DNA of 64,000 nt from assembly GCA_977020255.1 (NCBI GenBank), contig CDROCS010001089.1, positions 1-64,000 of the forward strand, given 5' to 3'. This DNA comes from Obrimoposthia wandeli (Eukaryota). The notes under the pieces are model-generated. The model saw only the letters and a list, made by a program, of their open reading frames with translations, did no database searches and was not told the origin of the DNA. Made by a program: the position numbers and the translations under genes. Below are positions 1-64,000 of the stretch, piece after piece (positions within the stretch are counted from its first letter, which is position 1; every line of letters starts with the position of its first letter).

Positions 1-65
1 TTTGAATTTGGTATCCGAGTAATACGACACCCGCGAGCACCCCCAACGCTATATTTAAGCAAAGC

Positions 66-884
66 TTGGCTAAAAATGGCGATGTAAGTGTGAACAATGC
101 ACCGCTGGTGATTTTATCTCACGGATATGGGGGTTGGATGGGCAGTCATGCAGACACAGCGCTGGCACTGGCAGAGCAAGGCTTTGTCGTTGCTGCTCCA
201 TCCCATACCGGTAATACCTATAAAGATATGAGTTCATCTATCGATCAGTGGCTAATTGAGCGCCCTAAAAACGTCAGTACTATTATTGATTACTTGAACA
301 AAGATTGGAGTCACCGCTATATACTTAAAAATAACAAGGTAGGTGTTTTTGGATTTTCGGCAGGCGGACAAACGGTCTTATCACTCATTGGTGCTATCCC
401 TAATTTCGCGATCGCAAAAGCTCATTGTGAATCTAATCCAACAGAATTTGTCTGTGCACAGGGAATGATTAACGCAATACTAAAGGCTGAAATGGATAAG
501 CTACCAAGCACTGCATGGGGTAGCGATTCTAGAATTCGCGCCGCCGTCATTGCAGCACCTGGGCTAGGTATAGCTTATAACAAACAAGCTTTAAACAATG
601 TTGAGGTGCCCGTTCAACTCTGGTCCGGGCTGCTCGATGATCGAGTACCTCATCAAAGCAATGCAAAGCCTATTTCAGATGCGTTAGGCAACATATCTGA
701 AAACAATTGGGTTAAAAATGCAGGTCACTTCTCATTTATGGTGCAGTCATGTACGCAAGAACTCAAGAAGTATGAACCAAAAACTTGGGCGTTTTTATGT
801 GTTGATAAAGAAGGATTTGATCGACAAAAATTTCATACCCTAATGAACGCAAAGATAGCACGTTTTTTCAAAACTCACTTATAA
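66..884 (+). CDS. Alpha/beta hydrolase (dienelactone hydrolase/PAF-AH-like); 5' end uncertain
   Basis: PLVILSHGYGG, GFSAGG nucleophile elbow, DDRVP and AGHFSF motifs. The frame is open from nt 6 (IWYPS...) and is preceded by an in-frame TGA at 3-5. Confidence 0.8.
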   Translation: MAKNGDVSVNNAPLVILSHGYGGWMGSHADTALALAEQGFVVAAPSHTGNTYKDMSSSIDQWLIERPKNVSTIIDYLNKDWSHRYILKNNKVGVFGFSAGGQTVLSLIGAIPNFAIAKAHCESNPTEFVCAQGMINAILKAEMDKLPSTAWGSDSRIRAAVIAAPGLGIAYNKQALNNVEVPVQLWSGLLDDRVPHQSNAKPISDALGNISENNWVKNAGHFSFMVQSCTQELKKYEPKTWAFLCVDKEGFDRQKFHTLMNAKIARFFKTHL

Positions 885-976
885 TTACGCGGTACTAGGT
901 TTAGCAACTATGTGAAAACATGCAAAGCAGATAGTATCCATTAACTGGGCAAGCTTTTCAAAACAAGCCACAACCG

Positions 977-1396
977 CTACCTTCGAATACGCTCTTCTAA
1001 TACAGTATGAGTAATGATGCGAATCAGTTGAGGCAACTGCTCAAGGCGGTTCCTCAAACTGTTTAATTCTGCTATTCCCTCTGCTTCTGCAAATATCATC
1101 ATATCCACTTCGCCGGCGGTGCTATGACAGCTTTTAATCTCCCGATAAGGGCGTATTAGAGTTTCGATCTCATCGCAACAACTCTGCTCAAAGGACAATT
1201 GAAAATAAGCGGCAACCTTACTATCTGCTGGTTTCAGCTCTGCCCGGTACCCCAAGATAAGTTGTTGATCTTCCATCTTGTGGATACGTTCCGAGATAGC
1301 ACTGCGCGATAGCCCCACTGTTCGTGCAATTTGCGCATTAGACTGGCGAGCGTTCCCACTGAGGCAGGCTAAAATTTTCTGATCAAACTTATCCAT
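977..1396 (-). CDS. Lrp/AsnC family transcriptional regulator
   Basis: MDKFDQKILACLSGNARQS..IARTVGLSRSAISERI HTH; C-terminal RAM domain (TAGEVDMMI). Confidence 0.9.
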   Translation of the reverse strand: MDKFDQKILACLSGNARQSNAQIARTVGLSRSAISERIHKMEDQQLILGYRAELKPADSKVAAYFQLSFEQSCCDEIETLIRPYREIKSCHSTAGEVDMMIFAEAEGIAELNSLRNRLEQLPQLIRIITHTVLEERIRR

Positions 1397-1647
1397 ATAT
1401 CCACTTAATATTTAAAGACTATTCAATAGCGGGAAATAGCTACTATACCACTTCGTTACTTTATCACAGCAGTCAGATTATCTAATTGCAATGCGATGGC
1501 GTAAACAGCGATTCGGTGGTTAATGATGGCGGGTTGTCTATCTCTATTTTTACTTAGCCGCGTTATGCTATTTGTGAAAGCCCAGATAAAACTCTACGCT
1601 CATACCCAACCATCACTTAAACAACCTTTAATTTGGAATATAATGAC

Positions 1648-2428
1648 ATGAAAATCACTTACATTGAATCACCTGTCGGACTGCTGCAAGACAGCGCACA
1701 GTGGTTAAAACTGCAAGAGCAGATAGTTTCACAAAAGCCTGAAGTACTTGTTACCAATGAAATGCCTTTTGGAAACTGGCTAGCGGTCAATAATAACTTT
1801 AATGTTGCAGACGCTGGCGCCTCAATATCAGCGCATGATGACGGTATTGAGGCATTAAAGAAGCTTGATATTCCGCTTATTCTTTCCTCTCGCCCTGTTG
1901 CTGCTGCAGGAAAATTAGCAAATGAAGCATTTGCGCTAATAAAAGGTGAATATCGATTTGCACACCACAAACACTACTTTCCTGAGGAAGCTGGTTTCTG
2001 CAGCAGAACGCATTGGTCTCTAATACCTGTAGGGAATGTGTTTTGATCTCATAAAAACTAATCAATTAGCAGTGGGCTTTCTGTTATGTACCGAGTTAAT
2101 GTTCAATGAATGGGCAAGGTCTTATCGACGCCAAGGCGCTCATCTACTTGTTATCCCAAGAGCTTCTGAGCAAGGCTACGAACGCTGGAAAACGGCAGCA
2201 GCGATGGCCGCCATTGTTTCTGGTTGTTACGTGGTTAGCTCTAACCGTGTCGGAAAGGTTAATGATGAATTAACGTTTGGAGGCAAAGGATTCGCTTTTG
2301 CACCCGATGGCACACTTATCTCAGAAACCTCGTCCGAAAAGCCAGTGGTTTCATTCGATTTAGATTTAGATGTTGTTACCAAGCAGCAAAAAAATTACCC
2401 CTGTTATGTACCTGAAGTAGAAATTTAA
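1648..2428 (+). pseudogene. Carbon-nitrogen hydrolase (nitrilase family), split by a frameshift
   Basis: Catalytic E (NEMPF) and K (HHKHY) lie in frame 1 (1648-2046); C (LCTELMF) and SSNRVG lie in frame 2 (2036-2428). The frame changes across 1999-2041. Confidence 0.75.
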
Positions 2429-2584
2429 AAAATCACCTTGTTTCAACGTGCTGGTAGGGCCTTCAAGTCTTCGCATGTGACATAAAGCGTCAGCAGTGTC
2501 ATATGCTCTCTGCTAATCACAAAAAGCTAAGCCCTTTTACTAGCGTTTAGCTTGCAAAAAAACAGCTTATATCACAGCTATATA

Positions 2585-4306
2585 CTAAGTTTTTAATTGC
2601 CCTACATATTCTCTCAATCCGCGAATTTTATCGCTAATATCTTTACTTACTTCTGCTGTTCCACGGGTACTTTGTATCGTGTCAGTAGACTTTTCAGTAA
2701 TGCCCTGTAAGTTGAGATCGATTTCGTGTGCAGCCCCAGCTTGCTGCTCTGAAGCGGCTGCAATTTGTGTATTCAACGCAGATATTTCTAATACTGCTTC
2801 AGTCGCTTCGTTAAGCATGTTAGCCGTTAACAGCGCTTTTTCCATACAGCTAGCTGCATTTCCTTGGCTCTGCTCCATTGTTGCAACAGCTTTTGCGACT
2901 TCCTGCTGTAAATTTTGTAATAAATCTTGGATATCTTGCGTCGAGGTTTGGGTGCGCTGTGCCAGCGCGCGCACTTCATCGGCTACCACGGCAAATCCTC
3001 GCCCCGAGTCGCCAGCACGTGCCGCTTCAATCGCTGCGTTCAGTGCCAGCAAGTTGGTTTGTTCTGCTATGCCTCTAATACCATTTAAGACCACACCAAT
3101 ACGATCAGTTTCATTCGCTAATGACTCTACTTCAACGGCTGCTGAACTCACATTGGTGCTTAAACTCTCAATGATAGCTTTACTTTGTTGCGCAGCGTCC
3201 ATACTTGAAGTGACTTGATCTTGAATTTGACTACCCAGTTCAGCGGCGCGTACCGTTGATTGTGATACTTCTTGTATCGACTCAGCCATTTCTGAAACAG
3301 CGCCTGCCACACTTTGTGTTTGCTCTTGCTGTTGCTCAATATTAATGAGAGCAATATCCATCATATCTATTGCTTTGCTTGACTGCTTATCTAAATCATT
3401 TGAAGTCGATGTTATGTGCACTATCATCGTGCGTAGCTTACTCATTAATTCATTAAATGCAGCCGCTGCCTCGCCTACTTCATCTTTTGATTGCACTAAC
3501 TTCACGTTTAAGTTGGCATCAACGCCAACTAAAGCAACTAAGCTGTCTCGCAAATTGTTTACAGGTGTAACAATTGCTTTAGCAATTACAAAAGACATAA
3601 TAATTGAGAATAGTGCGGTTACGGCAAAGATAATGAGAATAAGTTTTTGACCATAGATTTCGTCTTCCTCTGCTTGCATAGTCGCATCTAAGGTAAATTG
3701 CTGTACGTGCGCAAGTGCCTCTATTAATTCGTGATCAATCTTATGCTCTAGTTCAGATATTAGGCTGGCTTCATCAATCAGAGCTGTTGAGCTTAAATTA
3801 TTATCGTTTATTAAAAGAGCATAGGCGCGGCTATCGAACTCTATATGCTCTTTTTCGACTTTTTTGATAGTCGCTAGCAGGCTAGTAAATTCTGTTTTAC
3901 CGGCAGCAGTATGAGAATGCTCAATTGCATGTGCTATTTTTTCTTCTACTAGCTCAATTAGATGCTCTGTCTCTTTCGCAAGTTTAGCGAACTCTTCCAA
4001 TACTTCACTAATGTCGCGTTGTTTAGCTAATTCTTCACTCAGTATTATACCAATTCCGCCCTCAAAAATAGCAGCTTGCTCTAACTGGTTAATGGTGATT
4101 TGCGTTAATGCATTGGTAATAGGAATATCTTCTTCTGCAACATCTATCAGCTCTACACCTATTTTTTGCATTTGAAACAATGACACTGCGCCTAATAGTA
4201 AAATACTGGCAAGCATCAATGCCGCAAAAATGTATATCTTGGTCGCTATTTTCATATTAGATAACACTGATAAACACCTATTTTTAATATGGTTTTTATG
4301 AATCAA
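2585..4306 (-). CDS. Methyl-accepting chemotaxis protein
   Basis: Two TM segments, helical periplasmic domain, HAMP, and signalling hairpin [34 protein letters not shown]. The real start may be the ATG at 4255. Confidence 0.95.
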
Positions 4307-4488
4307 TAATGAATATCTTACACTGTCAAGAATTCAGATTGAAGTACAAAACTGTAATTATTGTCAAACATAATTTGCAGTGTTAATTTTTACCCAATTT
4401 CATTAATTGCTACTAAGTGCAAAGATTTCAATATGCTTATATATTTGATATTGATCACCTTTTTAGGTATTACTTTATTAAATACTGA

Positions 4489-4586
4489 GACTTAGACTCA
4501 GACTTAGACTTAGACTTAGACTTAGACTTAGACTTAGACTTAGACTTAGACTTAGACTTAGACTTAGACTTAGACTTAGACTTAGA
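4489..4586. repeat. Hexanucleotide tandem repeat (GACTTA)n, 16 units plus GA
   Basis: GACTTA, GACTCA, then 14 perfect GACTTA (4501-4584), counted directly. Confidence 0.98.
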
Positions 4587-4710
4587 AGAGTGTAGAAATA
4601 ACACCGCTAAAAAATAACCACTTCATGTTATTTTTTGCACTTAGCTAGCCTATCAATCAATGCATAATAAATCTTTTAAAAATAAACATCCTATTTATAA
4701 CCGGCTTTTT

Positions 4711-6726
4711 TCATAAATCATCGAACATATTGCGCAAACTATTTAACGTTGCTCTGCCGCGCGCTTGATTCACTTTTGGATCTTTTTCTCCGTTACCTTC
4801 TATTTGCAATGAATCTTGCGGCAGCTCCTCTAAAAAGCGACTGGGCGAGCAATCCAATACTTCACCAAACTGCTTGCGTTGCCTTGCCAGCGTCATGGTT
4901 AAAGTCACTTTGGCGCGAGTGATACCCACATACATCAAGCGGCGCTCTTCTTCGATATCACCGTTTTCGATACTATTGCGGTGCGGTAATATTTCCTCTT
5001 CCATGCCGATCAGAAAGACATGCGCGAACTCTAAGCCTTTAGAGGCATGCAAAGTCATTAGCTGCACTTTATTTTCATCTTCCTCTTGTTCTTGCCGATC
5101 CATTAAATCAATTAGTATCAATCGGTTAATAGCCTCCTCTACCCCTGATTCAGGTTCTTCTTCCTGTAAACGCTCCATGGTATTGCGAATAGAATCTACT
5201 AAATAATACACATTTTGCATGCGCTTTTGCGCGGTGGCATCACTGGCACTGTTTTGATGAATCCAACCTTCGTAATCAATATCAAAAATCAGTTCGCGAA
5301 TTGCTTGGATAGGATCTTCTTGCATGCATTGTTGATACTTTCTGGCTAGCCAAGCGGTGAATTTGCGCAGCTTTTCAACTTGGGCAGGTTTCAGTACTTG
5401 CTCTAAACCCAGTTCATTACAGGCGTCAAACATACTAATTTCGCGCTGCGATGCATATTCGCCTAAGCCTCTTAAAGTACTTGGGCCTATTTCTCTTCTG
5501 GGTAAATTTATGACGCGTAAAAAAGCATTATCGTCATCGGTATTTATTAATACTTTGAGATAGCACATCAAATCTTTAATTTCAGCACGGGCAAAAAATG
5601 AAGTACCACCCGATAACTTATACGGCACTTGGAACGCTTGTAATTTAAGTTCCAGCAGCCGTGCTTGGTGGTTACCTCGATAAAGCACTGCAAAGTGCTT
5701 AAAATCTATTTTGCTACGTAAGTGACGATCAAGTATTTCATTGGCGACTCTTTCACATTCTGCGTCCTCGTTACGCGTATGGATAATGCGTATTGGATCT
5801 CCCGGCGCCATGTCCGACCACAATGTTTTTGTTAACTCGTGCGGGTTATTGGCAATAACCACGTTCGCAGCATTTAGAATCAAACGCGTTGATCGATAAT
5901 TTTGCTCAAGCTTTATCAGCTTTAAGCTTGGGTAATCTTGCTTAAGTAAGTTTAAATTTTCTGGTCGCGCTCCACGCCAAGAATAAATCGATTGATCATC
6001 ATCTCCTACAACCGTTAAAGCACCCCGACTACCCACTATTTGCTTAACCAGCTTATACTGGCTCATATTGGTATCTTGATACTCATCTACTAACAGGTAG
6101 CGTATTTTGTTTTGCCATTTTTCTAAGATTTGTGGATGGTTGCTAAACAACTTTACCGGTGTCCAGATTAAATCATCGAAATCAACCGCGTTATACGCTA
6201 GTAAAGTGCTTTGGTAGAGTTCGTAAGCTCTTGCAGCAAGCACATCATCAGGCCCTGCTGCTGTGTTTAGAGCCTCTTGGGGCTCGATCATTTCGTTTTT
6301 CCAGTACGATATTTTATTGCGCACCATATCAACACTATCTGAATCTTCATCGTTGTTTAACAGCAAATCTTTGATCAATGAGCGTGAATCAGTATCATCG
6401 AAAATAGAAAAAGTAGATTTTAGCTTTAGCGTTTTATGCTCCTTACGTATGATGTTCATACCTAAGTTATGGAAAGTCGAAACCGTTAACCCCCGCCCTT
6501 GGCCATTAGGCAAAATCCCCATGACGCGCTCTTTCATTTCCCGAGCAGATTTATTAGTGAAGGTTAGCGCTGCAATATGACGCGCTTCAATACCACAACT
6601 ATTCACTAAGTAAGCTATTTTGCGCGTGATAACACTGGTTTTCCCAGAGCCTGCACCTGCCAAAACCAGCATAGGACCACTAATATAATTGACGGCATCA
6701 CGCTGCCTCGGGTTTAACTTATTCAT
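4711..6726 (-). CDS. rep: ATP-dependent DNA helicase Rep
   Basis: MNKLNPRQ..LVLAGAGSGKT, VDEYQDTN, LEQNYRS, MTLHASKGLEF, EERRLMYVGITRA; 671 aa with the Rep-type C-terminus. Confidence 0.93.
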   Translation of the reverse strand: MNKLNPRQRDAVNYISGPMLVLAGAGSGKTSVITRKIAYLVNSCGIEARHIAALTFTNKSAREMKERVMGILPNGQGRGLTVSTFHNLGMNIIRKEHKTLKLKSTFSIFDDTDSRSLIKDLLLNNDEDSDSVDMVRNKISYWKNEMIEPQEALNTAAGPDDVLAARAYELYQSTLLAYNAVDFDDLIWTPVKLFSNHPQILEKWQNKIRYLLVDEYQDTNMSQYKLVKQIVGSRGALTVVGDDDQSIYSWRGARPENLNLLKQDYPSLKLIKLEQNYRSTRLILNAANVVIANNPHELTKTLWSDMAPGDPIRIIHTRNEDAECERVANEILDRHLRSKIDFKHFAVLYRGNHQARLLELKLQAFQVPYKLSGGTSFFARAEIKDLMCYLKVLINTDDDNAFLRVINLPRREIGPSTLRGLGEYASQREISMFDACNELGLEQVLKPAQVEKLRKFTAWLARKYQQCMQEDPIQAIRELIFDIDYEGWIHQNSASDATAQKRMQNVYYLVDSIRNTMERLQEEEPESGVEEAINRLILIDLMDRQEQEEDENKVQLMTLHASKGLEFAHVFLIGMEEEILPHRNSIENGDIEEERRLMYVGITRAKVTLTMTLARQRKQFGEVLDCSPSRFLEELPQDSLQIEGNGEKDPKVNQARGRATLNSLRNMFDDL

Positions 6727-7015
6727 GGTTTTTAACCGCTACCTTTAATTTTACGTTCGCAGATGAATCGCAAAGAACTTGTTGACGCTTAACTGAGCAT
6801 CACCACAAAAAGCAGGAAATGGGGCTAAAGCCTGATTTCTGACAGCAAATTAGTGTGAATCCTTACAGGCTCAAGCATCCAAATATGACTGCGCATTATG
6901 CCACAACCACTATTTTAATAGTTTGCTTTTATAAATTTATCCTCGAGTTCTTTAAAGTGCATGCGAATTTGGAATATAATGCGCACTTTGCTCAGTTCAC
7001 TTTAAGGTATTACTT

Positions 7016-9088
7016 GTGCTGCATTCCACTAGTGCTAATTCCGCTCCTGCTTCATCGCCAACTTTACTGAAAGATCCTATTAAGCTGCAATTAAAAATTT
7101 GCGCCTTTTACCTGCTATTTTCATTAGTCGTACTGTCGGTTACCCGTAGTTTTATTCTTACTTTTTTGGTGGACTGGCAAGATTCCAGCACAGAGGATTT
7201 AATCTATTTGCTAATAACGGGATTGCGTTTTGATTTGAAAATATCCGCGGTTGCATTAATCATATTTGCGTTGCTACCTATGCTAGTCATGAGCTTATTT
7301 AATGGTTGGAGCTGGCTGCACAAAATCACCCGCTTCAATCTAGCCAGTTTCTTTTTTATTAGCGCATTTTTTAGCTTTTTAGATATTGGCTTCTATTTTT
7401 TCTTTGGCACCGCTATTAGCAACCTAATATTTGGCTTCGTCGATGATGGGCCTTACGCTGTACTACTGAGCATTTTTAGTGATTGGCGTTTGGATTTATT
7501 AATTCTTAGCGCCGTTATTATTTGTTTTGGCTCAGTGAAACTTTTTTATAAGGTTACTGCTACCAGCATTACTTCTAAAAATCATAGTGCTACCAAAGCT
7601 AATTTAAATAAAATTACTGTGCTACTACTAACCCTAGTGTTGATTTGCATTTGTGCCCTTTTCGGCAGAGGCACTTTTGATACTTACCCACTGTCTAGGC
7701 GCACCACGGTCATTAACGATAATCCGATTTTTAATTCACTCGCCCTCAATGGCCCCTATCATTTTTACTACGCTTATAAGGATTTAAAAGAAGATCAGTT
7801 TAGTAACTTATCTGCCGCTAAGATATTGCAGCAATCTAAGCTCAGCTCTTTATCCGCGTTAAAAAAAGCCGCTGGATTTAATGAAGCAAACCCTTTGCAG
7901 CAATTTAGTACTGCTAAAGGGCTAGATTTTGTAAAACCCAACGTTATTTTTGTATTAATGGAAGGCTGGTCTAGTCACATTGCACAGCAGCAAAGCGAAG
8001 CTAACCAAATATTGGGAGAGCTTGCCAAACACACTGTCGATGATTATTTTTTCCAGCGGATTTTTTCAGATAAATACGGCACAAACCCAACCATTGAAAG
8101 CTTGTTACTTAATGCCCCGATTGGCCCTGTCACGCAATCTACGGCTAACCAGCACAGCTTTTCTGTGTCTAATGTACTCCCATTTAAACGTCAGAATTAT
8201 AATACGCTATTCCTAAGTGGCGGTAATAGCGCATGGCGCAAGCATGGTCAGTTTTGGCCTCGCCAAGGTTTTGATCAATACATAGGGCGTGCCAGTATTG
8301 AAAAACACTTTAATCAAATTGCCGATAACCCTTGGGGGGCATACGACAGCAGTTTATTCGAGTATTTGCAGCTACAATTACAGGAAAATAATCAGACTAA
8401 AGGTGAAGACAAGCCGTTATTTTCTTTCGTATTAACCACTAATAACCACGCACCGATAAGACTTCCAAAAGATTATAAAGCGCCTCCGCTAGCGCCTGAA
8501 GCCTATGGTTTTGCTGCCGCTGATAGCAAAAAGCATGAATCACTTACCGGTTATCACTTTCAATCGAATGCGCTGGGCGAGTTTATGACTTGGCTCAAGC
8601 AATCCAAGTTTGCCGACAATACAATAGTAATGGCCACTGGAGATCATGTATTAAAGGGATTCGCTAACTATTCGGCCGCTGACCAAACTTACAACCGATA
8701 TGCAGTTGCTACTTATTTATATGTGCCTAGTGCTTATGATCAATTACAAAAATCTGATCAGCTATTAGCGGGATCCCATAAAGATTTATTCCCCACACTA
8801 TTCGAACTGGCCTTAAATAAAGAGCAGTACCTAGCGTTTGGTACTCCTATAATGCTGAAAAAACCATTGACAGCGTTTGGCGTGATTGATCAAGGTGCCG
8901 TTATTTTCAACAATGGCATCAGTGTTGATAACCAACAATTATTCCCTTGGAAAGATGCGAACAGCAGTGCGATTAATGTCCAAAAGCAGCCATTAACAGA
9001 AGCGCAAAAAGGGTTAATACAACAACAGGATTATCGCGAAATATTACAAAAGTATTTGTTGGTAGATGACATCAAAAGTGCCCACTGA
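7016..9088 (+). CDS. LTA synthase family / sulfatase-like membrane protein
   Basis: Five N-terminal TM segments with the GLRFDL motif; PNVIFVLMEGW, TTNNHAP and ATGDH alkaline-phosphatase-superfamily motifs. Confidence 0.85.
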   Translation: MLHSTSANSAPASSPTLLKDPIKLQLKICAFYLLFSLVVLSVTRSFILTFLVDWQDSSTEDLIYLLITGLRFDLKISAVALIIFALLPMLVMSLFNGWSWLHKITRFNLASFFFISAFFSFLDIGFYFFFGTAISNLIFGFVDDGPYAVLLSIFSDWRLDLLILSAVIICFGSVKLFYKVTATSITSKNHSATKANLNKITVLLLTLVLICICALFGRGTFDTYPLSRRTTVINDNPIFNSLALNGPYHFYYAYKDLKEDQFSNLSAAKILQQSKLSSLSALKKAAGFNEANPLQQFSTAKGLDFVKPNVIFVLMEGWSSHIAQQQSEANQILGELAKHTVDDYFFQRIFSDKYGTNPTIESLLLNAPIGPVTQSTANQHSFSVSNVLPFKRQNYNTLFLSGGNSAWRKHGQFWPRQGFDQYIGRASIEKHFNQIADNPWGAYDSSLFEYLQLQLQENNQTKGEDKPLFSFVLTTNNHAPIRLPKDYKAPPLAPEAYGFAAADSKKHESLTGYHFQSNALGEFMTWLKQSKFADNTIVMATGDHVLKGFANYSAADQTYNRYAVATYLYVPSAYDQLQKSDQLLAGSHKDLFPTLFELALNKEQYLAFGTPIMLKKPLTAFGVIDQGAVIFNNGISVDNQQLFPWKDANSSAINVQKQPLTEAQKGLIQQQDYREILQKYLLVDDIKSAH

Positions 9089-9146
9089 AACTGCTCGTTC
9101 ATTGCATCTATCAGTACCAGTTAATAAATCACGCTAATAAGTCACG

Positions 9147-10682
9147 TTAATAACTAGCCGCTATCGATGAACCTTGTCGATAGCTAAGCGCTTCTAACAA
9201 ATGTGTTCGCTCAATTTTCTCGGCTAATGCTAAATCGGCGATCGAGCGACTCACTTTTAAGATACGTGTGCAAGAACGCGCTGACAACTGCATTTTCGTG
9301 GCGGCTGTGGCTAATAATTCACGTAGCTCTATTGAGAGCACACAAACCTTTTGTAGCTGCTCGCCTTCTAGCAAAGCATTTCTACACTGCTGCCTCTGTA
9401 ATTGTCTTTGCACACTTAACGAGACTCTTTTAGCCACTGCTAATGAGCTCTCTTGTGCGCTGTTGTTTTCAATATCTAACAGCTGCAGCGGTGGAATAGG
9501 ATTAACTTGTAAATGTAGATCGATACGGTCTAACAGCGGCCCTGACAACTTACTCTGGTAGCGCTTTATTTGATCTGGAGTACAACGACAACGCCCACTG
9601 CTATCGAGCGCATAACCACAAGGGCAAGGGTTCATGGCGGCGACTAGTTGAAAACGTGCGGGGAAAGTAATTTTTTGAGCCGCGCGCGAAATGTGGATTT
9701 TTCCCGCCTCTAACGGCTCTCTTAATACTTCAAGCACAGCGCGTGGAAACTCGACAACTTCGTCAAGAAATAACACGCCATTATGTGCTAATGAAATTTC
9801 TCCAGGTTGTGGATAACTACCACCGCCCACTAAAGAAACAGCGGATGCAGTATGATGTGGTGACCTAAAAGGGCGTATTCCAGCACACACTTGCGCTGTA
9901 TCTAGCCCTGCAATTGAGTATATAGCCGCCGCTTCTATACACTCTGTTTCACTTAATTTTGGCATTAACCCCGCGAGCCTAGCCGCTAGCATACTTTTCC
10001 CACTACCTGGGCTGCCACTAAAAAGTAAATGGTGACCACCACTGGCTGCTATTTCTAACGCTCTTTTGGCTTGATATTGTCCTTTAACATCGGCTAAATC
10101 TAAACCAACAAAGGCTTGCTTTTGCGCTTGCTGGTCCTCCATGCTATTTAATTTAGTTGCAACCAGAGGCAGCTGCCCTGTTAACAAATGACAAACTTGT
10201 AGCAAGTTTTCAGCACCCGCTATTTCCAACTTAGACACTAATTGAGCCTCATGCACATTTTGCGCACTTAGGCAGAGCTTACGTTGGCTTTTTTCACAGG
10301 CGATAGCCACTGGTAAAACACCCTTAACTTTACGCAAATCTCCAGAAAGCGCCAATTCTCCGATAAATTCCCATTGTGTGAGCTGATCTTCGGGAATTTG
10401 CGCAGAAGCTGCCAAAATCCCCACGGCAATGGCTAAATCATAGCGCCCACCTTCTTTGGGTAAATCAGCAGGGGCTAAATTCACTGTTATACGACTCACG
10501 GGAAAGGTGAAACCAAGATTTAGCAGCGCACTGCGCACTCGCTCTTTGGATTCACGCACCGCTGCTTCAGGTAAGCCCACTAATTGAAATGCCGGCAATC
10601 CACCCGACAAATGCACTTCTACTTCCACTAATGGCGCCGCGATGCCTAATTGCGCCCTTGTATAAACCTTTGCTAGTGACAT
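9147..10682 (-). CDS. comM: YifB/ComM Mg-chelatase-like AAA+ ATPase
   Basis: VGLPEAAVRESKERVRSA, TVNLAPADLPKEGGRYDL, GSPGSGKSM, GEISLAHNGVLFLDE, AAMNPCPCG. Confidence 0.95.
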   Translation of the reverse strand: MSLAKVYTRAQLGIAAPLVEVEVHLSGGLPAFQLVGLPEAAVRESKERVRSALLNLGFTFPVSRITVNLAPADLPKEGGRYDLAIAVGILAASAQIPEDQLTQWEFIGELALSGDLRKVKGVLPVAIACEKSQRKLCLSAQNVHEAQLVSKLEIAGAENLLQVCHLLTGQLPLVATKLNSMEDQQAQKQAFVGLDLADVKGQYQAKRALEIAASGGHHLLFSGSPGSGKSMLAARLAGLMPKLSETECIEAAAIYSIAGLDTAQVCAGIRPFRSPHHTASAVSLVGGGSYPQPGEISLAHNGVLFLDEVVEFPRAVLEVLREPLEAGKIHISRAAQKITFPARFQLVAAMNPCPCGYALDSSGRCRCTPDQIKRYQSKLSGPLLDRIDLHLQVNPIPPLQLLDIENNSAQESSLAVAKRVSLSVQRQLQRQQCRNALLEGEQLQKVCVLSIELRELLATAATKMQLSARSCTRILKVSRSIADLALAEKIERTHLLEALSYRQGSSIAASY

Positions 10683-10976
10683 ATTCCCTCCCTGAAATAA
10701 TGCCTAATCTTTAAAGTATAACCCCAAATTTACCCGTACCGGTGTTTTTAAGGAAGTTGTTGTGTATCGCTCGATGCTACCCAGCAATTAACGCTTAACT
10801 TTTCTGTCTCAAAGTGTATATTTGCCTTAATATTATTTTGAGTATTAACACATTTAAGCAAATTAATTTTTACCGCTCTCATTAATGATTTAGACTGAAT
10901 CTAACTAATTGATAAAAATATAGAAACGACTTGTATTATAGCTTGTGTAAAAACCTGCACCTTTATTGGATTAATT

Positions 10977-11591
10977 ATGACGCAAACTTTTACAGATCAA
11001 ACCGGTAATGTACGTTGTAGCTGGAGCGAAACAGCACCTGAATTTATTGAATATCACGATAATGAATGGGGCTTTCCCAGCAATAACGATTATCACTTAT
11101 TTGAAAAACTCTGCCTCGAAAGTTTTCAATCAGGCTTGAGCTGGCGCACTATTTTAGTCAAAAGGGAAAACTTTCGCAAAGCGTTCAAACAATTCAATTT
11201 TCATGAAGTTGCACTTTTTACAGAGCATGATATTGCACACTTACTGCAAGATAAAGGTATTGTGCGCAACCGCCGCAAGATTGAAGCCGTAGTCAATAAT
11301 GCCCAAAGAGCATGTGAACTAATCAAAAGTGAAGGCTCCTTAGCGCAATACTTGTGGCGATACCAACCTGAAATAATATTGAGTAGCGAGCCCCAAAGCG
11401 CCACCACTTCCGCTGAATCTGTTGCTTTATCTAAAGATTTGAAAAAACGTGGCTGGAAGTTTCTTGGCCCCACCACTTTATATGCGTTCATGCAATCAAT
11501 GGGGTTTTTCAATGATCATGTTGTAGGCTGTATGACTAGAGAGAAAGCCGCTAAAGCTTATATCGAATTTGCTCATCCAAATAAAAAATAG
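10977..11591 (+). CDS. tag: DNA-3-methyladenine glycosylase I
   Basis: RCSW..YHDNEWG, FEKLCLESFQSGLSWRTIL.KRE, GIVRNRRKIEA, KKRGWKFLGPTT, NDH. Confidence 0.93.
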   Translation: MTQTFTDQTGNVRCSWSETAPEFIEYHDNEWGFPSNNDYHLFEKLCLESFQSGLSWRTILVKRENFRKAFKQFNFHEVALFTEHDIAHLLQDKGIVRNRRKIEAVVNNAQRACELIKSEGSLAQYLWRYQPEIILSSEPQSATTSAESVALSKDLKKRGWKFLGPTTLYAFMQSMGFFNDHVVGCMTREKAAKAYIEFAHPNKK

Positions 11592-11633
11592 TGAGTTATC
11601 ACAGCACTCACATCCCATTCACTATAAATTATA

Positions 11634-11843
11634 AGAGATCTTTGCATAACGTAGCGAGCGATAATAAGACAAGGCAGCCGAAGCGAAGCGTAGACAACAG
11701 CTTTAGCTGGCCCGAAGGGTTTTAATCAAAACCGGCGAAATAGCGGAGTTTATAGTTATAAATGAGCACATTGAGCCGGTTTTTAACGCCGTATTATTGA
11801 GCGCAGTTATCATACCCTCTGGGTGAGTTATGCAGGGGTCTCT
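11634..11843. mobile_element. ~210-bp MITE/REP-like element, copy 1
   Basis: 17-bp terminal IR AGAGATCTTTGCATAAC / GTTATGCAGGGGTCTCT (14/17 matches); inner IR AAAACCGGC/GCCGGTTTT; homologous copy at 17170-17381. Confidence 0.7.
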
Positions 11844-11853
11844 AGAGGTTAAT

Positions 11854-12159
11854 ATGGCTTTTGAAATACTACTAGCAATGGAAATTTTAGACGAACACAG
11901 TTACTCGCTCTACCGCAAAGCAATGACGCCTATATTACATAGCTATCAAGGTAAGTTCGGTTATGATTTTAAAGTATCCCAAGTGCTTATCTGTGAAGAA
12001 AACCCTGCGATCAATCGTGTTTTCACGCTGACTTTTAGTAATAAGCAGCAAATGGAAAAGTTATTCTCTGATCCAGAATATTTAGCGATTAAAGAAAAAT
12101 ACTTTGTTGGCGCTGTCGGTAAAATAAGTCGTATCGCCAGTTACGAAAAGCCTGATTAA
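11854..12159 (+). CDS. DUF1330-like small protein
   Basis: YSLYRKAMTPILHSYQGKFGYDF..INRVFTLTF..FSDPEY pattern; AGAGG RBS precedes the ATG at 11854. Confidence 0.75.
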   Translation: MAFEILLAMEILDEHSYSLYRKAMTPILHSYQGKFGYDFKVSQVLICEENPAINRVFTLTFSNKQQMEKLFSDPEYLAIKEKYFVGAVGKISRIASYEKPD

Positions 12160-12162
12160 TGA

Positions 12163-12861
12163 TTAATCAGGTGTTATCAGCACTTTCCTGGTTTTCAAAA
12201 AATGGCCGATTGCCTGGTGAAATATTGCAGAATCTAAAGGGGTATCTAGAGATTGCTTAACGGATTCTACCCATGGCGGATCAAAACTCGATTGCTTAAT
12301 TTTGAGCAAATCGCGGCCAAGTTCTAAACTAAACTCAGGATGCGGTTGCATCGTGAAAACTTTATCCCCATAAACTAGAAAAGCGTTCTCACAGAAACCT
12401 GACGAGCCAATACATTGCGCATCAGCAGGTTTCTCTATCACTTGATCTTGATGCCAAGCTATCACTGTAGGTGCCCAACCGCTATCGTGCATAGTGTATT
12501 GATGACTTCCCATTGCCCAACCTCGATCAAAAGGTGCCACTGTCCCGCCTAATGCACTGGCAATAATTTGATGCCCAAAACAAATACCAATTAAAGGGAT
12601 GCCACGTTGATAAACCTCTTTAATAAAGATTTTCAATTGATTTATCCAGTCAATATCATCATTCGCACAATGCACAGACCCTGAAATAATCCAGCCCTGG
12701 GCACTAGTGACATCGTTTGGAAATTGACCATCACACACCGCATAATTTTCAATTGAAAAACCTTGCCCTTTGAGCATGTTTTTCATTACTTGATCGATAT
12801 CACCATGCGTGGCAAACATACTTTCATCTAAATGCCCTGCAACCAGTATTCCTATGTTCAT
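12163..12861 (-). CDS. Class I glutamine amidotransferase
   Basis: GICFGHQ nucleophile, WHQD, QPHPE His-Glu. Confidence 0.88.
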   Translation of the reverse strand: MNIGILVAGHLDESMFATHGDIDQVMKNMLKGQGFSIENYAVCDGQFPNDVTSAQGWIISGSVHCANDDIDWINQLKIFIKEVYQRGIPLIGICFGHQIIASALGGTVAPFDRGWAMGSHQYTMHDSGWAPTVIAWHQDQVIEKPADAQCIGSSGFCENAFLVYGDKVFTMQPHPEFSLELGRDLLKIKQSSFDPPWVESVKQSLDTPLDSAIFHQAIGHFLKTRKVLITPD

Positions 12862-12898
12862 TGACAGCTCTTTTGGTATTTATTGTGGTACTAAAGGA

Positions 12899-13861
12899 TT
12901 AATAACCGCGCTTTAAGTCAACGCTAGTAGGTATATTACCCGATGCTCGGTAGGCTGAAATATTATCTGCTGCCACTTTTGAAGCCGTTACTAGATTTGT
13001 CATTGCTGATATATGCGGTAATACAGATATTTTTTGGTGCTCCCAAAGTGGGCTATTTTCACTCAAGGGTTCTTGTTCAAAAACATCGAGTACCGCATGC
13101 CCTATTTGCTCCTCATCTAAGCATTCTATTAAATCTTGGTGATTGACGATGCCGCCTCTGCCAAAGTTAATCAGCTTAGCGCCTTTTGGCAAGCACTGTA
13201 GCAGGCTTTTATTGATCAATCCGGTTGTTTGATCGGTTAAAGGTAATAGGCAAATGAGTATATCGGTTTGCGCCAACATTTCTGCTAAAGCAGCTGCACC
13301 GTGATAATGCATGATTTGTGGGATGTTCTTTGCAGTGCGACTCCAGCCGCTTACGCGATAGCCATGGCGAGCTAAAATTTGCATGGCATTAATGCCTAAC
13401 TCGCCAGAACCTAACACTGATACCCGGGTATCTTGAGCACTAGCATGCACTAATTGGCGCCACTTTTTTTGCCTTTGCTGCGCTATATATTCAGGTATCT
13501 GGCGGTGTAAATACAAGGTCCAAGTAAGCACTGCCTCAGCCATGGTCTGTGCTAATTGTGGATCAATTAAACGTACCAACTGTAAATTTTGCAGCATGTC
13601 TTCAGCTTGTAGTTGCTTTAAACCCATTACCAAAGCTTCAACACCTGCCCATAAGCTTTGCACCCATACTAGATTAGGGAAACGCGCTATCACTTTTGGA
13701 TCTGGGTTTGCTGCGATGGCTATTTGTACTTTATCAGCTTGTGCCTGACTAATTTGCTCTGGTAACAGTATTACTTCGTTGGGCAACAGCAACTTAAATC
13801 TCGCCAGCCACTTTTGCTGTTCTTCTAAGTCAATGTTATCTATAAAAACAATCGGTTGCAT
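12899..13861 (-). CDS. ghrA: Glyoxylate/hydroxypyruvate reductase A-like 2-hydroxyacid dehydrogenase
   Basis: QSLWAGVE, QTMAEAVL, GSGELG, LLPLTDQT, INFGRG, LDVFEQEPL, LPHISA. Confidence 0.8.
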   Translation of the reverse strand: MQPIVFIDNIDLEEQQKWLARFKLLLPNEVILLPEQISQAQADKVQIAIAANPDPKVIARFPNLVWVQSLWAGVEALVMGLKQLQAEDMLQNLQLVRLIDPQLAQTMAEAVLTWTLYLHRQIPEYIAQQRQKKWRQLVHASAQDTRVSVLGSGELGINAMQILARHGYRVSGWSRTAKNIPQIMHYHGAAALAEMLAQTDILICLLPLTDQTTGLINKSLLQCLPKGAKLINFGRGGIVNHQDLIECLDEEQIGHAVLDVFEQEPLSENSPLWEHQKISVLPHISAMTNLVTASKVAADNISAYRASGNIPTSVDLKRGY

Positions 13862-14271
13862 TAATCAAACACCTTCTCTAAGTTGGTAAAACCTTTAAGC
13901 TCAATAGGATTGCCAAAAGGGTCATTAAAAAACATAGTATGTTGCTCCCCTGTTTCATTCGCAAAGCGCACACACGGTTCTATTATAAATACTAATTGCT
14001 TGGCCTTAAGTTGATCTGCCAGTTTGCGCCAATCCTCATACATTAGTACTGCACCGAAGTGTGGCATGGGCACCGCTATATTATCGACTAAACCACTACT
14101 TTGCACCGCAAAAGGCTCTCCCAAATGTAATGATAACTGATGTCCGAAAAAATCATAATCTACCCATGTAGCTGCTCTACGTCCTTGCTTGCAGCCTAAA
14201 ATTTGAGTATAGAATTCACATGCTTGGTCTAAATTGGTCACATTAAACGCAAAGTGAAAAATGGATCGCAT
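13861..14271 (-). CDS. VOC (glyoxalase) family protein
   Basis: FHFAFNV, WVDYDFFGHQLSLH, VPMPHFG, EQHTMFFNDPFGNPIELK; TAATG stop/start overlap with the next gene. Confidence 0.9.
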   Translation of the reverse strand: MRSIFHFAFNVTNLDQACEFYTQILGCKQGRRAATWVDYDFFGHQLSLHLGEPFAVQSSGLVDNIAVPMPHFGAVLMYEDWRKLADQLKAKQLVFIIEPCVRFANETGEQHTMFFNDPFGNPIELKGFTNLEKVFD

Positions 14272-14389
14272 AACTTTATTCCTTCACAAGACCTCAGGAA
14301 CATTCCTAAAAGGTACTAAAATAAAAGCATAGCAACGCTAACACATAACAGATACTATCTTTTGTTTGTCATGATCATAAGGATTTCTT

Positions 14390-15262
14390 ATGGAAACTAA
14401 GTTTTTAGGCAGTTTAGTGGCCGTGATAGAAACTGGTTCTATTGCCGGTGCTGCTAGAAAGCAAAAACTAACCGCTGCAGCGGTTAGCCAACGTGTAAAG
14501 GTGTTAGAAAACACCTTTAAATGCCAGCTTTTAACCCGGGTGGGTCACAGTGCAAAGCCAACTGATAACTGCTTGAAAATTCTACCTCGCCTATTGAAAA
14601 TTGAAGCATTGGTGGCACAAATCAACACCGATTTAGATACCACTGGTTTAACTGGCACGATAAGAGTGGGTGTTATTTCAAGTGTACTTAGTGGCTGTTT
14701 GCCGGATTGTATTGCTCACTTATCTACCAGCGCCCCCAATCTAACCTTGCAAATAGTGCCGGGCAGTTCAGAGCAGTTATATCAACTGTTGCAGCAACAA
14801 GAAGTAGATGTTGCAATTTTAGTGCAGCCAGCTTTCCAGCTGCCTAAGGTCATCCACGAGCAACGGCTGTTTTGCGAGCCGCTAGCATTAATTTCTCAGC
14901 AGCCTATCAAAGGAATAGAGCAAGTCATCGAGCAGCAGCCCTTTATTCAATATGATAGTCAAGCTTGGGGAGGCTCTATCGCTCATCAGTTCTTAGCTGA
15001 TCATAACTTAACGCCAAATGTGCTGTGCGAAATCGACGCCTTGGAAACGATTGCTTTCATGGTGAGTAAAAATATGGGAGTTGCACTTGTGCCTATATGG
15101 GAGGGATTATCTGATTTATTAACAACTTTGCATTACCAAACTATTGAGGATAAAAAATATCATCGCTGTATCAGTGTGCTGAGCCATCGACAAAGCCTAA
15201 AACAAACTCTAATTTCAGAATTTAAGCGAGTGATCAATATACAATTTAGAGCTTGTGATTAA
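14390..15262 (+). CDS. LysR family regulator divergent from the VOC-ghrA-GATase operon
   Basis: ETGSIAGAARKQKLTAAAVSQRVKVLE HTH plus substrate-binding domain. Confidence 0.9.
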   Translation: METKFLGSLVAVIETGSIAGAARKQKLTAAAVSQRVKVLENTFKCQLLTRVGHSAKPTDNCLKILPRLLKIEALVAQINTDLDTTGLTGTIRVGVISSVLSGCLPDCIAHLSTSAPNLTLQIVPGSSEQLYQLLQQQEVDVAILVQPAFQLPKVIHEQRLFCEPLALISQQPIKGIEQVIEQQPFIQYDSQAWGGSIAHQFLADHNLTPNVLCEIDALETIAFMVSKNMGVALVPIWEGLSDLLTTLHYQTIEDKKYHRCISVLSHRQSLKQTLISEFKRVINIQFRACD

Positions 15263-15275
15263 CATCCTTTAAGTA

Positions 15276-15971
15276 CTAAAAATATTGACCTAATTTCCAC
15301 CACCACACTTTTAAAACATCAAAATAACCAGTACCACTAAGCCAAAACTGCAAATTTATCCACTCACTACTCAGTAACAAATTTCCCTGGGCAGTATAAG
15401 ACCAGCTCAACAGCGCTACATGCATTATTAAAAAACTGTAGAACGTCAGCATGAAAGCTGTTTTTTTGCGTTTATGATTAAGCGTTGCTTGCGCTACCAT
15501 AGCACCGGGCCAGCCACCGCATAACGCCCAAAACTGAAGCGTTGCTTCACTTATGCGCCACTGGTTTACTCTAGCCGCCGCCTTGTCTTTGGCATATAAA
15601 TAATAACTGTACACACTCAATACTGCATAGGTAGCTACAATACCCAACGCCAGCTTATGATTCATCACACCGTAGGCTAGAAAAGTTGAAAATAACAGCA
15701 CGATGCCTAATGATAAACCGATTAGTGAAATATTATTTTTCGCTGTTTTGCGTTGCAGCCTTTCCCCTCTAAAAAGAATCGACTCTGCCTTTGGTTTGCC
15801 TTTTTCTCGCTCAGTAATATCAAAACTGATGAGTTGATCGACACAAGGTCGAAAATCAGCGGGTTCAAAATCCTTAATATGTACAAAAATTTCACTGCCC
15901 TTAGTTTTGGTAGTGGCGAAACCATAGCCCTTGTCATCGTTCCAGCTAATGATTTTCCCTTCTACTTTCAT
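15276..15971 (-). CDS. Cold-shock domain + DUF1294 membrane protein
   Basis: WNDDKGYGF..IFVHIKDF CSD; DKAAARVNQWRISEATL..GGWPGA DUF1294. Likely start is MKVEGK at 15971. Confidence 0.88.
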   Translation of the reverse strand: MKVEGKIISWNDDKGYGFATTKTKGSEIFVHIKDFEPADFRPCVDQLISFDITEREKGKPKAESILFRGERLQRKTAKNNISLIGLSLGIVLLFSTFLAYGVMNHKLALGIVATYAVLSVYSYYLYAKDKAAARVNQWRISEATLQFWALCGGWPGAMVAQATLNHKRKKTAFMLTFYSFLIMHVALLSWSYTAQGNLLLSSEWINLQFWLSGTGYFDVLKVWWWKLGQYF

Positions 15972-16154
15972 GTTTTCCCGCATGTTAAACCTGAATATCC
16001 ATTTATTAGAGATAAATTTAGCAGAGCCTAAATCATCCAAAAGTTAATACCCCGCTCCTGCGAGCGAATGTTGCTTCCTTTGCAGTAACACAAGCACTGC
16101 GCATCACAAAGTGGAGACAAAACTAACCGAGCAAGCTTGCCCTGGGGAATTGTT

Positions 16155-17090
16155 TCAATGTGCTCGCGCTTTTAACTCTTGTGGCGCTAGAGCGGCGTAA
16201 ATCATGTCATTAAGTGGTGTGCTCACTCCAGCCTGCTGACCTAACCTGATAACAGCACCTGTTTGACTGTCTAACTCAGAGGGTCTGCCGGCTAGCACAT
16301 CTCTTTGCATTGAAGTATCACTGTTGTTGCTAGAGTTTAGTATCTGCTGCCACACTAGTATTTCAATATTTTCAGGTAGCCCAATTTTCAAAGCCAGCGC
16401 CACTTGGGTAATTTCGCTGATGACGGCTTTTAAAAATTGTTCAGTTTGCACGCTCGCTCTCACTTCACCAAAATTAGCGCGTGTTACACAACCCACGCCA
16501 CTAGTACTGGCGATAAAGATAAACTTTTGCCACACCGCCGCCGTTATATTATTTTCAAGCGTTGCTTTAAACCCTTGGCTGGCTTGAAAAACATTTAATA
16601 GCCGCTCAACTCGCGCCGTAATAACATTGCCTTGCTCGCCAAACTTCAACCAAGGCTGCGCGCCTATATGACTAATATGCCCAGGGCCCGTTAATTTAGC
16701 AAAAATGCCGCACAGCCCGTTTAACACTTTATGTGCTCCTAATTGCGCGGATAAAATACTCACTGCATCTACACCATTTAACAGCGGCAAAACCAAAGTA
16801 TGCTCGCCAATTAATGGCTTCATGGCAACCGCTGCCTCAGTGACTTGCCAGCCCTTCACACTGACAATCACTAAATCGACAATACCAATGTCAGCGGGAT
16901 CTGCTGTCGCTTGGGCTGGATGTATCAAGAAATCACCATTGATGCTATCCACTTTCAGGCCACTTTTTAAGATCTTGTTTAAATGCTCTCCTCTGGCAAT
17001 AAAGCTCACATCCATTCCAGACTCCGCTAAGCGGCCTCCAAAATATGCGCCAACGGCCCCGGTTCCATAAATCGCAATTTTCATCTTCAC
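16155..17090 (-). CDS. panE: 2-dehydropantoate 2-reductase (ketopantoate reductase)
   Basis: GTGAVGAYFG, FIARG, VSVKGWQ, LLNGV, WQKF, TSMQRD, RPSELD. Confidence 0.87.
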   Translation of the reverse strand: MKMKIAIYGTGAVGAYFGGRLAESGMDVSFIARGEHLNKILKSGLKVDSINGDFLIHPAQATADPADIGIVDLVIVSVKGWQVTEAAVAMKPLIGEHTLVLPLLNGVDAVSILSAQLGAHKVLNGLCGIFAKLTGPGHISHIGAQPWLKFGEQGNVITARVERLLNVFQASQGFKATLENNITAAVWQKFIFIASTSGVGCVTRANFGEVRASVQTEQFLKAVISEITQVALALKIGLPENIEILVWQQILNSSNNSDTSMQRDVLAGRPSELDSQTGAVIRLGQQAGVSTPLNDMIYAALAPQELKARAH

Positions 17091-17169
17091 TAGTCCCTAA
17101 ATTTTTATTTCTAGTTAATTCGTTGTTACCAATAGCTAAAGCTGACAATCGTTATCCAAAACATATTAA

Positions 17170-17381
17170 GCGCTCAGTATTACTTACCCAGAAAGCAGGA
17201 TAATAGCGAGCAATAACAAGATGTTAAAAGTCGACTCTATACCCAAGAAATTCGGCACACTTGCTCAGCCGTTCCGCCGATTTCGATTTATACCTTATAA
17301 GGGCGAGCTAAAGCTGTTGTACCCATAAACAGGGATATGGCTGTCTTTGCTTATTATTTTTCGCTACGTTATGCAGAGATC
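17170..17381. mobile_element. ~210-bp MITE/REP-like element, copy 2 (inverted, diverged)
   Basis: Collinear with the reverse complement of 11634-11843, e.g. AGCTAAAGCTGTTGT and TCGCTACGTTATGCA are identical; the left end is degenerate. Confidence 0.65.
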
Positions 17382-17581
17382 GCTTATTATCAAATAATAC
17401 CAATCGCGACAAAGATACAGAGCACGGTTTAGGGCTTGCTATCGTCGCGCAAATAGCCAAATGGCATCAAGGAGAGATTACGATTGACGATGCGACTAGC
17501 GAAGCTCTTAACAATCAGTGCCGCACTAACCTTGCCAATAAAGGGGCAAAAATAAGTTTGAGCTGGCCTTTTCACGCTTAG
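17381..17581 (+). pseudogene. C-terminal remnant of a sensor histidine kinase (HATPase G2 box)
   Basis: Translates RLLSNNTNRDKDTEHGLGLAIVAQIAKWHQGEITI...GAKISLSWPFHA-stop; no start codon, below the ORF-track cutoff. Confidence 0.75.
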
Positions 17582-17613
17582 CCATCGCCGCTGTAGCAAG
17601 CTCTTTTACGAAG

Positions 17614-17646
17614 CCTTTACACTGTATTTGCACGACAGTGTAAAGG
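17614..17646. terminator. Hairpin, likely bidirectional terminator
   Basis: 12-bp perfect stem CCTTTACACTGT/ACAGTGTAAAGG between the convergent kinase remnant and hisN. Confidence 0.65.
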
Positions 17647-17661
17647 TTAATACCTATCATT

Positions 17662-18435
17662 TTAAGCTTGGTAATCAGCCAGTATAGCAAGTGCAGCTTG
17701 ATGCAATTCTTTAGTGGCAGCAGCCACAACTAAACCATCCCACCCCTGGCGTAATGCATTGCCGCGCCAATCAGTAATGACACCACCAGCTCCTTCTACT
17801 ACGGGCACTAATGCTGTGATATCGTAGTATTTCAAATCACCTTCTACCACTAGATCTATATGTCCAGAAGCCAGCAGGCCATAATTGTAGCAATCACCGC
17901 CGTAGCGTCTTAACTGCACTTGCTTACAGATTTTTTCAAAGATTGGCCACTGCTGTTCTGTATACATCCCAGGCTCAGTACAATAGAGCAAAGCATCACT
18001 TAGCTTAGTCACATTAGAAACTTTACATACCGTATTGTTATAAGTCGTTTCTTGTCCTGCTATGCCCACCCAACGCTCATCGAGCATCGGCATATCAATA
18101 ATACCCAATTGTGGCTCATTCGTTTTTGTTAAACCGATCAAAGTACCAAAAGTTGGCATACCAGAGATAAAGCTTTTAGTGCCATCTATAGGATCTAACA
18201 CCCACTGCCAAGCTGAATCGGATTGAAGCGTACCGTGCTCTTCACCTAAAATACCGTGCTCAGGATGTCTCTTTGCAATTTCGTCACGCATAAGCTGTTC
18301 AGTTTGTCTATCAGCAACGGTTACCGGTGAATCATCAGCTTTGTTATCGACACTGATACGCTGTCTAAAATAACGCCCAATTGTTGCTCTAGAGAGCAAC
18401 AATGCAGCTTCCGCGGTTTCTAAAAACGCTTTCAT
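17662..18435 (-). CDS. hisN: Histidinol-phosphatase, inositol monophosphatase family
   Basis: KADDSPVTVADR, GILGEE, WVLDPIDGTKSFISG.P.FGTLI, GGDCYNY, DITAL. Confidence 0.75.
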   Translation of the reverse strand: MKAFLETAEAALLLSRATIGRYFRQRISVDNKADDSPVTVADRQTEQLMRDEIAKRHPEHGILGEEHGTLQSDSAWQWVLDPIDGTKSFISGMPTFGTLIGLTKTNEPQLGIIDMPMLDERWVGIAGQETTYNNTVCKVSNVTKLSDALLYCTEPGMYTEQQWPIFEKICKQVQLRRYGGDCYNYGLLASGHIDLVVEGDLKYYDITALVPVVEGAGGVITDWRGNALRQGWDGLVVAAATKELHQAALAILADYQA

Positions 18436-18699
18436 TTATTTTCCTCTTGCACGCCGTTCGATAAGCGCAATTCACGATGCTACAGCTTTGTCCGAGCATC
18501 GTATTTACAGTGTGCTCATTGTGTGTTTTTTAGCATTAAAATCAAGTGTAAATATCTTATGTTGGTGATTAGCTGAGTTAATGACGCACTGCTTTCCGCT
18601 TTGTTGTGTCAATTCACCACGCTTAGGGCTGCTAATAAGGTAGTAGTCGATAATTAGCCAGTTTTTGCTCTGCCTTTTATCACCGCTTTTACAGCTACT

Positions 18700-19611
18700 T
18701 CAGCCGCTGTTTTCAGGTAGGTTTTCTGTTCTGGCTAACTCAATAATCCACTGTCTAAAATGCGCTACATGAGCTGGCGTATCAACTTCCGCTTTTATGG
18801 ACAGCCAATAGCCTCCGCTGCTTGGCAGCTTTTCAACGAATGGCGCTATTAGTTCACCACTTTTCAGCTTTTGGTCAACAATAGGTGTGCGCCCCATCGC
18901 TATGCCTAAGCCTTGCACAGCAGCTTCGAGTGTCAAAACTGATTGATCAAAGCGATGACCTCGCTCATATTCAATACCTTCTACACCCACGTGTTCCAAC
19001 CACATTTGCCAATCTTCAGGGTAAAAGTTGATATGTAATAAGGTATGTTGCGCAATATCAGCAGCCACTTGCAATGGCTTTGCCTGTGTCAACAACGCTG
19101 GGCTGCACACTGGAAATATTTCTTCTTTAAACAGCAGTGCCTTTCCAGCCTCTTTATCTCTATCAAATAAATAACGAATTTCTATATCAAATGTTTCTTG
19201 AAAGAACTCAAAATCATTGTCTTGTGCACTTAAGCTTATTTCAATATCAGGCACTAATTTTTGATACGCGACTAGGCGCGGCATTAACCATTGCACTGAG
19301 AAAGACGAAGGCGCTTTAATCGTTAATTTTGGGCGCGCTGTTTGTTGATGTAAATTGTGGTAGCCTTTTTCGACTAAATTAAACGCTTGTGTGATGCTAG
19401 GTAGCAATGTGCGCCCTGAGTCAGTTAACCTTAACTTCTGAGATGAGCGATTAAACAAACTAGCGCTTAAATACTCTTCGAGCGTTCTAACTTGATGGCT
19501 GATGGCCGCTTGCGTCACATTCAGCTCTTGTGCTGCTTTGGTAAAACTTAGATGTCTGGCGGCCGCTTCAAACGCTTTTAGAGCATTGAGCGGAGGCATT
19601 CTACGAATCAT
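18700..19611 (-). CDS. GcvA-like LysR regulator divergent from putA
   Basis: MPPLNALKAFEAAARHLSFTKAAQELNVTQAAISHQVR; QWLMPRL. Confidence 0.9.
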   Translation of the reverse strand: MIRRMPPLNALKAFEAAARHLSFTKAAQELNVTQAAISHQVRTLEEYLSASLFNRSSQKLRLTDSGRTLLPSITQAFNLVEKGYHNLHQQTARPKLTIKAPSSFSVQWLMPRLVAYQKLVPDIEISLSAQDNDFEFFQETFDIEIRYLFDRDKEAGKALLFKEEIFPVCSPALLTQAKPLQVAADIAQHTLLHINFYPEDWQMWLEHVGVEGIEYERGHRFDQSVLTLEAAVQGLGIAMGRTPIVDQKLKSGELIAPFVEKLPSSGGYWLSIKAEVDTPAHVAHFRQWIIELARTENLPENSG

Positions 19612-19961
19612 GACATAATCTCATTTGTGATAGCAGCTAGTGATAACAGCTGTGACTATGTTAATAGTAACAGCTCTGCTATCTTAAACGGCCTTAAAGG
19701 CTTATCAAACAACAGTATTTTTCTAGTGTAAATAATTTATCTCTAACAAATCTAATACTCAGAAAAACCTTACGCTTTTGATCATAATCTTGAAAAGTAC
19801 TTATTTCCTAGATAAACACAATATTTGAATCTATTTATCTTTTTATTTGTTATTTTTTAGGAAAAAATTTAATATCTAACAAATAAATAGATAAATCACC
19901 TATCGCTTAATTGATAAACTGTTCTCAAATACTCTTAATATGTTAATCGCTGGAATTACTC

Positions 19962-22900
19962 ATGAATCTACCTATTACCGCTATTCGCCATGACATACTC
20001 GATCAATACTTAGCTTGTGAGCAAAGCACCCTACACCGTTTAATCGCTGATGCTAATATCGACAGTGGTTTACGTAGTACTATATCGGCTCAAGCAGCAC
20101 AGTTAGTGACAGATGTTCGCAAGCTTGGTAAACCATCGATGATGGAAAAATTCTTAGCTGAATACGGGTTAACAACCAAAGAAGGTGTCGCGTTAATGTG
20201 CCTTGCTGAGGCGCTGTTAAGAGTACCTGATTCTTATACAATCGATGCTTTAATTGAAGATAAAGTTTCCAGCGGTAATTGGCACAGTCATTTAGGCAGC
20301 TCTAACTCTTCTTTGGTAAACAGCTCGACTTGGGCGCTGTTATTAACAGGTAAGGTTATAGCCCCTTCCAATAAAGAGAATGAAGAAAAAAACATTGCCA
20401 AATCTATTCGCTCGCTGGTTAAGAAGTTTGGAGAACCGTTGGTTCGCACCGCTGTAGGCCAAGCAATGAAAGAGCTCGGCAGCCAGTTTGTATTGGGCCG
20501 TGATATTAATGAAGCCTGTAAAAGAGCGGCTAAATTTGAGAAACAAGGCTATTCCTATTCTTACGACATGCTGGGAGAAGCTGCGCGTACAGAAACCGAT
20601 GCACTACGTTATTTGGAATCTTACTCTTGTGCAATTAAAGAGCTAAGCGTGGCTTGTGAACACGATGACATCAAACTTAACCCCGGTATTTCTGTGAAAT
20701 TATCAGCGCTATATTCGCGCTATGAATACCCACAAAAAGCACTCGTTTTAGAGCATTTAGTACCCCGTACTTTAGCCCTCGCACAACAAGCCAAAGCGGC
20801 TAACATGGGCTTTAACATCGATGCCGAAGAAGCTGATCGACTAGATTTATCACTTGATGTGATCGAAGCGGTATTATCCGATCCTTCTTTGCAAGGCTGG
20901 GATGGTTTCGGTGTGGTAGTACAAGCATTTGGCCAACGCGCCAGCCATGTTTTAGATTGGCTTTATGCTCTTGCGCAAAAATTAGATCGTAAAATAATGG
21001 TGCGCTTAGTCAAAGGTGCTTATTGGGATGCTGAAATCAAACGCGCTCAAGTACTAGGCCTATCTGGCTACCCTGTTTTTACTCGCAAATTAAACTCTGA
21101 TGTCTCTTATATTTGCTGCGCCAAAAAACTCGTCGCGATGACCGATAGAATCTATCCACAATTCGCCACACACAATGCACATACAGTGACGGCTGTGATT
21201 AACCTCGCAAGTCAGTTAAGCACCGAGCAATACGAGTTCCAAAGGTTGCACGGTATGGGTGAATCACTACATCACCATGTATTAGAAAGCAATCAAACAC
21301 GCTGTCGAGTGTATGCACCTGTAGGTGCACACAAAGATTTACTGGCTTATTTAGTGAGAAGACTGTTAGAAAATGGTGCCAATAGCTCCTTTGTTAACCA
21401 AATTGTTGATACTAGTATTAAGCCTGAAGATATTGCCCGTGACCCTATTGATGCGGTACTTGCACTTAACGATAAAGTTGCCAGCCAGCTCATCCCGTTA
21501 CCGCAAAACTTATATGGCCTCGAGCGTCAAAACTCAATGGGCTGGGATATTACCGATGCTAAAACCATCGCTGTTTTGGAAGAGCAAAGAGCACTATTTA
21601 AAGATAGCCAATGGCGTGCTGCTCCAATTATTTGCTCGAACGCAGACGAACTGCCCTTAGCTGACGCAGAACTGACTATTATACGCAACCCTGCTAACTC
21701 AGAAGACGTGGTAGGTACTGTGCGTGATGCTAGTGCTGCACAAGTGGCGACGGCTATTGAAACAGCTCAGGCTGGCTTTATCAGCTGGAATGCCCAAAGC
21801 GCTCAACAGCGAGCTAAATGTTTAAATAAACTCGCTGACTTATATGAGCTACACGCCGCTGAGTTCTTTGCACTAGCCACCAGAGAAGCAGGAAAAAGCT
21901 TATTAGATGCGGTGGGCGAATTGCGCGAAGCGGTTGATTTTGCAAGATACTATGCCAACCAAGCAATAAAAGTCACCACTGGTACAACGGCTCGCGGCGT
22001 CATAACTTGTATCTCTCCTTGGAACTTCCCACTGGCCATTTTCTCAGGCCAAGTACTCGCCGCACTTGCCGCGGGTAACTCAGTATTAGCGAAGCCTGCT
22101 GAGCAAACAGTGCTAATTGCTGCAAAAGCTGTACAGCTGATGCACCAAGCGGGCATCCCTACTGATGCTGTACAACTATTGCCGGGCACTGGAGCCATTG
22201 TTGGCGCGCAGTTAACCAGTCATGCCAGTATTGCTGGTGTATGCTTTACCGGCTCTACCGCCACCGCACAGCGTATCAATAAAACCATGGCTCAAAATAT
22301 GCCGGCCAGTGCACCTTTAATTGCAGAAACGGGCGGGCTGAACGCCATGATAGTTGACTCTACTGCACTTCCTGAACAAGTAGTTCGCGATGTATTAGCT
22401 TCCGCTTTTCAAAGTGCCGGTCAGCGTTGTTCTGCGCTGCGCATGCTGTATTTACAAGAAGATATTGCCGATAATTTACTGGAAATGCTATACGGCGCGA
22501 TGGATCAATTACACCTTGGCAATCCTTGGTTACTAAGCACTGATGTCGGCCCAGTGATTGATCAGCTCGCTAAAGATAAAATTGAATTGCACTGTAAAAA
22601 CTTCGAGGCACAAGGCAAGTTATTAAAGACGTTACAAACCCCCAAAGAAGGTTTATTTATAGCACCAACAGTATTAAAAGTAACAGGGATAGAAGAATTA
22701 AAAGAAGAAGTTTTTGGCCCTATTTTGCACGTTGCTACTTTTAAAGGTAAAGACATCGATAAAGTCGTCGCGACTATCAATGCACAAAACTACGGTTTAA
22801 CTTTTGGTATTCACAGCCGCGTTGATTCACGTGTACAAAGCTTAGTTAGCAAGATAAAGGCGGGCAATGCTTATGTCAACCGCAACCAAATTGGAGCCGT

Positions 22901-23681
22901 TGTCGGCTCACAACCTTTTGGTGGAGAAGGGCTATCAGGTACTGGACCAAAAGCTGGCGGCCCGCATTATTTAAAGCGTTTCTTGTCAGCACCGACACTT
23001 ATCTCTCAAGTCACCCAAACCACAGAAACACCCAATCTGTGTTTAAGCTTAAGTAAGCTGCAGCAAGAAATTACCGCGCTAGCAAACGGCTCTCGCAGCA
23101 TCACTTGGCTGCATAATCTAGATAATCGCCAAACACTGCTAAGACGCTGGATCGATGAAACATCTGACACTACCTTAATCAATAACGCATTACTTGGGCA
23201 AATCGTGCCGCCAACCGCCCCCTTACAGATGCCTGGACCCACTGGCGAACTAAATATTCTCTCGGAATCCGCCAGAGGATTAGTACTTTGCCTATCAAGC
23301 AATTTTAAGGCTAGTTTACAGTTGGCTTTAGCCGCTCTATCTCAAGGTAACTGCGTATTAATGTTGGTCAATGATCAAACCGAGCACTACTTGCACGAGC
23401 TAAACGAGGTTGCACAGCGCTTAGCCATCCCCGTTACTTTTATAGCGGCTGGATTCAATGCTAAAGACCTTATCAGTTTGCAAGGTTTTAGCGCGGTTGC
23501 CAGTGATACAAATGAAGAAACTTTAAAACAGTATCGTATCGCTCTTGCTCAGCGCCAAGGGGCGCTAATTCCGCTAATCAATGAAACCTCGTCAGAGCGT
23601 TACATTTTAGAGCGCCACTTGTGTGTTGATACCACCGCAGCAGGCGGGAACGCTAGCTTGATCGCTACGGTCGAAGATTAA
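19962..23681 (+). CDS. putA: Bifunctional proline dehydrogenase / L-glutamate gamma-semialdehyde dehydrogenase
   Basis: SYDMLGE, IDAEE, VRLVKGAYWD, FATHN, FQRLHGMG, RRLLENGAN, FTGS, ETGG, SAGQRCS; no N-terminal RHH domain. Confidence 0.97.
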   Translation: MNLPITAIRHDILDQYLACEQSTLHRLIADANIDSGLRSTISAQAAQLVTDVRKLGKPSMMEKFLAEYGLTTKEGVALMCLAEALLRVPDSYTIDALIEDKVSSGNWHSHLGSSNSSLVNSSTWALLLTGKVIAPSNKENEEKNIAKSIRSLVKKFGEPLVRTAVGQAMKELGSQFVLGRDINEACKRAAKFEKQGYSYSYDMLGEAARTETDALRYLESYSCAIKELSVACEHDDIKLNPGISVKLSALYSRYEYPQKALVLEHLVPRTLALAQQAKAANMGFNIDAEEADRLDLSLDVIEAVLSDPSLQGWDGFGVVVQAFGQRASHVLDWLYALAQKLDRKIMVRLVKGAYWDAEIKRAQVLGLSGYPVFTRKLNSDVSYICCAKKLVAMTDRIYPQFATHNAHTVTAVINLASQLSTEQYEFQRLHGMGESLHHHVLESNQTRCRVYAPVGAHKDLLAYLVRRLLENGANSSFVNQIVDTSIKPEDIARDPIDAVLALNDKVASQLIPLPQNLYGLERQNSMGWDITDAKTIAVLEEQRALFKDSQWRAAPIICSNADELPLADAELTIIRNPANSEDVVGTVRDASAAQVATAIETAQAGFISWNAQSAQQRAKCLNKLADLYELHAAEFFALATREAGKSLLDAVGELREAVDFARYYANQAIKVTTGTTARGVITCISPWNFPLAIFSGQVLAALAAGNSVLAKPAEQTVLIAAKAVQLMHQAGIPTDAVQLLPGTGAIVGAQLTSHASIAGVCFTGSTATAQRINKTMAQNMPASAPLIAETGGLNAMIVDSTALPEQVVRDVLASAFQSAGQRCSALRMLYLQEDIADNLLEMLYGAMDQLHLGNPWLLSTDVGPVIDQLAKDKIELHCKNFEAQGKLLKTLQTPKEGLFIAPTVLKVTGIEELKEEVFGPILHVATFKGKDIDKVVATINAQNYGLTFGIHSRVDSRVQSLVSKIKAGNAYVNRNQIGAVVGSQPFGGEGLSGTGPKAGGPHYLKRFLSAPTLISQVTQTTETPNLCLSLSKLQQEITALANGSRSITWLHNLDNRQTLLRRWIDETSDTTLINNALLGQIVPPTAPLQMPGPTGELNILSESARGLVLCLSSNFKASLQLALAALSQGNCVLMLVNDQTEHYLHELNEVAQRLAIPVTFIAAGFNAKDLISLQGFSAVASDTNEETLKQYRIALAQRQGALIPLINETSSERYILERHLCVDTTAAGGNASLIATVED

Positions 23682-23703
23682 CTAAGCTTTTCTGCCCGCC
23701 AGA

Positions 23704-23735
23704 AAATGATGCTCATAAATTTGTGAGCATCATTT
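23704..23735. terminator. Hairpin between convergent putA and arsJ
   Basis: 12-bp stem AAATGATGCTCA/TGAGCATCATTT. Confidence 0.65.
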
Positions 23736-23838
23736 CGCAATAAATCAATTTTTTAGCTTTTGGTTAGTGAGTTCAGCTAAAAATTAGATGAAATAATGGC
23801 TCGACCTAGAGACTATTAATTGACAGTTGGTGCATTTC

Positions 23839-25035
23839 TTATACACGCAACCGCAATGATAATAACATGGCAAAGGCGATAAAAAGCGAAGAGAGCCATA
23901 AACAAGCTGCTAGCCCATACCACTGAAATACCATCCCTGATAATACTGTTCCCATTAAGCGGCCCATCGCATTAGCCATATAATAAAAACCAACATCCAT
24001 TGATACTTTATCGCTATCAGCCAATTTAATAATTAGGTAACTATGTAGGGAGGAGTTGATCGCAAAAATTGCACCAAAAGCTAACAGCCCGATAACAATA
24101 GCCGCTTGTGGATAAAAATCATTGATCAGTGCTAACGCAATTAGGCTAGGGATGACTGTTAAATACCCCGCCCATTTAACCGCTGTTTCCCCTGTTGGCA
24201 AAACCCCTTGGCGTTTGCCAGTGAACTGCGGTGCTATTGATTGCACAATGCCATAACCTATCACCCAGCAAGCCATAAAAGCCCCTACATAACTATGCTC
24301 CCAGCCAAACACGGTTGCTAGATATACGGGTAGTGCAATGACGAACCAAATATCGCGGGCTGCGAACAAAAATAACCGAGCTGCCGCTAGCGTATTAATC
24401 GCCGTACTTTTGGAAAAAATCTGCTTAAATTTCGGTTTGTGCTGCGCTTTACCCAAATCTGCTTTAAGCATTACTAAGCTCATGAGCCAAACTAACGATA
24501 GCACCGATAACATGAGTAGAATTGCACCTTGAAACTCAAACAGCGCTAAAAACAAACCTCCTAAAAAAAAACCCACACCCTTTAAGGTATTTTTTGAGCC
24601 TGTTAACAGCGCTACCCAATGATAGAGCTTAGCCTGTTTATCGTCGGGAACTAATAGTTTTATGGCACTTTTTGCACTCATTTTATTAAGATCTTTAGCG
24701 ATGCCCGATAACGCTTGCGCCAACATAACTAAAGGTATAGTTAGATATCCACTAGGCACAGCCAACATTAACAATGCCACAATTTGCAGCCCTAAACCTA
24801 AGTTCATGGTTTTATTCAGGCCTATTCTAGCGCCTAACCAACCGCCAACTAAATTGGTGACTACACCAAAAAATTCATAGAAAACAAATAGCATCGCGAT
24901 ATTTAACGGACTGTATCCCAGTTGATGAAAATACAGCACTATCAGCATGCGCAACGCGCCATCAGTTAACGTAAATGTCCAGTAGTTACCGGTAATAATT
25001 AGATATTGCTTAACTTGCTGTGTTAAATTCGCCAT
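23839..25035 (-). CDS. arsJ: Organoarsenical efflux MFS transporter ArsJ
   Basis: GNYWTFTLTDGALRML, YEFFGVVTNL.GGWL, SGIAKDLNKMSAKS, LTGSKN.LKG, ARD.WFV, DVGFYYMANA.GRL. Confidence 0.93.
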   Translation of the reverse strand: MANLTQQVKQYLIITGNYWTFTLTDGALRMLIVLYFHQLGYSPLNIAMLFVFYEFFGVVTNLVGGWLGARIGLNKTMNLGLGLQIVALLMLAVPSGYLTIPLVMLAQALSGIAKDLNKMSAKSAIKLLVPDDKQAKLYHWVALLTGSKNTLKGVGFFLGGLFLALFEFQGAILLMLSVLSLVWLMSLVMLKADLGKAQHKPKFKQIFSKSTAINTLAAARLFLFAARDIWFVIALPVYLATVFGWEHSYVGAFMACWVIGYGIVQSIAPQFTGKRQGVLPTGETAVKWAGYLTVIPSLIALALINDFYPQAAIVIGLLAFGAIFAINSSLHSYLIIKLADSDKVSMDVGFYYMANAMGRLMGTVLSGMVFQWYGLAACLWLSSLFIAFAMLLSLRLRV

Positions 25036-25041
25036 TGCTTA

Positions 25042-26067
25042 CTACAGATGTAAATCAGAAAGTCCGACCATACGCGCTATTTCTGCCGTGCGATTCGCGT
25101 ATCCCCATTCGTTGTCATACCAAACATATAGTTTAAGCTGGGTGTTGTTTATCACCATTGTCGACAGCGCATCTATCACACACGAACGCGGATCCGTTTT
25201 ATAATCAACAGACACTAACGGACGTACTTCATAGCCCATAACACCTGATAACGAGCCTTTTGCAGCTGTTTGCAACAGATCATTAACTTCTGCGACCGTG
25301 GTATCGCGTTGTAGCTCAAACACGCAGTCGGTCAATGATGCATTCGCTAATGGGACCCGCACCGCATGCCCATTAAGCTTGCCTTGCAGCTCTGGGAATA
25401 TGTGTGTGATTGCAGTGGCGGAACCTGTTGTGGTGGGAATTAAACTAATGCCGCAAGCACGAGCACGGCGTAAATCCGCATGAGGGGCATCTAAAATGGT
25501 TTGAGTATTGGTAATGTCATGAATAGTGGTCATTGAGCCGTGCTTAATGCCAATCGCTTCATGAATTACTTTTACGACAGGCGCTAAGCAATTAGTGGTG
25601 CAAGATGCAGCGGTCACAATTGGGTGAGTATCTTTATCGTATTGGTCTTCATTAACACCCATTACAATATTCAAGATGCCCTCTTCTTTAACTGGCGCTG
25701 TCACTACTACTCGCTTAACGCCTTGCGCTAAATACTGCTCTAGCAAAGCGCGGGTTTTCATTTTTCCTGACGCTTCAATCACCACATCACAAGCTGACCA
25801 ATCTGTGTCAGCTATGCTAGTGTTTTGTGTGCAAACAATACGCTGCTGATTGATAACCATACAGTCAATATCGTTTTGTGATTCACTCGTCGCATTGTGC
25901 TGCCAAATACCATGCACAGAATCAAAATTCAGTAAATGTGCTAGCGTCGATGCGTCACCTGCTGGATCATTTATTTGCACGATTTCAATGTCGGCCCAAT
26001 CAAACGCTGCGCGCATTGATAAACGCCCCATGCGGCCAAAACCATTAATGCCGATTTTTATCGTCAT
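25042..26067 (-). CDS. ArsJ-associated glyceraldehyde-3-phosphate dehydrogenase
   Basis: [48 protein letters not shown]; lies directly upstream of arsJ. Confidence 0.93.
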
Positions 26068-26176
26068 CTCACTACCTTAAGTTAATTAATAAGCTAAGCA
26101 TTTGTAAAGTACTGTGGGTGTCATCACTAAAACCCACAGTGTAAACTGCTTTTGTGACGACAATATTATAGTGCTT

Positions 26177-26199
26177 CAATATTTGAAAATAGTCATATA
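26177..26199 (-). promoter_or_regulatory. Possible ArsR/SmtB-type operator
   Basis: Minus-strand TATATGACTATTTTCAAATATTG imperfect palindrome about 110-130 nt upstream of gapdh. Confidence 0.35.
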
Positions 26200-26218
26200 A
26201 CTTATTTATTGTGTGCGG

Positions 26219-27718
26219 CTATTTTTCAATTTGCGCATGAAACTGTCCCAGGCAACGTTTAATAGCTTCTATCCCCTGCCGCATTTGCACTTGTGTCGCA
26301 GCAGAGTACCCCAAAATTAACCCTTGCTGGCCGCAAACAAAGAAATAGTTTGAAAGCGCCGCCGCGTCAATCCCCTCTTGTGCTAACTGTTGGTGAAGTA
26401 CTTTATCTGGCATTTTATTAGCCTGTGTTGCAATCAACAATAAATGCATACCACTGCTTGGCAACTCACACCGATAATACTCTGGTAATAGTGTCGTCAC
26501 CAATTGGTAAAGGTAGTCGCGTCTTTGTTGGTAGATCTTTTTTGTTTTACGTAAATGACTATAAAACCTTCTGTTTCTCAAAAAGTCGGCCAGTATAGTT
26601 TGTGTCGGTAACGAAGCTACATTACCAAGTAGCTCCTGAGCTTGATGAAAGGTGCTTATTAAGCGCAGCGGTACCACAATGTAGCCCATACGTAAGGTTC
26701 TAAATAAAACTTTGGAGAACCCTCCTGTGTAGATAACACCTTGTTGCCCTGGTGAATAAAGATTATTCGAAAGTGCGAAAAAAGTGGCTAATGGTGGCTT
26801 TTGATATTGGTATTCACTGTCGTAATCATCTTCTACTATCCAGCTATTATGCTGCTGGCTCAGCGCTAGCCAATCTAGCTTGCGCTCAGTAGACATCACG
26901 ACACCTAATGGATATTGGCAAGTGGGTGTGAGCCAAGCAATATCAATTTCATTATCAGGCAAACAAGCCCCTTGAGCATCTATTGGGCAATAGCTAATGT
27001 CACTTGAATGTGCTGCAAAACCACTTTGTAACGGCGAGTAGCTTGGATCTTCAAGTGCTACGCGCAAATTGATGGTACGATTTTTTTCTTGATTAATGGT
27101 TTTTTTATCCAACAAAGCGGCGGTGGCGATGAGTGTTAGTGCATCCCTACTTCCCGCGGTAATAATTATTTGCTCTGATTGGCAATCAAGGTTGCGCAGC
27201 ACTTTAAGGTAATTGGTAATGGCTTCTTTTAAAGGTTCATACCCACCGGCTGGAAAGGTGCGAAGGATATCAATATTCTGCTTTCGCCACGCCCTCGCTG
27301 AACACCTTGCCCATTCATCAAACGGAAACAGTTCAACATCAGGGCCCGAATCAAAGGCAAATGACGGTGCTGCTGCCTCAGTTGCTTTAATAGGTTTTGC
27401 AATGGGCGCCGCTTGTGTACTGCGGTGCTTCACGTTTCTTTGCTTCATTGCATTCAAACCTGATACAAACACACCAGAAGAAGGGCGTGCTACTAAATAG
27501 CCTTCTGCAATTAATTGATCGTAAGCATTAATTGAAGATGTGCGAGAAATATTTAGTAACTGTGATAACTTTCTAGAGGAAGGTAATCTTTGATCTTCAT
27601 GTAAGCGATCATCTTTTATCAACTTCCTCAGCTGGTTAGCCAACTGTAAATACAGTGGCACTGCACTTTGCTGCTCTAAATGTAAACTTAACGTTGCAAA
27701 CTCTTCTTCTAAACTCAT
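26219..27718 (-). CDS. MocR/GabR family regulator (GntR wHTH + PLP aminotransferase domain)
   Basis: PLYLQL..RLPSSRKL..ISRTS..AYDQLIAEGY; TPTCQYPLG; IVEDDYDSEY. Confidence 0.92.
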   Translation of the reverse strand: MSLEEEFATLSLHLEQQSAVPLYLQLANQLRKLIKDDRLHEDQRLPSSRKLSQLLNISRTSSINAYDQLIAEGYLVARPSSGVFVSGLNAMKQRNVKHRSTQAAPIAKPIKATEAAAPSFAFDSGPDVELFPFDEWARCSARAWRKQNIDILRTFPAGGYEPLKEAITNYLKVLRNLDCQSEQIIITAGSRDALTLIATAALLDKKTINQEKNRTINLRVALEDPSYSPLQSGFAAHSSDISYCPIDAQGACLPDNEIDIAWLTPTCQYPLGVVMSTERKLDWLALSQQHNSWIVEDDYDSEYQYQKPPLATFFALSNNLYSPGQQGVIYTGGFSKVLFRTLRMGYIVVPLRLISTFHQAQELLGNVASLPTQTILADFLRNRRFYSHLRKTKKIYQQRRDYLYQLVTTLLPEYYRCELPSSGMHLLLIATQANKMPDKVLHQQLAQEGIDAAALSNYFFVCGQQGLILGYSAATQVQMRQGIEAIKRCLGQFHAQIEK

Positions 27719-27897
27719 ATGGCCTCAGCGGTTAAACAAACTAGCATGATCTCGTTTTACTAGAAGTGGTATGTACTTTTTAGGCAAAAGTGGATATTTT
27801 TAAAGGTCCTTTCTAACGATACTATATCTTTTGTCTTTAATAATTAAGTGTTAAAAATCAACGCAGACATTTAGCCCTTCATTTTTGGTAACTTCCT

Positions 27898-28617
27898 ATG
27901 CAAAATCACTACAATCATCTCGATCAACCTATTAGTTTTGATGTGCCAAACTGGTCGGCTTGTGAATTTCCTCCACACACCCCAATGTTAGGGCAATACT
28001 GTAACTTAGTTCCTTTAAATCCGAGTTTACATGCGCAGCAACTTTACCAAGCTTTTTGCGAAGATAGCACGCACAAAAATTGGACCTACTTACCTATCGG
28101 ACCTTTCACAGATTTTGCTGCCTTTAATGCTTGGCTAGTAGATGTCGCAGCTGATACCGATCCATTATTTTTTAGTATTATCGATAAGAAAACGCAGCAA
28201 GCCATTGGCATGGCATCTTATTTAAGAATTACCCCACAAGCGGGCACTGTTGAAGTGGGTCATATACATTTCTCTGCCAAACTGCAAAAAACACCACTTG
28301 CGACTGAAGCTATGTATTTAATGATGCAACGGGTGTTTGAGCAGTTAGGGTATCGACGCTATGAATGGAAATGCGACACGCTGAATTTACCTTCTAAAAA
28401 AGCGGCGCAGCGCTTAGGTTTCAGCTTTGAAGGAGTATTTCGCCAAGCACTAGTTTACAAACAGCGTAATCGTGATACTGCGTGGTTTTCCGTGATTGAT
28501 GATGAATGGCCAGCATTAAAACTTGCTTTTGAAGCTTGGTTACATGCGGATAATTTTACAACCTGTGGCCAACAGCTGCATTCTTTAACAGACTTTATAA
28601 ACGGGAGCACCAAATGA
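27898..28617 (+). CDS. GNAT acetyltransferase (RimL/YdaF-like)
   Basis: WTYLPIGPF, VEVGHIHFS, YRRYEWKCD..N..S..AA.RLGF.FEGVFRQ, RNRDTAWFS. Confidence 0.9.
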   Translation: MQNHYNHLDQPISFDVPNWSACEFPPHTPMLGQYCNLVPLNPSLHAQQLYQAFCEDSTHKNWTYLPIGPFTDFAAFNAWLVDVAADTDPLFFSIIDKKTQQAIGMASYLRITPQAGTVEVGHIHFSAKLQKTPLATEAMYLMMQRVFEQLGYRRYEWKCDTLNLPSKKAAQRLGFSFEGVFRQALVYKQRNRDTAWFSVIDDEWPALKLAFEAWLHADNFTTCGQQLHSLTDFINGSTK

Positions 28618-29060
28618 CAATTTCAGTCACACACTTAGCCTTAGAAGACCGAGCACAATGGGAACAGCTCTACCGAGCTTATGCAGTGTTTTATCAAGTA
28701 CCAATGACAGATGATACGTTAGAGCGCGTGTGGGGCTGGATATTCGATGAACAACACACTTTTTATTCTCTCATAGCCAAAGATGCCCAAGGTACAGCGC
28801 TCGGCTTAATGCACTTTAGAGAAATGGCATCTCCACTGCGCGGTGCTTTTGTGGGGTTTTTAGACGACCTATTTGTCGCGCCTGCTGCACGTGGTAACGG
28901 TGTTGTTGATGCATTATTTGCGCAACTAAAAACCGAAGCGGATGCGAAAGGCTGGCCTGTAGTGCGTTGGATTACCGCTGATGATAACTATCGTGGCAGA
29001 GCGGTATATGATCGTATTGCCACTAAAACAAAGTGGCTGACTTACCAAATGGATGTATAA
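28614..29060 (+). CDS. GNAT acetyltransferase
   Basis: LDDLFVAPAARGNG, RWITADDNYRGRAVYD; ATGA overlap with the previous gene. Confidence 0.9.
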   Translation: MTISVTHLALEDRAQWEQLYRAYAVFYQVPMTDDTLERVWGWIFDEQHTFYSLIAKDAQGTALGLMHFREMASPLRGAFVGFLDDLFVAPAARGNGVVDALFAQLKTEADAKGWPVVRWITADDNYRGRAVYDRIATKTKWLTYQMDV

Positions 29061-29076
29061 GCCTTTTGTTGTCATG

Positions 29077-29093
29077 GCGAGCTTTAAGCTCGC
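29077..29093. terminator. Hairpin between the convergent GNAT pair and LysR
   Basis: GCGAGCT/AGCTCGC stem followed by TGTCTTTT. Confidence 0.5.
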
Positions 29094-29130
29094 TGTCTTT
29101 TAAGTCTGCCAGTTTTAAAATGGCTAAGTG

Positions 29131-30030
29131 TTAGCCGTCCTCTACAGATCTAAATTTAGCCGCTCTGCTCTTAATTGCCAATTTCACAAACTCTTGGATG
29201 CCTTGTTTTTTTCGCTGCCCTCTTAACCACACCAGATGCTCTTCCACTGCTTGTAATGCTTCTTTAATCGGTATCAACTTTAACCTAGGGTCAGGATGAA
29301 TATCGTTAGACAAACTGAAACCCACACCTAAGTTTAAAATTACTGCATTACATACATGCTCAGCCATACCCATTTCCATTTCGACATGTGGCGTTATACC
29401 TTGTGCTGCAAACAGCCGATTCGCATATTTTTGAGTGAATGAATCTGGCTTGTGCGCAATGATAGGCTCATTTGCCAACTGCTCAATACTTATCACTTCT
29501 TCAGTGGCTAATGGATGATTTTTATTTATAATAACAACAAGGTAGTGTCGATGATAAATAGAACTCTCTACCCCTTTCTCATTCTCAGTGACAGGAAACA
29601 AACCGATATCGGCCTCTCGATTCAGCACTGCGGCACGACAAGTTTCAGTAGTACCGGAAATGACTTTTAGCTTGGCATTTGGATAATTGTTTTTAAAAGC
29701 GGCCATTAATGGCATAAAAATAATGGGTGAAGAGGTCGCGACTCTTAACTGGAAATCTTGTATCGGTTCTTTAGGTCGAAATAGCGTTTCTACTTCTGCA
29801 TCTAAATCAACATATTCACAACTAATACGATACAACTGCAACCCGATTGGTGTTGGTTTTACACCTTTGTGAAAGCGTTCTAATAGCGGTTGCTCGACGC
29901 GAGATTCTAATTTTCTTATCTGGGCGGTGATAGCCGGTTGGCTAACGTTTAATTGCTTTGCCGCTTTAGTAAAACTGCCTTGTTTTACTAAAGCATGAAA
30001 GCTGCGAATTTCACTCAGTGTTAAATCCAT
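29131..30030 (-). CDS. LysR family regulator, resembling the aminoethylphosphonate-catabolism-associated LysR type
   Basis: GSFTKAAKQLNVSQPAITAQIRKLE HTH; LRVATSSP..MP.MA, EADI and DPRL..IPI resemble that subfamily (from recall). Confidence 0.8.
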   Translation of the reverse strand: MDLTLSEIRSFHALVKQGSFTKAAKQLNVSQPAITAQIRKLESRVEQPLLERFHKGVKPTPIGLQLYRISCEYVDLDAEVETLFRPKEPIQDFQLRVATSSPIIFMPLMAAFKNNYPNAKLKVISGTTETCRAAVLNREADIGLFPVTENEKGVESSIYHRHYLVVIINKNHPLATEEVISIEQLANEPIIAHKPDSFTQKYANRLFAAQGITPHVEMEMGMAEHVCNAVILNLGVGFSLSNDIHPDPRLKLIPIKEALQAVEEHLVWLRGQRKKQGIQEFVKLAIKSRAAKFRSVEDG

Positions 30031-30163
30031 AACTAGGGTTTACTCTTTTTGCACTAAAACGCACCGTTATTAATTCGTCTTTTAAATAGACTTTAAGAGC
30101 CTGCACCATCTAACTCAAAGAACCTAGTTTAATGCAACGCTCTTTATCAAAAGTTTGCTCAGC

Positions 30164-31819
30164 TTAAGCTGTTTCTCTAGGGGTTAATAACGGGATTGAT
30201 GCAATTAATTGCTGCGTGTATTCACGATCGGGTTTTAAAAATATTTTGCGTACCGAGCCTTGCTCAATTAGTTCTCCAAAGCGCATCACACAGACCCAGT
30301 CACATAAATTTGCAATAACGCTTAAATCATGAGAAATAAACAATATTGTTAATCCTAGCTCATCGCGTAACGACTTAAGTAGGTTCAATATTTCTGCTTG
30401 AATGGACACGTCAAGTGCTGCAACTGATTCATCTGCAACGATAAATTTAGGCTTACATACTAATGCCCTCGCGATGCTGATACGCTGGCGCTGACCACCG
30501 GAAAATGCATGTGGAAAGCGTCGTAAATGCGACACATCGATATGACACATTTGTGCCACTTCTAATACTTTCGCATCCGTTTCTTCGCGTGTTTTAGTCA
30601 GCTTCATCGCTTCTAACGGTTCTGCAATAATATCGCGCACTGTCATGCGCGGATTAAGAGAGCTGTATGGATCTTGAAATACTAGCTGCGCAATTTTAGC
30701 TAAGTCACGGCGTTGAACTTTCTTATTTACCCCAAAGGTGAGGTTTTTTGCTTCGTCAAAATAGTGAACTTGCCCGTTACTGATAGGTACTGCGCCTAAA
30801 ATTGCTTTACCTAACGATGTTTTACCTGAACCACTTTCCCCTACTAAGCCAATAATTTGCCCTTTAGGTAATGACAGTGAAACTTCCTTTACTGCGGTAA
30901 AACTATCAGAGCGCCCTCCTTTACCAGATATTTTATAGCTGACTGACAAGTCTTCTATTTCCAGTAATGGCTCGGGTGTTTCTGTCGCCTCCTGCGGTAA
31001 TTGATCTAAATGCGGTAAAGCGTCTAACAAACGTTTTGTGTAACTGTGCTGGGGAGAAAATAATACATCATGTGCTTCACCAGCCTCCACCACTTTGCCT
31101 TTTTGCATCACGTTCACACGATCGGCTATTTTTGAAATAACCCCTAAATCATGGGTGATAAACAGCATTGCCATACCGTATTGTTCGCGCAATTCCAGCA
31201 TCAGTTCTAAAACTTGTGCTTGAATAGTCACATCTAACGCAGTGGTTGGCTCATCGGCGATTAGCAGCTTAGGTTTGGTAGATAATGCCATGGCGATCAT
31301 GGCGCGTTGGCGCATACCGCCAGAAAGCTCAAAGACGTATTGATCAAAACGCTTTTCAGGCTGTACGATGCCTACGCGATCAAATAGTTCAATACCTGCT
31401 TTGCGCGCTTCTTTTTTACTGATACCTAAGTGAATTTGCATAGTTTGAATAATTTGATCACTGATGCGAATGGCAGGCGCAAAACTTGCCATCGGCTCTT
31501 GGAAAATCATTGAAACCGCATCTCCACGTACTATATTCAAATCACGATTTCGCAACTTCAATACATTGATATCACGCTCGTTATACTGCAATTGGATTTG
31601 ACTTGGTTGCTGAATAATCGCGTTATTTGGATTAAGACGCATGATGGTTTTAGCGGTAACGGACTTACCCGAACCACTTTCACCCACTAAACCAACAATT
31701 TCTCCTTCGCGAACATTCAAGCTGACATCTCTTACTGCGTGAATGAGTCCTTCATCGGTTCTAAAGTCTATCGTTAGGTTTTTAATATCCAACAAATTTG
31801 GATTGCTATTATTACTCAT
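30164..31819 (-). CDS. Peptide/nickel-type ABC transporter, fused double ATPase
   Basis: Two GESGSGK Walker A motifs, LSGGMRQR and FSGGQRQR signatures, [10 protein letters not shown]. Confidence 0.95.
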
Positions 31820-33073
31820 TTAACCTTTCTCCGCATATGGGTCAGCGGCATCGCGCAGGGCGTCACCTACAAACACAAAGGCCATGATTAAAGCGACAAA
31901 AAGTGTCACAGGGAAGAACTGCCATATCATGTTTTGTTGAATGTCAGGGTCTTGCGCTTTTTGCAGTAATACTCCCAAACTATTAACTGGCTCAGTCAAA
32001 CCTAAGCCTAAGAAACTCAAACTTGTTTCAGCCAAAATAACATAAGGGAAGTTAATTAACGTATCGACAATGATGTAACTACCAAAGCTCGGTACTAAGT
32101 GCTGCCAAATAATACGCCACGTACTTGAACCACATAGCTGAGCGGCCAAAATATAATCTTGATTACGCTCGGTTAATATATGCGTACGTAAACGTCTTGC
32201 TAGCGCTGCAAAATCAAGTGCGCCGATGATCACCGCGATAGCAAAGTAACGCTGCACTGAACTGAGATCTAGTTCAGCTAGTGCCACCGCACAGGCAAGG
32301 TAAATCGGTATCGGTGGAATAACGCGCACCGCTTCAGTAAAGCTCATCAAAATAGCATCAACGCGCCCACCAAAGTAGCCACTGACACCACCGACTAGCA
32401 AGGAGAAGAATAATTTCACAATTAAAGCCACTACCGCAATACTAAGGGTTACCCAAATAGCATGTAACGAGCGGCTGAAAACATCTTTGCCATCTTCATC
32501 GGTGCCCATAAGATGCAACTGGCCTTGCTCCACACCATACAAGTGTCTATCCCAGCGTATATCTAGGTTGGTATCGCCAAATGAGAGATCAATTAAACTG
32601 TATTCCCAGCCCTGTACAAAAAACTGGATGTAGCGACGTTTTTCTCGATCAATAGTGTATTTGTTTTGGCTAGTAGCCGTTAGCGCGTCACTAGACGTAA
32701 GTGCATCCAGTGCATCTAAACCACCTGCACCGGCACTCAGTAGTGCTGAGTAGTCAATTTTAGGTTTGTCTTTTGTGTAAGTGTAAACAAACGGGCGGAT
32801 TGAAAAACCATTCTCATCACTGAAGTGTATCCACTGTGGTGATCCACGGCGGTACTCGCTATCGGCACCGTTAATAGTGGGATCAACTGCTGAGAAAAAG
32901 GGCGCGAAAAAACTTGCTGTAATTAAACTTGCCAATATCCAGCCCGCAAACACGCCGACTTTCTTACGCTTGAAGCGATCTTTTATTAGCGATAGCTGCC
33001 CAGCGGTATAATAGGATTCATCCGTTTTTTCTTTAGTTTTACGACTAAAAAAAGTCATTATATTAAATGCCAT
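31820..33073 (-). CDS. ABC permease (DppC/OppC-like)
   Basis: LMGTDEDGKDVFSR, QDYILAAQLCGSS.WRIIWQHLVP EAA loop, AETSLSFLGLG; likely ATG at 33073. Confidence 0.9.
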   Translation of the reverse strand: MAFNIMTFFSRKTKEKTDESYYTAGQLSLIKDRFKRKKVGVFAGWILASLITASFFAPFFSAVDPTINGADSEYRRGSPQWIHFSDENGFSIRPFVYTYTKDKPKIDYSALLSAGAGGLDALDALTSSDALTATSQNKYTIDREKRRYIQFFVQGWEYSLIDLSFGDTNLDIRWDRHLYGVEQGQLHLMGTDEDGKDVFSRSLHAIWVTLSIAVVALIVKLFFSLLVGGVSGYFGGRVDAILMSFTEAVRVIPPIPIYLACAVALAELDLSSVQRYFAIAVIIGALDFAALARRLRTHILTERNQDYILAAQLCGSSTWRIIWQHLVPSFGSYIIVDTLINFPYVILAETSLSFLGLGLTEPVNSLGVLLQKAQDPDIQQNMIWQFFPVTLFVALIMAFVFVGDALRDAADPYAEKG

Positions 33074-33074
33074 A

Positions 33075-34295
33075 TCAGTTCCCCAACACACTAGTACGCA
33101 CGCGTGGGTCAACGGCTGCGAGCACTATATCGGTAATAAAGTTCATAGAGATAACCACGAGTGCCACTAAGAACAAGATGGCAGCTGCCAATTCTTGATC
33201 GTTGGTTAATGCCAATGCTTCGATTAATAGTGCAGCACCATCTGTTAGACCTATAACGATAGCCACGATCGGCAGGTCATTAAACACCCGCTGAAAGTCA
33301 AAACCAACACTGTTGAATAGCGGGCTGATTGAATGCCTCACTGGATAACCTGCCCAAAGTGCTGCGCCTCTCACGCCTCTTGCGCGTGCGGCATCAACAT
33401 AGAGCTTGTTTGATTCATCAACCACTAAAGCCCTCACGGTTTGTAACTGTAACGCGGTTGCTGACCAACCGATGACAAAGATAGGCAGCCAAACATGACC
33501 TAAGAAATCCCAGAGCTTTTCAGTTTCAAAACCGTTGGCGCCAAACCATGGTACATCGCGCCATTCATTAGAGAATAAGCCTGTTGGTGCCGGCTCCCCT
33601 GCGAAAACGTAGAGCAAAATAATAGTCAGCGCGAGCAGAAAGTTAGGCAGCGCTAGCCCTAGATAACTGATAATGCGTAATTGCAAATCCAACAGCTTAT
33701 TAAAGCTCAAACCGATACTGTTGACCAGACGTTCTGATTTAGTGTTTTGTGGGTTTTTGTCAGTCCAATCTTTATTGATAGTAAACGCAGATAAAATGCC
33801 GAAAGGAACAGCGATGACGTAAGAGAATACTAACGCAGCAATACAAAACCAGAAGCTTAACCAAAAACGATCACCTAAGGCTAAGTTCACTGATTGGCGT
33901 TTAGCACAACTGAAACCAAGATCACCGCGCAAGGTTAGGTTGGTAACCCAATGCCCCCAGCGAACTACCAGCGATTTATCTAAGCCCATACGCGCTCTTT
34001 CTGCGTCAATATCAGCTTGGGTAATCGTTTCACCTTGAGTGCTTTTGTAAGCTATGTATTTTTCAGCACAATCGCCCGGCAATACTTCCATTAGCGAAAA
34101 CACAATACCACTAACAATAAGCAGTGAAGTCAGCGCTAATAAGTAACGATTAAAAACATAACTAAAGTATTGGCTAGCTTGCCCGCGCCAAAAGAGCACG
34201 GCTCCCACACTGACTAATATCCACAGCAACCAAGTATTGGCAATAAAATCGGCAATCACAATATGACCCTCAAAACTTGTTTTTGTCTTATTCAT
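33075..34295 (-). CDS. ABC permease (DppB/OppB-like)
   Basis: MEVLPGD, RGDLGFS, ALPNFLLAL, YVDAARARG EAA loop, DPRVR; likely ATG at 34295. Confidence 0.9.
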   Translation of the reverse strand: MNKTKTSFEGHIVIADFIANTWLLWILVSVGAVLFWRGQASQYFSYVFNRYLLALTSLLIVSGIVFSLMEVLPGDCAEKYIAYKSTQGETITQADIDAERARMGLDKSLVVRWGHWVTNLTLRGDLGFSCAKRQSVNLALGDRFWLSFWFCIAALVFSYVIAVPFGILSAFTINKDWTDKNPQNTKSERLVNSIGLSFNKLLDLQLRIISYLGLALPNFLLALTIILLYVFAGEPAPTGLFSNEWRDVPWFGANGFETEKLWDFLGHVWLPIFVIGWSATALQLQTVRALVVDESNKLYVDAARARGVRGAALWAGYPVRHSISPLFNSVGFDFQRVFNDLPIVAIVIGLTDGAALLIEALALTNDQELAAAILFLVALVVISMNFITDIVLAAVDPRVRTSVLGN

Positions 34296-34534
34296 CTTAA
34301 AGCGGTAAGCCTTAGATAATGTCAAACAAGCTTCTATTTAAATTTAATGTTCTTAATGCCTGTCGATGCATTATCTCTTCATAACGAATGAAATAACGCA
34401 ACATTATCAGGCGTAGCTTTTACGCTGAGGCTTTATGTATAAGGGCTCTCAAACGGTGTAATAATGTATGGATATGTGGGCAGTTTAGATATCGTATTTA
34501 ACACAAGTTATCTTTTTTTATTATATTTATCATT

Positions 34535-34568
34535 ATGATATCAATAGAATATGTCATTTTTATGACAT
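34535..34568 (-). promoter_or_regulatory. Pho-box-like site with -10 element upstream of the permease operon
   Basis: Minus strand ATGTCAT-AAAA-ATGACAT (15/18 to CTGTCATAAAACTGTCAT), then 10 nt, then TATCAT. Confidence 0.55.
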
Positions 34569-34695
34569 TTATTTAAGTAGTTAAATGAAAGCTATATTGA
34601 AATATAAAGTTAATCAAAAGAGCAAGGCGGATAATTCTTTGCTCTTCTGACTTTAAAAACTAACCTTTCTTTCTCATCACTATACTCATCAAAAC

Positions 34696-34725
34696 AGGCA
34701 GCTAACTCTTTTCAGTAAGCTGCCT
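34696..34725 (-). terminator. Terminator after the solute-binding protein gene
   Basis: AGGCAGCT/AGCTGCCT stem followed on the minus strand by GTTTT. Confidence 0.55.
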
Positions 34726-34736
34726 ATTAACAATGA

Positions 34737-36779
34737 TTATTTTTCGTCTAAGTACCACTGTGTAGGTAGGTACGGGTAAGTCCAAAAGTAATCATAAGAG
34801 TGCGTTTTTTGCACTTCAAAATTACCTAGCTTTTGGCTGTAGTAAATCGGCTTAACCGCTTTTACAGTGCCGCCAATAAACAAATCATCAACAATACGCG
34901 TCGCTATGGCTAAACCTGTTTTGTTGGATTCATCGGTACCAATTTTCAAAGTTACAAACTTGTTAGCCAGCTTTTCCATTTCAAGTACAGTTGCCGGTGG
35001 CTTCACGCCTTCAGCACCGTTAGTTGCTTTGTACTGATCCCACAGCATACCGGTACGCAAATCAAAGAAAGTACCATAAGGCGGTAACACATCTTCAGTT
35101 TTTGTTGCAACCGCTGGCAACGGACGACCCATCAACCAAGTAAGTACACTTAAGTCATTCGCGCTTTGTGAGTTACGGTATTCATCAGAAGTGATTTCTT
35201 TGATGGTCGTTTTAACCCCAACACTGGTCCAGTTAGCAGCGATGATTTCTGTCATCTCCGTTGGCGTGCTTTGGGTAGAGTATTGGAAAGACAGCTCAAA
35301 CTTCTTACCTGAAGGTAAGTCACGTAAACCATCACCATTTTTATCAACAACCCCTGCTTTATCTAATAACTTTCCCGCTTCTTCTGGGCTGTATTCAATC
35401 CAGCTATTTTTAAGCTCATCCGTGATGAAAGGCGCTGTATCTGGATCAATTGCAGTATATTGAGTTGGCTTTCCTAAGTTAAAGAATGCAATCTCGTTGA
35501 TCTGGTTACGGTTAATCGCCAGTGACATCCCTCTTCTGAAATTAACGTCGTTAAACACGGCGCGCTTTTCAAGATCTTTGTCAGTCATGTTAAATGCATA
35601 AGCTGTTTGGCTTATTTGCGGACGCAATGCGATGTTATATTTACCAGCGGCTTTATTTTCTAGCAACACCGGTACTGAAGGTAAGTTCACCGCTTGTGAC
35701 TTATAGTCGATCTCGCCTGCTATCATTTTGGCAACTTGAATATCTTCATCGCCAATATACACTTCACTAATTTCGTTGATGTAAGGAAGTTGGTTTCCTT
35801 GGGTGTCAACTTGGAAGAAATACGGATTGGCAACTAATCCACGACGCTCTAAGCTTTCATTTACGACGATAAATGATTCTAAAGTCGGTGCGATTGCGGT
35901 GTAACCGGCTTTTACTAAACGATCTGATGCTGCTTTGTCTTTCAACAATGGTGTCGGTACGTCTTTCCAATCTGATTGACCGTAGTAGAAATTAATCAGA
36001 GCATAACCATTTTCAAATCCTAGATCCTGCGCAATTTTATCAGCTTCTGGATTGTGATCCGGGTGGAAAGTTTTCAACAAATGCATTGGCTGAAATGGCT
36101 GTGCATAATCTTGGGCAAACATTTCGGTTAAACCAGGCTTAGGCTCATTTAAAGTAAAGCGAATTGTGGTTGCATCTACCGCTTCTACTTTCATTGGCTT
36201 ACCACCAGAAAGGAAACGATCTTTCGCCTTCTTAATGATATTGGTATTCATCAACATATCGTTGTACCAAAAAACAATATCTTGTGCTGTAAATGCTTGA
36301 CCGTCTGACCACTTATGCCCTTCACGCAAACTCATCGTCAGCTCAGTGTAATCACCGTTCCAGCTCCAAGATTTAGCAACGTTAGGTACCACTGTTTGTA
36401 AATCATCACTAAAGCGCGTTAAGTTTACATGGCGTATTGACAATAAATCAGAGGTTCCTGATTCAGTCGCTTTTGAAATGCCGTCTAAAACACCACCGTA
36501 CTTACCAATACTCTTGTATGGCACTACCACTAATGGCTCTTTCGGAATACGATCAAGCATCGCAAGTAACGCAGGGTTACCGCCGATTTTGGCGTTCAAC
36601 GCTTTAGCCATTGGGTTTACTGCAAATTCTAATTTACAATTCTTGGCACTTTCGTATTCAGCTTTTTCGAACAGGTGTGGATACTTACCACCTGCATCAG
36701 CACCTGTTAGCGCTGGGCATGCAGCCATAACACTAGATGCCATCATCATAGAGGCACTAGCAATTAACAGTTTTTTCAT
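34737..36779 (-). CDS. ABC solute-binding protein, family 5
   Basis: Signal peptide; VPNVAKSWSWN.D.TELTMSLREGHKWSDG..FTAQD; ANPYFFQVD..GNQLPYI; FRRGMSLAINR. Confidence 0.92.
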   Translation of the reverse strand: MKKLLIASASMMMASSVMAACPALTGADAGGKYPHLFEKAEYESAKNCKLEFAVNPMAKALNAKIGGNPALLAMLDRIPKEPLVVVPYKSIGKYGGVLDGISKATESGTSDLLSIRHVNLTRFSDDLQTVVPNVAKSWSWNGDYTELTMSLREGHKWSDGQAFTAQDIVFWYNDMLMNTNIIKKAKDRFLSGGKPMKVEAVDATTIRFTLNEPKPGLTEMFAQDYAQPFQPMHLLKTFHPDHNPEADKIAQDLGFENGYALINFYYGQSDWKDVPTPLLKDKAASDRLVKAGYTAIAPTLESFIVVNESLERRGLVANPYFFQVDTQGNQLPYINEISEVYIGDEDIQVAKMIAGEIDYKSQAVNLPSVPVLLENKAAGKYNIALRPQISQTAYAFNMTDKDLEKRAVFNDVNFRRGMSLAINRNQINEIAFFNLGKPTQYTAIDPDTAPFITDELKNSWIEYSPEEAGKLLDKAGVVDKNGDGLRDLPSGKKFELSFQYSTQSTPTEMTEIIAANWTSVGVKTTIKEITSDEYRNSQSANDLSVLTWLMGRPLPAVATKTEDVLPPYGTFFDLRTGMLWDQYKATNGAEGVKPPATVLEMEKLANKFVTLKIGTDESNKTGLAIATRIVDDLFIGGTVKAVKPIYYSQKLGNFEVQKTHSYDYFWTYPYLPTQWYLDEK

Positions 36780-37413
36780 CGTTAAATTCCTATTATTGTT
36801 ATTGAGAATTAACAGTAAACAAGTAAACCTTATCTACCGCTTGAACCTATTCATCATGTCAGAGAGTTTATAATGAAGTCCCGTAGCCAACTGCGCTTAC
36901 TATTGCTAGTAAACAGCGTTCTACAATGCTTCGGGTAACTCTTACACTGATAAACACAGCCTATGTGAATTTTTCAGTAATGTAAAAATTGTGACACTTT
37001 CATTGCAATCATTTATGACTGTATATGTCATGTATATCGGGTAAACCTGACAAGCGCCATATATTTCTAATATGTTGCGCTTAAACGAAAACGCGCCTTT
37101 TACTACACAAAGAATTACTTTGTACTGTGATATTAAAACCGCCGCATAACGCTTATTATTATTGATGCTTTGATCGGTTGTTACTATGACATATAAGTAT
37201 GGCTATATTTAGCATTACTCGCATGCTTTATGCCTGACTTTACTATTCGACAGTAATCAAAATACTATGAGAGTTCAAGCTATATTTAATTAAAGATTAT
37301 ATTATCAGACCTGGCATAACTTTTAATTATAGTTATAACTGATAACTGCTGCTTAACTAGCATCTAGCGGCTTAAAACATTAGCTTCTGGTCTACTCCAG
37401 TGCTGCTTGCATC

Positions 37414-37451
37414 ATTGCTAAAAACTATCAATGCGATGAATTTAATTCAAT
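37414..37451 (+). promoter_or_regulatory. Possible OxyR-binding site upstream of catalase
   Basis: ATTG-N7-CTAT-N7-ATGA-N8-CAAT, versus consensus ATAG-N7-CTAT-N7-ATAG-N7-CTAT. Confidence 0.35.
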
Positions 37452-37529
37452 ATTCTGATACGGCAATAGTTTGCTACTCTTTATCGCGTTACTTAATAAA
37501 AGCAATTCATGAAAGAAGAGGATTTTCCG

Positions 37530-38960
37530 ATGAAAAAGAAGCTAACGACAGCAGCAGGATGCCCGGTATCTGATAACCAAAATGTATTAACAGCAGGGTC
37601 TAAAGGACCAATGTTATTACAAGACGCGTGGTTTTTAGAGAAACTCGCACATTTTAACCGAGAAGTTATTCCTGAGCGCAGGATGCACGCAAAAGGCTCT
37701 GGAGCTTACGGAACATTCACCGTTACCCATGATATTACCCAGTTCTGTAAAGCAGATATTTTTTCCGAGATAGGCAAACAAACAGAACTATTTGCACGTT
37801 TTACAACCGTTGCCGGCGAACGCGGAGCGGCAGATGCTGAGCGAGATATACGCGGCTTCGCACTGAAATTTTACACCCAACAAGGTAATTGGGACATGGT
37901 AGGCAACAATACACCAGTGTTCTTTTTACGCGATCCTCTTAAGTTTCCCGATCTTAACCACGCTGTTAAACGTGATCCACGCACCAATATGCGCAGTGCG
38001 CAAAATAATTGGGATTTTTGGACCTCGCTGCCTGAAGCGCTACATCAAATTACCATCGTAATGAGCGATAGAGGCATCCCTGCCAGTTACCGGGAAATGC
38101 ATGGCTTTGGTAGCCACACTTTCAGTCTCATCAATGCTAACAATGAAAGGGTTTGGGTTAAATTTCATTTCAAATCAAATCAGGGAATCAAAAATTTAAC
38201 TAACCAACAAGCCCAAACGTTGATTGGCAAAGACCGCGAAAGCCATCACGCTGATTTGTATGCAGCGATTGAAGCTAACAACAATCCTTCATGGACATTA
38301 AAAATACAAGTAATGAGCGAAGCGCAGGCCCAAAAATCAGCTTACAATCCCTTTGACCTTACTAAAGTTTGGCCACACGGGGATTTCCCTCTTATTGAAG
38401 TGGGCCAAATTGAACTCAACCGCAATCCTGAAAACTTCTATGCAGAAGTCGAGCAATCAGCTTTTAACCCAGCCAACATTGTACCCGGCATTAGCTTTTC
38501 GCCAGACAAAATGTTGCAAGGGCGCTTGTTTGCCTATGGTGATGCACAGCGTTATCGCCTTGGTGTGAATCACCAGCATATTCCGGTGAATGCACCACGC
38601 TGCCCAGTGCATAGCTATCACCGAGATGGGGCAATGCGCACTGACAATAACTTTGGTAGCACTATTGGCTATCAGCCTAACTCAAAGGATGAGTGGCAGG
38701 AGCAACCAGAGTTTGCTGAACCGGCATTGGCGTTATCAGGTGCTGCTGACCATTGGGATCATCGCGAGGATAAAGATTATTTCTCACAGCCAGGTGCTCT
38801 TTTTAGATTAATGAGCGCTGCGCAACAAACCCTGTTATTCAATAATACCGCTGACTCACTCAGCGGTGTGAGCCTTGATGTGCAAATGCGCCATGTAGAA
38901 CATTGCACCCAAGCTGATCCCGCTTACGGAGCTGGTGTAGCGAAGGCTTTAGGGCTTTAA
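37530..38960 (+). CDS. katA: Monofunctional heme catalase (small subunit type)
   Basis: [50 protein letters not shown]; GAGGA RBS before the ATG at 37530. Confidence 0.95.
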
Positions 38961-39027
38961 CGAAAACTAATCGAGTATAATTAAACACAGACCTCGCGCT
39001 ATGTATTTGTTTATAATCTTACAATAA

Positions 39028-39167
39028 TGTCCGGTTTAATTTTTGTTGTTCTTTAATTCATTGGTTTTACGTTAACCACAAGTGTTATTTGGCTGAAAAA
39101 ATCCAATTAACGATGCTAGAAAACCACAATTCAATGAATTAGAGACCTTACACTTTTTAACCGGACA
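39028..39167. mobile_element. 140-bp element with 36-bp imperfect terminal inverted repeats (TGT...ACA)
   Basis: TGTCCGGTT-N13-TCTTTAATTCATTG versus reverse complement of the right end TGTCCGGTT-N13-TCTCTAATTCATTG (26/36 overall, ungapped). Confidence 0.5.
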
Positions 39168-39385
39168 GCAATGATAATTTTGACATAGCGTACTTATTTT
39201 CAGATGCATAGCCGATAACTACTACCTAGCATAACTTTGATAGAAAAGATGACATACTACACAAGCGATCACAAAAGCCTATACAATCGATAACCAATGA
39301 CTAATACCAACCTTGCTAAATACAAATAAATCTTAAGTCAGTAAGCTGAATAGTGCTGATTTTTTGCGACCATAGGGAAGCTAAT

Positions 39386-39892
39386 ATGCCCAGCCAGTTC
39401 TATTATATAACACTCATGAAGTTTTCAGCGCTGTCGATAGCCACTTTATTAGCAGGCTGCCTAGAGGTCTCTACTAAAAGTTACAGTAACAGCCTGTTTT
39501 CAGACGATACATTTGACTATTGCCTTGCCAGTGGTGGAACCACGCAAGAAAGCTACCCACGAAGTTGCGCTTTAAACGGACGGTTCTATACTGAAAACAT
39601 CAACCAGGCAGATAAATTCGAAAGAATTTCACTAGTGTTTGAAGTAGGCCCTCGAACTAAAACTTGCCAAGGATCTCATTCTGTGGATCTACAATGTTTA
39701 ATTATTAACGGCGAGAATTTCTATGAACAGATCTCAGGATTTGTTCATCAACCAGGGACAACCACAACGATTGAAGTAGAGCGTCTTCAGATTTGCGATC
39801 CAATGGTAATAAACTCGTGCCCTCAAGATATTGGCATTTACCAATATCGCTGGCTGAGAAACATTACTAAAGGCGAGCAAGCATACAAATAG
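39386..39892 (+). CDS. Lipoprotein with DUF4377-like domain
   Basis: Lipobox LLAGC; F..C...GG...ESYPR.C; VGP.T..C..QCL.ING..FY..I.GF. Start at 39386 or 39416. Confidence 0.7.
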   Translation: MPSQFYYITLMKFSALSIATLLAGCLEVSTKSYSNSLFSDDTFDYCLASGGTTQESYPRSCALNGRFYTENINQADKFERISLVFEVGPRTKTCQGSHSVDLQCLIINGENFYEQISGFVHQPGTTTTIEVERLQICDPMVINSCPQDIGIYQYRWLRNITKGEQAYK

Positions 39893-39966
39893 ATATGCAT
39901 TGAATTCTTTCTATCGCGATAAAAATCACCGTAATAAAACCTCCTTTAGGAAGCACTACTATTCAA

Positions 39967-42588
39967 TTAATCTAGACTTGTGAGTAAAAGCCGTATCTCT
40001 TCTGCAGACTTTGGTTTACTAAAGTAATAACCTTGAAAATAATCACATTGATGCAGCGTCAGTGCTATTTGTTGTTGCTCTGTTTCAACACCTTCTGCAA
40101 CCACCTTTATTTTCAAACTTTTTGCCATATTAATGATGGCTTCAACCAGTAATTGATCATTTTCGTTGTTGGTCATTTCATTGATAAACGAACGGTCAAT
40201 TTTAAGTACGTTTACCGGAAAACGTTTTAAATAACCAAGCGAAGAATAACCAGTACCAAAGTCATCCAGTGATATAGAAATTCCCTGTTCTCTCAAGTCT
40301 TGCAAGGTTGAGAAAATATGACTATCGCTATCTTCAATAAACAGGCTCTCAGTGATTTCAAGGTTAAGATGTTGAGGTATAACGCCTGTTTCTTGAATGA
40401 TATTTCTGAGTATATTTGCAAATTCCCGATCTTTAAATTGCAGTGTCGATACATTAATACTCATTTTCATATCGGCTTTAATGAATTCATTCCAATCAGC
40501 TAATTGCCGGCAAGCTGTTCGTAAGATCCACTCACCTATTGGTATTATAAGCCCCGACTCTTCTGCTATTGGTATAAACTTATCCGGCGCTATTCGCCCT
40601 TGTGAAGCATGATTCCAGCGCACCAATGCCTCAACGCCATAGATAGTATTATTTTCGCTTTCGATAATCGGTTGATATTCCAGATACAATTCTTGATTAG
40701 CGATAGCACTTCTAAGCTGCTTTTCCAACGCCAGTGATTCATGCACTGCAACATTCATTTTATCTTCAAAGAAACAGTAAGTGTTTTTCCCTTGCTGTTT
40801 AGCTTTATACATTGACATGTCAGCGCAGCGGATAAGTGTCGATATATCTGAGCCATCTTCAGGATAAACAGCAATACCTACACTACCTGAGATGTGCAGT
40901 ATTTCTGTCAAAGTATTAACGGGTACTGAAAGGCATAGCATAATTTTATCAACCACTTTTTGTAATTGATAGCTTTGCTCAATACCTTCTAACAGCACAA
41001 TGAACTCGTCTCCACCGAACCGTGAACATGTGTCTGTTTCGCGAATAGAGTTACGCAAGCGCGACGCCAGTTCAATTAATAGCTCATCCCCGACAGTATG
41101 ACCAAAGGTATCGTTTATCTTTTTGAAGTTATCAAGATCTATAAACAAAGCCGCAAATTTTGCGTTATTCCTGCGCGTGCGCGCAAGCGTTCGCTCCGCT
41201 CGCTCATTAAATAAATTACGGTTTGGCAGCTGAGTAAGCGGATCATAATTTGCTTGGAAATAAATGGTTTGTTCATTTTTCTTGCGCTCACTAATGTCAG
41301 TAATAATAATGATGTAGCGATAAACTTGGTCATTATTCTTCAGGCTGATAATCGACACTTCTTTCGGTGTCTTTTGATAATCAGCATTGATGGTAGTAAC
41401 TTCTCCATGCCATTTACCTGTGGTATCAATGCTATGAATTATTTCATGATAAATGTCTTCAGGCAGCTTTCTTTTATTAAAAATAGTAGGAGTCTGACCT
41501 ATAAAATTTTCAGATATGAGACCTGTGATACTGGTAAATGCTGGATTAATTGCGATGGCTTTTTTATCTTTATCACAAATAACTACCCCTTCGTTACAAT
41601 GTTCAAAGAAGATAGCTGCATTTTGTAATTGATCTTCAGCTTCAATTCGCTGTTGGATTTCATGCTTGAGTTCCAAGTTGGTTTGTTGGAGCCACTCTTT
41701 ACTTTCTGACACAGACTCCTCAAGTTGAATTTTCTCTTTTACTAGCTTTCCACTACTTGTTGTTAGCTGATAGATCGAGCGTAAAACAACCAGGGTGAGT
41801 AACAAAGAACACAGTAACAGTAAATTGAAATAACGGCCTTTCTTTTGCAGCGAGTGGCTCTGCCTATCCATATAGTACCGATAGCTGTTATCAAGTAATT
41901 GAAGATGAGTTGAGGCAAAAATCTGTGTCAGATTTAGATTAGTATTCACCTTTCCTTTAAGCAGAATCGCCAAGTGTTTAGCTAAAACATTAAAAGTGTT
42001 ACTTACAGAAGGATCTGTATCCGCCATACTTTGTTGTAATATCTGTATCTGCGCATTGATATTTTGTGTGTTTTGAAGATTATCATTAATAAGAAATTTC
42101 AGGATTTCGGAGTTTAACAAATTGAGATTTCCTCTAACCTCACCATCATAATGCTTAGGTAATTTTCTAATTAGCTCGCGATTAAGGTAGGTTGAATACA
42201 TTAGGGAGTTTTTGGTAAAAGCGAGGTTACTTTTATAACGATCTATTAGGAAAATGACTTTCTCATAACTATGTTCATATTTCACCAACAAGGCAGTGAA
42301 TTCATTATTGTCATTTGCAAGTGAGACTGAGGTCGCTGTTTTTAAACTAGCGAGTATTGAACGCTGCCTAGTTATTAGCCCAGTAATGCTGTCAAAATTT
42401 TTAATTCCATTCGTTTGCAGTTTCAGTAAATCTTTTTCAATACTGGCGTGAATAAAATTAAGCGAGCTAAAGCTAGCTTGCGTTGTATCTATATAAGCTT
42501 GAGCTTCATTTTTTTTATGTTCGGTAAAAAACAGCAAAGAAATAGTAATAACAAGCAACCCGATGCTTATAACTAGGGATGACCTCAC
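39967..42588 (-). CDS. Membrane PAS-GGDEF-EAL protein with helical periplasmic (DAHL-like) sensor domain
   Basis: Two TM segments flanking ~230 aa; PAS; RETD I-site plus GGDEF; EALVRW, DDFGTGYSSL, KIDRSF, AEGVE. Confidence 0.92.
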   Translation of the reverse strand: MRSSLVISIGLLVITISLLFFTEHKKNEAQAYIDTTQASFSSLNFIHASIEKDLLKLQTNGIKNFDSITGLITRQRSILASLKTATSVSLANDNNEFTALLVKYEHSYEKVIFLIDRYKSNLAFTKNSLMYSTYLNRELIRKLPKHYDGEVRGNLNLLNSEILKFLINDNLQNTQNINAQIQILQQSMADTDPSVSNTFNVLAKHLAILLKGKVNTNLNLTQIFASTHLQLLDNSYRYYMDRQSHSLQKKGRYFNLLLLCSLLLTLVVLRSIYQLTTSSGKLVKEKIQLEESVSESKEWLQQTNLELKHEIQQRIEAEDQLQNAAIFFEHCNEGVVICDKDKKAIAINPAFTSITGLISENFIGQTPTIFNKRKLPEDIYHEIIHSIDTTGKWHGEVTTINADYQKTPKEVSIISLKNNDQVYRYIIIITDISERKKNEQTIYFQANYDPLTQLPNRNLFNERAERTLARTRRNNAKFAALFIDLDNFKKINDTFGHTVGDELLIELASRLRNSIRETDTCSRFGGDEFIVLLEGIEQSYQLQKVVDKIMLCLSVPVNTLTEILHISGSVGIAVYPEDGSDISTLIRCADMSMYKAKQQGKNTYCFFEDKMNVAVHESLALEKQLRSAIANQELYLEYQPIIESENNTIYGVEALVRWNHASQGRIAPDKFIPIAEESGLIIPIGEWILRTACRQLADWNEFIKADMKMSINVSTLQFKDREFANILRNIIQETGVIPQHLNLEITESLFIEDSDSHIFSTLQDLREQGISISLDDFGTGYSSLGYLKRFPVNVLKIDRSFINEMTNNENDQLLVEAIINMAKSLKIKVVAEGVETEQQQIALTLHQCDYFQGYYFSKPKSAEEIRLLLTSLD

Positions 42589-43586
42589 AACGCCTTCCCC
42601 TGATAAGTACCGCTAAGTGTTTTCAAAAAAGCACTAATTTTATCGATTTCATCTGCCGATATTTCTCGCCCTAACTGATAATCCCCCATGAGTTTGATGG
42701 CATCTTCTAGCGTTTTAACGGTACCATCGTGAAAATAGGGAGCTGTTTTAGCAACATTACGTAACGAGGGAACTTTGAATACATGCTTATCATTTTCATC
42801 TCCCGTTATTTCAAAACGACCTAAATCAATTTCAGCAGTGGATTTATAATCTTTAAACAGCCCTATTTTCTGGAATAAATTGCCACCAATATTTACCCCT
42901 TGATGACAGGATATACAGCCAAGTGAAAAAAATAATTGATGACCTTCTTTTTCCTGCACTGTTAGCGCGTTGGTGTCACCTCTTAAATGCTGATCAAAAC
43001 GAGAGTTAGGCGTGATCAGCGATCTTTCAAAGGTGGCAATTGCATCCTTTACAGATGTTTGATTAATAGCATTTTTGTAAATCAGAGCAAAGGCTTTAAC
43101 ATATTCCGGGTCTTGTTTAAGCTTATCTAAAACGCTTTTCCAATCGCTACCCATGACTAGTGGACTCAATATAACAGCGTTAATTTGCTGCTCTAGTGTG
43201 TTAAATTTTCCACTCCAAAGCTGTGTGAAATTAAAAGCGCTGTTATAGATAGTAGGTGAATTTCGTGTACTTTGCTGATTATGAATACCTACAACTTGTG
43301 GGGCTCTGATGGTGCCTGCTGTCGCTAAGTCATGACAACTTGCGCAAGAAATACTGTTATCTCCAGACAAACGAGTGTCGTGGAACAACAGCTTTCCTAA
43401 TAGCACTTTATCTGGATTTAGATCGATACTAAGTGGGATAGGCGTAATAGCCTCTGAGGCACCAAACTCGTATTTATTATCAGGCGCCTCTCGCTCGCTA
43501 GTATGTTGAGGTTCTTCACTAAAACTCAAGATAAATAGAGTAGCGATAGATATTATTAACCCTAAAATAATTTTTGAATTTTTCAA
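42585..43586 (-). CDS. Diheme cytochrome c peroxidase-family protein
   Basis: CASCH and CISCH heme motifs, LFHDTRLSGD, RNSPT, FKVPSLRNV..TAPYFHDG; overlaps the next gene (GTGA). Confidence 0.9.
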   Translation of the reverse strand: MKNSKIILGLIISIATLFILSFSEEPQHTSEREAPDNKYEFGASEAITPIPLSIDLNPDKVLLGKLLFHDTRLSGDNSISCASCHDLATAGTIRAPQVVGIHNQQSTRNSPTIYNSAFNFTQLWSGKFNTLEQQINAVILSPLVMGSDWKSVLDKLKQDPEYVKAFALIYKNAINQTSVKDAIATFERSLITPNSRFDQHLRGDTNALTVQEKEGHQLFFSLGCISCHQGVNIGGNLFQKIGLFKDYKSTAEIDLGRFEITGDENDKHVFKVPSLRNVAKTAPYFHDGTVKTLEDAIKLMGDYQLGREISADEIDKISAFLKTLSGTYQGKAL

Positions 43587-43824
43587 AATAAACAGTAACC
43601 ATTTTATAATTAAAGTAATTTTTGAATTAATAGAATATCGTAAAAAAATCAGCGGGTCTATGTTTAGCCCTGATGATTCAAGATCAGCATGACTATCAAT
43701 AATTGGCTTTTTGTCAAAATTGAATCTAGTATTTGTTTATACGCGGCTGATCCCTCGTAAATTTAAAATGTATAAAGGGCAAAGCTAGCCTGCCCAAAGT
43801 TTACTTAACTGGTTATTTCCACCC

Positions 43825-45723
43825 TCATTCTAACTGCGCTTGCCACATTTGATAGTATCGGCCTTTACGCTGCAACAAACCCGAATGAGTACCTTGCTCT
43901 AAAATTTCACCTTGCTCAAGCACTACAATTTGATCCGCATCCACCACCGTTGATAATCGATGTGCAATGATAATTACCGTGCGATCACGTCCCATCTGCT
44001 GCAAGCTAAGCTGGATATCACGTTCAGTTTGGGTATCAAGCGCAGAAGTTGCTTCATCGAGCAATAAGATAGGGGCGTTTTTTAAAATGGTGCGCGCGAT
44101 GCCAACGCGTTGCTTTTCACCACCTGATAACTTTAAACCTCGCTCACCTACTTTAGTGTCATAGCCATCTGGTAATTGCATAATAAAATCATGCACCTTC
44201 GCAGCTTTTGCCGCCTCTTCAACTTCTGCTACATTCGCTTTCGGATTACCATAATGAATGTTGTAATAAATACTATCGTTGAATAACACGGTATCTTGTG
44301 GCACCACACCAATTTGCTGTTGTAAACTTTGCTGAGTTACATCTCGTACATCTTGCCCATCAATTAGTAGTGCACCTTGATTGATATCGTAAAAGCGGAA
44401 TAACAAACGCCCAATTGTCGATTTCCCTGAGCCAGAAGACCCTACAATAGCCACGCTTTGCCCGCCTTTGATGTGTAAGTTCACGCTTTTTAGAATTGGC
44501 CTGACGGCCTCATAGGCAAAGCTGACGTTACGCAGCTCTATTTGTGCGTTCCCAATTTTAATTTGCTGCGCATCTTTTTTATCTGTAACTTCTGCGGGCT
44601 GCTCCAATAAACCAAACATTTCTGCCATATCAATTAATGATTGCCTGATTTCTCGATAGACAAACCCCAGTAACCCCAAAGGCTGCATAACCTGCATCAT
44701 GTAGGCATTCACCATCACAAAACCACCAACAGTCAATATACCACTAGCAACATCTTTCGCCGCTAAAATGAGCGCACAAACCAAACCCAAATTTATAATA
44801 AATGCTTGACCTAAATTGAGTAATGCTAGTGATCTGATCGTTTTAATCGCTGCTTTTTCATAACCTTGCATTGATTCATCGTAACGGTTTGTTTCTCTTG
44901 CTTGAGCATTAAAATATCTAACGGTTTCAAAGTTTAGCAAACTATCGATGGCTTTTTGATTGGCATCGCGATCTTTATCATTCATCTCTTTGCGGATTTT
45001 CAAGCGCCACTGCGTCACTGCTGTGGTAAACCACACGTAACAAACCACTGTCACGCTAATAACTAACAAATACCAAGCGTCAAACAGGGTTACTAAGACG
45101 AAAGAGATCATCAGTAATTCAAGGATCAGTGGGCCTATATTAAACAGCATAAAGCGCAACAGAAACTCAACGCCTTTTACGCCTCTTTCTATTATCCGGC
45201 TTAAGCCCCCTGTTTTACGTGAGATGTGATAACGCATTGATAACTGATGGATATGAGTCATCGTTTCAAGAGACAGTGTGCGTAGTGCACCTTGCCCAAC
45301 ACTGGCAAAAATCACATCGCGCAACTGCTGAAAAAGTACATTCATCAATCTTGATAAGCCATAGGCAACTGTCAATCCTACTGTCCCTAAAAGTAGCACC
45401 CAAATGGCACCTTGCTCAGCTCCTGTTGAAGCGACGACAGAATTTGCTAATGGATTTGAAACAGCTAGTGCATCTACTGCTGATTTGTAAAAAAAAGGTG
45501 TGGCGACCGCTATCACCTTAGCCAACAACAATACGCTCATCGATAGTATTACACGCACCTTAGTTGAGCGATTATCTTTAGGCCAAAAGTAAGGTAATAC
45601 CCTTTGGATTATTTGCCAAGCAGAAGCCTCTTTATTTGTGACACTTTCACTGTAAGCACTCATGTTTTCACTTGCGAAATGTTCATCTGTTTTAACAGCA
45701 ATCTTTTCTTTAGCGGTTGTCAT
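43825..45723 (-). CDS. ABCB-type (Atm1/HMT1-like) exporter, fused permease-ATPase
   Basis: YHISRKTGGLSRIIERG, AIDSLLNFETV, GSSGSGKST, GERGLKLSGGEKQR, LLDEATSALD. Confidence 0.92.
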   Translation of the reverse strand: MTTAKEKIAVKTDEHFASENMSAYSESVTNKEASAWQIIQRVLPYFWPKDNRSTKVRVILSMSVLLLAKVIAVATPFFYKSAVDALAVSNPLANSVVASTGAEQGAIWVLLLGTVGLTVAYGLSRLMNVLFQQLRDVIFASVGQGALRTLSLETMTHIHQLSMRYHISRKTGGLSRIIERGVKGVEFLLRFMLFNIGPLILELLMISFVLVTLFDAWYLLVISVTVVCYVWFTTAVTQWRLKIRKEMNDKDRDANQKAIDSLLNFETVRYFNAQARETNRYDESMQGYEKAAIKTIRSLALLNLGQAFIINLGLVCALILAAKDVASGILTVGGFVMVNAYMMQVMQPLGLLGFVYREIRQSLIDMAEMFGLLEQPAEVTDKKDAQQIKIGNAQIELRNVSFAYEAVRPILKSVNLHIKGGQSVAIVGSSGSGKSTIGRLLFRFYDINQGALLIDGQDVRDVTQQSLQQQIGVVPQDTVLFNDSIYYNIHYGNPKANVAEVEEAAKAAKVHDFIMQLPDGYDTKVGERGLKLSGGEKQRVGIARTILKNAPILLLDEATSALDTQTERDIQLSLQQMGRDRTVIIIAHRLSTVVDADQIVVLEQGEILEQGTHSGLLQRKGRYYQMWQAQLE

Positions 45724-46120
45724 TAATTAATCACTACTTGTATATATGAGATAATTTCAGCGCAGGGTAAACTATAATAAATCCTGAACCCAATTGTTGA
45801 CTATAATTTTTGTACCTGTGGAAGAGAAGTCAATACCCACCTTTTAAATGAGAACACCCTGTTGCACCGTCACTAAGCTCTCTTGGTGCATGATCAAATA
45901 TGCATTGTCGATCTGCTTTGCATACTGAATCAAAACTAGCTCAATTTGACCTATGATGTTAACTGTTGGCGTCAAGTTTATTAAGCTTGTGGTAAATTTT
46001 AATATTTAAGTGCACTATATAATTGCAAGTTAGTTGCATTGGAACATAGAAAATAATAAGCAAGCTGACCACAATTAGTAAAGTTTACTTATTAGCGAAT
46101 AGTTTTTAGAGGGATCGACT

Positions 46121-46651
46121 ATGAATACAAATTTTGTTTTATCTTTTTCAGCCCATGACAAACCTGGTATTGTGGAATTAGTCTCTAATACCGTCTCAAG
46201 CAATGGTGGTAATTGGCTAGAATCTGCAATGTCGCACTTAGCAGGGCGCTTTGTAGGTATTGTAGTTATCGATGTTAAATCTGCAGACAGCCAGCAGTTA
46301 TCTGCAGCAGTTAATCTGCTAAGTGAACAAGGTTTAACTATTTCCTTTGAACCGATGAACGAGCAAACGTCAGATGCTACAGATGAAACCTTGTATCAAT
46401 CTTTAGACATTGAGCTAACAGGCCACGATAGAGCGGGCATAGTCGCTGAAATATCTGCAGTGTTAGCAAAACATCATGCCAATGTGGAAGATTTAAGTAC
46501 TGAACTTGTTTCTGGTTCAATGTCTGCTGAATTGCTATTCAAAGCAGATATCCACGTAAGTGTTAAACAAGGTTCTGATCTTGATGATTTACAAGAAGCA
46601 ATTGAAGCTATTGCCGATGATCTGATGGTCGACATTCATTTAGATCGTTAG
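46121..46651 (+). CDS. gcvR: GcvR-like tandem ACT domain protein
   Basis: AHDKPGIVE..NGGNWLES.MSHLAGRF; GHDRAGIV. Confidence 0.7.
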   Translation: MNTNFVLSFSAHDKPGIVELVSNTVSSNGGNWLESAMSHLAGRFVGIVVIDVKSADSQQLSAAVNLLSEQGLTISFEPMNEQTSDATDETLYQSLDIELTGHDRAGIVAEISAVLAKHHANVEDLSTELVSGSMSAELLFKADIHVSVKQGSDLDDLQEAIEAIADDLMVDIHLDR

Positions 46652-46804
46652 CATTTATGATCTTCTAAGTTTAAAGTATGTTGAGATCAGCAGTTTTGAT
46701 TTCAAATAACATCAACAAGAATCTAAATAAAATTAACATTGGGCAATTTACACTGCTAAATTGCTCAAGCTATAACTCCTTATATAAATAACGCTGATCG
46801 CTAA

Positions 46805-47050
46805 TTATTTACCGCCTTTGTTCCAAGGGTTTTCTAAAAACTCTAAATACAATGCTTCAACTTTATCTCTAGCCCAGGGCGTGCGGCGCAAAAATTTCAA
46901 ACTAGATTTAATACTAGGCTCACTGTTAAAACAGTTAATATTAATACGCGCACCTAGCCCCTCCCAACCATAGGCTTCTTCCAACTCTTGCAATATATCC
47001 GCAAGCTTTTTACCATGTAAAGGATTGTTTATTTGTTTGCTTTCGGTCAT
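46805..47050 (-). CDS. VF530 (DUF2132) family protein
   Basis: [39 protein letters not shown]. Confidence 0.9.
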
Positions 47051-47172
47051 GTTTATCCAACTACTTTGAATAATAGTACAGTTATTTAGCTTTCACAGAC
47101 TTAACTTTTACTGTACCTAAAATTTAGCAGCAAAACACGAGTTATTATGCTGCTAAACATTTGCTTTAATTA

Positions 47173-48564
47173 TTAACGCTTTGCCAACATTTTTTCACCG
47201 CGAGCAACAGCCGCTCTAACTTGATTAGGAGCCGTTCCGCCAATGTGATCTCTAGCGGCAACTGAACCTTCTAAGGTTAGCACATCAAATACATCTGCTT
47301 TAATATCCGCCGAGAATACTTGTAGCTCTTCTAAGCTCATTTCTGCTAAATCTTTATGCTGCTCAAGACCATAAGCGACTGATTTACCAACCACTTCATG
47401 TGCATCACGAAAAGGCATGCCGCTGCGCGTTAAATAATCGGCTAAATCTGTTGCTGTGGAAAAACCACGTAAAGCGGCTTCACGCATTTTGTCTTTTTTA
47501 GATTCCAATGCTGGTACCATATCTGCATATGCGCGCAAGCAACCTTTGATGGTATCAATCGTATCGAACAACGGCTCTTTATCTTCTTGGTTATCTTTGT
47601 TGTAAGCCAATGGCTGTGATTTCATCAGTGTTAATAAAGACATTAAATGCCCATATACACGGCCACTTTTGCCACGCACTAATTCAGGAACATCAGGGTT
47701 TTTCTTTTGCGGCATAATAGATGATCCAGTACAGAATCGATCTGGCAAATTGACAAAATCAAATTGTGAAGATGCCCACAACACTAACTCTTCTGACATA
47801 CGCGTTAAGTGCATCGCTAGAATGCTTGATGTTGCACAAAACTCAATGGCGAAATCACGATCAGATACTGCATCTAAAGAGTTTTCTGCAGGACGATCAA
47901 AACCTAAAAGATCACTAGTGATATGGCGATCAATTGGGTAAGTCGTTCCCGCTAGAGCCGCGGCACCTAAAGGTGATATATTTACTCTTTTACGCGTATC
48001 AACATAGCGATCATAATCACGACTTAGCATTTCAAACCAAGCTAATAGATGATGGCCAAAAGTTACAGGTTGCGCCGTTTGCAGATGAGTAAAGCCTGGC
48101 ATAATAGTATCCGCTTCACTTTGAGCTAAACCTAATAAACCCTGCTGTAGGCGCGTTATTTCAAGTAAGATGTTATCTATTTCATCGCGCACATAAAGGC
48201 GGATATCGGTTGCTACTTGATCGTTACGTGAACGCCCTGTGTGTAACTTTTTGCCTGTTAAGCCAATTTTTTTGGTTAGCGCGGCTTCGATATTCATATG
48301 AATATCTTCCAGCTCAATTGACCATGGAAAATCGCCACTCTCAATTTCTGTTTGAATCTGCGCTAAACCTGTTTCGATATCAGTACACTCAGCTTGGGTT
48401 AACACTCCCGCTTGAGTGAGCATTTTTGCGTGTGCTACAGATCCTTGAATATCTTGGCGATACATACGCTGATCAAAGTTAATAGAAGCGGTAAAACGAG
48501 CCACAAACGCATCTGTTGGTTCACTAAAACGGCCGCCCCACTGCTGGTTAGTCTCTGTACTCAT
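47173..48564 (-). CDS. argH: Argininosuccinate lyase
   Basis: [53 protein letters not shown]. Confidence 0.98.
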
Positions 48565-48801
48565 TATATGTTTTCCTTATAAAATAGATGTATCGCAAAA
48601 TTTGCCGAGATTATAGCAGTTTTGATCCGCAAATATGCGTTTGACGTGCTACAATTTTGCCAATTTTAATCGCAACTTAACCTTTATTGAGAAAACACCT
48701 TAAGCTATTTTTTCAATAAATCGTGACTATGTTTGCAGTGAGCGACTCTATTTAATAAAAGCGCTTTAAAATGCAGCCACTACTATCTTTGGAATTCATC
48801 T

Positions 48802-49740
48802 ATGCCGCAACAAATTGTTCGTATCGCCACCCGTGAAAGTAAACTAGCACTTTGGCAAGCAGAGTATGTTAAAGCCGAGCTTGAGCATCATCACCCTGGT
48901 ATTATTGTTGAGCTATTAGGCATGACCACCAAAGGCGATATTTGGCTAGATTCACCGCTGTCCAAAATTGGTGGTAAAGGACTATTTGTTAAAGAGCTTG
49001 AAGTGGCCATGCTAGAAAACCGTGCCGACATTGCCGTCCATTCTATGAAAGATGTGCCGATGGAGTTTCCAGAAGGGCTTGGGTTATCAGTTATTTGTCC
49101 ACGTGAAGACCCAACTGATGCATTCGTTTCGAATAATTACAAAAGCCTCGCAAATTTACCTCAAGGTGCGGTCGTAGGAACCTCCTCACTACGCAGGCAA
49201 GCATTGATTAGCGAGCACCGCCCAGATCTTATCATTAAAGACCTACGTGGCAACGTGCAAACTCGATTGCGCAAATTAGATGAAGGCATGTACGATGCAA
49301 TTATTCTCGCTAGCGCCGGTTTAATGCGCTTGGAACTAGAAGAGCGCATTCGCTTTAGATTACCGATTGACATGTGCCTTCCCGCTGGAGGCCAAGGCGC
49401 GGTAGGTATTGAATGTCGCCTTGATGATCAGGCAACTCTTGAATTACTAAAACCATTACATCATACCTCTAGCGCCTATTGCGTGTTAGCTGAGCGTGCT
49501 ATGAACAAGCGTTTAGAAGGTGGCTGCCAAGTCCCTATTGCCTGTCATGCTATCCTTAACGATGATCACACTCAATTATACTTACGTGGTTTGGTTGCCA
49601 AACCTGATGGCACCACTGTATTACGCGATGAAATATCAGGTAGTGTAAAAGATGCCGAGAAAATGGGCATTGAACTAGCCGAGCGTTTACTGGCAGCTGG
49701 CGCAGCTGAAATCTTAGCCGCTGTTTATGCACAAAGCTAA
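48802..49740 (+). CDS. hemC: Hydroxymethylbilane synthase
   Basis: [51 protein letters not shown]. Confidence 0.98.
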
Positions 49741-49743
49741 GCT

Positions 49744-50580
49744 ATGATGAATGAAAAACCGCTGTGTAAGCATAGCATCCTAATTACTAGGCCTGAACAT
49801 AAACAGGCTAGTTTAACAAAAGCATTGCAGCAACAAGGCGCTCAAGTAAAAAGCCTTGCTACTTTGGCTATTGCACCTGTGCTTCATGAACATGTTGATT
49901 ACGGACGACTAAAGCAGCATATATTAGATCTAGATATATTTGATATCATCATCTGTGTCAGTGCAAATGCAGCACGTTTCGCCGGTGAATTAATCGATCA
50001 ATACTGGCCACAACTACCGGTGCGAATAAAGTGGTATGCCATTGGCGATGCCACGGCTGTCGCCCTAGCTAAGTTTGATATTCAAGCGGAAGTTGCCAGG
50101 GATCAACAAGGCAAAGGGCATGATTCAGAAGCTTTATTAGCCCACCCTGAGCTACAAGACGTGACAGCTAAAAAAGTACTTATTCTTAAGGGAACCAGTG
50201 GCCGCGAGTTATTGTCACAAACTTTACGCCAGCGTAAGGCGCTTATTAGTGAAGCCAACCTTTATAATAGATTAATACCTGTTTATACTGACCAACAGAT
50301 AGAAAGTACCTTATATAATTCAAGTTTATCCGCTATTCTCATCACTAGTGGAGAAGCTTTGTGCAACTTAATGACAATCGCCCAAGGTAGCTCAAGACAA
50401 TTTGATTACAAATCGTTATTAAACATCTTATTGATTGTCCCTAGTACTCGTGTAGCAAAATTAGCATCTACACAGGGATACCATCGTATCAAAGTAGCAG
50501 CAGCGGCAGACGATAACGCCATGCTAGCAGCGCTACTTTCAGTCATAGGCCTGGAAGCTGACAATGAAAAAAAGAACTAA
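49744..50580 (+). CDS. hemD: Uroporphyrinogen-III synthase
   Basis: LITRP, VSANA, AIGDATA, SEALL, G..GRELL, ITSGE; follows hemC. Confidence 0.9.
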   Translation: MMNEKPLCKHSILITRPEHKQASLTKALQQQGAQVKSLATLAIAPVLHEHVDYGRLKQHILDLDIFDIIICVSANAARFAGELIDQYWPQLPVRIKWYAIGDATAVALAKFDIQAEVARDQQGKGHDSEALLAHPELQDVTAKKVLILKGTSGRELLSQTLRQRKALISEANLYNRLIPVYTDQQIESTLYNSSLSAILITSGEALCNLMTIAQGSSRQFDYKSLLNILLIVPSTRVAKLASTQGYHRIKVAAAADDNAMLAALLSVIGLEADNEKKN

Positions 50581-52063
50581 GATAATCGCAGAAAACAAGC
50601 ACAGCTCTGATCAAGAGCAATCAACATCTCACAGTACTGTCGAGACAAGCAGTGCAGACAAGCCGATAACGTCAACTACTGCTAGTGATTCTTCAAATAT
50701 TGATATGTCCAAAACAGGCACGCCAAGTGAAAAGCCTGACATAGAAGCTCAAGCCGCTAAAGCACCTTCAGTTACAACAAACACTGAAACGAATAACGCT
50801 GTCAAGAGCGATTCTAAAGCCACCAAGAACAATGCAGCACCTGCTAAAGCCACCGCTAAAGAAACAGCCAAGACTTCTCAAAAAAGCACAACTAAAGCCG
50901 AATCTAAAACTCCTGCTAAAGCCTCACCAAAAGACACTATTGATAGCAATAATGACAAGCCTTCAAATACAACAGGTAAAGTAGCATTAGTTATTTCTAT
51001 TATAGCGTTGGGCATAGCCGGTTTTCAGTACTATCAAACACAGCAAGGCGCTACTGAAAAATTAACCGCAGCTGCCAACATTAGCAATTTAAAGCAAGAG
51101 CTAAATGCCAGTATCGATTCAGCGGTAAACACTGCCAATCAAGTTAAAACACAAGCGGATGCTGCACTGAGTAAAGCGACTGCGGCTATCGCAGAAGTTA
51201 ACGAAAACTTGCAACAATTAAAAGCTGCAGAAGCACAAAAATCAAGTGATATCGATGTTTTGCAAAACCGGCTAACTAAAAGTATTCAGCAGGTTGAGTC
51301 TTCAAGCCTTAAACAGAATTCTCGCAAAAACTGGTTACTCGCTGAAGTTGAATATTTACTGCGTTTGGCTAATCAGCGCGTATTAATGGAAAACACACCT
51401 ATCGGTGCCCTTGCATTATTAAAATCAGCAGATCAAATCCTTCAACAAACAGATGATGTTTCAATTTTCTCGGTTCGAAAAGCACTGGCGGCTGATATGG
51501 CAGCCTTAGCAGCTGTGCCACATATCGATCAAGAAGGTATGTATTTAAGAATCGACGCACTAAGCACACAAATAAACCAACTAAAACTAGTACCGCTTAC
51601 CGATAAAAAGAAATTACCTAAAATTATCGATGACGTTGCTACAGATGCCGTTAAAGATGCTCAATCGCAAGAGAGCAGTTTTGCTAAAGCTTGGAACAAA
51701 GCAAGTGCTAAATTAGAGAAGCTCGTTGTTATTAGCTACCGTGACAGCGCGATTGAACCTTTGTTATCTCCAGCGCAACAAGCGGGATTACTACAAAATT
51801 TACATATCTTATTCGAGCAAACTCAGCTGGCACTGTTACAGCGTAAACAAGCACCTTACCAACGTAGCATCGAAAAAGCGGAACTTATCATCAACACTTA
51901 TTTTCAAGCTAAAGACGGCACTACCCGAGCTTTATTGACAGGTTTAAAAGAGCTTAAGAGTGAACAAATTAGCGTTGATTTACCAAGTATTGCCGGATCT
52001 TTAAATACTTTGAAGGCATACTTGAAGCAAGGTGCTGACGTTAAATCAGGAGCGCAAGGCTAA
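50564..52063 (+). CDS. hemX: HemX family membrane protein
   Basis: WLLAEVEYLLRLANQR, ALALL.SAD, RKALA.D; lies in the hemCDXY order and has a long low-complexity N-terminus. Confidence 0.88.
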   Translation: MKKRTKIIAENKHSSDQEQSTSHSTVETSSADKPITSTTASDSSNIDMSKTGTPSEKPDIEAQAAKAPSVTTNTETNNAVKSDSKATKNNAAPAKATAKETAKTSQKSTTKAESKTPAKASPKDTIDSNNDKPSNTTGKVALVISIIALGIAGFQYYQTQQGATEKLTAAANISNLKQELNASIDSAVNTANQVKTQADAALSKATAAIAEVNENLQQLKAAEAQKSSDIDVLQNRLTKSIQQVESSSLKQNSRKNWLLAEVEYLLRLANQRVLMENTPIGALALLKSADQILQQTDDVSIFSVRKALAADMAALAAVPHIDQEGMYLRIDALSTQINQLKLVPLTDKKKLPKIIDDVATDAVKDAQSQESSFAKAWNKASAKLEKLVVISYRDSAIEPLLSPAQQAGLLQNLHILFEQTQLALLQRKQAPYQRSIEKAELIINTYFQAKDGTTRALLTGLKELKSEQISVDLPSIAGSLNTLKAYLKQGADVKSGAQG

Positions 52064-53376
52064 TGAAACGTGTTCTGATTTTATTATTTATAGTATTGGC
52101 CGCCGGCGCTTTTGTCGGCGAAAAAATGGTACAAGATCCAGGCTATGTGTTGATTTCATATCAAAACACTACTCTGGAAACCAGCATTTGGGTGCTAGTA
52201 CTGCTTTCGTTTTTCGCATTCTTAGTGGCACATTGGGCACTAAACTTATTCTTTGGTCTCGGTCTTTCTGGCAGAACTCTAGGATTATGGAATAGTAAGC
52301 GCTCTTCACGCACCGCTCAAAAGCGTACTTCCAAAGGCTTAATCGCTCTTTCTAAAGGTAACTGGTGGCAAGCGCAGCGTTTATTATCACAAGCTGCACC
52401 GCAAGCTGCACAACCATTAGTAAACTACTTAGGTGCTGCTAAAGCCGCTCACGAGCAAAGCAATAAAGAAAACACTGATACCTTTTTTGCGAAAGCGCGT
52501 GAAATTGCGCCAGAGGCAGAAGTCAGTATTGGCTTACAAGAAGCCGAAGTCTTTATTGATAGAGGCAACAGCCAACAGGCTTTCGTTATTCTCAAGCGTT
52601 TACATAGTTTAGCGCCAAAGCATACTCGTGTATTACGTGAATTGGCTGAGTTACATGAAGGCCAAAAAGATTGGGACGGTTTAATAGCCCTGCTACCTAA
52701 GCTGCGTAAAAACAAAGTGCTATCAAGTGAATTACTCGCTGCTATGGAAGCGCAATGCTATGCGCAAATGCTTACCTCTGTAGTTGAAAAACTACCGATT
52801 GAAAGCAGTGAAGACTCTAGATTAAAAGCACTTACCAAGGGATGGAAGGCACTACCTGGCAACCTCAATCAAACACCGCAGATGATCGCGACTTATGCAC
52901 GTGCACTTTTAGCGGCTGGATCTCCCGATAGCGCTGAAAAGTTTTTACGGAACCACATTAAGCGCAGCTGGGATAACGAGCTCATCGAGCTTTATGGTAC
53001 GATCAAAGCCGCAGAACCTATTAGGCAGTATAATTTAGTTTTAAGCTGGTTAAAGAAGCAACCGCAACATACTGAATTACTACTTTGTGCTGCACGATTG
53101 GCGATGTTTAGTGAAAAATGGACTGATGCAATAGCACATTTTGAAGCAAACATTAAGTTACAACCCAGTGTTGCTGCATATCGCGGTTTAGCAAAGCTAC
53201 TTGAAAGCCAAGGCCAGCACGGCAAAGCTTTAGAAATGAGCCAAATGGCACTAGAGCTAACGGAAGACAATTCTCCTGAGATTTCGTTACCCGTTCCTGT
53301 ATCAACAGTTAAAAACGCAGTAGCCAATGAAACCGGCGACATCCCAGCTCAAGCTCAAAAAACGGCTACTAGCTAA
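52063..53376 (+). CDS. hemY: HemY heme biosynthesis-associated TPR protein
   Basis: DPGYVLISY...ETS, GLIAL.KGNW..A, NYLGAAKAA; TAATG overlap with hemX. Confidence 0.88.
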   Translation: MKRVLILLFIVLAAGAFVGEKMVQDPGYVLISYQNTTLETSIWVLVLLSFFAFLVAHWALNLFFGLGLSGRTLGLWNSKRSSRTAQKRTSKGLIALSKGNWWQAQRLLSQAAPQAAQPLVNYLGAAKAAHEQSNKENTDTFFAKAREIAPEAEVSIGLQEAEVFIDRGNSQQAFVILKRLHSLAPKHTRVLRELAELHEGQKDWDGLIALLPKLRKNKVLSSELLAAMEAQCYAQMLTSVVEKLPIESSEDSRLKALTKGWKALPGNLNQTPQMIATYARALLAAGSPDSAEKFLRNHIKRSWDNELIELYGTIKAAEPIRQYNLVLSWLKKQPQHTELLLCAARLAMFSEKWTDAIAHFEANIKLQPSVAAYRGLAKLLESQGQHGKALEMSQMALELTEDNSPEISLPVPVSTVKNAVANETGDIPAQAQKTATS

Positions 53377-53419
53377 AAACTCTTAGTACTATTGAACAAG
53401 GCTTTAGCACCATTTAAAT

Positions 53420-53444
53420 GCGGCAGCAAACCTGCCGCTTTTTT
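53420..53444 (+). terminator. Rho-independent terminator of the hem operon
   Basis: GCGGCAG-CAAAC-CTGCCGC followed by TTTTTT. Confidence 0.8.
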
Positions 53445-53573
53445 GTGCCCAACGGATTAAAGCAGTCTCTAACACAAAGCATGCTATTCCTCAGTACTCG
53501 ATACCCAATGCACGCGTAGCCTATTTATAGGTTCGGGTTATACACTCAATAAAAATAAATTAAGGAAAACTAA

Positions 53574-54536
53574 GTGCCAGATTTTCTCGCTAAACAACTA
53601 CAAACTTTGCCTATCGGTATTTTGGGCCTAGCCTTCGGTATTTGCAGCTTGGGTTGGAGCTTTGAAACTTTTTACCCACTTAATGGTTACTTACAAGCGC
53701 TAACTACATCAATAGCATTAACCATCGTATGTCTAGTTTCTCTTAAGCTATTTTTGTTACCCAAAAGTTTTTACCAGCTGCAACTAGATCCCGCTATAGG
53801 GCCTATTTTACCCACCATCCCCATGACACTAATGGTAGCTAGCACTTGCTTGAGCCCACCGGTTGCTATATTTTTTTGGAGCTTAGGATTAATACTGCAT
53901 TTAATCATATTAGGCTGTTTTATTATTAGCCGTATAACTAATTTTCAATTTGCGCAAGTATCACCAACTTGGTTTATTCCAACTATTGGTATTGTGGTTG
54001 CTCCTCTGTCAGCTCCTTTTGTTTTCCTTCCATCAATGCCACCCGCTATTGACTTATTAAGCTGTGTCATTTTAGTGTTTGCTTTATTAGCGTATAGCTC
54101 ACTATTGCCTATCGTCGTTTATAGATTACGATCTTTACCTTCATTAAACAGTGCGACCAAACCAGCACTTGCTCTATTTTCAGCACCGCCAAACATTTGT
54201 TTAGCTGGATATTTGTCACTCAGCACCCAGCCTAATGTGATATTCACTGTAGTGATGATTTGTTTAGCAATCATCATGACTTGCTTTAGCTACTACACTA
54301 TTGTCAAACAAAAAAACGACGCCTTCGTCCCAACCATTGGCGCTTTCACCTTCCCTTTAATTATTGGCGCCGCCGCGATGAGAGCCACGGCAGACTGGAT
54401 ACACAACTCTGCTAGCGATTTTCACTTTTTATACCCCGTTTTCTCAAACCTGGCACAAATGCAATTTTTAATCGCTACTCTCACCACCTTATGGGTATGC
54501 TATCGCTATCTAATCTTCCTAAAAAACACCCCTTAG
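53574..54536 (+). CDS. TDT (TehA/SLAC1-like) transporter
   Basis: About 10 TM segments; PTWFIPTIGI, FSAPPN, AFTFPL. Confidence 0.85.
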   Translation: MPDFLAKQLQTLPIGILGLAFGICSLGWSFETFYPLNGYLQALTTSIALTIVCLVSLKLFLLPKSFYQLQLDPAIGPILPTIPMTLMVASTCLSPPVAIFFWSLGLILHLIILGCFIISRITNFQFAQVSPTWFIPTIGIVVAPLSAPFVFLPSMPPAIDLLSCVILVFALLAYSSLLPIVVYRLRSLPSLNSATKPALALFSAPPNICLAGYLSLSTQPNVIFTVVMICLAIIMTCFSYYTIVKQKNDAFVPTIGAFTFPLIIGAAAMRATADWIHNSASDFHFLYPVFSNLAQMQFLIATLTTLWVCYRYLIFLKNTP

Positions 54537-54562
54537 CTAATAGAAAAGAAGGATTAACACTT

Positions 54563-55357
54563 ATGAGCCTGCCTCTCTATCAGATCAATGCATTTAGTGA
54601 AAAATCATTTGATGGCAACCCTGCTGCTGTCTGTATTTTAGATGAGACAAAACCGACTCAATGGATGCAATCGGTTGCCGCTCAAATGAATTTATCTGAA
54701 ACTGCTTTTTTAGAGCCAAAAGTTAATAGCTATTCACTGCGCTGGTTCACCCCCATCAAAGAAGTAGATATGTGCGGCCACGCTACATTAGCAAGCGCTC
54801 ACTGTTTATGGGAACAAGGCTACGTCGACAAATCAAAAACGATAGTCTTTGATACGATAGGTGGAAAGCTGACAGCTAGTTTGCAGCAGAAATTGATCAA
54901 ACTTAACTTTCCAATGAATCGCGCTCAAGCAATTAGCAAGCCAGAAGAACTGGTAGCCTTACTTGGAATAGAGCCTATTTTCTGCGGTAAGTTTGGTGAA
55001 AAGTATTTATTTGAAGTTCAAACCCTTCAAGAGCTAATTGCGATAAATCCTGATTTTAGCGCACTAAAGTCACTCCATGAGCGCGGTGTATCTATTACTT
55101 GTGAAGCTGATAAAGATAGCGAGTATGATTTTGTATCACGCTACTTCGCCCCATGGGTCGGCATAGATGAAGATCCAGTGAACGGCTCTTCCCATTGTGC
55201 ATTAGCGCCATACTGGGCAGAGCGAATTGAAGATAAGCCTCTGATGGCCTATCAAGCTTCACAAAGAGGTGGCAAGCTAATAGTAAAAGCAATGGGGGAT
55301 AGAGTCGAAATTTCAGGCACTGCTAAAACAATACTAAGTGCGCAGTTGTTAGTTTAG
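54563..55357 (+). CDS. PhzF family isomerase/epimerase
   Basis: NAFSE..F.GNPAAV, NLSETAF, RWFTP..EVDMCGHATLA, SRYFAP..GIDEDPV.GS.H. Confidence 0.92.
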   Translation: MSLPLYQINAFSEKSFDGNPAAVCILDETKPTQWMQSVAAQMNLSETAFLEPKVNSYSLRWFTPIKEVDMCGHATLASAHCLWEQGYVDKSKTIVFDTIGGKLTASLQQKLIKLNFPMNRAQAISKPEELVALLGIEPIFCGKFGEKYLFEVQTLQELIAINPDFSALKSLHERGVSITCEADKDSEYDFVSRYFAPWVGIDEDPVNGSSHCALAPYWAERIEDKPLMAYQASQRGGKLIVKAMGDRVEISGTAKTILSAQLLV

Positions 55358-55430
55358 TATTGAGTTATCTATATTGCATAAGGAGATATAGTGCCGCTAA
55401 TGAATTGGAGCAGCACTAATTTATCTTTAA

Positions 55431-56786
55431 TTAAACAGATTCTTTAGCTCTTGACGTTTCGCGTTTTTGTTGGGCTTCCAGCATTTTCACGACTTCTAAC
55501 AGCTCATCACCTTTCTCTAGCATGGCATCGCGTTCCGCTAGCACTTCAGACTCTAACAAACCAACCGATTGCAAGACTCCTTTATCTAGCGTTTCTATCG
55601 GCCCATCTGAAAAACCAACTTGTCGCAGTGCTCTACTTGCTAAATTCACCAGCTGCGCATGGTCATTCGCTTTGCTATGCAAAGGGTTATTTAAATACCT
55701 GACACCAACGCACACTTCTTTAGGCAGTGCCCAACACTCAAACAACCAAGCGGCAATTTGTTCTCTGGTTACATTGAGTACATGACGCTCTGTTTGCTCC
55801 ACACTCATATGTGAATTCACTTCCAGATAACGTGATAACAAGGCAAAATGTGGAGGAAAAAGATGCGCTAATGCTGCATAACCAAAATTGTGCACCAAAC
55901 CTGTTAAATAAACCAAACCTGGTTTAGGCGGATTTTCTGCCTGCATTTTTTTGCATAACCGTTCGGCAAGCGTCGCGGTATAAATCGCTTGGATCCAATA
56001 AGGAGTATGTCCTCTTGGTGCTTCATCGGGAATCGTTAGCGTTTTGCCCATAGAGACACCTAATGCTAAGTTCACAACTAAGTCAAAACCTAGCACTCTA
56101 ATAACAGCGTCATCTATCGACTGCAGTTCACCGGGAGTTGCATAATAAGGAGAGGCAGCCCAACTCATTACTTGCGCAGCTAGTGAAGGATCTACTTTTA
56201 CAATTGGCACCAACCGATCCACACTTGCTAGAGGATCCGCACGCAACTCAGTAATTTTTTGCGCAGTAGGAGGCAAGCTAGGCAGTCCTAAGGTATCCTC
56301 TACTCGCTGCTTGATGCGCAGCGCTGTGAAACGTTCAACCGCTTTCACGATGACTTCTTCATCGCTTCCTTGTGGCTGTTGCTCCAGTATTTTTTCTGGG
56401 CTAATCCCCAACTGAATAACACAAGCAGAGCCTGCTAACCACTTTCTAGGTAAATCGAATGCTAATCCAGAATGCGGCTCTAACACAGACAAAGTAGATT
56501 TATCGACACAAGATTTATCCATATAAACAGGGAGCGAAAATAACTTTCGCTGTCCCTCTTTGGTAGCCAATGCATCTTGATTAAAAAATTTAACGATATT
56601 TTCAGCACGTACTGGCTGTAGATGACGCGATGATTCACGCCATAGCACAACCAAATTTAATAGATGCGATGCAGGTAATAAAACTAAAACTTTGCCCTCG
56701 TTATCGTGTAATAGGGCTATACGGATAGTATCATGACTTTCAGTGACGTTATCCAATCTGTGGACTCCAACTGCCAATTGACTCAC
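55431..56786 (-). CDS. HDOD domain protein with degenerate YbaK-like N-terminus
   Basis: LPSLP, DPSLAAQVMSWAASPYY, GLVHNFGY; resembles the Pseudomonas deacylase-HDOD family. Confidence 0.85.
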   Translation of the reverse strand: MSQLAVGVHRLDNVTESHDTIRIALLHDNEGKVLVLLPASHLLNLVVLWRESSRHLQPVRAENIVKFFNQDALATKEGQRKLFSLPVYMDKSCVDKSTLSVLEPHSGLAFDLPRKWLAGSACVIQLGISPEKILEQQPQGSDEEVIVKAVERFTALRIKQRVEDTLGLPSLPPTAQKITELRADPLASVDRLVPIVKVDPSLAAQVMSWAASPYYATPGELQSIDDAVIRVLGFDLVVNLALGVSMGKTLTIPDEAPRGHTPYWIQAIYTATLAERLCKKMQAENPPKPGLVYLTGLVHNFGYAALAHLFPPHFALLSRYLEVNSHMSVEQTERHVLNVTREQIAAWLFECWALPKEVCVGVRYLNNPLHSKANDHAQLVNLASRALRQVGFSDGPIETLDKGVLQSVGLLESEVLAERDAMLEKGDELLEVVKMLEAQQKRETSRAKESV

Positions 56787-56987
56787 CTCTCTTTGAATAT
56801 AAGCTAACGACCCTATACATACATTCTTTGTGTATAATATTAATATATAACGCGTTTTTTATGAATCCAGTAGCAAGATAGCTCTACTATTTTTAAACTT
56901 ACTTGTATATATCTGCTTTAAACAGCTCTTCGCACTCGCTATATCCAAACGCATAAATACAGCTTGTAGAAGAACATTATAACAATA

Positions 56988-57012
56988 TTAAGCGTTTTCG
57001 AGAAACGCTTAA
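56988..57012. terminator. Hairpin downstream of spoT
   Basis: TTAAGCGTTT/AAACGCTTAA 10-bp stem. Confidence 0.55.
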
Positions 57013-57063
57013 ATGCTGGTAACTATTACTCTTATATAAACTAAGCGCCTATTTTTAATAGAT

Positions 57064-59172
57064 TTATACCCTAGACACTCTACTAACAGTACGCAAAGCG
57101 CGCAGTTTTTTAATCGTTCTTGCTAAGTGGATACGTCCTTTTACACCCAGCTCCATGCCAACTGAGTACAGCATTCCTTCTTTTTCTCCTAGATCCATTT
57201 TCAAGATATTAGCACCGCTAGTTGAAGCTGTTGTCGCTAAGTGAGCAATAATGCCGCGCTCAGATGCCACTTCTAATCGTAAGCTAACGCTAAATTCTTC
57301 TTCTAATCCATCAGCCCATTCTAAGAAAATACACTTTTCAGGGTCGTCTTTAATAGTGCGTATGTTTTTGCAATTAGTGCGATGCACAACAAAGCCACGC
57401 CCACTACTTGTGTAGCCTACAATGCCATCTCCAGGAATCGGCTGACAACATTTAGCATATTGAACTACAACCCCTTCCGTGCCTTCGATAGCTAAAGACT
57501 TTTGCGTCAGTTTATTTTCATTAACATCTTCATCAGGCTTTAATTTTCGAGCCACGACATAAGACATTAAATTGCCAACACCGATCTCTTGCAACATTTC
57601 ATCGACCGAATTTAAATTCGACTCTGCCAGGAAGTCGTTCATTTTCTGACTGTCAACTTCATCAGCATTAATACCAAACTGACTCAAAAATTGATTCAGC
57701 AAACGCTTACCCATTAATACTGATTCATGCCGCTCTTGGTTTTTTAAGAAATGCCTGATACTTGAACGCGCTTTACCTGTTACTACAAAATTGAGCCATG
57801 CCATATTAGGTTTAGCACTTGGCGTTCTGATGATTTCCACCGTTTGTCCGCTTTCTAGTGGCTCAGACAATGGAACTAAACGCCTATTTACACGACAAGA
57901 AACACACGAGTTGCCTACATCGGTATGAATAGCATAGGCAAGATCTACCGCTGTAGCACCCGGTGGTAATTCATAAATGAGCCCCTTCGGCGTAAAAACG
58001 TAAACTTCATCCGGAAATAAATCTTTTTTTACATTGTCGATGAACTCCATAGAGTCACCGGCTCTTTTTTGCATTTCCAGTAAATCAAGTACCCATTTAC
58101 GGGCACGCGTAAAAGAGCTTATCGCAATATCAGTATCACCATTTCCTTTATAATAACTGTGCTCGGCAATACCTTGCATGGCCACCGCATCCATTTCTTT
58201 AGTACGGATCTGCACTTCAATAGTAATGTCTTTTGCGCCGAACAGTTCAGTGTGTAGTGATTGGTATCCATTACCTTTGGGTATAGCAATATAATCTTTG
58301 AAACGCCCATGAACCGGCTTATATAGGTTATGCACACAGCCGAGGACACGATAGCATTCATCCACCGATTCAGTCACAATACGAAAAGCAAACACATCCA
58401 TAATATCAACAAATTGTTTACGCTGAGATTTCATTTTTAGATAAATACTGTATAAATGCTTTTCGCGGCCAAAGACAATGCAGTTAAGCCCTTCCTGTTC
58501 TAATCTGGCTTGAATTGAAGATTCAATACTGGTGATTAAATCTTTGCGCTGGCCACGTGCTTTAATAACAGCGTGTCGAATACGTTGTGCGCGCATCGGA
58601 TAATAAGAAAAGAAAGAGAGTTCCTGCAATTCGATTTGGATATTGCGCATACCTAAACGGGCAGCTATAGGAGCATAAATATCTAACGTTTCTTTAGCGA
58701 TACGCCGCCGCTTGTGTGCTGGCATCGAACCTAAAGTGCGCATATTGTGGAGGCGATCGGCAAGTTTAACTAAAATAACGCGAATATCTTCGGCCATTGC
58801 CATGACCATTTTCTGAAAATTTTCGGCTTGAGCTTCAGCTTTTGTTTCAACTTCTAGGTGGGTTAATTTGGAGACACCTTCAACAATGGTAGCTACTGCG
58901 GAGCCAAATTGACCTTCTATTCCTGCGAAGTCAACGTCTGTATCTTCTATCACATCGTGCAGCATAGCCGCCATCAAACTTTGATGGTCCATATGCATTG
59001 TCGCTAGAATACTAGAAACAGCTAGGGGGTGGGTAACATAAGGTTCGCCAGATTTACGCCACTGCCCTTCATGAGCTTGCTCAGCATAAAAATAAGCGCG
59101 ACGCACTTGATGGACCATGTTTAGGTCCAAATAATCAACGAGTCGATCAGACAGTGAGTCGATATTGGGCAT
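57064..59172 (-). CDS. spoT: Bifunctional (p)ppGpp synthetase/hydrolase SpoT
   Basis: AHEGQ.RKSGEPY.THP, LHDVIED, KLADRLHNMRT, RFKDYIA.PK.NGYQSLHT, TGS and ACT domains; follows rpoZ. Confidence 0.97.
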   Translation of the reverse strand: MPNIDSLSDRLVDYLDLNMVHQVRRAYFYAEQAHEGQWRKSGEPYVTHPLAVSSILATMHMDHQSLMAAMLHDVIEDTDVDFAGIEGQFGSAVATIVEGVSKLTHLEVETKAEAQAENFQKMVMAMAEDIRVILVKLADRLHNMRTLGSMPAHKRRRIAKETLDIYAPIAARLGMRNIQIELQELSFFSYYPMRAQRIRHAVIKARGQRKDLITSIESSIQARLEQEGLNCIVFGREKHLYSIYLKMKSQRKQFVDIMDVFAFRIVTESVDECYRVLGCVHNLYKPVHGRFKDYIAIPKGNGYQSLHTELFGAKDITIEVQIRTKEMDAVAMQGIAEHSYYKGNGDTDIAISSFTRARKWVLDLLEMQKRAGDSMEFIDNVKKDLFPDEVYVFTPKGLIYELPPGATAVDLAYAIHTDVGNSCVSCRVNRRLVPLSEPLESGQTVEIIRTPSAKPNMAWLNFVVTGKARSSIRHFLKNQERHESVLMGKRLLNQFLSQFGINADEVDSQKMNDFLAESNLNSVDEMLQEIGVGNLMSYVVARKLKPDEDVNENKLTQKSLAIEGTEGVVVQYAKCCQPIPGDGIVGYTSSGRGFVVHRTNCKNIRTIKDDPEKCIFLEWADGLEEEFSVSLRLEVASERGIIAHLATTASTSGANILKMDLGEKEGMLYSVGMELGVKGRIHLARTIKKLRALRTVSRVSRV

Positions 59173-59244
59173 TATTTAACCTGCACTCTAATTCTATTAA
59201 GATTTACAGTAATAATGCCCCATATTAAGGCGTTAGGATAGCTC

Positions 59245-59454
59245 CTATGCACCAATATCGTTAAGAATTGTGCTGTCTACGTGGCCTTCTGCAATTTCAC
59301 GTAGCGCGATCACTGTTTCTTTATCGTTTTCTTTATCTACGAAAGGCTCTTTCCCGCCTGTCGCTAATTGGCGTGCGCGCTTAGCTGCAACTATTACTAA
59401 CTCAAAACGATTCTCTACATTTTCTAAGCAATCTTCAACGGTGACACGAGCCAT
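59245..59454 (-). CDS. rpoZ: RNA polymerase omega subunit
   Basis: [34 protein letters not shown]. Confidence 0.98.
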
Positions 59455-59539
59455 GGGGTAAACCTCAATTTTAAATAATTAGTATCAACGATACGTAAAC
59501 GAGCGCGCAATAATACAGAAACATTGATTAAAACTCAAT

Positions 59540-60169
59540 CTATTCGTGCGACTTACCCATCAATCCTGCGAGAGTTTTTTCATTGCGCGTTTGCTGTGGT
59601 GAAAGTCTTAAACGCTGCGCTTTAAATATTGTTGATAATTCACTCAATGCTACTGCAAACTCATCATTGAAAACTAAAAAATCGAACTCTGGATAATGCT
59701 CAATCTCACCCACAGAATTAGCCATTCGATGATCAACCACCGATTGTTCATCAGTACCGCGGCCTTGTAATCTAGCCCGAAGTTCTTGTTGTGTCGGAGG
59801 CAGGATAAAGATAGAAACGGCATCAGCCATTTGCTCCCTTACTTGCTGTGCGCCCTGCCAATCAATTTCTAAGATTACATCAGTACCCGCTGCCAGCTTA
59901 GCATCTACCCATGTTTTTGAAGTACCATATTTATTGGTGAAAACTTCTGCATATTCTAAGTAAACATTATCTTCAATTTGCTGATCAAAGATTCTCATGT
60001 CAACAAAATTGTAGTCAACACCATCAACTTCGCCTTCACGCATTGCACGCGTCGTGTCAGATACCGATACTTGCACCTGTGAATCTTGTGCCAGTAGCGC
60101 TTTGACTAAGCTCGTTTTGCCAGCGCCGGAAGGAGCCGAAATAATGTACAAAGTGCCTGTCGCTGTCAT
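59540..60169 (-). CDS. gmk: Guanylate kinase
   Basis: ISAPSGAGKTSLV, SVS.TTR, DGVDYNF, LEIDWQGAQQ, RL.GRGTD; ATG at 60169. Confidence 0.97.
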   Translation of the reverse strand: MTATGTLYIISAPSGAGKTSLVKALLAQDSQVQVSVSDTTRAMREGEVDGVDYNFVDMRIFDQQIEDNVYLEYAEVFTNKYGTSKTWVDAKLAAGTDVILEIDWQGAQQVREQMADAVSIFILPPTQQELRARLQGRGTDEQSVVDHRMANSVGEIEHYPEFDFLVFNDEFAVALSELSTIFKAQRLRLSPQQTRNEKTLAGLMGKSHE

Positions 60170-60552
60170 GCTTGAAATCCAATTATTAATAAAGCACTCT
60201 AATATAGCAAAAATTGCGCTGCGATACAGCTTGAGCACTCGCAAAATAGCTAAAGCTTATCACTAAAAAAAGATACTGCTGTTTCAATTATCTTGTGCGT
60301 TAACCTGCTCGCGCAATGATAGCTAAAATCTATACCCTGCATCAGCGTTTTGTATAGCTATAACATGTTGAGAAACATGGTAAATACTTTTTTCACGCGA
60401 TTGTGATTCGATTCCATTCAAGCCACTAGATGGTTACACACAGCAATGCTAGTATAAGACGCAAATTCAACCGAAAATAGTACTCGTATTCAGCGATTAA
60501 ACCAACGTAAGTACCACCATTTTACTCGCTAACACCCAACAAGGATCACAAA

Positions 60553-61692
60553 ATGCAAACTATACATTGGATAGGCACTGGCCTATCAGCCATCCCTGGC
60601 CTAAGACGTTTAATCGAATTAGATTACCAAGTGGTTGTTTACAATCGCTCTGTTGAAAAAGCAAAACTAGCGGTTGGTGATATCACAGATAAAATCGTTG
60701 CATTTGAATTACAAAGTTTTGCAAGTTGCGTTTGCACTAACGACATTGTTGTTTCCATGTTACCTGGGGATTTTCATGTCCCTCTAGCGCAGCTGTGCCT
60801 TGATAACCATGCACATTTCGTTTCTAGCTCTTATATTTCTGAACAGATGCTGGCACTAAACGAAAAAGCTAAAGAAGAGAATCTATGTCTGGTTAATGAA
60901 GTTGGCCTAGACCCTGGCTTAGATCACAGCATGGCGCACGCGTTAATTGAAGAATATCGCAGTTCAGATGCTTTTGATAAGCAAAGCAGCCACTCATTCA
61001 CCAGTTATTGTGGCGGCCTAAGTGAGGTGCCTAACGAATTTTGCTACAAGTTCAGCTGGTCACCTGCTGGCGTTCTAAAAGCACTTAAAAACACCTCTGT
61101 GAGCATTCTAGATGGCGAAACATACACAGTAACACAGCCATGGAATGCAGTGGATAACTTGCCATTGAACATGAGCTGGGGAAATGAAACGTTTGAAGTT
61201 TATCCAAACCGCGATTCAATCCCTTTCATCAAGCAATACCAAATGGATGACGGCTGGAAGATTAAGCAATTTGTGCGTGGAACACTACGCTATCAAGGCT
61301 GGAAAGATGCTTGGCAGCCAATCTTCAGAAAAATTGAAGAAGGCATTGATGATGCGCAAATCACTGCGCTTAGCGACGAGTTGTGGAAAGACAATGCGAT
61401 TGCTGAAGGAGAGGCCGATCGTGTTGTATTAGCTGTGACACTTAAAGCTGAAAAAGATGGCAAAGTTGTTTGGCATCAAACATATGCTCTAGATGCAATA
61501 GGCAATGCACAAGGATCAGCAATGGCCAAGCTTGTTTCTATTCCTGTGAGTTTAGCGGTTGAAGCGGTCATCAATAAAGAGATTGAAGCTGGTGTCAGCG
61601 CTGCTCCTGATAAGCCGGAACTTGTGGCTCGTTGGTTAAAAATGGCTAACAGCACCACAGATAACTTTGCCTTGGTTGATCACCTAAGTTAA
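60553..61692 (+). CDS. Saccharopine dehydrogenase family protein
   Basis: HWIGTGLSAIPG, VSMLPG, NEVGLDPGLDH, SYCGG, YKFSWSPAGVL, YPNRDS, RGTLR. Confidence 0.88.
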   Translation: MQTIHWIGTGLSAIPGLRRLIELDYQVVVYNRSVEKAKLAVGDITDKIVAFELQSFASCVCTNDIVVSMLPGDFHVPLAQLCLDNHAHFVSSSYISEQMLALNEKAKEENLCLVNEVGLDPGLDHSMAHALIEEYRSSDAFDKQSSHSFTSYCGGLSEVPNEFCYKFSWSPAGVLKALKNTSVSILDGETYTVTQPWNAVDNLPLNMSWGNETFEVYPNRDSIPFIKQYQMDDGWKIKQFVRGTLRYQGWKDAWQPIFRKIEEGIDDAQITALSDELWKDNAIAEGEADRVVLAVTLKAEKDGKVVWHQTYALDAIGNAQGSAMAKLVSIPVSLAVEAVINKEIEAGVSAAPDKPELVARWLKMANSTTDNFALVDHLS

Positions 61693-61719
61693 TCGCTTTA
61701 CCCCGTTGCCCGCTATATA

Positions 61720-61758
61720 AAAAATGCGCTTTTCTCGTTAAGTGAAAAGCGCATTTTT
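61720..61758. terminator. Bidirectional terminator
   Basis: 15-bp perfect stem AAAAATGCGCTTTTC/GAAAAGCGCATTTTT between convergent genes. Confidence 0.8.
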
Positions 61759-61801
61759 CGTTGAGCACAATACTCGTCATCCTCGGCTAACTAGCCGACA
61801 T

Positions 61802-62920
61802 TTACTCTATTTCTGATAAATACAGTTTATGTAACGCGACCACTTCAGCTCTGTCTTGTATTTTTAATTTCTTCTTAACATTTGCCCAATGAAAATGACT
61901 TGTGCTTTTGGATAAATCCCAAGCGTGCATAAAATCAACCACTCTGCCACCTTCAGCGAGTACTTCAATTAACTGCCGCTCTCTTTTAGTTAAATTTGGA
62001 TTTTCCCAAATACAGCGCACTGACTCACTCAAACTCTTTATAATTAGTAATCTAGCAGCTTTATCCACACCTATTTGATCTTCAGCTTTTTCGATCAAAG
62101 TTAAGCAAAAACTTAAATCATCAACGCTCAGTTCTATTTTTTCTTCAAAGCTAGCTCCGGACATCACTTTAAAGCCTTGCATCGCTTTAGCGTATTTTTT
62201 CTTGAGCGTCTTATTGTGAATAATTAACTCATTGTCTAAGCGTTGCAACTGGCTATCTTCTGCCTGTAACAGTCTATCTGCTTTGCTATTGGTGAGAATA
62301 ATTTTACCGTCGGGAGAGAGCAGCATCGAGGCATCTGGCTGCTGGTTTAGAAAGTAACCTAATCGACTTGGCTCCAACTGGGCTGCACGTACTTTTTGCC
62401 CCAGCGCCCAGACTTCTTGCATCGTTTTTTGTAGTTTAGCAGTATAGCGAATAATTTTTCTTTTCAGCGCAGCATCAGATCCATCGAAATATAAATTCAT
62501 GGCGATCCAGTTTGGATGAGATATACCTATATCTAGCACCACAGTATCATTAATTTGCTGCGGCTCTAGCCACTCCCAAAATGGGGTTGCCATGATTTCT
62601 TCATATTTCACATACTTTGAGAGAGCGATGGGCTTATTGGGATGATACAGCCTTTCAAATTTGGTCCATGGGTCAAACTGAATATAGTGGGTAATATAGC
62701 CGCCAATCTCTTCATCACTAAAGCCGTATAGCAGCGGGCTGCTCAGATCACTTTCAACATCATTTGGAATCACTAATTCTGCACTTGTTCTATCTCGCAG
62801 TGTGATAATACCTTTTGTAGCACCTGTTATTTCACAAAACAGCTGCAGAACTTCTTGCCAAAGCTCTATATTTTCAATGGTTTTGTAAATTGCTTGCTGT
62901 AAATTAGCTAAATCTTTCAT
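61802..62920 (-). CDS. LuxR-type C-terminal HTH regulator with GAF/PAS-like N-terminal region
   Basis: LTKRERQLIEVLAEG..WDLSKST..H...KKKL HTH; N-terminal W..VL..F..HY..FDPW pattern. Confidence 0.8.
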   Translation of the reverse strand: MKDLANLQQAIYKTIENIELWQEVLQLFCEITGATKGIITLRDRTSAELVIPNDVESDLSSPLLYGFSDEEIGGYITHYIQFDPWTKFERLYHPNKPIALSKYVKYEEIMATPFWEWLEPQQINDTVVLDIGISHPNWIAMNLYFDGSDAALKRKIIRYTAKLQKTMQEVWALGQKVRAAQLEPSRLGYFLNQQPDASMLLSPDGKIILTNSKADRLLQAEDSQLQRLDNELIIHNKTLKKKYAKAMQGFKVMSGASFEEKIELSVDDLSFCLTLIEKAEDQIGVDKAARLLIIKSLSESVRCIWENPNLTKRERQLIEVLAEGGRVVDFMHAWDLSKSTSHFHWANVKKKLKIQDRAEVVALHKLYLSEIE

Positions 62921-62981
62921 AGACCTTCTTTGGAATTTGGTGAGAAGGATTAGTCATTAATCACTCCCACCTTAAAAACGA

Positions 62982-63575
62982 CTACCGCTGCACTATCATA
63001 GCCCCATAATCTTGACTTGCGCTATCTGGATAATAATCCGATATTTCCCAAAGTAGCTGAAAACCATTCTTTTGGTAAAGCCTTAACTCAGGGTCACGCG
63101 AGTATCCACCAAAACTTTGTTCTAGATATTGTTTTATATCTCCTTTGTTTTCTAGTTGCCAGCGATTAAAGCCTGGTAGCCTAGATCCTAAACATAAAAC
63201 ACTGCAGCGCTTACTTTTAATGAATATATCATAATAGTGTTGAATTATAGCAGCTCCAACCGAGTATTTTGCACCTTCCGGTAAAGCTGACATACTAACA
63301 CCGTAAGCAATACTCCCTCCATTAAGGTGCGTTAGCTTAATAGTGCCATTATCTGTTTGTGCCGCCCATGACTTATTCGAGATCTGATTGACCAATTGAG
63401 AGGAGGCGTAGCCTATTAACTTTCCCGTTTCTAATTCAGCGACAATACTCCCTTCAGGAAAAATATCCATTCGCTCACGAATCTGATTTAAAGTTGCCGC
63501 GCTATCTCCCCAGGCTGTTTTTTCTATTGCATTGACTATTTCAATATCTTGCTCTGTCATCGTTCTAATAATCAT
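62982..63575 (-). CDS. GNAT acetyltransferase, YkwB-like
   Basis: FPEG..., TDNG.I..TH..GG..Y, GSRLPGF, RDP.L, DYYPD..SQDYG. Confidence 0.72.
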   Translation of the reverse strand: MIIRTMTEQDIEIVNAIEKTAWGDSAATLNQIRERMDIFPEGSIVAELETGKLIGYASSQLVNQISNKSWAAQTDNGTIKLTHLNGGSIAYGVSMSALPEGAKYSVGAAIIQHYYDIFIKSKRCSVLCLGSRLPGFNRWQLENKGDIKQYLEQSFGGYSRDPELRLYQKNGFQLLWEISDYYPDSASQDYGAMIVQR

Positions 63576-63761
63576 AGTTCACCCCATTCAAGTTGAAGTG
63601 ACTACTTTGACTAAGAACCACAATACAAGCATGTACCTAAAAGTGTATTGAAAGTGCATTAATTGTTTGGAGCAGCAGTATTACGAGTAGCGTTCAGTAT
63701 TCCAAGAGTAACCTTACAGTCGTTTAACCCTCCTCTATCACTTTAAATTACTGGAAACACT

Positions 63762-64000
63762 ATGGCCAAACAACCTAAAAAGCTCGGAATCATTCAATGC
63801 CCTCCACCTGAAAACCATCAACAAATGATGCCCAGCGAGCTGCTAAAGGCGTTAATGATTGCAGGAGATTGGGACGGAAACGGTCTTACCGAAGTTATTT
63901 CTAACGATACATCAAAGGGTATCAGCTTAGATGGTATTAAACGCTGGATGCACAATAACACTATTCCCAAAGGTGAAAATAGAGAAGCATTAAACAGAGT
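63762..64000 (+). CDS. Partial ORF with possible XRE-like HTH N-terminus (truncated by the window edge)
   Basis: GGA RBS; MAKQPKKLGIIQCPPP...GISLDGIKRWMHNNTIPKGENREALNR is open to the end of the window. Confidence 0.6.
   Translation, partial: MAKQPKKLGIIQCPPPENHQQMMPSELLKALMIAGDWDGNGLTEVISNDTSKGISLDGIKRWMHNNTIPKGENREALNR

What the first reader, a model, noticed from the sequence alone, without database searches (positions are those of the whole stretch)
39967..43586. Possibly peroxidase-dead diheme cytochrome coupled to a c-di-GMP enzyme: candidate heme-based sensory module
Seen: the CCP-family gene overlaps (GTGA) a TM-periplasmic helical domain-TM-PAS-GGDEF-EAL gene whose GGDEF, RxxD, EAL and DDFGTG motifs are intact. 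Both CxxCH motifs and the Ca-site motifs (RNSPT, TAPY) are retained, but the distal loop reads QLWSGKFNTLEQQINAVILSPLVMG. Knowledge (alignment from memory): P. aeruginosa CcpA has QFWDGRAKDLKEQAAGPIANPKEM, where Gln104 and Glu114 are catalytic. The ungapped alignment puts Val (codon GTC, 43155-43157, two changes from a Glu codon) at Glu114, and FWDGR has drifted to LWSGK. Inference: the cytochrome may no longer be a peroxidase but a periplasmic peroxide/redox/gas sensor that relays to the DAHL-like domain and sets c-di-GMP levels. A catalase gene lies 1 kb away.
Basis: partly seen in the sequence, partly recalled or inferred. Interest (0 to 1): 0.72.

Follow-up and report, generated by a model that had tools for sequence, protein, structure and literature searches.

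The report
Peroxidase-like cytochrome coupled to DAHL sensor
A secreted two-heme cytochrome of the bacterial peroxidase family sits directly upstream of a membrane sensor that makes and breaks c-di-GMP; this gene pair recurs across at least eleven phyla with many different signalling outputs, so the cytochrome is probably the sensor's periplasmic input, and this copy has also lost its catalytic glutamate.

Summary
ORF 42585-43586(-) is a bCCP-family diheme cytochrome. It keeps both CxxCH motifs, the Met ligand, the inter-heme Trp and the Ca-site motifs. Ungapped alignments to solved bCCPs put Val144 (GTC, 43155-43157) at the catalytic Glu. The pocket reads L-W-Q-V-V-M against the canonical F-W-Q-P-E-M. 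The gene overlaps by GTGA a DAHL-PAS-GGDEF-EAL membrane protein.

The cytochrome-sensor coupling is real and general:
- 74 of 80 closest genomic CCP relatives have a DAHL protein immediately downstream.
- 72 of 74 DAHL loci with enough upstream sequence, found from a DAHL motif alone, have a CCP upstream.
- 123 of 145 pairs overlap by 4 nt.
- Outputs include histidine kinases, hybrid kinases, GGDEF-EAL, class III cyclases, chemoreceptors and PP2C phosphatases.

Loss of Glu does not define the pairing, because 85% of DAHL-linked CCPs keep it. It is a recurrent minority state (at least 9 changes). It was seen once in 120 YhjA-type peroxidases.

The Val form is under purifying selection (dN/dS 0.16). 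The catalase neighbour is lineage-specific.

Literature notes only the C. jejuni docA-tlp10 pair, with a speculative peroxide-signalling remark. Agrobacterium VirA is a DAHL member without the cytochrome.

The parts
42585..43586 (-). bCCP-family diheme cytochrome c gene (333 aa, TTG start)
   Evidence: ORF list; Pfam CCP_MauG 1.3e-53; best solved relatives are bCCPs at E 3e-77 to 1e-56
43518..43586 (-). Predicted Sec signal peptide (residues 1-23: K-rich start, hydrophobic core, SFS before EE)
   Evidence: Read from the translation; inference, no predictor was run
43332..43346 (-). First heme-binding motif CASCH (residues 81-85), the peroxidatic (P) heme
   Evidence: aligned to the first CxxCH of solved bCCPs
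43146..43223 (-). Distal-pocket loop (residues 122-147). Pocket residues are Leu123, Trp124, Gln134, Val138, Val144, Met145, against canonical Phe, Trp, Gln, Pro, Glu, Met
   Evidence: Ungapped PDB alignments; pocket signatures; Val codon GTC at 43155-43157
42903..42917 (-). Second heme-binding motif CISCH (residues 224-228), the electron-transfer (E) heme
42687..42689 (-). Met300, aligned with the Met axial ligand of the E heme (MauG-type enzymes have Tyr here)
   Evidence: Invariant M300 in A1; aligned to the Met of solved bCCPs; kept in nearly all relatives
42585..42588 (-). GTGA overlap: start codon of the sensor gene overlaps the stop codon of the cytochrome gene
   Evidence: the same 4-nt overlap occurs in 123 of 145 CCP-DAHL pairs
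39967..42588 (-). Membrane DAHL-PAS-GGDEF-EAL protein (873 aa)
   Evidence: Pfam; motifs read
42523..42576 (-). Predicted transmembrane helix 1 (about residues 5-22)
   Evidence: Hydrophobic stretch; helical in the AF2 model; inference
41830..42522 (-). Periplasmic DAHL domain (about residues 23-253). It carries the family's near-invariant D66, K119, N127, S128 and H205
   Evidence: Pfam DAHL at residues 43-253; AF2 pLDDT 94, all-helical; nearest folds are McpS HBM and the TorS sensor domain; conserved columns
41764..41829 (-). Predicted transmembrane helix 2 (about residues 254-275)
   Evidence: Hydrophobic stretch; inference
41287..41592 (-). Cytoplasmic PAS domain (residues 333-434)
   Evidence: Pfam PAS_9 3.6e-11
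40783..41253 (-). GGDEF domain (residues 446-602) with a GGDEF motif and an RxxD I-site
   Evidence: Pfam 2.6e-51; motifs
40012..40722 (-). EAL domain (residues 623-859) with EAL, DDFGTG and EGVE motifs
   Evidence: Pfam 1.7e-80; motifs
39939..39954 (-). Terminator-like hairpin just after the sensor gene's stop codon
   Evidence: Consensus scan; weak evidence only

Best explanation
The two overlapping genes are one periplasmic sensing cassette. The exported diheme cytochrome c, a bCCP relative, is made in step with the inner-membrane protein. I infer that it works as the sensor's co-receptor. It would dock on, or act on, the helical DAHL domain and pass the state of its hemes (oxidation state or distal ligand) across the membrane to the PAS-GGDEF-EAL part, which sets c-di-GMP. 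In most members of the family the heme pocket is fully peroxidase-competent, so the ancestral signal is most likely periplasmic H2O2 weighed against reductant supply. In this lineage the pocket has become hydrophobic (Leu, Val, Val in place of Phe, Pro, Glu) and lacks the acid-base Glu. This copy is therefore probably a poor peroxidase that is kept as a binding- or redox-type sensor. Shown: the anatomy, the substitutions, the conserved pairing, output shuffling and purifying selection. Inferred: physical contact, the direction of signalling and the identity of the signal.
For: 1. Pairing from the CCP side: 74 of 80 best genomic relatives (42-57% identity, 11 named phyla) have a DAHL protein immediately downstream, and 2 of the 6 exceptions are contig ends. 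All 13 downstream proteins scanned against Pfam score DAHL above the gathering cutoff.
2. Pairing from the DAHL side: a metagenome scan seeded only with a DAHL motif returned 80 loci. 72 have a CCP directly upstream, 6 have no upstream sequence and 2 lack a CCP.
3. Coupling: 123 of 145 pairs share a 4-nt start/stop overlap.
4. Outputs differ while the CCP+DAHL input is constant. They are histidine kinases, hybrid kinases, GGDEF-EAL, GGDEF, class III cyclases, MCP and SpoIIE/PP2C, with 19-26 output changes on the CCP tree.
5. The pocket is relaxed or retuned only in this clade. 54 of 141 depart from FWQPEM, 21 lack Glu and there are at least 9 state changes. In YhjA-type enzymes 1 of 120 departs.
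6. The Val form is maintained: dN/dS is 0.16 between the two Val-bearing orthologues, similar to the partner DAHL domain at 0.17.
7. The DAHL fold resembles the TorS sensor domain, which is solved in complex with its periplasmic partner TorT.
8. Agrobacterium VirA carries a DAHL domain (Pfam 4e-38) 38% identical to that of a CCP-linked kinase. It has no CCP gene and has changed 4 of the 5 near-invariant DAHL residues.
9. Literature: C. jejuni docA (a CCP) overlaps docB/tlp10, and the two C. jejuni CCPs do not protect against H2O2 (PMC13462783, PMC3156733). Glu and Gln single variants of bCCP are inactive (PMC10094543).
Against: No experiment or co-fold shows that the cytochrome touches the DAHL domain. 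Gene adjacency cannot prove it. 85% of DAHL-linked CCPs keep every catalytic residue, so they could be working peroxidases with a role other than sensing. Tlp10's DAHL domain is reported to bind small ligands directly (cited in PMC9796306), which would make a protein co-sensor unnecessary. For the kinase-type members the CCP could simply be part of an autoregulated operon. The two searches kept only the 80 best matches each, and the DAHL search used a motif taken from CCP-linked members, so the 97% figure may overstate the rule; VirA shows there are exceptions. A close relative (L082) has a 44-nt deletion in its CCP, which could mean the cytochrome is dispensable in this lineage. No RNA data are available.
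Confidence: 0.6

Rival explanations
1. The cytochrome is an ordinary periplasmic peroxidase (detoxifying or respiratory) that is merely co-transcribed with the sensor. The DAHL domain senses small molecules by itself, and the enzyme is a local helper or a regulated product.
For: 62% of DAHL-linked CCPs keep the full FWQPEM pocket, the Met ligand, the Trp and the Ca site. Tlp10 is reported to bind several ligands directly. PMC13462783 mentions a possible respiratory use of H2O2 by the C. jejuni CCPs.
Against: A co-regulated enzyme does not explain near-obligate adjacency to chemoreceptors, cyclases, PP2C phosphatases and c-di-GMP enzymes, none of which controls transcription of a neighbour directly. 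It does not explain the 4-nt overlap in 85% of pairs. It does not explain recurrent loss of the catalytic Glu under purifying selection. The C. jejuni CCPs do not contribute to H2O2 resistance.
Confidence: 0.2
2. The cytochrome is a MauG/MbnH-style maturation enzyme. It uses H2O2 to modify a residue of the DAHL domain oxidatively, creating or switching a cofactor or cross-link, so the sensor protein is its substrate.
For: In the same superfamily, MauG and MbnH are encoded beside the proteins they modify (established knowledge). MbnH and MauG are the top NCBIfam models. The DAHL domain has five near-invariant residues of unknown role.
Against: All NCBIfam scores are far below cutoff: MbnH 197 against 363, MauG 138 against 444. 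The E heme keeps Met, not the Tyr ligand of MauG. The closest solved relatives are canonical bCCPs, E 1e-77 against 1e-18 for MauG. The invariant DAHL residues (Asp, Lys, Asn, Ser, His) are not the Trp/Tyr/Cys usually oxidised. 15% of members, this one included, lack the Glu that PMC10094543 says plays the same role in MauG as in bCCPs.
Confidence: 0.1
3. In this lineage the cytochrome is simply decaying. The Glu-to-Val change and the other pocket changes are early steps of pseudogenisation, and the sensor works without it.
For: The orthologue in L082 carries a 44-nt deletion that removes the end of the first CxxCH and shifts the frame. Three of the five variable pocket residues are changed here.
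Against: The window and L081 genes are intact, share the same LWQVVM pocket and show dN/dS of 0.16 over 314 codons. Both heme motifs, the Met ligand, the Trp and the Ca motifs are kept. The 4-nt overlap is kept. L082 is a metagenome-assembled genome, so its deletion may be an assembly fault.
Confidence: 0.1

Closest known systems
Campylobacter jejuni DocA (Cj0020c, CCP homologue) and DocB/Tlp10 (Cj0019c, DAHL chemoreceptor)
   Same: A CCP gene sits immediately upstream of, and overlaps, a DAHL-domain receptor gene. The CCP does not contribute to H2O2 resistance, and both genes are needed for chick colonisation. [quoted passage not shown] Tlp10 is the protein in which the DAHL domain was reported.
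   Different: The output there is a chemoreceptor, not GGDEF-EAL. No interaction has been shown. I could not fetch the C. jejuni sequences, so DocA's pocket residues and clade were not checked here.
Agrobacterium tumefaciens VirA with ChvE
   Same: VirA's periplasmic domain is a Pfam DAHL domain (4e-38) and is 38% identical to that of a CCP-linked kinase. By established knowledge it docks a periplasmic partner protein, the sugar-binding protein ChvE.
   Different: There is no CCP gene upstream of virA on Ti plasmids. Four of the five near-invariant DAHL residues are replaced. The partner is a sugar-binding protein, not a cytochrome.
TorS-TorT (and LuxQ-LuxP) partner-dependent sensor kinases
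   Same: A stacked helical periplasmic sensor domain receives its signal from a separate periplasmic protein. The TorS sensor domain is among the best structural matches to the DAHL model (3i9y E 4e-3; 3o1h-j are TorS-TorT complexes).
   Different: The match is by fold only (13-16% identity). The partner is a periplasmic binding protein for TMAO, not a heme protein.
H-NOX and NosP heme sensors encoded beside kinases or GGDEF-EAL enzymes
   Same: A separate heme protein, encoded next to the signalling enzyme, controls kinase or c-di-GMP activity according to its heme ligand state (established knowledge).
   Different: Those are cytoplasmic b-type heme proteins of unrelated fold that sense NO. 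Here the protein is a periplasmic c-type diheme protein of the peroxidase family, acting on a transmembrane receptor.
Canonical bacterial diheme cytochrome c peroxidases (P. aeruginosa CcpR, N. europaea, S. oneidensis CcpA, N. gonorrhoeae)
   Same: Same fold and length by sequence. Two c hemes, Met-ligated E heme, bridging Trp and Ca site; the printed alignments are E 3e-77 to 4e-64.
   Different: The catalytic Glu is Val, Phe is Leu and Pro is Val. No His aligns with the distal His that ligates the P heme in the resting state of some bCCPs; the query has Ile at that column and His one residue later. The gene is fused in an operon to a sensor.
YfiR-YfiN (DgcN) periplasmic control of a diguanylate cyclase
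   Same: A small periplasmic protein regulates a membrane c-di-GMP enzyme through its periplasmic domain and responds to periplasmic redox state (established knowledge).
   Different: YfiR has no heme and an unrelated fold, and YfiN has a PAS-like periplasmic domain, not DAHL.

Membership tests
Bacterial diheme cytochrome c peroxidase (bCCP, Pfam CCP_MauG) | Two CxxCH heme-binding motifs in a ~300-aa periplasmic protein matching PF03150 | tested here: met
   CASCH 81-85 and CISCH 224-228; PF03150 1.3e-53; signal-peptide-like N-terminus
Bacterial diheme cytochrome c peroxidase (bCCP, Pfam CCP_MauG) | His/Met-ligated electron-transfer heme, bridging Trp and Ca-site residues | tested here: met
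   Met300, Trp124, RNSPT and TAPYFHDG align with those of solved bCCPs. This is by alignment only; no metal or heme data
Bacterial diheme cytochrome c peroxidase (bCCP, Pfam CCP_MauG) | Conserved P-heme cavity Phe, Gln, Pro, Glu, Met, with Glu as acid-base catalyst | tested here: not met
   The query has Leu, Gln, Val, Val, Met. PMC10094543 names these five residues and reports that Glu and Gln single variants are inactive
Bacterial diheme cytochrome c peroxidase (bCCP, Pfam CCP_MauG) | H2O2 reduction with cytochrome c or cupredoxin as electron donor | not testable with these tools
   Needs an enzyme assay
CCP-DAHL sensing cassette (defined here from 146 pairs) | CCP gene immediately upstream of a DAHL-domain membrane protein, usually with a 4-nt overlap | tested here: met
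   GTGA at 42585-42588; the same in 123 of 145 pairs
CCP-DAHL sensing cassette (defined here from 146 pairs) | Pfam DAHL above the gathering score, flanked by two transmembrane helices, with near-invariant Asp, Lys, Asn-Ser and His | tested here: met
   DAHL 59 bits against a cutoff of 38; D66, K119, N127, S128 and H205 present
CCP-DAHL sensing cassette (defined here from 146 pairs) | Physical or functional dependence of the sensor on the cytochrome | not testable with these tools
   No multimer prediction was available; binding and genetic tests are needed
MauG / MbnH protein-modifying diheme enzymes | Score above the NCBIfam cutoff, a Tyr axial ligand on the six-coordinate heme (MauG) and an adjacent substrate-protein gene (mauA/B, mbnP) | tested here: not met
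   TIGR04039 scores 197 against 363 and TIGR03791 scores 138 against 444. Met, not Tyr, is at the ligand position. No mau or mbn genes in the neighbourhood
Dual GGDEF-EAL c-di-GMP enzymes | Intact GGDEF active site with RxxD I-site, and intact EAL, DDFGTG and EGVE catalytic motifs | tested here: met
   Motifs read in the translation; Pfam GGDEF 2.6e-51 and EAL 1.7e-80. Which activity dominates was not tested

The most novel reading that the evidence does not exclude
bCCP-type diheme cytochromes paired with DAHL receptors are a widespread, so far unrecognised class of periplasmic heme-based co-sensors. They feed kinases, c-di-GMP enzymes, cyclases, chemoreceptors and phosphatases in at least eleven phyla. 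Lineages with rebuilt, hydrophobic distal pockets, such as this Leu/Val/Val form, would have been retuned from peroxide to another heme ligand or to pure redox sensing. VirA would be a descendant that exchanged the cytochrome for ChvE.
Probability: 0.4. Interest if true: 0.9.

Novelty: new variant of a known kind. Interest (0 to 1): 0.78.

Why it matters
It would assign a signal source to a whole family of receptors (DAHL) whose inputs are mostly unknown, and give bacteria a dedicated periplasmic peroxide or redox sensor. Known bacterial H2O2 sensors such as OxyR and PerR are cytoplasmic. It would also explain two old puzzles in C. jejuni: why DocA matters for colonisation without protecting against H2O2, and why it is coupled to Tlp10. 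It places the classic virulence kinase VirA in an evolutionary series from cytochrome-coupled ancestors. For enzymology, the clade offers natural pocket variants (Val, Ile, Leu, Arg, Ser or Met at the catalytic Glu) under selection. The pair in this window is a compact test case, because its output, c-di-GMP, is easy to measure.

Tried and rejected
1. The hypothesis that loss of Glu114 tracks with the DAHL context is rejected. 120 of 141 DAHL-linked CCPs keep Glu.

2. Catalase as part of the module is rejected. It is present only in the two syntenic Oceanospirillaceae relatives and absent from all 160 other loci.

3. A first metagenome scan with a 20-sequence DAHL alignment failed because no stretch was conserved enough. 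It was repeated with 8 closer sequences.

4. I tried to reach C. jejuni DocA through homologues of a Campylobacterales CCP. The 120 best hits were Sulfurimonas and Arcobacter relatives and none was Campylobacter. The DocA-Tlp10 link therefore rests on papers only.

5. The key DAHL paper (Elgamoudi 2021) and Bingham-Ramos 2008 are not held.

6. Literature searches combining the DAHL domain with cytochrome c peroxidase, sensor kinases or diguanylate cyclases found no description of the general pairing. The genome papers on Fe-oxidisers do not mention it. The bCCP/MauG sequence-network paper has no hit for 'histidine kinase', 'neighborhood' or 'sensor'.

7. No conserved third gene was found around kinase-type cassettes; neighbours differ.

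8. No RNA runs hold the locus. Contigs of the probable source sample would add nothing independent.

9. The promoter scan gave fewer hits than shuffled controls.

10. No natural CCP-DAHL fusion was found that could serve for single-chain structure prediction. Apparent long ORFs are over-extended starts in another frame.

11. Earlier notes of this scan near the window concern other genes.


Full report
WHAT IS IN THE WINDOW

Two minus-strand ORFs overlap by 4 nt (GTGA, 42585-42588). One is a 333-aa protein at 42585-43586. The other is an 873-aa protein at 39967-42588.

The first protein matches Pfam CCP_MauG (1.3e-53). Its closest solved relatives are canonical bacterial diheme peroxidases, with E from 3e-77 to 1e-56. 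MauG is far weaker at about 1e-18. NCBIfam models for MbnH and MauG score far below their cutoffs.

The protein starts with a signal-peptide-like stretch. It has CxxCH at residues 81-85 and 224-228. It also keeps the Met that ligates the electron-transfer heme (M300), the bridging Trp (W124), and the RNSPT and TAPYFHDG Ca-site motifs.

The second protein has this order: TM helix, DAHL domain (59 bits against a cutoff of 38), TM helix, PAS, GGDEF, EAL. The GGDEF, RxxD, EAL, DDFGTG and EGVE motifs are all intact. A terminator-like hairpin follows its stop codon.

THE DISTAL POCKET

The four printed HMMER alignments to solved bCCPs are ungapped across the distal loop. They place query Val144 opposite the Glu of the conserved 'EM'. 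The codon is GTC at 43155-43157.

A structural paper on the N. gonorrhoeae enzyme names Phe, Gln, Pro, Glu and Met as the conserved P-heme cavity. It states that single-residue variants of the Glu and the Gln are inactive (PMC10094543).

The conserved positions, in P. aeruginosa numbering, are F93, W94, Q104, P108, E114 and M115. The query reads L, W, Q, V, V, M at these positions. Three cavity residues are therefore changed, all to aliphatic side chains. The catalytic Gln is retained.

No His aligns with the distal His that ligates the P heme in the resting state of some bCCPs. The query has Ile at that column and His one residue later. Most relatives listed have neither.

THE PAIRING IS GENERAL

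Starting from the cytochrome, I scanned one genome per species for relatives of an alignment of the query and its nine closest homologues. This gave 80 loci at 42-57% identity.

- In 74 loci the next gene downstream is a DAHL-domain membrane protein.
- Of the six exceptions, two are contig ends. Two are cyanobacterial CCPs followed by an OpuAC binding protein. One is a triheme YhjA-type enzyme. One is a Glu-less CCP next to SseC-like genes.
- All 13 downstream proteins scanned with Pfam score DAHL above its cutoff.
- The 74 loci come from 11 named phyla.

Starting from the sensor, I scanned metagenome contigs with an alignment of DAHL domains only. The pattern used was FKSxN[AS][VIL]L[KRN]N. 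This gave 80 loci.

- 72 have a CCP ORF ending at the DAHL start.
- 6 have too little upstream sequence to judge.
- 2 lack a CCP; these carry the same DAHL sequence and come from one assembly.

In 123 of 145 pairs, a start codon of the sensor gene overlaps the cytochrome's stop codon by 4 nt.

OUTPUTS ARE SHUFFLED, THE INPUT IS NOT

Downstream of the DAHL domain and second TM helix the proteins carry:
- histidine-kinase modules (45)
- hybrid kinases with receivers and Hpt (35)
- GGDEF-EAL (38)
- GGDEF alone (4)
- class III nucleotide cyclases (5)
- SpoIIE/PP2C phosphatases (4)
- MCP signalling domains (2)

On a tree of the cytochromes the output class changes at least 19 to 26 times. A constant two-part input joined to interchangeable outputs is the usual signature of a sensory module. 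No third gene is conserved around the pair. The catalase next to the window's pair recurs only in two syntenic Oceanospirillaceae relatives. It is absent from the other 160 loci.

HOW THE GLU LOSS FITS

Among 141 cytochromes with a verified DAHL partner:
- 87 have the canonical FWQPEM pocket.
- 21 have Val for the Pro only.
- 21 (15%) lack the Glu, carrying V, I, L, M, R, S, T, A or K instead. Phe or Gln is often changed as well.

On the tree the Glu state changes at least 9 times, and 5 of those changes are forced by well-supported branches. As a control I took 120 homologues of a YhjA-type triheme peroxidase over a similar identity range. Of these, 119 have FWQPEM and one has Lys for Glu. 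For comparison, 16 of the query's own 120 best homologues lack Glu. Fisher's p is 1.7e-4, but it is not corrected for relatedness.

Glu loss does not define the DAHL context. The weaker statement holds: the catalytic pocket is free to vary only in the sensor-coupled clade.

In the window's own lineage the change is recent. One orthologue (L081, 81% identical) shares LWQVVM. Another (L082, 85%) still has Glu. Between the two Val-bearing genes dN/dS is 0.16. The DAHL domain gives 0.17, the PAS-GGDEF-EAL part 0.10 and the catalase 0.04. The Val form is therefore maintained, not decaying.

The L082 gene carries a 44-nt deletion that removes the end of the first CxxCH and shifts the frame. This is either a real pseudogene or a fault in a metagenome-assembled genome.

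THE DAHL DOMAIN AND ITS RELATIVES

An AlphaFold2 model of residues 1-290, built with 74 aligned homologues, is confident (pLDDT 94) and all-helical. Its best solved matches are the helical bimodular domain of McpS (E 8e-4), the TorS sensor domain (4e-3) and PilJ. The TorS entries include complexes with the periplasmic partner TorT.

Five positions are near-invariant in CCP-linked DAHL domains. In query numbering they are D66, K119, N127, S128 and H205, each conserved in 66 to 70 of 72 sequences.

A tblastn of the DAHL domain of a Rhizobium CCP-linked kinase against plasmids found 188 records. Most are Agrobacterium VirA at 38% identity. VirA scores Pfam DAHL at 4e-38. A Sinorhizobium plasmid encodes a response regulator, then a CCP, then a VirA-like kinase. 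Ti-plasmid virA has no CCP upstream. VirA has also replaced four of the five near-invariant residues: D to R, K to G, N to D and H to E.

By established knowledge VirA's periplasmic domain docks the sugar-binding protein ChvE. VirA thus shows that a DAHL domain can take its signal from a periplasmic protein. It also suggests, from a single lineage only, that the invariant residues matter for the cytochrome-dependent mode.

LITERATURE

The DAHL domain was described in C. jejuni Tlp10 (cited in PMC9796306). The review PMC3156733 records three points:
- docA, a CCP homologue, lies immediately upstream of docB/tlp10.
- The two C. jejuni CCPs do not contribute to H2O2 resistance.
- docA mutants colonise chicks poorly.

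A 2026 paper notes that cj0020c overlaps and is translationally coupled to cj0019c. [quoted passage not shown]

I found no paper that describes the pairing beyond this one organism or links CCPs to the DAHL family as a whole. The library lacks many subscription papers, including the original DAHL paper.

MOST LIKELY MECHANISM

Shown:
- An exported diheme cytochrome and a DAHL receptor are made from overlapping genes.
- The pair is conserved as a unit across phyla and output types.
- Most cytochromes keep a peroxide-competent pocket.
- This one does not, yet it is under selection.

Inferred: the cytochrome is the receptor's co-sensor. Its heme state would be reported to the DAHL domain, by docking or by a change in an existing complex. 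For the canonical pocket, that state would be set by H2O2 oxidation against re-reduction by periplasmic donors. The signal would then cross the membrane to the PAS-GGDEF-EAL part.

For the window's LWQVVM pocket, O-O cleavage should be poor. The protein may then signal by ligand binding or redox state alone. A hydrophobic distal pocket is what gas-binding heme sensors typically have. The identity of the signal here is open. I put 0.6 on this reading.

The rivals are these:
- An ordinary peroxidase that is only co-transcribed (0.2).
- A MauG-like enzyme that modifies the DAHL domain (0.1).
- Decay of the cytochrome in this lineage (0.1).

VERDICT

It is wrong in tying the two together.

The broader result is a near-obligate CCP-DAHL cassette with VirA as a derived member. 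It appears undescribed apart from a one-line suggestion for C. jejuni, and it is directly testable.

Noticed in passing
L082:2727-3696 (orthologue of window 42585-43586): The CCP orthologue in a related Oceanospirillaceae MAG has a 44-nt deletion, equivalent to window 43296-43339. It removes the end of the first CxxCH motif and splits the gene into two called ORFs. The downstream DAHL-GGDEF-EAL gene is intact. This is either a real pseudogene or an assembly fault.
   Followed up: partly
L164:3447-5948 (Agrobacterium Ti plasmid virA) and L163:2531-6038 (Sinorhizobium plasmid): VirA's periplasmic domain is a DAHL domain related to those of CCP-coupled 'VirA-like' kinases. Ti-plasmid virA has no CCP upstream and has replaced four of the five near-invariant DAHL residues. 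The Sinorhizobium locus keeps the order response regulator, CCP, VirA-like kinase.
   Followed up: partly
L001:5378-7361 and L011:6842-8820: Two cyanobacterial CCPs inside the DAHL-linked clade, with the full canonical pocket, are followed by an OpuAC-type substrate-binding protein instead of a DAHL receptor.
   Followed up: no
L075:4732-7942: A Glu-less CCP (FNW...VM type) without a DAHL neighbour lies downstream of two SseC-like (translocon-like) ORFs.
   Followed up: no
L058:1653-4461: In a Sulfurimonas MAG the DAHL part (216 aa) and the PAS-PAS-GGDEF-EAL part (687 aa) are separate ORFs about 95 nt apart. This is either a frameshift or stop in the assembly, or a naturally split receptor.
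   Followed up: no
L129:924-2438 and L137:1484-3007: Two contigs of one assembly carry the same DAHL protein, with all family motifs, but no CCP upstream. One has a poly(A)-polymerase-like gene upstream instead. They are the only clear exceptions among the 80 metagenome loci.
   Followed up: partly
window 43774-43797 (-): A G+C-rich inverted repeat (GGGCA...TGCCC followed by TTT) lies just after the MsbA-like ABC exporter gene (43825-45723). This suggests the exporter is transcribed separately from the cytochrome-sensor pair. The consensus scan did not report it.
   Followed up: no
window 39353-39892 (+): A small DUF4377 protein lies between the catalase and the sensor gene, convergent with the sensor. 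It is conserved in the two syntenic relatives and evolves fastest of the five genes compared (dN/dS about 0.19).
   Followed up: partly
L017, L022, L030, L048, L052-L054, L056, L057, L061, L063, L077 (Pseudomonas loci): Fluorescent-group Pseudomonas genomes carry a CCP plus a ~605-aa DAHL kinase. Its phosphoacceptor region is not recognised by Pfam HisKA in the one member scanned (L053), or by the HisKA seeds in the others. No response regulator was found next to it in L053, the one locus checked. The CCPs keep Glu but have Val for the pocket Pro.
   Followed up: partly
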